Shown piece by piece: positions 1-64,000 of a DNA stretch of 64,000 nucleotides (positions are counted from its first letter, which is position 1; each line of letters begins with the position of its first letter). Under the pieces are notes generated by a model. The model saw nothing but the letters and a program-made list of their open reading frames with translations. It did no database searches and was not told the DNA's origin. Made by a program: the position numbers and the translations under genes. Source of the stretch: Zootoca vivipara (Eukaryota); contig NC_083286.1 in NCBI RefSeq assembly GCF_963506605.1, positions 26,722,001 to 26,786,000 of the forward strand, written 5' to 3'.

Positions 1-32
1 TTCCCTACACCATGCATACTCTTACACACCTC

Positions 33-262
33 AGGGACGCAGGTGGTGCTTGCCAATCAGGTCGGTGGTTCGAATCCCCACAACGGGGTGAGCTCCCGTT
101 GCTCTGTCCCAGCTCCTGCCAACCTAGCAGTTTGAAAGCTCGCCAGTGCAAGTAAATATATAGGTACTGCTGCGGCGGGAAGGTACACAGCGCTTCTGTG
201 CGCTCTGGTTTCCGTCAAGGTGTTCCGTTGCACCAGAAGCGGTTTAGTCATGCTGGCCACTG
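33..262 (+). mobile_element. Sauria SINE, partial
   Basis: gggacgcaggtgg head with internal deletion, ggttcgaatccc B-box-like motif, body shared with other copies. Confidence 0.8.
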
Positions 263-2025
263 GCCTCATGGGGCAGACACACAAATGGCAGCCATTTCTA
301 TATCAAGGGTTTTACAGAGGCCTCAACTGGCAACCACAACAAGAGCGGCAAGCCCTTAGGGCAAGATGCTGGCTTCATTCAGTGCTCATTCTTGAGTGAA
401 AAGAAAAATGATTAAGAAGGTTCAGAATATAAGTTGTGCCACTGTCAAGCTATGTTGGCGTAACGCAGAAGAAAACACTGCTACTGAACAATTGTGTTTT
501 TAGCTTATGAGTGCTGAAATTCAGATGTTAACGATTTGTAGCTGATCTCCTGGTCACGTTCAATAACATTATGGATTGAAAAGAAGACCACTCTACAGCA
601 CCACATCCCCCTTGCTTTATGGAATGCATACTCATGTGCAAACTTCAGAAGGGAAACCCTGGAAGAATAATAGTGCAAGCTTGAGAAAGCCAAGTAGCTT
701 AACTCTAGGGCACACTAATCAGATATTTGAGTCGTATTTGAAAACCACAAACATACAGGAAAGAGAATAATAGGTTTGGAGATGTAAGACAGCTGAAGTC
801 AGTTCTCTGTGCAGAAAGCAGATCTGTTTACATCTCTGATTTACTAGCATAACTGCAGCGTTAGCATTTCATGTTTTAAGTTTTCCAATCAGTCGTCCAG
901 TTTTAAACACATCATCATCTGTTCCCCATGCTATGATGCAGAAGACAGACTGTTTTTGGAAGGCTGAGTGGAAGTGAGGTTGGCTAACATCACCCCCAGG
1001 TGGGAGCACTTCAGAGAGAGAAATAGAAGTGCAGGATCACTTTTATTTATTTATACTTTCCTCCTCAAAAGTATGTGGGTTTAAGTTCTACGCAGATAAA
1101 TAAAGGAGTCAGTTATCACATCTTGGTAGGTGGACAGTCTATAAAATGTGGTTTTTGTTCCTTCGTGGTTCACATGAGGACCACACAGGAGTTTGACTCC
1201 TCTTCATTCCAATGTCTTCATGATTTGCAAGGATATGCAAGAAAGTGTGAAAAGGGGTGGGGGGGTGGGGAGGACCTTTTCCAAGAAAGCAAATAAAAAT
1301 ACCATCCTTTGCAAGTCTTGATTTCAAAGTGGCAGTCTACAGTATATCAGTTTTTTATATCAGCATGGGGGGGACGGGACCTGTGGCTCTCCAGACATTG
1401 TTGAACTTAAAAGTCCCACCACCCACGATCATTGGCCATGCTAGCCAGAGATTGTGGAATCTGGCACCCAATGGCACCTGGAGGGTCACAGGATCTACCC
1501 TACTTGTTTGATTCTACTGACTGACAGTAGAGTTTGATTCTACTGACTGACTTAAAGCTGCCATGACACACAATGTGCCTGAGTAAAGGAAGTAGAACAA
1601 AGCAGAAAATTGTCCTCCAGGTTCTCAGGTTTTCACCACCTGCAAAAGAGGCCTATTTTCCAGCCCCTTTTATCAGGGGGCTTTAGAATTTTACATTTTG
1701 GGTGGGTGCGTGTGAGATTGAGCTAATATATTGTTGCAGATTGGCTGTGGGTAGCGTGCCGTTTTTAAGCGTTTATTGTACGGCTTCCTAACACACGTTT
1801 CTGAAGTGTGCAACAGAAATATAACACAACATGTATAGTAAAAATGAAATATCCATTAACTATCTAAAAAAACATCCTAATTACACACGTTCCATATAAT
1901 CATACAATATAGTTGGCGTAAGCTCTCTTTGAAATGCCAGGTTTCAATAGCCATCTAAAAGCAAAAATTCCATAAAGCTGGAAGCACAACCTTAAAGGGT
2001 GGGTTTCTACTTGGTGTCAGGTATA

Positions 2026-2374
2026 AAGGTAAAGGTAAAGGCACCCCTGACCATTAGGTCCAGTCGCAGACAACTCTGGAGTTGCGGCACTCATCTTGCG
2101 TTATTGGCCGAGGGAGCCGGCGTACAGCTTCCAGGTCAAGTGGCCAGCATGACAAAGCCGCTTCTGGCGAACCAGAGCAGCACGTGGAAACGCCGTCTAC
2201 CTTCCCGCCAGAGCGGTACCTATTTATCTACTTGCACTTTGACGTGCTTTCGAACTGCTAGGTTGGCAGGAGGTGGGACTGAGCAACGGGAGCTCACCCC
2301 GTCGTGGGGATTCGAACTGCCAACCTTCCGATCAGCAAGCCCTAGGCTCTGTGGTTTAACCCACAGCGCCACGA
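2026..2374 (-). mobile_element. Sauria SINE
   Basis: (aaaggt)n tail, tRNA-like head, 11-bp TSD tgtcaggtata. Confidence 0.88.
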
Positions 2375-3484
2375 TGTCAGGTATACAGATCCATTAACAA
2401 TGCCTTATTTTAGAAATTAAATGGTCAGGAAGGGGTATATGGGGCAGAGGCGATCCCCTCAGGTATTGATGGCAGGGGATCTTTCTTCTATTAAAAGGTG
2501 TGTTTTCTCTCTGCACATTGTAGCCTCAGGCCTACACTTCCTGATCTCAAAAAGCCCCACAGAGTGTTACTTCATGCTACCCTCTCCTGGGTTTTAATCA
2601 AACTAGAAGAAGCTGGGGAGGGAAGTAGCTTTGGAGCACCCGAGATCAGTATGCTCAGATTTTGTTTTGAATGTCATTTTTATTTTATTTTTTTAAATCT
2701 CTCAGCACTTTAAGATAAAAATTTTTAGGGGTGGAGACTCACCCACAGTGGCCAGGTACATAGCAGGTAACATCCCCGGCTTCTGCCCATGCAGTAAAGC
2801 CCAGTGAGGATGTCATGGGGTTTTCGGAAAATACAGGCCCCAGGAAGGCTGCAGTGTGAACACTGGTGATACAATTTGTAGATAAAATAGGGCACCTTTG
2901 AAAGGAAGCAGACTAAAACTCCTGTGCCCTGAAAGTTACAGAAATGTTATCTTCCCCTTTAATAACTTTCAAATGCAAATTTCTCAATGCTTTTTTTAAA
3001 AAAGTGTTTTCAACACAGCACTCAGTTGAAACAGTTAATCCTTTTGACTAGGATGTATTGCTGCATACAGCTAACTGTATAGTTGTCCTTAGCATCTACA
3101 ACACCCAGAACACAGAAAAGCTCAAGATGCCACACTCCTTGTGCCCTTGCCTTAGGAGTCTAGAACAAGAAAAAGCTCCTGCATCTTAGAGGGACCTTGC
3201 CACCTGAACAATTGAAATATTTCATCCCATTAAACATTGCATAACGTAGAGCATGGGTGAATAACTTGTGGTTCTCCAGACATCACTTTGCTCCAACTCC
3301 CATCAGTCCCAGCCAAGTGATGGGTCTGGGAAGACAGAATTTGAGTCCAATACCTAGGAGGGACACAGGGTAGACATCCCTGATTTAGAATGTGTTGAAC
3401 GATGTAGAAAGAAGTCCAAAGTCTCAGCTGACATCCTGTTAAATACATCTGAGGAATCTGGATAAAGCTAGAAGAAAGTCACAT

Positions 3485-6400
3485 ATCTTTGTATTTAAAA
3501 GATTTTATTTTCATTTCACCAAAAATAAAACAAAACCAACAGTGTTTGTAATACACATGCCCTTCAATCAGTGCTCATTATATGCACACCATTTTTATTT
3601 GAAATATAAGAAAATAGGCTTTATTTCTCCTTTACAAATTAAGGAAAACCAAAAATTTGCATATAACGCTTATACATGTACATATGCACACCATTTTCCA
3701 AAATCCGTCTCCTCAAAGTAATATTGTACAACTTGGCTCTTACTCTTTTGATACGCAAGGTTCAAAAAAATTCCTGTTGCAGCTGATATTCCAGAAATAC
3801 TTTGATGTTACCATTATTAAAGCCAACTTCTTGTTATCAATATAACTACGGATCTGGTGCAAATTTACTCTCAAATCCACTCTCTCTTTTTCTGAAGCCT
3901 TTGCAAATTAAAAGACTTCAGACTCCATCATTCATTCAAATTTTAAAAAGGTAACTATTTTAGATTTTTACAGTAATTTGCTACATGGTGCCATGACTAA
4001 CTTAAAAAAGATGCCAGACCATTGCTTTTGATCAAAGAGATGTTGTCATGTGTAAAGATCTGAATTTCTACTACAAAACAGCAGGTTTAAGTAACACAGC
4101 AATTCTAGGAGGTTTAAGTTATTAAAGGCTAAAACCTGAGAACTTAATATGGCAAAAAAATATTTTTTAAAAGGTGGCTAGAACTTTAAACATTTCATTA
4201 AACAAAGGAGAAAACATTGTAAACATTTAGGAGCATCATAGCAAAGCAGAGTTTACCCACGTGTTTAAAAAAAGTGTGTGCATGGGGGCGGAAGGGGGAT
4301 AATTCTATGCATCTAAGCAAAGCCTTTGAAACTGAAATTAAGGAACATGTATCTAAAAATTCACTGGAGCTTCAGTTCATGAAATGCATACAAAGCATAC
4401 ACTTAAATGAGGCAACCTTTTAAATTTCAGAGTGCAATGAAAGATAACATCTTCCAGAAGAGATTTAAGAAAGCCAATCTATCAGGAGGAGGAATGTTCT
4501 AATGGAGAACAGGTGAAAGATACATAGCAATATAAATACAAAATCAGCTCAAAGGTCAGCATCCTGTAGCATGGTGCTAGTAAGGAAAAATTAAGGCCAC
4601 ATTCCTTAGGAGTATTATCCTTACAAAATGCATGCCTGATTTCACATATGGCAAGATGTAATGGAGGGGGCAACTTTTTAAAGCAACAGGATCCATTACA
4701 AACCTGCTATATCCATCCCTACATTCCCACCCCTCACTCACATAGCTAGAAGGATCCAGATTTTACAGTTAAAATGCAGGTATATGCAGCAGCTTTGTGA
4801 GATTAACTTCAGCCAAGCTGATTCTGCAAATATAAGCAGCTTGATGCTTCTGAGAGACTATGTACCACTGCTTTAGCTAGAGATTTCGGATATCCTATAT
4901 TCTGTGTCTCTCTCTCCTTTCCTGAATTGTATCTAACGATAAAGACACACAGACGGGGGGGGGGGGGGGTTTCAAAGGCATTTATAAACAACTTTAATGT
5001 AGATTTCTCTATGAACATTTGGTGTGTTTCAAGCTACTGTGACCGCTTCAGGGAATTCTGAAGAATGCAGCACAATGCTAGCTTCATCTTTCCCCTCCAA
5101 AGTTCTCCACCCATTCAGAAGCTTTAAGTGTGAACGGATATTCATGCAGCATTTTCCAGAATTACCTGAAGTTTGCACAGGAGCTCAAAACACAAAATGT
5201 TTTTTTAGATATTACATCAAAACTTGTTTATAAGCACCACACATTTCCCCTTTGTTTCTGAGGGTACAATTCTGCACGATAAAATCTTAATGTTTGAGCC
5301 TGGTGACATGTGGAAGCCGCAATCCGAAGGTAGTAGGAGAGAGGGGACTTTTTTGTACCATTCACCTCACCACACAAAAAAAGCTGATAAATGGCTGTCA
5401 CCAGTTGGTAATCTAAGTAATTTAGTCTTAAGCTTTTCCACACACAACTCCCATCCTGCTTTCATTAAACTCATGGAGGGCTGAGGAGGACTGTGGTTGG
5501 AAGCCCTTTCACAACATTGCATGCTCTGCTAACCTCAACTCCCAAAATCTGAAAGAGGAACCTGGGTGAATATAGCTGTATGTTTATAAGAAATCACACT
5601 AAATGGGTGAACATGACTGGAACAATGGGCACCTGGTTTTCATTTAAAGAAGATGTACAGAAGAAAACTATTTGTGAACATTAGGTGTGTGGTACATACA
5701 TGGTAGATACATGTTTCTATGCGTGTATTTATCTTTAAATAGCTGGATAATGTTTACCGGGGGTGGGGGGGCAATAAGTCTAACTATGGAACACTGAAGT
5801 TGTGCTGAAATTGTGTGACGACAAAACAGATGGAGGTGCTACCTATAAATTGGCTAAGCCAGACAATTTGGATGGAAGCCTGTTTTGCTACAATCCCCCA
5901 AATCCATGGCTTGGATGCATACATAGCAAAAAAGCATACTTCTATGTTTCCAGTGTCATGTGCACAACACATTTCCCAACACTGAAGAGAACAGGCAATT
6001 CACTGCATGGTGTAAAAGCTCTGTGGCGCACCACAGAAATGTGAATTATGTTCCTTGACTCCCAGTCTCAAAAGAACCAAAAAGTACTTCTGAATGCAGT
6101 TTTCCTATCACCGAGTATGCATATAATGACACATTTCTATAGCTGTAAAATATTGTGAATGGAGGGTTTTTAAATAAACAGACATCCTTTTATATATCAT
6201 TAACATATTCCTTGTGCAATCATTACAATATACTCTAAGGCACATGAATCATTACAATTTGATTTAAAAGCACAACCAAGATCGATACCATTCAGATTCT
6301 TTTCATACAAGATCCTCAAAGAAAAGCTTAAAATTAAAATTCAGTATTGGATTAACAAGCGGGGGGGGGGGCACACAGCTTTCAAATTTCTAAACTATAT

Positions 6401-8678
6401 TTCTACACCAAGGTGATTGCTTTTAGAAAAACAATCTTTAAAAAAACAAATCTCAAGCACAATTCGAAGTCAATTACTTTAACAGAACAGAAAATTTACT
6501 TTAAAGGAATACACTCAAACTAGACATCAGCCCTAGATTTCTCTTAAACACAGTAGAAAACTCTTTAATTCCACATATAATTCAACTGGTGAAAATATAT
6601 ATTCTATTACTACAGTGCATTTTTCTCCTGAAAGAGATACCACAAAACAGGTTAAGATTAGGTTAAAACAAGATACAATACCTGTGAGCTGCCACTTACA
6701 GCTTGAATTTACAAAAAAATAAAAAATAAAATGCGGGGAAGATTCTAATCCCTCCAGTTTGCAGTGAAGAATTATGGTACCCAGCAGTTGGCATTAAAGC
6801 TTGATCTCACTAGTATTTTCTGGAAGAGTGACGAGGTTTTATAGCTTCACCTACAGACTGAATCCTAGGTTTGATTTGATTAATATTGTTTAAACAGAAA
6901 ATGTCACACATTCCAAAATCCATTATTTAAAAAATAAATAATTGAAAAATACTCTTAATCCAACAGCGCTTTAATTTAAACAATACAGTCTTAATTCTAG
7001 GAGGCAGGTGCACTATATTTTCAAGTACAATTCACATTTCCAGTAGCAAGCGCATCTATATATAAATAGAGGACAGCCTCAAGGGACTCCCTGCCCTTAA
7101 ATAAAAAGGGAAGCAAAAAAAATCTTGACCATCAGTACTATTATATGAAGTTGTTGGGTTTTTTGAAAGGGGTGAAGTTGCAGGAGTAGACAACGGGCCA
7201 GAAAGAGGGGAGAAAGCATAGCCATTCAAGCACTGACCAACAACCATAGTTCATGACAATCATTATCTCCTCCCAATCAAAGAATGAATGCATGGTAAAG
7301 ATGAGAAGTTTTGAGGCTATTTTAGAAAGCGAAGCAGAAATTGATGAATTTCTACTTCAGTCTATTAGAGAACCAGAAGCATTAAATCTTTATTGCCTTA
7401 ATTGATATATACAATTATTTTTCTCATCTCATTGCAAATTTCAACCTATTTGAAAAAGCCACTTTTTTACTGTGTTTATTGTGAAATTAACGCAGAGGGG
7501 ATAAGCACTGAAAGTGCTGTGAAATAAAACTATGGCGTGGTAAGTTCTGAATGCTTCTCTTGAACAAATTATCACGACTTTCTTCATAGCAGCCCAAAGC
7601 TGCTTCATTTCCCTTAGTTTGGCTCATTTGTTTCAAAGTTATATTATCAGCTGTTTCTAAATCACGGGACAACTTACGAGGAAATGAAGTGAGCTTTACT
7701 GTATTGGGCTAATATAACGAAGAAAAGTGGAGTGCTATAGCACTTAAATATTGGAGATTAACAAGGTTCCACAACATGTATTAATGAGGATCCTCTGGGA
7801 GAAGTAGATTAAGTCAAATCAGTGTTTTAAAAAAATATTAAATCAACCAGAACGACCAGTACACTCTGTTCTATATTGTCAGCAAAACACCAATGGAAAC
7901 TGGGGTTTTTTATATGTACCCTAATGAGATAGGAGTCAAAATCTTTGGGGTTTTACTCTGATCAATTGCACACTGAAAACTCCCCTCACAAAGCTATTTG
8001 CAAAAAAAGCTGTTCACTACGTGGCACTGGTAGCCCCCAGCCATGTTGCAGACAAAAATAAGAGCTCTCTACCAATAATTCTATTATTTCTGATATTTGC
8101 ATATTGTCTAGAAATTACTTTGATAAAACGAAACCCAGAGCTTCCCAAAATCCAACATTTTCACTTTAGTTTTTTCACTTCCATATTGTGTGTTTTAGCA
8201 GCTGCTTATAATCGGGTTTTTAAAAAACGTGCTTCAGAGCAGGTACAGTATTTACCATTCAAGAAGCTACAGACATTGAGGAAGTCTGATTAAACAGCAC
8301 CCTGTGCAGAGGGAGAAAGCAGATCACAGGAGAGTTCTCGTTTAGCTGCTCTCTTTTGTTGTTATTCAACTTTCATCCAACATGTAGAAAGTAGAACTGG
8401 ATTTTCCTATGATGGAAGGGAGGCTCCATGACAAGTTACTGTCTTTGTTTTGCATGAATGTTTGGTCAATGAACGAACATTCCCTTAGATTAGCAACTCT
8501 CTGTCTCATCTACAAGCACTCCAAAGAGTGCCAACTTAAGAGATGTACCCTGAGCTAACTCTAACCCTCGCAGAGCAAAGCAAGTTGCACTGTCCCTTTT
8601 CGCACACGCCCCTTTTTGCACAAAAGAGCAAGAACTGCCACATTCTAAGTGGCTAACACACTCTGGTGGGTGTGATCA
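3485..8678 (-). other. LNPEP: Probable long LNPEP 3' UTR
   Basis: AT-rich stretch after the stop codon with no transposon I recognise; minus-strand AATAAA at 3504-3509; the 3' end is inferred, not observed. Confidence 0.55.
3504..3509 (-). terminator. Candidate distal polyadenylation signal (AATAAA)
   Basis: tttatt on the + strand at the edge of the TE-free block; other AATAAA candidates exist, e.g. 7475-7480. Confidence 0.45.
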
Positions 8679-8810
8679 CTATAGCAATTTCTCCAGTGTC
8701 TCCAAGTTCTTCTCCATCCACTGGATATTCAGCTGAATTCTCTCAATGGCCTCTCGGACAAACCGTAGCTGAGCAGTTTCCTCCGACTTGGATTCGAAGA
8801 ATGTTTTAAC
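8679..8810 (-). CDS. LNPEP: LNPEP exon 18 coding part with TAG stop
   Basis: [43 protein letters not shown]. Confidence 0.95.
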   Translation of the reverse strand, partial: VKTFFESKSEETAQLRFVREAIERIQLNIQWMEKNLETLEKLL

Positions 8811-11800
8811 CTGCAGAAGCAACGCACATAAACAGGGATATGTAAGGACAATAAAAAAAAACTAACTTTACCCCTGTGCTTCCAAGTGGCCCAACAGGGG
8901 GGGTTGGTGGTGAGGAGGAGCCTTCACTTAAGACTTGGACAATCTGCCTATTCTAGTTTGAGTCCTAGTTACACCAATGTATACTAAGTAAATATTAAAA
9001 ACCCAGACTACTTATTGAAATCCCCCTTTTTCGTAAACATTTGGAATAACTTCCTGACGGACTGCAGAAGAGGCTGCCTCAGAAGGTGGTAGACTCTATT
9101 ACATTTGATGCTTCTGAGCGGCTGGGATAGCCATCCAACAGGGATGGAGGAACAAATTTCCTATATTAGCGGGAGGCTGGATCAGATGACTTTTGAGGTC
9201 CCTTCCAACCTTATGAGTCTTTTCAAAAATAGTAATAATTAAAGCTTAATTAACTCATTATTTTACTTGTGTGATTAAAGGCAGTTAACTCACCAGCAGT
9301 AGTTTCTCCAACTTCAAATGTCACCTTCCACATTGCTGTGTACCAAGAATACACAGCTATACTAAAAGCCAGCAGTAACAGAGCAATATGCAATGTTCCA
9401 GCTTCTATATTATAATAATTTTTTCCCCTAACACTCTTCGGAATACTTTATTCAAACAAACCTCAAGCAGATGTTCTTGTGTTGAGAACTGACAAGTTGT
9501 CGCAATCACAATACTTTGGATGGTGTATGATCCACGGTGAAACCTGAAGTTTAGGAGAATGAACCAAACGTTTATTCAAAGCATGTTTAACTCAATTCAT
9601 GCCTTACCTACTGTATTTTGGAAGCTTATGGTGAATTACAGTATTCAACATTCTTAAAAGTGATCAGCATTTAAAGAAATCTGCTATCCCTGGTCGCTAA
9701 ACTACCAGACATACAAAGTAAGTAATGGTGTGCACTGACTATGCTAGACACCGTTTGGACCTTGATTCCATGCTCCAGAAAAGAGTCTGGTTTGGTCCAA
9801 AGCACTTTGAAGGCTCTCTGATTAATCTCAGGATCCAAATCTGATACCAAATTTGGGGGGACGGACACCTTCTTCCATTTGGGGGCTTTTTTTTAAGGCT
9901 ACAACTTTTTTCCTTTAGAAATAATGAGATGAAATTTGTAGTCACAGTAGCCCCTCCTAAGTAGATGAAGCCTACTTAATTGTGGACCTACAGGTGTTTT
10001 ATCGATGCTTTTTTTTACAAAATGAATGGTCTACAACTTTCTTTTTTTGGCAGAATGGGTTGAAGTCTGCAGGCATGGCAGTTCTTTTGAAGGTACTAGT
10101 CCTATCACATTGCCAAAGGATAGCTGCAATGGTTTTCGTGAAAGGCACCCTTGCACAGGTTTTAAAACATCCAAATCAACCCTGATTGCCTTTGAAATCC
10201 CTGCAACAATTGGGGTGGCTCAGGCAGAATCCTGCTCAGGTGAACCCCAAAACTAAAAGTGGTTCAGTATTCAACTAAAATAAGGTTCTGGTCAGGTAAG
10301 TTCAATATTTTTCACAACTTCAGAGGACAAGGAACAAAGCCAGAGAGCACACACTGAGAACATCTCTTTTTATAGATCAAAAGACAACAGGTTAATTATA
10401 CCGGGGACACTGAAGGAAATAAGCTGGCACAAAGAATGTTAAATAGCCACAATTCAGCAACACTTGCACTTTTAAGCATTTCTTCTCCTTCTGATCCACC
10501 CCCAACCATTTGTGCATGTGCCTGGAACTTCATGGGTATGATGAAATGGGAATGTAGTTCAGGAAAGCCTATGCCGCAATAAATTTGTTGACTTTTTGAG
10601 GTGCTTTAAGGTGCTTCAAAAGAAGTAAAAGACTCAAGTAGCAGTGAAATGTGCTTTTGGCGAGTTACCGTGATTTGCATGCAGCTTCAGTAACCCAGCA
10701 AGTCTCCACGTAGCACATGCTGTAGTGCTGAAATCCTTTATTCAGTAGGTGTTTATTCTAAACAGCAACAACAAGGGCACCCAAGGCACTAGTGCAAGAC
10801 CTGAACGGCATGCTTATTTAGTGCCAGTAAAAATCCTGTTTTATATGTACACGTCTGTGTGTGTGTGTAGCAGAGGGAAGGATAAAGACAGAATTTTATT
10901 ACAAGAACTCAAGGAAAGCCTTACTTCCTTATAAGCCGATCCCAGTTCTCCTTAACGAAATCCCATGCTAGTAAGTGTCCAGGCAAATTCTGACTGGCTG
11001 TTGTTATAACAGTTGGAAGATCCTGCGATCTGATGGTGTTTCCTTCCAGGCTTGTTTGCATTAACCTATGAAGGAAAATAGAGTCAGGTTAGAGGCACAT
11101 TTGCGTTCTTTTTAGAGGTCTAGACAATTTATAACAGATACTGTAAGGGGGCAGGGCCAATGAGGGCCATCTCACAACTAAAAATGTCTACGTTTGTATA
11201 TGCAAATACTACCTGTCCATTCATTAAGCAAAGGAAGAAACCTGAACCACCCTTTATCTGGGATGTCCTATAAAATGTGTAGTTTTTTTTATCAGGCTGC
11301 TTACTGCTGGAACTGGTGGAAACTTTTCTATGCTCATTGGACAAAAAGTGAAATACAGAAACTTCGGGGGGGGGGAGACACCTTAGTAACCTTGCAACTG
11401 AAAATCAGAAGCATGTTTTTCGAACCGCAAACTGAAAAACTTCCTGGAAGGGTCATGAGTTCAAGTCTCATGTTGGATAAAACATTCCTGCATTGCAGGG
11501 GGTTGGACTAGATGACCCTGGCGGTCCCTTCCGACTCTACAATTCTATGATTCCCTTAAACCCTTTATTCTAGAAATTTGTGCCTACAAGTATACCTATA
11601 TATATTTCAAGGGAGGACAGCACAATAAAAGGTAACCCTAAATGGCCTCGGTCCAGTATACCTGAAGGAGCGTCTCCACCCCCATCGTTCTGCCCGGACA
11701 CTGAGGTCCAGCTCCGAGGGCCTTCTGGCGGTTCCCTCGATACGAGAGGCCAAGTTAAAGGGAACCAGGCAGAGGGCCTTCTCGGTAGTGGCACCCACCC

Positions 11801-11986
11801 TGTGGAATGCCCTCCCACTAGAGGTCAAAGAGAACAACAATTACCAGACCTTTAGAAGGCATCTCAAGGCAGCCCTGTTTAGGGAAGCTTTTAATGTTTG
11901 ATGGATTTCTGTATTTTAGTGTTTTGTTGGAAGCCGCCCAGAGTGGCTGGGGGAACCCGGCCAGATGGGCGGGGTATAAATAACAA

Positions 11987-12039
<53 letters not shown>

Positions 12040-15000
12040 TTGTAGCCCCAAGTTTTGAAGCAATGTATAACACATGTCCATAAAGCAAGGAGAGAAAGCG
12101 CCCCCCCTCCCCCACATACAGATGCTGCCAAGTCAAAACTTGCCCTGACATTAAAGTCAATGAATGAAATCTCTCTCGTCAGTACAAAAGGTCAAAGAAG
12201 GGAAGGTGTGTTAAATGCTGCACATGTTTTTTAGACTTCCTTTTACAGTGACATATAGAAATTGCTCTTAGGATTTTCTTGATGATTATATGTGTAATAT
12301 CTTCTGTTTCATACCATATCAGTTTTTTAACATCATCTGCACTGGCCAATGCTTCAAGGATTTTGAGCTTTTCTGGTTCAGACACCAAATACGCATACAT
12401 GCTTAAAAGATAGTTCCAGCCACTTTCGGTTTTTGCTCCGGCTGTGAATATGATCTTCATAACATCTGTTGGCAGGCTACAGAGAGAAAGTGCAAACCTT
12501 TATAAGAACAGCCTAAAAAGAATAAGTCACATCAAAGCATTAGCTAACATGATATGAACCATAGCTTATCTCAGTAGGTCCTTAAACAAGGGGCTAATTT
12601 GAAGTCGTCCGACGGGTGGGAGGGCAGGAATCCTACACTGGCTATGTGCCCTGTTCCAAGCACAGAATAGGATATAGCAGCCAAGGCAGGAGGATTTCGC
12701 CACTGCTTATCGGGGATGAAACCCCTTTGCACTTCTCCTTTAGTCAGTACCGTGTTTCCCCTTTTTTAAGACACCGTCTTATAACTTTTTTCCCTCAAAA
12801 AAACACACAGTGGCTTATTTTCAGGGGGTGTCTTTTTTTAAAAAAAAAAGTGCTGGTACAACTGGGACCCACTGGCTCAGGATGCTCGGTGCTCTCTTCT
12901 GCACATTGCTGGGCGCGTTGTTGGCGCTGCCAGTTCCGAGCGCCTGCAGGGTGGGGTGGGGGTGGCAGTGCTTTAAACCCCCAACCCTGTAGAAAGCAAT
13001 GGAAGTTATGGACTGTAACAATCCTTAAGAGGCGCAGGTCTTAAAAAACCCCTGGTATCACCCTTGAAGCACAGCCTTCCAAAGTCAGGGGGGAATAGGT
13101 CTGTTTAGACAAAGGAAAGGATCGGGGGTGATTCTGTGCCCTGGGACCCACAGAACTACTTTAAAAATCCCAACCTGGGGGGGGGGGTCAAATAGTGAAG
13201 CCCCATAGCCCTGTAGCAACAGAAGGCACATTCTGAAGCACCCGAGCTGTTCGGTTCCATAAAAAATCCAGGAATTGTAAAATTAACAACAATAATGGGG
13301 GGGCACTCTATCCAAAGAGTTAAGAAGGAATGGGAAAGTGTTGAGTTATATATGGAAAAATATGGAAAGGAAAGTTAGTTAAAGATAAAAAATAAATAAT
13401 TATCGCAAGGGGAAAAATAACATCATAAAGGGTAATAATATTAAATATAAAATAGACAACACAACAGAAAAAGCAAGTATATGACTAAATGAGATCGCAC
13501 AGGAGTGAGGGAAGTGGGGAGAGAGGGAGGGGGGTAAGGAATGGAAGGAGGCAATGGTTGGAGGAGGGTATAGGGGGATGAATTAAAGGAAAATTAAGAC
13601 TGAGAAGCGCATGGTTTTTGTTTTTTAAAGATGCAAAGGCTTGCAATCAGCCAAAGTATAGAGCCCAACTTCTAGGAGACTGCGATCTACTTGCGGATTT
13701 ATAAACTGGAGGTGATCTACCCCCGTTATATTGGTGTTCAGGTCAGAGTTGTTTTTAGAGAGAGGAAATATCCCATTTTTGAGGTTAAAGTAAAAGTTCC
13801 TGACCTTTTTTTTATAATGAGGAAATGCTGCTAAAACTCCGTTCTTCATTCCACGAAGGGGAGAGGGGGCGGGGCCGGGTGCTCAAAGACAAAAGAAATG
13901 GAAAAGGAGATAGCGATCAAATCCAGCCTCGCATTCATGCAGCCGTCGGGAGAGGCAGGGGCTGCAGCCGAGTGCTGCTTCACAAACAAACGGGGGAAAG
14001 TGCTTAGAACCCAGAGAATCCAGCTGAAAAACACGAAGCAGCAACAGCAATTGCACACACACCATCCCAAGCCAGCACAGTAACCAAGTCCCAAAAGCAA
14101 GAAAGGACTCAGCAAACACTGCTGCGGCCGGCGTTGCTGCTGCTGACTCGGGGAGCTCAGTGATCTCTTCCGCACAGCGCCTATCACTATGGCTTATTTT
14201 CGGGGTACGGTTTATATTTCTCAAATGCTTAGAAATGCTGCTATGGCTTATTTTATGACTACGCCTTAAAAAGGGGGAAACACGGTATGTGTGTGTTTGT
14301 ATGTGTGGCAGAAGTGGTGGGGGACTCCCTATCACCACCCACTCACTTAAAGGAAAAGCAGAGCTGCTATAAAGAGCACTTTCGCAAAGGACCAGCTCTC
14401 TGCAAAGCAGCCATTCCTCACCACTTCTCCTCTAACCATTGCTGCGAGCAGGTGGGCAGTAGTGTGAGGGGTAACTCTCTCCCACATTTCAATTACAGGT
14501 AGGTAGCCGTGTTGGTCTGGATCGAAGTAAAATAAAAAAATTCCTTCAGTAGCACCTTAAAGACCAACTAAGTTTTTATTTTGGTATGAGCTTTCGTGTG
14601 CATGCACACTTCTTCAGATACAGTGAAATGGAAGTTTCCAGGCACTTATGTAGAGAAGGGGTGGGGAGGGGTGGGGATGGGGAGGGGGGATCACCCAGAT
14701 CAGACCCTTCTGGGTGATCCCCCCTCCCCATCCCCACCCCTCCCCACCCCTTCTCTACATAAGTGCCTGGAAACTTCCATTTCACTGTATCTGAAGAAGT
14801 GTGCATGCACACGAAAGCTCATACCAAAATAAAAACTTAGTTGGTCTTTAAGGTGCTACTGAAGGAATTTTTTTATTTTACCACATTTCAATGAAGAGGA
14901 GGTGGCTGCTGCAAACAGCGCTTTTCCAAAGGGCTTTAAGACAGCTCCCTTGCTCCTGGCCTGAGCCTCCAGAAGCTCAAATGGGAGTGTGGAGGCTGCC

Positions 15001-18000
15001 CTAAAGCCTTTGCAAGTCTGTGTGCCCCCCCCTTTAAACCTCCAACAAGCAGGGTTTGAAGAAGAAGTGTGGGGAGATATGCAAAGTCTTTTGCACGTCT
15101 TCACACAGTTCCCTGTTAAACCTCCAAACGGTTCCCTGGGAGTTTTAAGTGTGCAAGTGATCCAAGAGTGGCTGGGGGAACTCAGCCAGATGGGTGGGAT
15201 ATAAGTAATAAAATTATTATTATTGTCCAAATGACATGTGATTGACAGGTGGGAGGTCCCACTTACCTGTCAAATTTGGCCCTTGTGGCAGATCCTGATA
15301 AGGATCTGGCCCATGGAGCCACAAAGCTTCTCCACCCACTGCAAAGAAGCCTATGAAACATCAGGAGTGAGGCAGGTAGAGACATCCATGGGGAGTTGGA
15401 CTGCATAGCTGATCCCTGCAGAAGCAGGATTCAAACCTGATCAGTGTGACTTCGAAAGCACCACGGAGGGCTCTTTGCAAGCCCTGTGTGGTGCTTTCAA
15501 GTCCCGACGATCATTACCACTGTGATGTCAGGTGGGTGACATGAAGGCTGCTCCAGCCAATTTTCATATATTGTCTGTGAGAAGATGAAGAGATGAGAAT
15601 CTGGCCCACAAGCCAGAACAGGTTCTCTTCCCCTGATATAAAGCTGGGGAATGCTTCATCATGAGTAGCTCACCTGAGGGAGCAAAACCACAGCAACAGC
15701 TCCATCTACGCACCCTCATAGCCCACCCTCCCGTCTTGCCACTGCCTACCATTAAGCACTGAAGGGAGGCTATAACTGCACTTTTGCCCTCCGGGTGAGC
15801 CACTTCTGTGAGAGATGCTGATCCATATTTCTATTTAAACCCATCAGGCTGCAAGATGCTTGACTGCATTGAGACTATGTAATAGAAAACTATTTCTGAA
15901 TGCCATAGTACGCAAGAGGCACTCGAACCAAGGAGCAAGTCTGTGTTTTACCTTTTTGTGCCACTGGAGTCTTTCCATTCATTAAATAGCTTGGTAGCAT
16001 CTGTGCTGCAGTTTTCCAAATTATGGGTGCAGGCGAAGGTTAGCAGACTTGACTTCAGCTCTTGTTCTGAAAGGGTGCCATCACTTGTCCATTTCTGTTG
16101 ATTAATCTTGTCTTTAAATAGTTGTAACATCTTATGCTGGAGAATAAAGAGGAAAAGTTATCACTATGCAAACTCTGTTACAACAAGCTTGTGCTAGGTT
16201 GGAGACTATAAACTGCAAACACCCCCCAAATCACACGGCTCCTTGCAACACTCCTGTATCTAATGCTCCATTCTGGCAGGTCTGCCATTCAGTTCTGAAG
16301 AGAATTTCCTCACTGTCTTACATGTGCTCAATCTCAACTGGCACCAAAATGAGCCCAATGAGTCTTTGAATGACCTGCGGATCAATAGGCTAGTTCAAAT
16401 CTATATGAATTATATTAAAAGGCACATAAAACCAGTCACACCATTTTTAACTCACTTTCATAAGACTTTTTTTTTAACCCAACCCCCCTTTCAATAAAAT
16501 CTTTATTTGTCTGGCTTGCAGAGTTCATGAGCTGAAACAGTGACAGTTCTGCTAGGTACACATTCCACATTATCATTGAATAATAATAACAACCAGCAGA
16601 TTCATGTAGAACCAATTTTTTTGATTGCTAAGGTGTATGCTTTCTGCATCGTTGAAATGTTACAGACAAAAATGCTGTGGCACCTTGAAGACTAAATGGT
16701 TTGTTTGGGATGGACACGAATAGACGTTCTCCTCCTTTGGTATATGATTACAGAGCAGAGTAATAAATAATAATAATAATAATAATATCCATCTCTTTGC
16801 AGTTGGGGTTCAGAAGTTACAAATGGCATTTACATATACTGAGAAAATACAACATGCTTTTAAATGGAAAGCTCATAAACAACCCATCCAATATTCCAAC
16901 ACTAATCACAAGAAAACAGTATGATTTAGAAATTGTCCTTCCATGTAGTACAAACTATTTTGCCCTAGTATGAACTTTATATCTAGCTTCCACCACCTGC
17001 CTACTTTCAGTAACTTACCAATATTCTCGCTGAAAGGGTCTGCATTCCTCTTTTTTCAACTAGGTTGAAGATACGGTTCATTTGGTCCAATGCTTGTGTG
17101 ATTGGAGAAGTGCTGTTTTCTTTCACTAGGTAGTCAATCAGGTCAAAGGCTTTGGCCAAAGACACCTTTCCTAATCTAAAGGGGGCATCAAAAACAATGA
17201 CAACAAGATACTGTCAAGCATTCTGACGAGCCTAAACAAATGTAAAAGACCTTGTTTGTGGTACAGGATATAAGTTATTCAAATATAAAATAGTTTTGCT
17301 TTATTTCTTCATATTATTAGATTTATACATTCATTCATTCTGGAGGCAAAACCTCCGTAACAGATGATAAGTTCGATTCATTATAGCATTCTATTGATAA
17401 GCCCCCAAAATCCAAAGTGCTGTTAAGATCTATCAAACAACACTGGACTAAATTCCTGCATTTTTCACTCTTCTTGCAAACTCGCCATTTCTCGCCTTTA
17501 ACAAAAGAATCCTAAACTAAAGCCTTTGCAATTTCATACTTAAAGAGTTTCGTTATGCACAACAGTGAACATCTAGGATAACAAAGGTAAAAAATAATTA
17601 ACACATCCAGATTAGATAAGGTTCTCCTTTATCCCTCTGGCCCACCAGGCGGTCCAATTTGACCCACAAGGTCATTTCCCCCAACCACATAACCTGCCCA
17701 CTCGTGACATCAGCAGATGGGCAGAAGGAAGGGTTAAATCCTGCAATGGCTGTGTGCATTTGTTCCCAGCAAGAACCAGGAACATGCAGCCAAAGCAGAA
17801 GGATTTAAACCCTGCATCACCTGCTAAAATGAAGGGGGGGAACCTCCCTTTTAGCAGGGTTTTCCATGAAAACCCAATTACTGGATCAGAAGGGGTTTGC
17901 ATGGAATTGTGCTGAAACCAAAGGCTCTTAACTAGCCCACCACTGCACAGTAAAGTCCCAACAACCTGGACTTCCAGGTGACTGACAGATGAGCAGCCTT

Positions 18001-21000
18001 GCCTACCAGCAGTGGAGAGATAAAGATCTGTCCCATGGGCCAGAAAAGCTTCCCCACCCCTTTCCTAGAAGGTTTGTTCTTAAAACTCTGGATTTGAAGA
18101 AGGATATATCACAGTTCAATGTAATAACTTTAAAGAATTACCCTGCCAGATTAAAAATGTTATGGATCAAATTGGCTCTGTCTCTGGAACTCAGAGCAGT
18201 GGGCTCCGTCTTCAGCAGGTCAATTAGAGCAGCCCAGTCGTTTTCCGCATACTGTACAATATAGTAACCATTCGAGTCTACATTGAATTTCACCCACTGT
18301 GTTTCACCTGGAAGGTCAATGGTATCTAAGGAAGGGGGGAAAGGAGGAGAGAAAGAAAGAAAGCACTGAATAGATTCAGTCTTCGGATCATTTGCAAATT
18401 TCTAGGAGTACATCAGGGCAATAACACTTCACTGGCATCATTTAAGAAGCTTCCTAAATTTTACTGGGAGCAGTAGGAGCCAGCCAATGATTACAGCTGC
18501 AGAGCACCTCTTAGCTACAACTGACTTACAGCCAATACTATCAACACTCAATCTGAGACAATCACAGTGTGCATGGCAAGCCTTCATTGGACAAATGTGC
18601 CTTTACTGCATGTCACTACACACGGCAACATAGCAAAATACCTACGCAAACTGCCCAGCAGCCGTGTAAAAGGGAAGAGAGGAAATAACTAAAGCTGGAG
18701 GCGTATTGTGAAATGTGATGCATCACAAGATCTGATGCACACAACCTATTCCCAAAGTTAATACTGTGTTGATAGGCTATTAACAGTAATGCTTGGAGAG
18801 ACGTCCCATGGGATCACTCCCTCTCAACCTACAGAGGTGACAGGAAGTACTCAGTTTTATTTATTTGCTGAATGTCCACATGGGCCAGGGAAAAAATCAA
18901 CTGCAGAGAACTTAGCACATTTGATAGGCATATTAATGTGTTGAATCCAGTCTTGCATTTCACCTCACACTATATAAAAAAGGGGAGAGGAATCCCATCC
19001 TTGTATAAAGCTTTCTAAAGTTAATCCCGGTACAAAGATATATTTTGTAAGCCAACTTACCTACCAACAGTACATTTTTGCGTGCTTTTTCCAGAAAATG
19101 TTGTGGATGGCATTGGTTTAAACCTTTTCTCCTTAAAATAGGTTTACTGCTTTTCATTAGCATATTTAACTTCTCAACTATGCAGCAGCCTGGATTTTGG
19201 CAGTGGGATATGTATATATTTTTAACACACACTGCTTTCATCTTCCCTGGAAACCAGTTTTCAATTATAGAAATGCATCTGTCCAGAAGTGAATTACTTG
19301 AGTCTCTGTGGTTGGCACCATTGCCCCATCCTTTTATATTTTAGAGGAGCCAGGTTACAGAAAGCTATCCATTACAAACTTAATTCCAATTTCTACCATG
19401 AAGCAGGTCTGCTCTATCCAAGAATGTACCTCCAGGCAAACAGAAGGTAGGTTTAGGCTACACATCAAAGAACTGTTCGGTCTCAAGGGAGGCGTGCAAG
19501 GAGAACAGCTCACTAATTAGCTGAGAGTCACATAAGTCCTTTTCGGGCTAAACAGCATTTATTCATTTAGATCAAGGTTTCCCAAACTTGGGTCTCCAGC
19601 TGTTTTTGGACTACAACTCCCACCATCCCTAGCTAGCAGGACCAGTGGTCAGGGATGGTGGAAACTGCAGTCCAAAAGCAGCTGGAAGACCCCAATTTAG
19701 ATGAACTAGTTTTGCTTTTTCACATCCTAACCTGGTTTAAAAAAACAACTACTCATGATGGACCATTGAGTTCATTTTGAGCTCAGACCCATTCCGGACT
19801 TTAGGTTTGACTAGACTCCCGATGCCACTGGGAATGCAAAGCCTCCTCTCTAAACCCTCCTGAGCTGCCTCATCCATTGAGAAAAGAGAGCAGGCTTAGA
19901 GGCCTTCCCAACCCCTGCAAAACAACAAAAACATAAAAGCCTTGCCTGGCAGCAGTACAGAAAAACTTCAGTCTTCATTTGCCCCTAGATGCTACAGGAA
20001 CACAGTCCCAGACAATATACTTCTAGGGTATCGTAGATTTCCAAGGTTTCCAAAGCCTTGTCAAGAAATATAAGCCTTGAGAAATTACTTTCCGTAAATC
20101 CTGGTGCTGGGATGCTGCTGAGAATATGCTTTGGTGGCAGGATTTTTTGGAAAGTACAATTTACTAAGGACCTAAAAGAAGCTACAATTTCTAGGCAACC
20201 TGGCACCTAACAAATGAAGGCCATTTCAGCTACTCCTCACTGCTGCTACCACGTGAATGTCTGAGGGAAAGAAGGTCGTACTAATGTTAAGTTGTGTTTG
20301 ACCTTTGAAGAGATTGGCTCATAATCAGTCCAAACTGGAGAAATGTATATTTTAAAGTCTCTTGTTCTAAACTTCAGTTGCAATCTTGGTTAAAAATTAT
20401 CTACTATAGACACCAGAAGCTAACACAATTTAAACTATCTGTTTCTTGCAATTATTTATATTCCATTTTTCAGGGTACAAATCCTACCAATGCTTTCCTA
20501 TTAAAAAGTAATTTGACCATGTTATGCTTCAACTTTCTCAAGTTCCCAAAGTCATATACAAGTATCGCCAGTAAATAATAATAATAATGATGATGATGAT
20601 GATGATGTGAGACATTTCCTTGCTCTAACCTATGCCAGCTCATAAAGAGCCAAATCAGAAGTGAGCACTAGTAAAGTCAAAGAGGGAACACTATTCAAAT
20701 AAAATGCACCTGAAAATTAAATGATATGGAGGGGGGTAAATGTATCCAAATGTAAAAAGATTACTACCGCTAAAAATCTAGGACAAATTTTTATTGGCCA
20801 CAGTTATTCTGTGAGGGACAGAAATACACACAGGTCCTGCTATCAGAATACTCATTATCCAAAATCTCTGTTATCTGAACACAAAGAATTATACCTAAAC
20901 CTCACTATACAAACTGCCGATTCAGATATCCAAACAGATAAAGTTTGCCCACTTCCTTAATTGTTTGTGTTTTGCTGATGGCCACGAGCCATTTTGGGCA

Positions 21001-24000
21001 GAAACTATGGAGGAAGGGAGAAAGATTGGACAAATCAGGGGGCAGGAGAGAATGGACAAATCAATTTTTCCTTTATCTGCCTTCTGATTGGCTGCAGCAG
21101 TTTCAGGTAGAAAGTATGGATTTAAAATGTTCTCTTGGAAAATAACAGAAATTATTTCAGCCCATGCAAACGCTTGCCTAACAATTTTCTGGGGAGCATA
21201 TGGTGTTCAGAAAGCAGGACTTGCATGTACTCTTAATTAACAGAGACAAGATATAACAAGTCAGAAGCTACAGAATTTAGTTGCTACAGAAATTGTACTA
21301 GTTCAGAGGTTTAAAATCCTAAAATGCTTAGCATGTTACAACTAAGAAAATAATCATTTTGGTATGCCCCACTTTCCTATCCATACAAAAAAAGTGTTTC
21401 AAATGTAAATGAATTATGTAAATGAAGTAAATGAATTGTATTGCAGACTCAAAATAATGAGGGCATATGCACTTTCTTAACTATAAGCTCTGAACATTGA
21501 CCATTTATTTTACAGAAATTAAACCCCTACCCTTATTCCAACACTAGCCATCAAAGATCAATGATGTTGCTTCTGAAAGATGCTCATCATTTGGCTCTGG
21601 AAACTATTCCACATTAAGAACGTATTTGTGCATTGGTTGAATTTACCATCTGTGAAGACAAAAGCCTTCAAAAACATACATACCTGACTTTTGCTGTAGC
21701 AAATAATTGTAAGAACTGAAGGGCAAGGTGCCATTGCTGGTGGTATAAGAAAGAGGAATGCTCCACAAATAACTGGAAGAGGAGAAAGTGTTTACACAGT
21801 GTTAAAGATTGCTTATGCACTGTAACTTAAAGAAAAAAACAGGTACTGATAGTCCTTCCTACGTTTGTGTGCAGAAGCATTGTTTATTAAACTTAACAAA
21901 ATTAGTTGAGGGTAGTTATAAAAATCAAGACCAAACCTGTGCCTACAAATCTTGTGCTTTAAAGCAGGCACAGGCAAACTTGGCCCTCAAGATGTTTTGG
22001 GACTACAACTCCCATCATCCCTAGCTAACAGGACCAGTGGTTAGGGATGGTGGGAGTTGTAGTCCCAAAACATCTGGAGGGCCAAGTTTGCCTATGCCTG
22101 TTTTACAGGTTCACCACGCAATTTGTTTTTGTAGAAGCAAATCTGTTTTGTACAAATGCACACACAAAACCACAGATCTACAAGGAGCTCTTATGTTCAC
22201 GGTATGCAAGACACTTAAAATCAATCAATTTTCTCCTCCCATTCTGCTTTTCTGCATAAATTCGTGAGTAGCAATTGGCTTTAAGTGCCATTCAAATAAC
22301 AAAAGTTTATTTTTCCATGAAGTCATTCAATTGCCACAATCAGCAGTGACGTGTTAAGAAATTCTCAAACTATACAATATTTGGGCCATTCTGTGTTTCA
22401 GGCAAAGAAAAAGATATGAAAAATCAGAGTAGTCACCTCCCCTCTTTTTACTTAAGAGCTGATACATGGGTTTTAGATTTTAAAAACGACTCTGCATGTG
22501 GAACCTCAGCTGTTCTTCACAAGATTGGGGCCATCATTCTAAATGCAAGACATTTCCCAGCATAACTTCCCAGAGAAGTTCAGCAATTCCAACTTTCCAT
22601 TTTACACACCATAAGAAGTGTGCGGGGAGGGTGAATGCAAGTCATTTGCACTTTTGTACAACTTGGAATGTACAAAACACCTCCAGTTTAATACTCCACC
22701 TTTATTTTAAGGCACAAACTTTTATGCTCCCCCCCCCCAATTTAATCTACTTGCCTTTCCCGGCAATGGCAACAATCTTGGCTAGTCGAAAAATATACTT
22801 CCTTGAACTAGGTTTCTGCCACAAAATGTTGATATAATCAGTGTGTAAAAAGAACAGCAAAGAGTGGAGGTTATGTCCAACAGATTCATCAGCAACCCAG
22901 ACACTCCTATGTGGACGGTATAAACCCACCTTCATATCCCAAAGTGTCTTCTTCCTACCTTCCATCTCTATCTTGTCACTCCACCTCTAATCCACGTGTT
23001 TCAAAACAGATTTGAGGTATACTAGAAGGTGAGCGAGTTACTCTTCTCCAACTGACCCCTCCAACATGCTCCCATCATTTCCAGCTGTTCTCTCCCAACC
23101 TGGGCAGATGTGCTGGACTGTGCATCACTCAGCTTGATATTTACACCACACCTCAGTGGATTTATTTTCCATCGACAGTGTAAGCATTCGGAAGCCTCAC
23201 CCCGTAAGCTAAAACACTGTCGGCAGAGTTAAATCACCCGGATTTAAATATAGGGGGAAAAGAAAGAAACCTGGCAGGTATGGTCTGATTTTCCAGTTCC
23301 ACATTGTGCACAAATGGCTCCTGCTGCAGATGGATCTGTTTGCCTTCTCTTTTGACAGTCACCAAAGGAAATCCTTTCTGGAGAGTCCAGGTCTTCATGA
23401 TTTTTTTAATATCAACACGGGTGTCATTTATCACCTAGGAAAGCACAGGAAAAATAATCTTTTGAGGAAGAATGTATTATGGGATACCGCCAATAGCTGC
23501 CTAATCAATTCACTAAAACAACGACCCTGGTGAAACCAGGGTTTTAAGTCGTTAAAGAGAATTGTAACTGCCAAGTTTATCAGTGTTAGTTTGATAATAC
23601 AAGACCCATTTTTTTATTTTAAAAAAGTAGTTCGGAAACTGAACTCTACCTTCCTATTTCCACACTGCTTCAGATATGCAGTAGAAGCGTTTGAGAAACG
23701 CAAGAAACTGAGAAAAAGTCACAGTACTAAATTGCAGGTCATCTTTAGGAGGGATCTCCTTGTCCTTCTGAGAGACAACAGAAAAGGACCATAGATCTTC
23801 GGTCAGAACACAGTAAACTTCCCATTTAAGAGTTGAAATTTTAATTTCAGAAAATTTTATTTGGGATGTGGCTCAGTTTTCTAAAGAGAGGCCTGTCTTA
23901 AGGAGGCCTAATCTACCTCTTCATGAGGAAAACGAGCAGGACTAAAGGCAGAAGTTGTTTGAAGGCCACAGGCTGCTTTTTGGTTGTTGGCCGAAATCAG

Positions 24001-27000
24001 AGCATTACTAATTACAGTGGTACCTCTACTTACAAATAACTCTACTTAAGAATGTTTCTACTTACGAACGGAGCTCTGTCCGCCATCTTGGATGCGGTTT
24101 AGATAGGATTTTTTCTACTTACGAATGTTTAGATAGGGTTGCTTCTACTTACGAATTTTTTCTCCCAATGCATTCCTATGGGATTCGACTTACAATTTTT
24201 TTCGACTTACAAATGTGCGTTCGGAATGCATTAAATTCGTAAGTAGAGGTACCACTGTACTTCTTCTAATCTACTGTATTTGGGGGAAAACTAAAACAAG
24301 CTGGCAATCATTTTCGCAAGAGAGAGGGAGCAAGAAGCTGGGCAGGCTATCTATAGACTTGTGCAGCATTTCTCAACCACTGTTTCGCGGCACACTAGTG
24401 TGCCGCGAGACGCTGGCTGGTGTGCCGCGACGTGTGGCGACGAGAAGGGCGATTTGCATTGTCACGTGCCTGGCGGCCGCCAATGTACATCACTGACCCA
24501 CCGGAAAGCAATATTTCTCCTCCTCTTTCCCAAGGCTCAGTGCAAACGAGCCTGGCGGCCGCCAATACGCAACACTGACCCGCCGGAAAGCAATATTTGG
24601 CAAGTGTTTCTTACAGTCATAATTATAATACAGGGCGGCACAGAGTTAATTTTTTAAACTTTTTTAATGGTGGTGTGCCTCGTGATTTTTTTCACGGAAC
24701 AAGTGTGCCGTGGCCCAAAAAAGGTTGAGAAACACTGGACTTGTGGAACCCAACAAGAGAGCAAGCAAACATCAACTTTGCAGCCATTTTAGTGCTCTAT
24801 TTACACCTCTGCTTTCAAGCTGTGCTCACAAGCACATTCCTGAATGGTTGAACATCCACTGAGCATTTATTATTTATTTATTAGATTTTCATATACTGCG
24901 CTTTATTAAGTTTTCATACTGCCCTTTATCCAAAGACCACAGAGCGGTTCACAACAGAAAAATACGAACACATAATAAGCCCCCTCCCACAGACACATTT
25001 TAAATGCCACAGAATGTTTCTTGTTATTATTTACTGATTTTCGGAGCGGGGGCAGGCAGGGAATGGGGCAAGTGAGGAAAAGAAAATCCTGCCGAGCCAC
25101 ATTAAGTGATTGGTTTAGATCCAGAGTTCTGAGAGTGAATTCCACCCACAGATTGGGTCCCTCTTTTCTCCCCCCTTGCAAGATAATCAGGGGAACAGTC
25201 ACCTATATCTAGTAAGAATGGTCTGCCAGACTTATACAGAGCCTCTGGGCTCAGTAACTTGCTCAGCTTCCTATCTGCAAAATGGGAATAATATTTGACC
25301 GCGTTATGTACATGTACACATTTTATTTAAATAAATTTAAACAACACTTCAACAATAAACAAGGGTTTTCAGAGAGGCTAACAATTACAATCGAATTAAA
25401 AACAATTCATGTATGCAGGCAAAGAAATAATTTTTCTACTGCTGTGTTCACATTCTTGCCTTTTGGCACGTTAAGGTACAAGAGAACCCATGTTTAGAAA
25501 AGGTTGACTCTGAAATTGCAGGGTTACTAAATGATATATATTAATAAACATGCTATTTGCCACTCTACTATGGTTTCATGCTGATTACTGTGGCACTGAT
25601 GGGGACAGGGCTTGTCCTATGCATAGAAAGCAGAGGTCTGAGAAGTTTCCCACTTGACCTAAGCTTTCTAAGCATAGATCAGAGCAGCCCCCCCCCATTT
25701 GTCCCATCACTTTTCCAGGCAAAACCCACTGTTTACCGCTGAATCAGAATGTCAATTCACAGAAAAAACCAATGGACACCTGTTCCGATTCAGTGGGTGT
25801 TCCCAGGGGGAAGAGCCAGGAAAAGCAGACATGTGGATAAGCTCACAGTAAAATCCATCATGGCACACTTTGCAGAACAGTTCAGTGGTGGTCAACCTAA
25901 GTAACATCAATAAACCTTTGTTCACTTCCCCTCCCCTAGTCCAAGAGTTTTACCTGATTCATGCTATCCCACAAGTCATCACTTTGGGTGGACCCATAGC
26001 TGTGGTCATGCAGATATAACTGAATACTAGCTTGGAAGACATCACTGTGGAGATAGTTTTTCAACATGGACAAGAGAGAAGCTCCCTGTAAGGAGAAAGA
26101 TAGATCACGTACCTATCTGAAATGCAATGGCCATGTTTTCAGTTTCCGTTTGCAACAGAGCATACCAACTGGCTCCCCCCACCCCTTTCTGAGGAAAAGG
26201 TACTTGGGCCACTATATAGATAGCTTTAAAAGAAAATTACAACGAATTCATGGAGAAAACATCAGTAGCTACCAGCCATGATGGCCCTGCACTGCCTCCA
26301 CAGTTGGAGAAAGTATGCTTCTGAATACAGTGGTACCTCCACTTACGAATTTAATGCGTTCCGAACACACATTTGTAAATCGAAAAAAAATGTAAGTCGG
26401 ATCCCATAGGAATGCATTGGGAGAAAAAATTCGTAAGTCGAAGCAACCCTATCTAAAAATTTGCAAGTAGAAAAAATCCTATCTAAACCGCATCCAAGAT
26501 GGTGGACGGAGCTCCATTTGTAAGTAGAAAAATTTGTAAGTAGAGTTATTTGTAAGTAGAGGTACCACTGTACTAGTTTGTGGAAACTGTAGGAAGGGAA
26601 AGCTAAGTAATCGACCATCAGGAATGGAGAAACTCCATGTGGTTAAAGCCAGGAATACAGAAATGGCTACAGAAGAGGCTGCCACAGGGAGTTATATAAT
26701 TAGTTTCCACCATGTTTTTGTATGTGTTCCTCCTCTCCTTCTTCCAGATGTCTGCAGGGCCTCAAGATCACAAGCAGCTGGGGATGGCTGAATATAAAGA
26801 TAAGGGCTCAAAAAGGATAACGTGCCCCCAATATTATAATTCCCCTCCCTTCCATATCAACAGCTCGAGATGTGAACGAAACTTCACCTCTGGCCATGCT
26901 TACAGATGGGAGGGTAAAAGCTGGTCTCAGCTATTCCTCAAATCTGAACAAGATGTGATCTGGCCACAAATGATTGGGACTGATTGGAAATAGCAGATGA

Positions 27001-30000
27001 AAAAGTATCAGTTCACATACATCTGCTTTCTACACATTTATTATGTGAATTTAAACCATTATGTATATCTACCAAAGTCATCGTCTATACAGATACCAAT
27101 TCCCTTTTATACATCTACAAATATTCAAGGGTGTGTATGAATAGCCTTTTATTTGCAAAAGCCCACCTTGTGAAAAGAAACAGTGTTGCATCTAGTCTGA
27201 TTTTTATCAAAACTGCATTAAACCTAAGCAAAGTGCTCCTTCTTTGAATCAAAACAGTGTTTACAAAAAAGGAAAACAGAAGTTTAGAAACAAAGAGTTT
27301 TATAGTGGATAATTATGAGAATCAACTGAAAACAGGAACTAGCAAAATTCAATCTAAATATTTATAAATGATGGCTTAGTGTAGATGTCATCCTTTTAAC
27401 CACAGTTAAATAATTGGGGGGGGCAGAGATTTGTGGCCTCCCTCCCTCTCTTCTTTCTGGCTTTTAAAATATTTTTTTATTAAAGATTTTCATGAACTAC
27501 AAAAAGAGCATGCAATGCCTCTCCTTTTCGTTCAGATTGTAAAGTCTTTCGGTTACGTTCAATGTAAGACAATATGGTAAAACACCCTAGTTAACAAAGA
27601 GTAACCATGGATAGCTCGAAGAAACTTTTCAAATGTTGTTTTCAAACTAACTGGTTAGTTTTGAACTCTGATGAAGGCAGAGAACTATCCCAGGGATGGG
27701 GGGCTTCCGGCCCTCCAGATATATCTGAGCACAACTCTTTATTGTTATCCCAACCACTGCCCATGCTGTCTGGGTCTTATGGGAGTTGGAATTCAAAGCA
27801 TTTAAGGCTACCCCTGAATCACATTCTGAAAATGGATACAAGGACAGCAAGTGTATGAAGTGTATCTGATCTTCTAGTCATGTCTTAAAATGCTCAGAAA
27901 CAATGGATTGATATTTCAGTGCAAACGCATGTGAGAAACAACATTCCATTTCCCCCCCTCCACTGAGGAAAGGGAATGTTTCTAACCAATTCTTGTTGAG
28001 CTAAAATTTCTGATTAAAAATTGCTGATGTTGGTGTGAAAGGTTTCCATTATATAGTCCTCTCACCCTGCAAACACTTCCCCCTCCCTTCAGGGCCTGAC
28101 CTGCTGCTGCCCACGTCAGAAATGTGATTTGAAACATACTTGTGCGAACTTTTCAAGCGCATTTAATTTTATTGAAAGCACATTTGCCAGTACTTTTGAA
28201 GTTACCTTGATATAGGAGACGGCATCAAACATTTGCTCGATCTCCTCCGACGACTGGACGGCAAGGGAGATGGGATGAGATGAATTCATTGAATCTTTCT
28301 CCATTGTCTTGAATTGCAGATTTGGAAAAGAGTAATCCTAAAGAACAGGAAAAGGTTTGAGTGAACTCAAGTAGATACTAACATGAGGAATTTGACCAGA
28401 CTGTAAGTACTGTTATCAGAACCGGAGATCTGGAGAAATAGTTTATCTTGTACACAATCCCTTCTAGATACTGGTGTGCCTTTGAAGATTTACAACTGGC
28501 CCTGTCCAACAGTCCATCTAGTTCAGCAGTCTGTTCTCAGAGTGGACAACCTGATACCCATGGAAATCTGCAAGCCGGATCTGAATGCAACAGCACCCGC
28601 CCCAAAGTCACACCAATAATGCAGTTCTGAACATAATGACCAGGAAGCAAGCTCTCCTGAACACAGTGGGATTTATTTCCAAGTGTGCTGAAACTTGCTT
28701 TCCAGCATATGATGCGTAAGATCGAAATACTGAGCCAGAGCAATATTGAACAAGGTGTTAGCAAGAGCTAGATTAGCAGTATGAGGACTACAGCCGATTT
28801 GGATTTTAGATTGTGCACTTTAGCTAGAAGATATGGACTACATTTTATGTTTCCACTTCACAATTTACTGAAACAGGTAAGCTATGAAATGCCATAGGGC
28901 TGTCTATTATAATTCATTCTACACTCAGATTTCTACATAAACTGTTAGGGCCTGTTCCACAATGCACCGTCCATTGGCAAACACTTCAGATGCAGAGGCC
29001 CAGACACAATGTCCAGGTTCAACCCCAGGTGACCATTCATTTCAAAAGATGAGGAGAGCAGAAAAGGGCAAGGAGAAGACAGTTAATAGTGCAAATCAAG
29101 TTGGCAAGTTTTCCATTGCCCACAGAGAAAATGTGCATTCTTTAAAGCAATCTGGCACCACCAAGTGGTGAAGTTTTATTTCTTCAGGACACCAATGTGT
29201 GCAGTTTCCTCCAAGTGATTCTTGACTTGTTTATAAGCCTGCAAAAACTGGGATCAGGGAACTATTTTACCCCAAGGCCCGGATTCAAACTTAACCAACG
29301 CTTCAGGAGTGCATGTACCAATGGTAGGCAAGCGAAAATGAGCTGGGGAAAACAAAACTGCATGTGCCTCTATTCCTCTAATTGTCACCATCATATAAGC
29401 ACCAGATGCAGACATAAAACACTTTCTTCTGTCACACACTTTTGCTCACACTCTCATACTCCAGGTGTGTATTATGTAAGTTGCCTTCAATGGGTTAGGC
29501 CCTAAAAAGCAGCCTAAATATGCTTTAAAAATAATCATAGAGTTGGAAATGACCACGAGGGTCATCTAGTCCAACCCCCTGCAATGCAGGAATCTTTTGC
29601 CTACTGTGGGGCTCGAGCCCACAACCCTGAGATTAAGAGTCTCATGCTCTACCAACTGAGCTATCTAATAAACTGTGTGTGTGTTAAACTCCACTGTGGC
29701 TAGAATTTTACTACAAGTGTTTCAAAAGCAAGGATTTTCTTTCTTTCTTTGAACAATAGAACTCCTTAAAAAAGTATAACTACGAAGTCTGAGATTAAAA
29801 AAAACTTTGTACACACCCGTTCACTGCACTTACAGTATATAATTCTGGGAAGGCTTTCTTCAAGGCAAAGTTTTCCATAAAAGTGGCAAATCCTTCATTC
29901 AGCCACAGGTCGTTCCACCATTCCATAGTTACCAGATTGCCAAACCACTAAGAGTGCAAAGGAAATACACATTCCCATTATTAGATAACATGCCCAAAGA

Positions 30001-33000
30001 TGAATGCAGATGTATAAGAATAAAGATTTTAAAGAGTGTTCAAGGAGCTATGCAAGATAGATAAGAAGGTTTGTTATTGGGAAACAAACCGTCTTCGTCA
30101 ATCATCTTCATCAACAGGAAACAGAATAAAACAGCCTGCCACTGCCTTGACATGTGGGGCTACATGCATTTTCTCAACTCAGGAAAACCACATTACAGCT
30201 GCATAGATGTTTATACTGGCAGCTTGTCGTGCATGAATGTGAAACAAACATTTCAGAAGCATTCATTGGGGCATGCTGCTGCAAATTGGCCTAACCACCC
30301 AGTTAACCCAAAACACAAATCTGAATGTAAATAAATATTGTATATACATATTTTTAAAATTGCTCATTTAATTGTTTTAATTTAAACTGCGAGAGTGCTT
30401 GTGAACAGAAATTTTACATCCCTCCCCCGGGGGGATTTGGTTTAAATCAAATTGATTTAAATCACAAGTAAGACTTGATTTAAATCACTAGTCAGTAAGA
30501 CTTGATTTAAATCTCTCTCTCTTTTTTTTTTTTTACAGAAAGACTCATTATTGCTGGTATAATCTTAATATTTACCACCAGATGAAGGTTTCATTTTTAG
30601 AATAATAAATTTTCAGGAGTAGTTTTTACAGTTATATCATAAATTACTGATGTGGTTATACTATTAGAAATACATAGACAGATAATTATGAAATAATTGT
30701 GAGGTTTAATAAGTTAACTGTTTATATTTGGACAACTTTTCTGCTGTACTTTATTGGAATGAAAAAAAATTATCATTTTCTTAATAACAATTTAAACAAT
30801 GTATTTAACTAAAACAATAACATTATAGCATATGTATCCATGTTTGTTAACTGATGTGGTTAAACGGTTTTTAAAAAAAACTTAGACTGAGTTTTAGCAC
30901 ACATGAAAAACTTAAAACAAATCCTTATTTTGTGATGAATAGCCTTTGGACTATAATGTAACTTAAATATAAAACTATCTTTAGAAAGATGTTTCGTCCA
31001 AAAGCATTTTATTTTAAAAATCAGATTTAAATAAAAAAAAATCCAATTTAAATTTTAAAAATCTGATTTTTTAAAAATACAAAAATATCATTGATTTTTA
31101 CCCTCCCTCAACCACCACTTGGTAATTGCACATAATGCACACCAGCAGTTCATATCCCCATCATGCTTTTCCATTGCTCCTAGTACAAAGTGTTACAAGC
31201 GTGTAGTCAAATTAGTTTTTTGTGGGTGTTTTTTTATTTAAAAAAATCTAGCTTGCAGTTGCTCTTAGTCTTCCTTATATGCTGTCTGCACAAATTAGCA
31301 GCGTGAGAAAATATAATCACTCTAGGCTGCCTCAAAAGCACTGCTCCATCACGAGTGCAAAGACACAGTAATTTTCATTTGAATCAGGGGGAGGGGAGAG
31401 AGAAACTACTTCCTATTACTGGCGCAAAAGATGCAGCCTAATTATTTTAGCAGGAAATGGGAAAAGGCAAGCTTTCTTGTAAGCAGCATGAATCAGAACT
31501 GCAATGATTTTTTTTTAAAGAGAAAATCCTGCAGTACAGGAAGAAATTGGGAGATCCTTCATACCTGGTGTGCCAGCTCATGAGCAATCACTCTTGTTAC
31601 TCTCTTTTTATCCATGGCTGAAGATGTTGTGTCATCGTGAAGGAGTGTTGTCTCTCGAAAAGTGATCAAACCCCAGTTTTCCATTGCTCCAGCCTCAAAG
31701 TCAGGAAGAGCTACCAAGTCTAGATGAAGAGCAAGGCACCAGTTCGTAAATAAGCCAGTACTAAAATGGAAAAAAAAACTTAGCAAATTTAATTTTTTGA
31801 AAAGCGCCAGTCAAACACACTGAACTTTAAGCGCATGGAACATGTCCATGTTCCATGCTTAACATCGTGGCGCCACATGCAAACCCATGCCGATTTTCTT
31901 TATACTTTTAATGAGTCTCACACATTCCATAAATACAAGTAGCTTTTAAATCTCAATGAGCATAGGAAACATACGCACCTTCTCGAACAAGGACTCCACT
32001 TAATTTTAGTCATGTAATTAATTATTTCTCCATGTTACAGTGATTAATTCTCCTCTACCTTTATACTATTAAAAACCAGAATAAAAACAAACTCATAAGA
32101 TTATATGAACAACAGGTGCAAACTCACAAGAATATTAAGCATCTCACCTAATTTTTGAAGCGGGTATGTTATATTAAAATACTTCTGATAAAACTCGAGG
32201 AGCTTCACTGCTGTGTCTAAGGCATATTCAGTATGGTTCAACTTTTGTGGCACAGAATAGACAGATACCTATCCCAGTGGAAGAAAGGGAAGGGGTGGGG
32301 GTGGGGGGAGAGAATATGAAACAGAAAATCCCACGAGACGCATATGCTTCATTGATAGTTTTTAAGTGAGAAAACTTCTCTTATGAACACAGTTTTACTA
32401 AAACAGTTGGCAAAGGCAGCATTCACAAGGCAGCTCAAAGGCGGTTCAGATCCCTGCGCCTGGGTGAGCTCCCGTTCCTGGATCCCAGCTCCCGCCAACC
32501 TAGCAGTTCGAAAGCACATCAAAGTGCAAGTAGATAAATAGGTACCGCTACAGTGGGAAGGTAAACGGCATTTCCGTGCGCTGCTGTGGTTCGCCAGAAG
32601 CGGCTTTGTCATGCTGGCCACATGACACGGAACCTGTATGCTGGCTCCCTCGGCCAGTAAAGCAAGATGAGCGCCGCAACCCCAGAGTCGGTCACGACTG
32701 GACCTAACGGTCAGGGTCCTTTTACCTTTACCACCTTAGCGCTTACTTGTTAAACAAGGCAGTAAAACAGAATGCAAACAACATCGTGACATTTCCAAAG
32801 AGTTCCGAAGTTCTGAACAGCTTCTACTGTGTAAATACAACCTTGTTCATGTTTTAGCTTTATGCTACTTTCTGAGTAACACCACCGGCAACACTGGTGG
32901 CTCATGGTTGGAGGGAGAGAGGGGCAGGCAGTGGAATCCTCCCAGCGGTTGTACTGGGACAGGGATGTGGCTGTGTATCCTTAGGGAACCTTTGATTTGG

Positions 33001-36000
33001 TTGTGGCTGTCCCACAGGTGTGCACACACCCTGCATGAATACTGCCCTCCTAACAGTCCCCTGACCTCATCCCCATCGTCTTCTCAATGAGCCCAGGGGG
33101 GTGCATGTGCTTCTACCACCACCTCCATGAGCCACTACTAACTACCAGCAGAAGTGGTTATTATTCCAGAGGTTAAAAAAAGAGAATACGAGGGAAATCA
33201 AAAAGCTGCCTTCACAACTGGCAGTAGCAGCCTCTGTGGTGAGGCAAAGCTGCCTTCCTAACACTAGCATCACAATAGCTTACTATGCTAGAATCATAGA
33301 ATCGTAGAGTTGGAAGAGACCACAAGGGCCATCCAGTCCAACCCCCTGCCGAGCAGGAAACACCATCAAAGTATTCTTGACATATGCCTGTCAAGCCTCT
33401 GCTTAAAGACCTCCAAAGAAGGAGACTCCACCACACTCCTTGGTAGCAAATTCCACTGCCGTATAGCTCTTACTGTCAGGAAGTTCTTCCTAATGTTTAG
33501 GCGGAATCTTCTTTCTTGTAGTTTGAATCCATTGCTCCGTGTCCGCTTCTCTATATGCTATACCACACAGGCTGCTGCTACTACCAACTGAGATGTTAGA
33601 GAGCTAAATATGAGTTTACAGCTCCGACACACAAAACTTCATATTTGGATCAGCAGCGGGTTTGTGGCCACACCCAGGAAAAACAACCCAAAGAAGAAGC
33701 TACTCTTCCTTCTGCAAGGTTATTTATTTGTAATACCACTGAGGCAATTCACAAATATACACCTATGTGGCTTATTTGGTTTCGCTGAACTTTGAGGTTC
33801 CATCAAAGTAATTTGAAACAAGTAGGCAGCAGCAGAGGGACCCAGGTGGCGCTGTGGTTAAACCACTGAGCCTAGGGCTTGCTGATCAGAAGGTCGGCGG
33901 TTCGAATCCCTGTGACGGGGTGAGCTCCCGTAGCTCGGTCCCAGCTCCTGCCAACCTAGCAATTCGAAAGCACGTCAAAATGCAAGTAGATAAATAGGAA
34001 CCGCTACAGCGGGAAGGTAAACGGCGTTTCCATGTGCTGCTCTGGTTTGCCAGAAGCGGCTTTGTCATGCTGGCCACATGACCTGGAAGCTATACGCCGG
34101 CTCCCTCGGCCAATAATGCGAGATGAGCGCGCAACCCCAGAGTCGGTCACGACTGGACCTAATGGTCAGGGGTCCCTTTACCTTTACCTTTTTAGGCAGC
34201 AGCAGAGCTGGTTGGTTCTGGTGGGTCTAGGCCAGTAAACCACAACCTACTTCAGACCGTGTATGCTGACACAAGGGAGGGAACACAGCTTTCTTCAATT
34301 CACAGCAAGGGCACTTCCTGAAAAATTCTGAGAAGGAATAAGCTCATGCTCAAGAGCTAAAGGAACACATACCTGAATCCCTTTTGTTTCCTTAGTGCAA
34401 TTTGCCAAGTTTCCAACGATGATAGCTACTAGGTAAGTGCTCATTTTCACACTTGGATAGAACTCATCTTGAACCAATCCATCTGCCAGAGATTTGGTTG
34501 CTTTCTGGAAACACAAACAAAATGTAAGTGTTTAATAGAAACCTAGAGGCCCTGGGGCAAGAGTAAAGCTCAAAGATGCCTACCCTGTGTTGACATAGGA
34601 ACAAAAATAGAGTCATGCAAAATATATACAGGCTAGAACTGGAATTAATATGCAAAATGTTAAGTGTTGCATATCGATATTTCCCTAGGCCTGCATTGCC
34701 CAATGGTGTGCAATTAGTATTATGCTGACTGAAACTAAATAGTGGGCAACATGTTTTTATGAAAAACTTCACCCCCCCCCCCAGGTAAGGCACTCTTTTT
34801 TCTTTCGTTTCCATGAAAAGTAGTTGGAAAAGGGGAGAAATGTTTATCTGGAGAGTTAGGACACACTCTCAATTTTGGCTCTGTAGTGATGTCACACAAT
34901 CAATTTAGCTCTGTGCTATCACCACAAAGTCAATTTGGACAGAAGGCAACGCTTCCTGAGCTCACTCTGATGTGGTTTCATAATATCCTTTAGTCAAACC
35001 TGAATAGCTTCATGGCTACATGACATTACACTCCTTGAATGACCTCTGCTGCCTCAGCGAGCTGCTCTTATTTTTTTTAAAGAAAAACGGTGCTGAAGCT
35101 GCAGAATGGACAAAGAAGCAGTGGCAAACAGGCCATGAATAGCTTGCAAAAAAGATAAGCAAATGATTAGGAAAAACTCATACACGTTCAACTCCCACTT
35201 TTGCCCCTAGAATTTTGATGCGGCAGCCCTATCACCACACATACATAGAATGAGGCTAACTTATTGATACACACAGACATATCTAACAGACTAAAACAAA
35301 TATGATGAATCCCGGATTCATATCTCATCAGTTGGGCCTCCCTAGAAGACACATTGCAGAGAGATATCCTATCTGCAGATTGCTTCTCAAACCACATTTT
35401 TTTAAATGTCTGGCCAGGGCCAGAAGACAAAAAACTTATGTCTTTGGTATAGGGAATATAGAGAACACCAACACCTGTCTGAGATTCAACTGACTTGTTG
35501 ATTGCTATGGCTGAGTCCTGTTCCCTGTTCCACCAATTTCATAGATGCTTCCTCCCCAACTCCATTTGTCTCAAGCAGGGGTGGAGAACCTGTAGCTCTC
35601 CAGATGTTGCTGGGGCTGATGGGAATTGGAAGTCCAACATCATCTTGGTGCCACAGGTTCTTCACCTTCTGTGTCTCCTGGGTCTTAAAGAACATGGGCA
35701 AAATGGTGCTGCCGTGCTTTTTCCATTTCACCCCAACCAGCACCATAAATAGCAACCAAAGATCTATACACAGCTACCATAACGGCACAGAGAACCAAGT
35801 ACCACATTTCCCAGCTGGAAAATCACAGACCTTACTGTATTTAACCTTCCAGTGGAAAGTGCAGGGCTTGCCAAATGCAACACCAGTTTCTGGGAGCAAG
35901 CAGGAGAAGGCTATTGCCTTCATAATCTGCTTGTGGACTTCTCAGAGGCATCCAGCTGGCCCTTGCATGGCTCTTTTGTCTCCAAGTTCCCTATAGCCAC

Positions 36001-47389: not shown

Positions 47390-48150
47390 TTTCCCGCGAG
47401 CAAAAAGCCCAAACAAGGCGAGGTGGCGGGAGGAGGAGAAACACGCACACAAATGAAGAAGAAGAAAGCAGAAACCCGCCGCTGCGGCTCCTCCTCACTC
47501 GGCTTCCTCCGCCCCGCAGGGAGACAGCTGCATGTTGCCCGGGCGGCTGCGGCGGCCGGTTCTCAAATCCGCTGCATGCATGCAATAATATCGGTCGACA
47601 GCAGGGAAAACAACAGCCCGGATGACGACGAAGGCCAAAAAAGAAAAAGAAAAAAATAGAGGGTCTCCGGCACTGCTGCGCTTCCTCTTCTTCTCGGCAC
47701 GGCGGCGTCCCCAGCTAGCTTCGCATCAACCCCGGCCGACCATTTTCTGCTCCGGGGCTTGTGCAATCCCTCCCCCTGCCAGGGCTGGGCTGCTTCAGAC
47801 GGAGCAGCGCCTTGCCGCCTCGGCTGCAAGAGCAGGCGGTGGGAGAGGAAGCTCGCAGCTTGCCTGGCTAGGCGCCTTGCTCCGCGGCCATCGGCGCCAC
47901 ATCCAGGAGGAGAGTTCGACGCGCCGTTTCACAGCACTTGCAGTATCTGTTCCTGTAGTTGTGTGTGTGTATTAATCTGGAATAATTCGCCATCGTTTCC
48001 TATTTGGCCAAGCATTGATTTGCACGCACACCCCACCCATAACCGGATTAGAATCGGATCCGGCTGCGATCCTAAACCCAATCATAAATCCCACTGAGCC
48101 AAGTAGACGTTAGCTCCGAGCAAACGCTTAGGATCGGGCTGCTAGCCAAA
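46880..48150 (-). promoter_or_regulatory. CpG island / LNPEP promoter and 5' UTR
   Basis: Strong local GC and CpG enrichment around exon 1 in an otherwise AT-rich window. Confidence 0.85.
47368..47389 (-). CDS. LNPEP: LNPEP coding exon 1 (MEPFPSN+G)
   Basis: ATG GAG CCT TTC CCC AGT AAC G|gtgagta; resembles the human MEPFTND start; lies in the CpG island; phase matches exon 2. Confidence 0.9.
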
Positions 48151-49187
48151 GACATGCTAGCTACCATTTCCCCAGCCCTGGTTGTGAGCGCAAGTAATGT
48201 CTGTTTTAAGAGATCGGAGGTGGGGGCGAGATAAATCATTTTGAGTATGCATTTGCGGCTTCTAGGGCTTCCCCCCTCCCATCTTTAACCTTTCCACGTT
48301 TCACTGAATCAAACAGGGCGTGAGAGTTTCTGAGCATACTGTTCCTATTGGGTAAAATTTCTGACAGGGCACCTCTGCGTGACAACTGCGTAGCAAGAAG
48401 GAATTTGGCAGGCGATGCTTCTCCCCCCCCCCCCCCATCAACTGATAAATTATCTTCCTCCCACAGCTGGTAAAGGTGGTGTGATATCAGTATCATTTTC
48501 CAACTGGAACTTGGTCATTTTGGAGGGAGATAAATGTGAGGATGACCCATAGGGGAATGACTTACAATAGTGCAGTAGTTTCATGGTTTGTCACCAAATG
48601 GTAGTTGCCCAAGCAGCTTTTAAAAGAAACAAAAATGGCTATGGGAAACCAGCTGCCCATATACTTAGCTAAGATTTGACTATGCATGTTGGACCAATCC
48701 ACCTCCAAGTTAATGTCACGGGCGTTGCCTATTAAGATCAAATGCAAGGTCTGCCCTCTTCTGTTGAGTCATATGATCCATCCTTTGGCCAAGACCTATA
48801 TTTTGGGTTCCCATTTCCCCAGTTCCTTACCCTGCCCCAATTTTGGCTATTGTTGGTGTGTTTAGATGCACTTGACTGCGCCATGGACCCATGAGTCTGG
48901 TGGATTAAAATGCTGTATCGCAGATGACACCCTCCGAGTTGTGTAGGTTTCTGATTTGCGGTGGCCCAAAGCATGTTCTGTGATTGAGACCCCCAGTTCT
49001 TGATTCCCCCCACCACATACATGTTTTGGCGGCGGCTGGTGAGCATTAGGGGGCTCTGGGCCAGGTGGGATCCAATGCCATCTTGTAGAAGACCCTCAGC
49101 TGGATGTGTGGATGCATGGTGTCTGGTGGCTCAAAGCGTATTTTGCAGGTGGCACCTCAGTTCCTGATTGGTTATGGTCCTAGGGTA

Positions 49188-49900
49188 TCATCTTGCAATT
49201 TGAGCATTTCCCAAGCATGGTAATTTGGGTTGATGAAGATTATTGTTGTGTTTGCAGTAGAGAGTCCCCAAAGAAATTGCTCCATGTATAGATGGATTTC
49301 GATCACATTCTTCCACAAATCTTACACCTAGAGACAGTTGCCCTATGCCGGAAATATATGCTGCTTCCTTGGCTAAAACTGAGAATCTCATGGATGTGTT
49401 AGCCTTCACTACAGGATCTCCCTCGTAATTTGGCCACACAACTTTATTAGCGCATTCTGTGTTCTTACAGATGCCTGACCCAGTTTCCATTAAAAAAAAC
49501 CCAACACCAAACAATTCATACTCTGTCTCAACACAAAACTGTAAGAGGTCTATCATGTCAACTGCTTTATATACTGGTCTTATTATGAAGACCAAGGTTA
49601 CGTGACCCACAATGGTTATTACAGTGTACAGCTTCTGTTTATTTTCCTCAAAAGCTTTTGCAGAAAACTCAATAAGCTGCTGTGCAATTGGCACCTTTTC
49701 CCTGTTCATGACAGGATGTTAGAAGCATCTTCATCTGATCTACTGTACCATCCATTTTGAGTGCTCTCTTGCAGTTTCATTGTAGTCTTTGTACATGGTA
49801 CAAATTTGGTAATGCATGTGCCCTGTACCCCTTGTACTACTGGTTAGGGAAATAAAATGCAAAAAATGACATACAAGTTCTTTCAAAAAAGGTAAGTATG
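49188..49900 (-). pseudogene. Degenerate hAT (ZMYM1/Tip100-like) transposase fragment
   Basis: ORF segment FSVLAKEAAYISGIGQLSLGVRFVE resembles the hAT catalytic motif FSxLADETxDxSxxEQLSxxVRFV with the acidic residues decayed; no long intact ORF. Confidence 0.6.
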
Positions 49901-50077
49901 CTAATCAGGGAGAATATTTCAAAAGTCATGCATGACAAAATCCATGACCGCATACCTTTCTGTAGGGGTCCAGCATTCAGTTAGCAGCCCCACTTTAACA
50001 CATCTGGTGGAGAATCTGCTTTCCATGTAGTTCGCCATATCCAGGTTTTCCTGTTCAAGTTGTACAGTCCTTTTCCA

Positions 50078-50148
50078 AACAAAAAACAAAAAAACACCTT
50101 TTTTTGGTTTTGACTATGGCAGACCAACACTGCTACCTACCTGTAACT
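50078..50148 (+). mobile_element. Miniature Penelope-like terminal remnant
   Basis: Tail gactatggcagaccaacactgctacctacctgtaact homologous to the other two copies; 12-bp TSD agtcc(t/c)tttcca. Confidence 0.55.
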
Positions 50149-50654
50149 AGTCCCTTTCCATCCACCTCTTAGAGAGGGGTGACTTTCCCCCTTTTCCTTT
50201 TTGCTGAAAGGCAAATAGGCACTGTTCTGAATGTGCCTAAGTGTGGTGTGCAACCAAGAATGCAGAGCCAGGCAACATTTTCAAAAGGAAACTTCCGTTT
50301 ATTGTAAAGTAAAAAAGGATACGAAAGCATATAAATCACAGTGTAGTTGAGGACTAATTTATGTACGGTAGCCTAAGCAGGTGCGTTTGATTATCACCCT
50401 AACACATTCATAACTCTAAGGGAAAGAATTTATGAATTCCATACAAGAAAAAGAAAAAATGGAAGGGTTGGGTATACAAACAAGTGTCATACAAATTCCC
50501 AGAGACAGAAATAGGTTGTAAAGATATACTTCTCCTGGCTCAGATTGGGAAATGCCTAGCTGCCAGGTGGATGAAAAGATGTGGAGGAGCTCTTGATTAA
50601 AAGCAGGAGTGGGATGCCTCATGTCTGCAAGGTTCATCCATCTATGCTCCAAAG

Positions 50655-50903
50655 CGGGTCAGCAACCTTTTTCAGCTGTGGGCTGGTCCACCATCCCTCA
50701 GACCATGTGGTGGGCCGGACTATATTTTGGAGGGAAAAAATGAATGAATTCCTATGCCCCACAAATAACCCAGAGATGCATTTTAAATAAAAGCACACAT
50801 TCTACTCATGTAAAAACATGCTGATTCCTGGACCATCTGTGGGCCAGATTTAGAAGGCGGTTGGGCCGCACCTGGGCCACGGGCCTAAGGTTGCCTACCC
50901 CTG
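50655..50903. mobile_element. Non-autonomous hAT element
   Basis: 8-bp TSD ctccaaag; TIR ...ggttgcctacccctg. Confidence 0.7.
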
Positions 50904-52209
50904 CTCCAAAGGCACCAGGAGCCCCTCCAGAACTTTGGGGCCTTCAATCCAATGAAAGCTGCCTTTGTAAGAGCACCTAGAAAGAGGCACCAGGTGGAGC
51001 TCAAAAAGGCTAATTTACATTTCAAAAACAAATTTCCTGGATATGCTTTTACCTCTTAGAGATATGTGTACCTGAGGGAGTGTGAGGGAGTGGTTTTAAT
51101 GACATCCAAATGAAAGGTGAGAATGTTTCCTTGCTTACCTGAGAAAATGGTAGGGCCCCAAATTTTTATGGCTCTTCTCCTTGCCCCAGGGAAGATGTGC
51201 AGCACGACTTGTGCTGACTTAACCATTTTTAGATAAACAACCCTTGATCTACCCCTTAGCCTTGCTATGAATGATACATAATGGGGAGAAATTAACCTCT
51301 AGCAAGGCAGAGTGTTTTACCAACATGCCTGTATCAGGGACTCCTTTTTGAAGTTTGAATATGCCATCTTGCCTTGCTGTTCTGCTTCAATTAAAGCCAG
51401 GATGCTTGCATTCATGTCACATAGCATTCAATGGGGACAAGAGGGCCAGAGCAGGGAGGAGGAAGGCAAAGGGGAATATGTCCCAGACTGCATTATGGCT
51501 GATACCACACCGGTCTCTTGAGAGGAACCAAAATTCTGGTGTGTATCTGAGGCCTTCTAGCTATCTTCTGCTTCTTGAAGTAGTTGCAGATATCCATCGC
51601 TAAAGAAAGAGCAACAGCTCTGCTTCTTTGCTTTCTCTAACAACCTAATACAGAAAAACACTGTACTTTTCCTTTCTACTTTCAACTGATCAATACTGTA
51701 GCAAGTAAGTTTCTGTTTCCCATGAAAGCGATTTTTGCTACCCATTTCCTGAGAACCATGTCAGCACTTTTCGTTTCTGTTTTTGGCCCCTGTCCCCACC
51801 TACCTCTCAAAAAGCAGGAACACCCCAACCTCACCACCCGAGTACCACAACACCTCTGTTTATATTATCATTGTATTTCTAGGGTTTCCAAATCTTGTAA
51901 CATTTACAGAAGCAGCATCACTAGATCAGAACAAGCAGCATGGAGATGATGGTCCAGGAAGGCTCTTTTCCAGAAAAGTGCCATCAATAAGAGGGGTCTC
52001 GGAGATCACTCTAAACCTCAGGATGCGAGTGTGCTTACTACTAAATGTATTTCTTTATTGTAATGTAAGTGAACCCTTGACCTTCTCCTGTGGGCTCCCC
52101 CATGGAAAATAGACAGCCATAATGGTTAGTAGGCATTGATAGACTTATCCTGTTCTCACAATGGCCAACCAGATATCCATGTGATGCCTGCAACCAGGAC
52201 ACAACAGTA

Positions 52210-52793
52210 CAGTCATATCTAGGATCCCGAATGCCTTGGAACTCGGACGTTTTAGCTCCCGAACGCTGCAAACCCGGAAGTGATTGTTCCAGTTTGCAAA
52301 TGTTATTTTGGAACCCAAACGTCCGACTGTGGCTTCTGATTGGCAGCAGGAGTTTCCTACAGCAATTTGTTTTTCGAAAATTCTGGAAGTTGAATGGACT
52401 TCTGGAACGGATTCCGTTCAACTTCCAAGGTACAGTGGTCTGTTCATAAACTGATGTGAACTTTCCCATTGAAAGTAATGGAAAGTGGATTAATCTGTTC
52501 CAGACGGTCCACGGAGTACTTAAACTGAAGCGAACTTTCCCATTGAAAGTAATGGAAAGTGGATTAATCCGTTCGAGACGGGTCCGCGGAGTACTCAACC
52601 TGAAGCGTACTTAACCCAAAGCATGGGTGTAATTGGTTCCGGAAGTCTGTTCATAAACTGAAGCGTTCATAAACTGAAGCGAACTTTCCCATTGAAAGTA
52701 ATGGAAAGTGAATTAATCTGTTCCAGATGGGTCCGCGGTGTTCGTAAACCGAAAATTCATAAACCGAGGTGTTCATAAACCGAGGTTCCACTG
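52210..52793. mobile_element. Adjacent or nested Tc1/mariner-type MITEs with internal ~37-bp repeats
   Basis: TA-flanked cagt.../...ccactg ends; aactttcccattgaaagtaatggaaagtg repeated at 52459, 52533 and 52682. Confidence 0.6.
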
Positions 52794-53500
52794 TATGGTT
52801 GTACTCTCCCCATTTGTGTCCCATCAACTGAGAATCTTCATCCCTTCCCTCATCTACCTCTTTTCCCCTTTTCTTCTCAATGTCTCAACAAATGAAACTG
52901 ATTTGCAAAAAAGTTACGAGAGACATTGCACATATTTCTGTAAATCAATAAAATCTTTAATAAAAAACTGAGAATCATCCTTTTATAAGAGCTGTTTAAC
53001 TGGATCACAAGAAACGAGCAAGAAAATGGCCAGTCCAGTGTAGTAACGTGAGGCTGCTTTAAAAATCATTGTAAACAATTAAAATTATTATTAGGATTGG
53101 AATGACGCTTGTAGTTAAAAGTTGACTATGGTTTTATTGAAGATTGAATAGAATTGGATTAACAGAGAAGAGGCAAGAGAAAAAGTTAACATAAGGAACC
53201 ACAAAAGGGAAGGAGGGAAGTCAAAGGCAACTTATGGAAATTGTCTTAGTTTATGATTGTTTGTAAATCCTAAAAATCTAAATAAATTTTTAAAAAAGAA
53301 TGAGATGATACATACCAGAACTGGTTAATTGATACCAAATTATTTTGGCGCTATTATATCAAACCTTGTATTATCAGCTGCCAGTTTTTAACTCTGATTT
53401 TCTTCAGTACCCCAAGATCACCAGCGACAGACATGGAAACGTTTTATGTAGGGTATAATGTGTAACTCATGTTAATGGTAAAAAATATACACAGTGAAAC

Positions 53501-53654
53501 CATGGGCATAGCTAGAATTTATTTTGGGGGGGGCAGGCTTTTTGTTGTGGGGGCAGAACCAAGTCATCTGTGACACAATTGGTCAGTTAGTTTTATTTAC
53601 TTCATTTAGGAGGGGCAGTTTTCCCCCCCTTGCAACCCCATGGCTATGCCCATG
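53501..53654. mobile_element. hAT MITE
   Basis: TIR catgggcatagc / gctatgcccatg; 8-bp TSD a(g/a)tgaaac. Confidence 0.7.
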
Positions 53655-55687
53655 AATGAAACAAACACCTGTAGTACTACGGTAGCACAGTAGAAGAACA
53701 AACATTGCAAGGAAGGCAAACAATTTCACCAGGGAGATAGTTAACACAAATACAATAGATAACTAGTTTCACAGTGATCTTGTTTGCTTTACAAACAGGT
53801 GAAGATAACATATTGTGCTGGGGATCCAAAGTCCTTCATACATAAGCAAGAAGCATGTCACACGTACCTGGGGGCAGCAGCAGTATTGTGCCTCACAGGG
53901 TGGTCCTCTGGTGTCCTCCTGACTAGGACAGGCTATGAAGGGCTTCTACTAGATAAGGGAAGTTGAAGAGAGCTACTGCCATGAGCAAGTTAGAACAGCA
54001 AGCATGGCGCTTTGGAGATCGGCCTTAAGAAAGTCACAAATGTTTTAGCTGTAGCTAAATATTTGGAAGTAACTAATGATGATTATGGTACTTCTTCATT
54101 TATAGCTTCAGGACTGATTTTGGGGATATTGAGCTTCCGTGGCACTTTGCAGAAATACTTTGGTCTTGGTTTTTGCAGTCCAGGAAAGGCAACTGCCGGT
54201 TCCAGACACCACCATGCTTGCAGGATGTTAGAGCAAACAGGATTTTGTTCTTCTCTGCGCTGCCCATCTACCTACCGCGTGTGTAGATAATTCTGCCCTG
54301 CTTGAACAGAGCACGGAGATGTTAATAGATGCGACAAAAAGCCACAACATCAGAGATTGAGGAAGAAGGGGAAATATTATTCCTATCAAAATAATCTATA
54401 TATTTCAGTCTGTAAACCAATCCCATGCTATCATCACCATTCTGGAGACTGATTTCACAGGAAATTCATGCTAATATGTGACCAGATAGCAACCCACAGT
54501 GCAGACTGGAGCAATTGCTGGTGCAGTTGTGGGGTTAGGGTGCACACTATGTCTGGAAAGATGTTGGCTCCTGCCAGTGCGCATTCCAACAATATAGTTC
54601 CTGATTTAAATGATTTAAGGAGTACAGCAACCCTTCATCCCATATACAGCTCCCAGGAAGCACTACTTTATGTCTGTGCACCAGTGTGCATACAATCACT
54701 CTTTCCTGACATCACATTTCATCTAATTACACTGACTGTAACAGTATCCCTACTAAGCAGGATGACAGGACAGATAAAATTTTAACACCAAGTATTTTAT
54801 GAAGGCTAAACATTGTGGAATAAAGCAGAGATAAATTGTCACTTGCTACAAATCTGCATGCTAATGTTACCAACTGGTAGCAAAACCAGGCAGCGGTTTC
54901 TGTAAATATATAGTTAATGGGAATTTTACTGTTACCTGTTACAATTTATATATGCAGCAGGCTGCAAGGGCAGCAGCTTGTGCTGTAGTTCAACCACATG
55001 AGCGGAGCATCTTGTGGCAATTTTGTGTAAGTGGCTCCCCACATGGTGTGAGTGGGTATTCTTTATTTATCAAATTCTGTTTTATAACCATTCCCAAAGT
55101 GGCTTACAAAATATGCTAAAAAAACAACCTTTAAGTTTGGCATCAGAAAAAGAACCATTCCAAATATGCATCAGTTTACAGAACATTTAACTGTACACTT
55201 GCTGTACTGTTTTTAATATTCGGTTGGAAGCCGCCCAGAGTGGCTGGGGAAACCCAGCCAGATGGGAGGGGTATAAATAAATAAATAAATAAATAAATAA
55301 ATATTATTATTATTATAACCAATCATGTTTTTCCTCGTTGCAAAGTATACAAAAGACATTAGGAAATTAGCATCATTCAAAAAAGAACAAATGAAAGAGG
55401 AAAAGAAGAGAGGAATTTGAGTGGAGCCTCACAATACATACAAAAATATTTTATGTTGTGAAAGCACTTTCTGTCTGGGAGTGCTCTTTATTTGCATAGT
55501 AATAAAATCATGCCAAATAGTTAAAAATTTACATGGTGTTGACTGTCATCTAATAATCATTCATAATCTCCCATACGATTCATCCAGTTAGGCCCATAGC
55601 ATCCTTACAGTTATGCTTCCAACATAAATTTCACTAGATCATTGGAAACTATTGTAATTTTTAAATAGAAAAGAAATGTCTCTGCAG

Positions 55688-55854
55688 CAGAGCTTTCCAA
55701 ACTTTTCCTGCTGGTGACACACGTTTTAGATATACATCATTTCGCGACACAGTAATTCAGTTTTACTAGCAAAACAAATTAACCCCTTCCCAGCCCCGGG
55801 CACACCTACAGACTGCAGATGACAATGTGTTGTGATGCAGTTTGTAAAGCTCTG
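55688..55854. mobile_element. hAT-like MITE
   Basis: TIR cagagctttccaaact / agtttgtaaagctctg. Confidence 0.55.
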
Positions 55855-56695
55855 ATCTACAAGATTATTTAGGTGGTATTTCCTGCCTTCCTCCTGGTTC
55901 TTTATTTGGCCTCTGCCAACCAGGAAGTAGAATCCACCAAGGCCCTCCTAGGCAAGGGAGGGCTGCTGAAACTCGCTCAGCCCTTGCCAGGGAGAGGAAA
56001 ACACAAGAGAAGGAAAGATTATGTCTGCTGCAAGCACCAGTACAATCCTACAGGAACTGACAGGTAGCCTTGAGAAATGTTGTTCTGAACTGTATAGAAC
56101 TAAATAGTCATGACAGATTACGGCCATAGTGACAACCACTACATGGCTGCATTCAACAGGGAATTTGGATCATAAGATCCGTGGCTTTTAGAAATTAACA
56201 GGATGTAGTTTATGGAGACAACTCTTGACAGTCGATAAATGAGCACAATGTACCTCAGACGATAAAGAGTGCTTCTTTTTGGCGTTCATTTCACAAAGGA
56301 GGAAAACAACCACCATGTGTTATAGAAGCACTGGAAAATAATAATGAAACTGAAATGGAATTCAACACTGTAGCTTGAAATCCGATTGTAGTCAAAAGTG
56401 AGCAAGAAGAGAATGGCTAACCCTCAAAATTTGCATTGAAAATATACCTGGTGGTGTTTGATGAAAGGTAGACTAGGCTACTGTTTTTCATGGGTTCTTC
56501 TCAGTCATCGAAAAGAATGTAAAATATCTGGACGACAGCCAATGTTCAGAATTTACCCTCTTCTCCCCCACTCTGCTGCCCTCTGCAGACCAAGAGGAAG
56601 CTTCCAATATTAATACAGTGGCAGTAAAAAGCCCTGGCAAATAATTGCTTCTGTTTGCAAATAGCTAAATTTACCATCTACATCATATTTCTGGT

Positions 56696-57008
56696 GTAAA
56701 GGGACCCCTGACCATTAGGTCCAGTCGCAGACGACTCTGGGGTTGCGGTGCTCATCTCGCTTTACTGGCCGAGGGAGCCGGCGTACAGCTTCCAGGTCAT
56801 GTGGCCAGCATAAGTCGCTTCTGGCGAACCAGAGCAGCACACGGAAACACCGTTTACCATCCCGCCGGAGCAGTACCTATTTAACCATTTGCACTTTGAT
56901 GTGCTGTTGAACTGCTAGGTTGGCAGGAGCAGGGACCGTCGTGGGGATTCGAACTGCCGACCTTCTGATCGGCAAGCCTTAGCCTCAGTGGTTTAACCCA
57001 CAGTGCCA
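56696..57008 (-). mobile_element. Sauria SINE
   Basis: Homologous to 2026-2374. Confidence 0.85.
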
Positions 57009-57659
57009 GTGTATGGAAGAAGAAAATGCACACTACTCAATTTTCCCAAGTCACACCACACATTTAACTAGTTCAACATTTGACTCCAAATTGTACATGG
57101 ACCCATCCTCAAACTTACTCTCCTGCACTACCAAGTTTAAAATGTCTGTTTACCCCATTTTCTGACTATAAGCCATAGAACCTACTGCCCCCACCAATTT
57201 CTCATTCTCATTGTGAATTCAGTCAATGGTCTCCCTTCCTTGGAGGTTTATAAGCAGAGTTTGGATGGTCATCTGTCATGGATACTTCAGATTCCTGCAG
57301 GGAGTTGGAACATATGACCCTTGTGGTCCCTTCTAACTCTACAGTTCTATGATCCTTAATGACTGTTGCCCTATAATATTCTGAAACAGCTCCCCCCCCA
57401 AAAAAGCTGCTCTTGAATTCTCACAGTACCCAAGTTCTGAAAAATAAATCACACCCAATCCATTTAAAATGTTTTCTATAAAACATTTTGAGTTTTCTGA
57501 AACTACTGTCACCAAACCTAAAAGGGGGGTTCCCCCCCAGCAGCACTTCTAACAGTATAAGTAGTACAATTTTGTTTTGTTTTCTTTTTCCAAGACAACA
57601 GGCCTTCAGGGACATGCTTAGACTTGCTGTATTTTAGTAAAGCATTTGAGTGCTACTGT

Positions 57660-57785
57660 TCTCGAAGCCACCAACATGAGTCTGACCAAACTGCGGGAGG
57701 CAGTGGAAGACAGAAGTGCCTGGCGTGCTCTGGTCCATAGGGTCACAAAGAGTCGGACACGACTAAACGACTAAACAACAACAAC
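57660..57785 (+). mobile_element. RTE-BovB LINE 3' end
   Basis: ggaggcagtggaagacagaagtgcctggcgtgctctggtccatagggtcacaaagagtcggacacgactaaacgactaaacaacaacaac. Confidence 0.75.
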
Positions 57786-58393
57786 ATACAAATAAGTGGG
57801 TATGAAAATGAAGAAACAACTTTACTTCAGCTGTGAAATTTATTGCATCTTTATTGTAAATAAAAAGATGTGCAAGGAAATGGTATATAAAAATTAACCT
57901 TGTATGGAAATATTATGATGCATCCACTTACTTTACACTTCCTTCAAATTTTACTAAGAATGCAAATTGAGGATTATAACATATGGTATGTTTTTAATAT
58001 GTCACATTCCAATTTGAGGCGTCCAAAGTATACATTTTATACTAACCAAAGTTTCCAGATTGTATGCTGAGCTTGAAGACAATTCAGTTGGACATATTTC
58101 AGAATATAAATAGCTGTGGCCAGGGCAAAACTGTCCATGACCACCACTAACACAATGATCTTAACTGGTGAGAAGGACTTCAACATTACAAGATCTAATT
58201 TCAAGGTGATAAGATTTTGTTACTTTAGTTTACTGTGCTTCAGAAGCATACAGATTGACTTTCTGTGAATAAGCCAGCTGTTATCTCAATTATACTGATA
58301 GGGAATGAAGGATGAGAGAGAGCAAGTAATTCAAGGTTATCAGGCAAGGTTGTGGATGAGGAAGCATTTACTGTATAGCACTATCTCCTAGAA

Positions 58394-58529
58394 CAGGCAC
58401 CCCCACACTGCGGCCCTCCAGATGTTTTGACCTACAACTCCCATGATCCCTAGCTAACAGGACCAGTGGTCGGGGAAGATGGGAATTGTAGTCCAAAACA
58501 TCTGGAGGGCCGAAGTTTGGGGATGCCTG
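58394..58529. mobile_element. Palindromic hAT MITE
   Basis: 8-bp TSD tcctagaa. Confidence 0.82.
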
Positions 58530-59140
58530 TCCTAGAACTTGTCTGAGCTGCCACCATTGGCCATTCAGTTAGAAGGGTTTATTTATTAAATTTATATCCT
58601 GCACTTCCTCCCAAAGGGTGGCAAACAACAAGAGTTAAAGCAACAAAAACATCTTAAAGACAATTCCAATACAGGTGCAGACTGTAATGGGGAAGATCTC
58701 AACTTAAACTGTTTGTTGAAAGATGGAGGTATTCAGCAGGAACTGAAAAGAAAAGAAAAGAAAAGAGAGAGTGTGTCTATCTCTCATATTCAAGTGAAGG
58801 CAATTCCTCAGGTCAGATTCCACAACACTAAAACCCCCACCTCCAAAAGAGGTCCGAAGGGTGCCAACATGAGAACAGGCCTTTTCTGTGGTCGTTCCCC
58901 ATTTGTGGAATGTTCTCCTCAGGAAGGTTTGCCTGGCGCCTTCGTTATATCTTTATGTGCCGTGCTAAAACATCACTCTTTCAACCAGGCCTTTGGCTGT
59001 TAATCAATTTATTGGGGGGGGAGTATTGTAGTCCCCCTCCCTTTTACTATTATATTATGCATTTTGTGTTTTATGTTGCCACCTGCCTTGTGGTCTCTTG
59101 AGAAAGGAAGGAATATAAATTTAACAATAAAGGCCCAATT

Positions 59141-59785
59141 CATAGAATCAGAGTTGCAAGTGTCATCTAATCCAACCCACTGCAATGCAGGAATCTCAAC
59201 TAAACCATCCATGACAGATGGCCATCCAAACCCTGCTGAAAAACCTCTAGTGTTGGAAAGTCCACAATCTCCAGAGGGAGAATGTTCCACTGTCAAACAG
59301 CTCCTACTGTCAGAAAGTTCCTCCTGATGTTTAATCAGAACCCCTTTTCTTGTAGCTTGAAGCCATTGGTTCAAGTCCTAGTCTCTGGATCAGGAGAAAA
59401 CAAGCTTGCTCCATCTTCCACGTGACAGTCCTTTAGATATCTGAAGATGGCTACCATATCTGCTCTCAGTCTTTTATCTAGGATAAACACACCCAACTCT
59501 CTCAACCATTCCTCATAAGGCTTGGTTTTCAGACCTTTGATCATCTTGGAAGCTGTAAGCTACAAAAGTTCTAGCTTATCAATATCCTTCTTAAATTGTA
59601 GCACCCAGAACTGGATACAGTGCTCCAGGTGTGGTCTAACCAAGGCAGAATAAAGTAGTACTATTACTTCCCTTGATTAGGACACTATACTTCTGTTGAT
59701 GCAGCCTAGAATAGCATTAGCTTCCTTCTTTTTTTGCTGCTGCATCACACTGTTCACTCATGCTACACTTGAGGTCCACGAGCCT
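59141..59785 (-). mobile_element. CR1 LINE 3' fragment (degenerate RT C-terminus plus tail)
   Basis: catagaatcagagttg tail and cccagaactggatacagtgctccaggtgtggtct RT-region motif; shorter CR1 tails near 9075-9215, 11485-11552, 57228-57355 and 60810-60898. Confidence 0.75.
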
Positions 59786-60991
59786 TACATTTGTTCCCAC
59801 TGAAATTTGTTCCTACACTGTGCAGAAAGGATATCCTGACCGTGCAGAGGACAGTGATCAAGTGGGTATATACAAGGTGTGAGATTATCTTTCAGGTATG
59901 ACCACTTAGCTACCGTAGGTTCCAAGATAGCATCTGATTTAACGGTAAAAGCAATTGCAGCAATTCTTCTAGGGTATTTTTTTAAGTACTTCCATATCAA
60001 CGTTTTATCTGAAGATCCCAGAAACTACAACAGGACCATGGGCAAGGGGCAGTATGCTTACTATCACAGTGATGCTATAAAGTTAAAACATTTTAACTAG
60101 CTTTACAATTTAATGCCTTACTGCCACAGAAGCCTTTTTTGATCCTTCCAAATAACCTGTAAGCAGACAGCCAGAGGTGAAAGTATTTAAATCAGTAATC
60201 AAGTCCAAATGGCTGCAAGGTTTAAGCAAAGGGTACTCTGATTCTACTCATTCCTTTGGAACAATCATAATTGCTTTCAAATGGTGACAGACAGACAGAC
60301 AGCTCCCAGATGGAAGGTTCTTGCGAGCTCTGGACATATTTTGCCTTCTTCCCTGGAAAAGATTAATATCAGGTAATTGACAGGCCCACACTATAAAGCT
60401 ATTTCAGAATAATAATGTTTAATGAAGCCTTGGTGCATGAGTGATCCCCTTTGAAATTCATGAACGTTCTGACCTTCTCACTTCAGGAAATAGTTCTCTG
60501 GAAAAGGTACTTTAATCTCTGTACTTCATTGCACACATTTTAAATGAAAAACACACGTACAGACAATATTCCTTGACTTCATAAGAATCTCTGATCTTGG
60601 CCTCCCAGAGATGCATACACATTGTACAAATGGATGGAGAATGACGCGTCTCTCCTGAAAACAAAGAAAACACCAAATGACATACCTTGCCTTGATCTAG
60701 AGACCCTTGTGGAAACAGCAGGCTGTGTGACTACTGCTACACACAAATATATCCCCTGCCACTATCAGCAAAAGCACCAATCATTTGCTTGGCAGGGTGT
60801 AGTAGCACTAGAATAACAGAATAGTAAAGCTGGAAGGGACTCCAAGGGTCATCTAGTCGAACCCTCTGCAATACAGGAATCTCAACTAAAGCATCCATAC
60901 TATACGGGGTAACGTGCATTTTTGTAGCATAATCTATCTATCCATCCATCTGGTATCAGCCTACTTCAGATACATCAGCTAATGTCTAAGT

Positions 60992-61127
60992 CAGGCATAG
61001 GCAAACTTGGCCCTCCAGATGTTTTGAGACTACAATTCCCATCATTGCTGACCACTGTTCCTGTTAGCTAGGGATGATGGGAGTTGTAGTCCCAAAACAT
61101 CTGTAGGGCCAAGTTTGCTTATGCCTG
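60992..61127. mobile_element. Palindromic hAT MITE
   Basis: 8-bp TSD gtctaagt. Confidence 0.82.
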
Positions 61128-61349
61128 GTCTAAGTCACAGCCCCCCCCCCATTCATTATAAGACTGGATCGTAAGATTAAAATTGTAAAATTAAAAATAT
61201 TTGAACTCTTCCACCCCCTTTTTCTGGTTTCTGATTTAGCACTACACAGATATTGTATTCCAGCTCAGTTAAAACCAGTTTTAAATTATTCATGTACCTA
61301 CTTCATCACCATCACTGCCATCAAACATTTATTTGGTGCCAATATTATA

Positions 61350-61738
61350 CAGCGGTACCTTGGTTCCAGAAGCGAGCGTTCTGGTTTCTCTAAAAATGTG
61401 TCGAATGTGTCCTAAGTCCTGAGCTTCCATTTTCAGTGTTGCGCCAGCCGAGCCGCTTTGACGAGAGATCGAGAGAGATTGAAAGATCGCACTGATTGGG
61501 GCGGTGGGGAGAAGCGTCCCGCCAGCGCTCTGCAGCCCAGCTGCTTTGATGAGAGATCAAAAGATCGCGCTGATTGGGGTGGTGGGGGAAGCGTTTTAGG
61601 GGTAGTTTTTCAATAGCCTGGAACAGATTAATCAGCTTTGCATTACTTTCTATGGGAAAGTGCACCTTGGTTTTGGAATGTTTTGGTTTTGGAACGGACG
61701 TCCGGAACGGATTAAGTTCGAGAACCTAGGTACCACTA
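61350..61738. mobile_element. Tigger-like MITE
   Basis: TA-flanked cagcggtacct / aggtaccacta ends; internal duplicated aaagatcgcnctgattgggg unit. Confidence 0.6.
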
Positions 61739-62101
61739 TACTGTCCTTGCCTGGAAGTCTTATAATGTGTTAGTATTATAGGATAAGAACATGTACTTGG
61801 AACGAGGGAAACAACTGAGAACATAAGAGCCTGTTGTTTCCATTTAATAATTAACTTTGACAACTGATACTTCAGCATGTTTTATTTTGGGAATCATGCA
61901 TTTATTTCCTTAACTTGTAATATATGCCCACCTATTTCAGTTACAATATCAGGAAGTGAACGGATATATAGCTGGCTGTTTTTTTCCTTTTACATTACTG
62001 TACATTTCTTCCTAATTCATTAACTTCATGGCTCCATCATAGGAATAGGAAAAGAGCCACCTCTGGTGGCAACAAGCTGAATCTGCATGGCTATTCAAAT
62101 G

Positions 62102-62143
62102 CATGGGGTCACGAAGAGTCGGACACGACTAAACAACAACAAC
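62102..62143 (+). mobile_element. 42-bp BovB 3' terminus
   Basis: catggggtcacgaagagtcggacacgactaaac(aac)n with 9-bp TSD attcaaatg. Confidence 0.7.
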
Positions 62144-64000
62144 ATTCAAATGTACATCTCACTACTATCTCAGAAAGGAATTACTGTACAGTACATTACA
62201 AAAAACATTCCTTTTCCCCCTAGCCTTTGTCTAATTAAACAATCTGGGATCTTTTAAACTGAATGCGGGAGGCGGGGGCGGGAAGGCTGTATTTGTTTGT
62301 TACTATGTTGTGTATTTTTGTGTTTTTTATGTTGTAAAGCACCCTGTGATTCTTAGATGAAGCATGATATAGAAATTTAATAAATAAATTTCTTGTTTGG
62401 GTATCTTGTGGCATCCTGACAGATATTTCAACACACAAGAGGGAGTGGTAGGGCTGTGACTGCTTCCAAATGTCCTATTTATTGAGCATTCATCCCAATT
62501 TGCTTGCTCAAAGGTTGCAGGAGTTTTATATGTTCACTGCTTTTTGAGGATTCATTCTTACCAAAAATAAAAAATAAAAATCTGCTTTTGGATAGAGATG
62601 GGGAGCATATTTGTTGTGCAAGAATGTCAAATCCACTTTAAATACTACCCACAAAATAGCAACAGTCTCGAAGCAGCCTTTGCTGACTTCTCAGCTTCTG
62701 AAAAGACTTTGCAGTCATGCGAGAAGCTGGAGCATAGGAGTTTATGGCTCTTTACCGCAGATACACCCCATTTCAGCTCCCAGTGCCAGTGAAAAGAACT
62801 GGGAGGGATGGAGAAGGTTCAAATGCACTTTGTTCCTCTCTGTGCACTCACTCCATCCCCTTCAAATGTTGGAATAATAATAACAATAATGATTTCATTA
62901 TTTATACCTCACCAATCTGCCTGGGTTTCCCCAGCCACTCTGGGCAGCATTAACTTGGTTTGAAGAAGGAAAATAGCAACCTTTTGCCCATTTGCATACT
63001 CCCTAACATTTTAATTGTGCCAGAGCCAATTAAAAAATAATGGGTGCTAGAGAGTCAGTATGATGTATTAGTTTGTGTCAGAGTAGGACAGGAAAGATCC
63101 AGGTTCAAATCCTTACCCATGAAGCTCCAAGCGACCTGGTCCTAGTAGCTATTTCTCAGCATCGCCTGTTGTGATGATAAAATAGGAAGCAGGGAGAGCC
63201 ACGTAGTTTTGAGCTCATTGGAAGAAAATAGAAATGTGATCAAGAACTACAAAATAGAGTCATCATATATAGCTATCCCATTCACTGCCGGATATTCAGA
63301 ATATCATCATCCAGTGCTTTTCCTTATGGGGGTACTCAAGGGTACACAGTACCAGCACCGTTTTTTCAAATGTTAAAAGTATGGCACTTACTGACTTTTA
63401 GAAGACATCTGTTATTAATGTTTGATGTTTTATTGTTTTTAATATTCTGTAGGGAACAGCCCAGAGTGGCTAGAGAAGCCAACCCATTTAGGGTATAAAT
63501 AATAAATTGTTGTTGTTATTATTATATTATGTAACAACTTCATGGTGAATACTGGCAAATTTCCCCTTTTTTTCCTTCCTGAAAAACACTGCTTATAGCT
63601 TACTTTTCTCCCAAATGTATCCAGGGCAAACAGCTTGATCATAAAACCATGCAATACAATTGAACCATTTCAAACAAGCAGTAAAGAACATACTGTACAA
63701 CCAACACTGGACCACAACAAAACTAATCATAGGCTCTCTATAAATAAGGGGCCTATGCCTATCTTAAGGCTGCAGCTGTGCACGCAAAAAGGGGGGATGG
63801 GGGGGAGAAAGAAGCAGCAACAAGCACTTTGCTTGGGTACATTTCCCCTTTTTTTTTTGGAAACTCAAAACCTGCTCGAGCAGGAAGCTGATCTTCCGCC
63901 AGACAAGGTTGTAACGTTGGAACGATATGCTTCAGAAGCAGGTGCACCGACGAGGATAAAATAATTGCTTCCTCGACGTCGTAGTTAGTAATATATATAA

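Follow-up and report, generated by a model that had tools for sequence, protein, structure and literature searches.

Two hammerhead motifs in an intron of the leucyl-cystinyl aminopeptidase gene (LNPEP) of the lizard Zootoca vivipara are best explained, with a probability of about 0.9, by one young insertion of a Penelope-like element (PLE) that consists of two truncated pseudo-LTRs (pLTRs) joined head to head, the hammerheads being standard cargo of the element and likely inert here. The locus likely adds one more case to a known type of insertion product with a known ribozyme motif, namely an ordinary transposon footprint instead of a gene-control switch. Taken alone it is minor, one among thousands of stumps, and its value lies in documenting cleanly how PLEs integrate. 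It also marks a very large and recent PLE burst in this lizard. Positions refer to the window, the stretch of 64,000 nucleotides that was analysed.

Insertion and hammerhead motifs in LNPEP

The insertion contains 389 nt (14493-14881) and carries both 38-nt hammerhead motifs in mirror arms. Because both motifs lie in one perfect 173-nt inverted repeat (14527-14699 versus 14709-14881), they are not independent. The features at LNPEP are as follows.

12477-15951, minus strand: host intron of LNPEP, from tblastn pieces, with GT-AG ends
14482-14493, no strand: target-site duplication (TSD), left copy, 12 nt, its edge bases common to the element end
14493-14526, minus strand: 34-nt tail, on the left arm only, from comparison with the intact element
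14527-14699, minus strand: left arm, 5'-truncated pLTR, together with the tail identical to L031:3314-3520
14584-14621, minus strand: minimal type I hammerhead motif, sense to the LNPEP pre-mRNA, predicted cut 14588/14587
14700-14703, no strand: 4-nt filler at the head-to-head junction, without match to the element upstream of either arm
14704-14881, plus strand: right arm, 5'-truncated and tailless pLTR, identical to L031:3309-3486
14756-14763 and 14782-14786, plus strand: TATA-like and initiator-like motifs, 28 nt apart, directly 5' of the hammerhead and mirrored on the left arm
14787-14824, plus strand: minimal type I hammerhead motif, antisense to LNPEP, predicted cut 14820/14821
14881-14892, no strand: TSD, right copy, read from the sequence
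36310-36559, no strand: second head-to-head insertion, more decayed, in LNPEP intron 3, with one tail, a 13-nt duplication and a motif pair at 36385-36441

LNPEP lies on the minus strand. Specifically, three exon-containing frames gave leucyl-cystinyl aminopeptidase as the top PDB match, and the closest named protein in the protein search is from a lacertid lizard. The minus-strand motif is therefore sense to LNPEP, in agreement with the first-pass annotation. Seventeen coding pieces were mapped by tblastn, and the insertion is located between pieces 13 and 14. The placement in an LNPEP intron thus holds, while the number 14 given to that intron is correct if there is one small first exon upstream of the mapped pieces. 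Human LNPEP has 18 exons.

The first-pass annotation described two hammerhead motifs, one per strand, and both are confirmed: 14787-14824 is the 38-nt motif as quoted there, and its exact reverse complement is at 14584-14621. The motif comprises a helix I of 4 bp, CUGAAGA, a single bulged A, helix II, GAA, a palindromic AGCU, and C17. Helix II is a 14-nt palindrome, which in cis gives 5 bp and a CAUG loop. No match to the motif was found in 100 shuffles. Like the minimal hammerhead ribozymes (min-HHRs) of metazoan PLEs, from which the consensus for comparison was taken (PMC4209133), it has a CUGANGA/GAAA/UH core, an extra base before helix II, G10.1-C11.1, a palindrome (15.2-16.2) replacing helix III, a short helix I, and a position in the pLTR. 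It differs from them in its shorter loop II, in the palindromic nature of helix II itself, and in having C17 in place of U17. This fit to the consensus, together with the identity of the arms to an element with intact reverse transcriptase (RT) and GIY-YIG domains, supports the earlier assignment to the Penelope type.

Opposite-strand hammerhead pairs at distances of 100–700 bp, as well as turtle and snake motifs, were already reported (Cervera and De la Pena 2014, PMC4209133). In the supplement of that report, the painted-turtle motif agrees with the lizard motif in the upstream UUUCACU, the core and AGCU, while helices I and II each differ by a single compensatory pair change. Letters like those of the initiator also precede the published turtle motif. 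One supplementary file of the report contained no lizard entry. No hammerhead family is among the 93 matches from an Rfam scan of 13500-16000. Almost all of these matches are to miRNA-type models and were discarded as generic matches to the long hairpin stem, as were two matches to EBv-sisRNA-2 barely over threshold.

The LNPEP locus contains an inverted 5'-truncated copy with a short TSD and a 34-nt tail at one end only (14493-14526), as is typical of insertions of endonuclease-bearing (EN+) PLEs (PMC8557442, PMC3846280). Pen2a_Av likewise has head-to-head pLTRs, a 30–40-nt tail at one end, a short TSD, and TATA/Inr-like motifs (PMC3846280; general scheme in PMC8557442), whereas the LNPEP insertion copies the pLTR only and has a TSD of 12 nt instead of 8–10. 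The TATA-like and initiator-like pair, judged by its letters, is a putative promoter of the pLTR; the start that it would specify is 3 nt before the hammerhead (14756-14786 and mirror).

The perfection of the 173-nt symmetry might point to an assembly or library fold-back artefact. This explanation is hardly credible given the asymmetric tail, the 12-nt TSD, the filler, and the same anatomy at other loci. In addition, an independent contig from DNA run X1 goes from the left flank 22 nt into the tail, which is under the 31-nt bridging standard. A MITE or hairpin DNA transposon was rejected on account of the one-sided tail, and of arms that are retroelement pLTRs with lengths varying between loci. 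MITE-like imperfect palindromes of ~150 nt that lack the hammerhead core are present elsewhere in the window, at 19583-19686, 21957-22108, 44071-44206, 58388-58535 and 60992-61127.

In the older insertion of intron 3, G5 of the minus motif is changed to A and G10.1 is changed in the other motif, and the junction is located at the 5' ends of the hammerheads. In both insertions, the tail matches a consensus splice donor when read on its antisense strand (14496-14504, plus strand; 36533-36541, minus strand). This donor-like sequence faces away from LNPEP in intron 14 and is on the LNPEP sense strand in intron 3; it could cause orientation bias or cryptic splicing.

Parent element and its relatives

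Five longer genome stretches were examined, and two of them (L031 and L032) carry a 3,030-bp unit in tandem, with pLTRs in direct orientation, the partial tandem characteristic of EN+ PLEs. Both LNPEP arms, the left one with its tail, are letter-for-letter identical to the pLTR of this intact element. The element contains a 901-aa open frame (L031:3529-6231), the product of which has DKG and YIDD motifs and gives Pfam matches over cut-off to RVT_1 (433-577) and GIY-YIG (799-840). It thus has the single ORF with RT and C-terminal GIY-YIG of EN+ PLEs. The hammerhead is in the 5' leader, ~100 nt before the ATG, and the 34-nt tail ends 8 nt before the ATG. The LNPEP insertion is devoid of ORF sequence because both copies are cut down to the pLTR.

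The RT-EN linker contains CX4CxxC (residues 761-769), in agreement with the CX2-5CxxC of Neptune elements, a motif that marks both the Neptune and Nematis clades (PMC8557442). By its linker, the parent element appears to be of Neptune type, with the reservation that this feature is common to Nematis. None of the 120 homologues listed is a named Neptune reference. Among these 120, the nearest relatives of the protein are one at 96% and otherwise turtle proteins at 61–70%; after the turtles come marine invertebrates at ~50% identity, with no other named squamate in the list. The patchy distribution could reflect annotation gaps or horizontal transfer, and the family may already bear a name.

The Poseidon element PAc of Anolis carolinensis is likewise a squamate PLE with RT and GIY-YIG, a pLTR hammerhead, and a two-ended tail (Frangieh et al. 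2024, PMC11167929). In the present family, by contrast, the linker is CX4CxxC (Neptune/Nematis type), and both hammerhead and tail are upstream of the ATG; the ORF of PAc begins in stem II, and reverse transcription begins inside the ORF (PMC11167929).

Non-LTR retrozymes are also non-coding, with type I hammerheads and an origin from PLE pLTRs (bioRxiv 10.64898/2026.07.22.740005). They are tandem direct units with a hammerhead in each, whereas the LNPEP insertion is a single inverted pair with its hammerheads on opposite strands. The pair was therefore not classed as a retrozyme, which has at least two tandem direct units. Elsewhere in the genome, locus L055 (G000:C1:2777200-2780100) carries a 598-nt unit four times over in direct orientation, each time with a hammerhead. 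These repeats span the ORF end, the pLTR and the ORF start, and resemble a retrozyme-like tandem derived from the parent element.

Copy number, layout and mode of integration

With one arm as the query, 36 scored matches were obtained in the lizard's genome; 18 of them are full-length at 100%, the two LNPEP arms among them. In 1.44 Gb there are 13,219 exact copies of the 38-mer (control, 0) and 25,184 relaxed-core matches (control, 22). When 16 core and junction positions are left free, ~22,500 genome copies match.

Conserved amniote intronic hammerheads of the HH9/HH10 type are low in copy number, are fixed at one intron, and have a stable helix III. The LNPEP motifs were rejected as host hammerheads of this type, as they have 13,219 exact copies, a site apparently empty in other samples, and no helix III.

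Core positions were tallied by eye in 99 of 100 listed rows, one junction row being omitted. N7 differs in 17 of the 99 copies (C in 11), G12 in ten (nine of them CpG transitions), and C17 in four, while each remaining core or junction position differs in 0–2. These letters suggest that N7, a free position, carries a subfamily variant, and that the catalytic G12 decays per copy like neutral DNA. Fifteen variants of the 32 nt upstream were distinguished in 66 of 89 copies, which were kept for comparison from a set ascertained on the motif. The variants differ from the window copy by a mean of 23%, versus 0.9% in the motif and 4.7% directly downstream. The core is thus kept across 15 upstream variants in this ascertained set, and the stems have compensatory changes relative to the turtle motif; no covariation in the stems was found within the Z. 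vivipara copies. The pattern of core positions and the upstream, motif and downstream divergences together suggest that selection acts on parent elements and not evidently on stumps. What looked like a 5' hot spot at the boundary of the hammerhead was discarded as mostly subfamily divergence upstream.

The first 100 exact copies listed, from one chromosome end, have 12 divergent, three tandem and one convergent neighbours within 2 kb. Twenty-five distinct divergent (head-to-head) pairs were gathered from all examined loci and the window. Exactly one tail is present in 22 of the 25, a tail and an unclassified end in two, and no tail in one; a duplication of 12–17 nt flanks 21. Because the loci were selected by similarity to the motif and are no random sample, the fractions 22/25 and 21/25 are indicative only. 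In the control with 500 random flank pairs, the shared stretch did not exceed 9 nt in 499, the remaining pair being a self-overlap.

This anatomy is consistent with priming at both ends of the target. Specifically, the element protein would nick the two target strands ~12 nt apart, and each nicked 3' end would act as a primer for copying element RNA, starting at the tail end in one case and 34 nt further upstream in the other. The two cDNAs would end after ~180–210 nt, and repair would join them with the 4-nt filler. The anole PLE protein nicks and extends both strands, and its reverse transcription starts at two sites between which the tail lies (PMC11167929). By analogy, two-ended priming at LNPEP would extend this in vitro result on Poseidon, a member of another clade, to an inverted layout. 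The text of the Poseidon report does not discuss inverted insertions. Our literature search for twin priming with Penelope found nothing on PLE integration in the sources as available, and a search for palindromes of Neptune-type Penelope elements in lizards found nothing.

Alternatively, a single cDNA could fold back or self-prime on an antisense template and copy itself, as was proposed for rotifer Penelopes from palindromes at inverted junctions (PMC3846280). We consider this unlikely, but it retains some appeal: the LNPEP arms are near-equal in length and perfectly complementary, and one listed copy (C1:1430939) has a junction centred on the helix II palindrome. Fold-back is at odds with the LNPEP junction, which is a 4-nt filler with no palindrome, and with the arms of other pairs, which begin at widely differing element positions (for example at L037, L039 and L049). 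It is also at odds with the 22 of 25 pairs in which the two arms have different ends, one at the tail and the second 34 nt short of it, and with the extension of both nicked strands by the anole protein in vitro (PMC11167929).

Two-ended priming may further be obligatory in Neptune-type elements. The rule of one tailed and one tailless arm, and the 12-nt stagger, would then be its footprint, with each nicked strand using a different RNA start site and nearly every complete insertion being a hairpin. We give this generalization roughly even odds. If it is true, the lizard family is a natural system for tests of PLE integration and for measuring intronic dsRNA load, with intact parents, more than 20,000 hammerhead copies, and still-segregating insertions as its assets.

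Folding, RNA and polymorphism at the LNPEP locus

The first-pass annotation proposed that the antisense arm is transcribed first, so that the ribozyme is buried in a hairpin. This is supported by a predicted stem of 173 bp, into which the hammerhead of the LNPEP pre-mRNA would be zipped during synthesis, with no same-strand partner nearby. In folding calculations, the minus-strand transcript pays 57–70 kcal/mol when it is constrained to the hammerhead fold, nascent prefixes included. The isolated arm folds in a hammerhead-like manner, with pair probabilities of 0.67–0.77 in helix I and 0.95–0.97 in helix II, so the motif is predicted to be foldable if the stem is opened. Burial of the pre-mRNA copy follows from the geometry of the insertion and applies to either strand of any head-to-head pair. 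A head-to-head insertion would thus silence its own hammerhead on whichever strand the host reads, which may be a reason why introns tolerate it.

Multimeric transcripts of the parent element are probably cut by the hammerhead acting as a dimer, with AGCU-AGCU pairing between copies, or assisted by the element protein. The folding model gives an active dimer no support, as the lowest-energy dimer has the two helix II palindromes paired (−30.6 kcal/mol, versus −11.1 for the double hammerhead). In the anole study, no RNA-seq ends were seen at the cut site, and cleavage occurred only with the element protein (PMC11167929).

Three RNA runs, ~6% of each of which was sampled, gave 3,959, 1,385 and 938 aligned reads. 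There is no pile-up of RNA ends at the predicted cut in these reads, which come from many copies, with zero on the unique intron at 14312-14481. Reads from many copies span the motif on both sides of the predicted cut. Differences of the A>G and T>C types at 14632-14637 (X21) were not accepted as editing, since both change types are present and the source copies are unidentified. A drop in RNA depth 5' of the hammerhead was not accepted as a start site, since other subfamilies or G-run bias could explain it equally.

The first-pass annotation regarded the locus as a special self-silenced intronic ribozyme, which, once freed by editing or unwinding, would cut the LNPEP pre-mRNA as a form of regulation. 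The core is indeed intact, sense to LNPEP, and sequestered in a predicted stem, and editing of lizard Penelope RNA is known, the repeat being described as massively hyper-edited (PMC5625713), so the editing idea is already in print at the family level. The claim of a special arrangement is not supported, as the layout is routine, recurring thousands of times in the genome, and the site is apparently empty in other individuals. A regulatory role is very improbable, given also that helix III requires a second same-sense copy, that editing would probably strike the A residues of the core too, and that no ends accumulate at the cut site among 938–3,959 reads per run, none of them on the unique intron. 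Published min-HHRs need a partner for helix III and are weak in vitro, with no cleavage of monomers and low cleavage of dimers (PMC4209133). The likeliest fate of the 173-bp stem would be A-to-I editing followed by removal with the intron.

The insertion might nevertheless carry a passive cost if the 173-bp intronic dsRNA has slight effects on the splicing of LNPEP or the stability of its RNA, with weak selection against it. The stem is long, perfect, and located ~1 kb from the intron donor and ~2 kb from the acceptor. Inverted Penelope copies yield siRNAs in Drosophila (PMC3681739), and Xenopus introns are depleted of tandem hammerhead repeats (bioRxiv 2026.07.22.740005). Such a cost is improbable in view of the older palindrome of the same family that persists in LNPEP intron 3.

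Four further DNA runs (X3, X4, X5 and X14) were compared at the right flank. Contigs from X4 and X5 align from 14881 rightward and then continue into 197 and 925 letters unlike the element. The former number equals the length of 14285-14481, and the latter equals 197 plus the 728 nt that the X1 contig carries beyond 14285. These lengths fit an empty allele in X4 and X5, and the intron 14 insertion therefore appears to be unfixed. X3 has 18 letters unlike the element beyond 14881, which is merely suggestive of an empty site, and X14, from another organism, lacks coverage of the unique flank.

The same LNPEP intron contains a 1.54-kb element (12748-14287) with 37-nt terminal inverted repeats, which is high-copy in DNA. 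In the X1 contig, 14285 is joined to 728 nt that do not resemble the window, enough to extend to the (TAT)n tract near 12020 were the 1.54-kb element missing. This element is likely a second polymorphic transposon.
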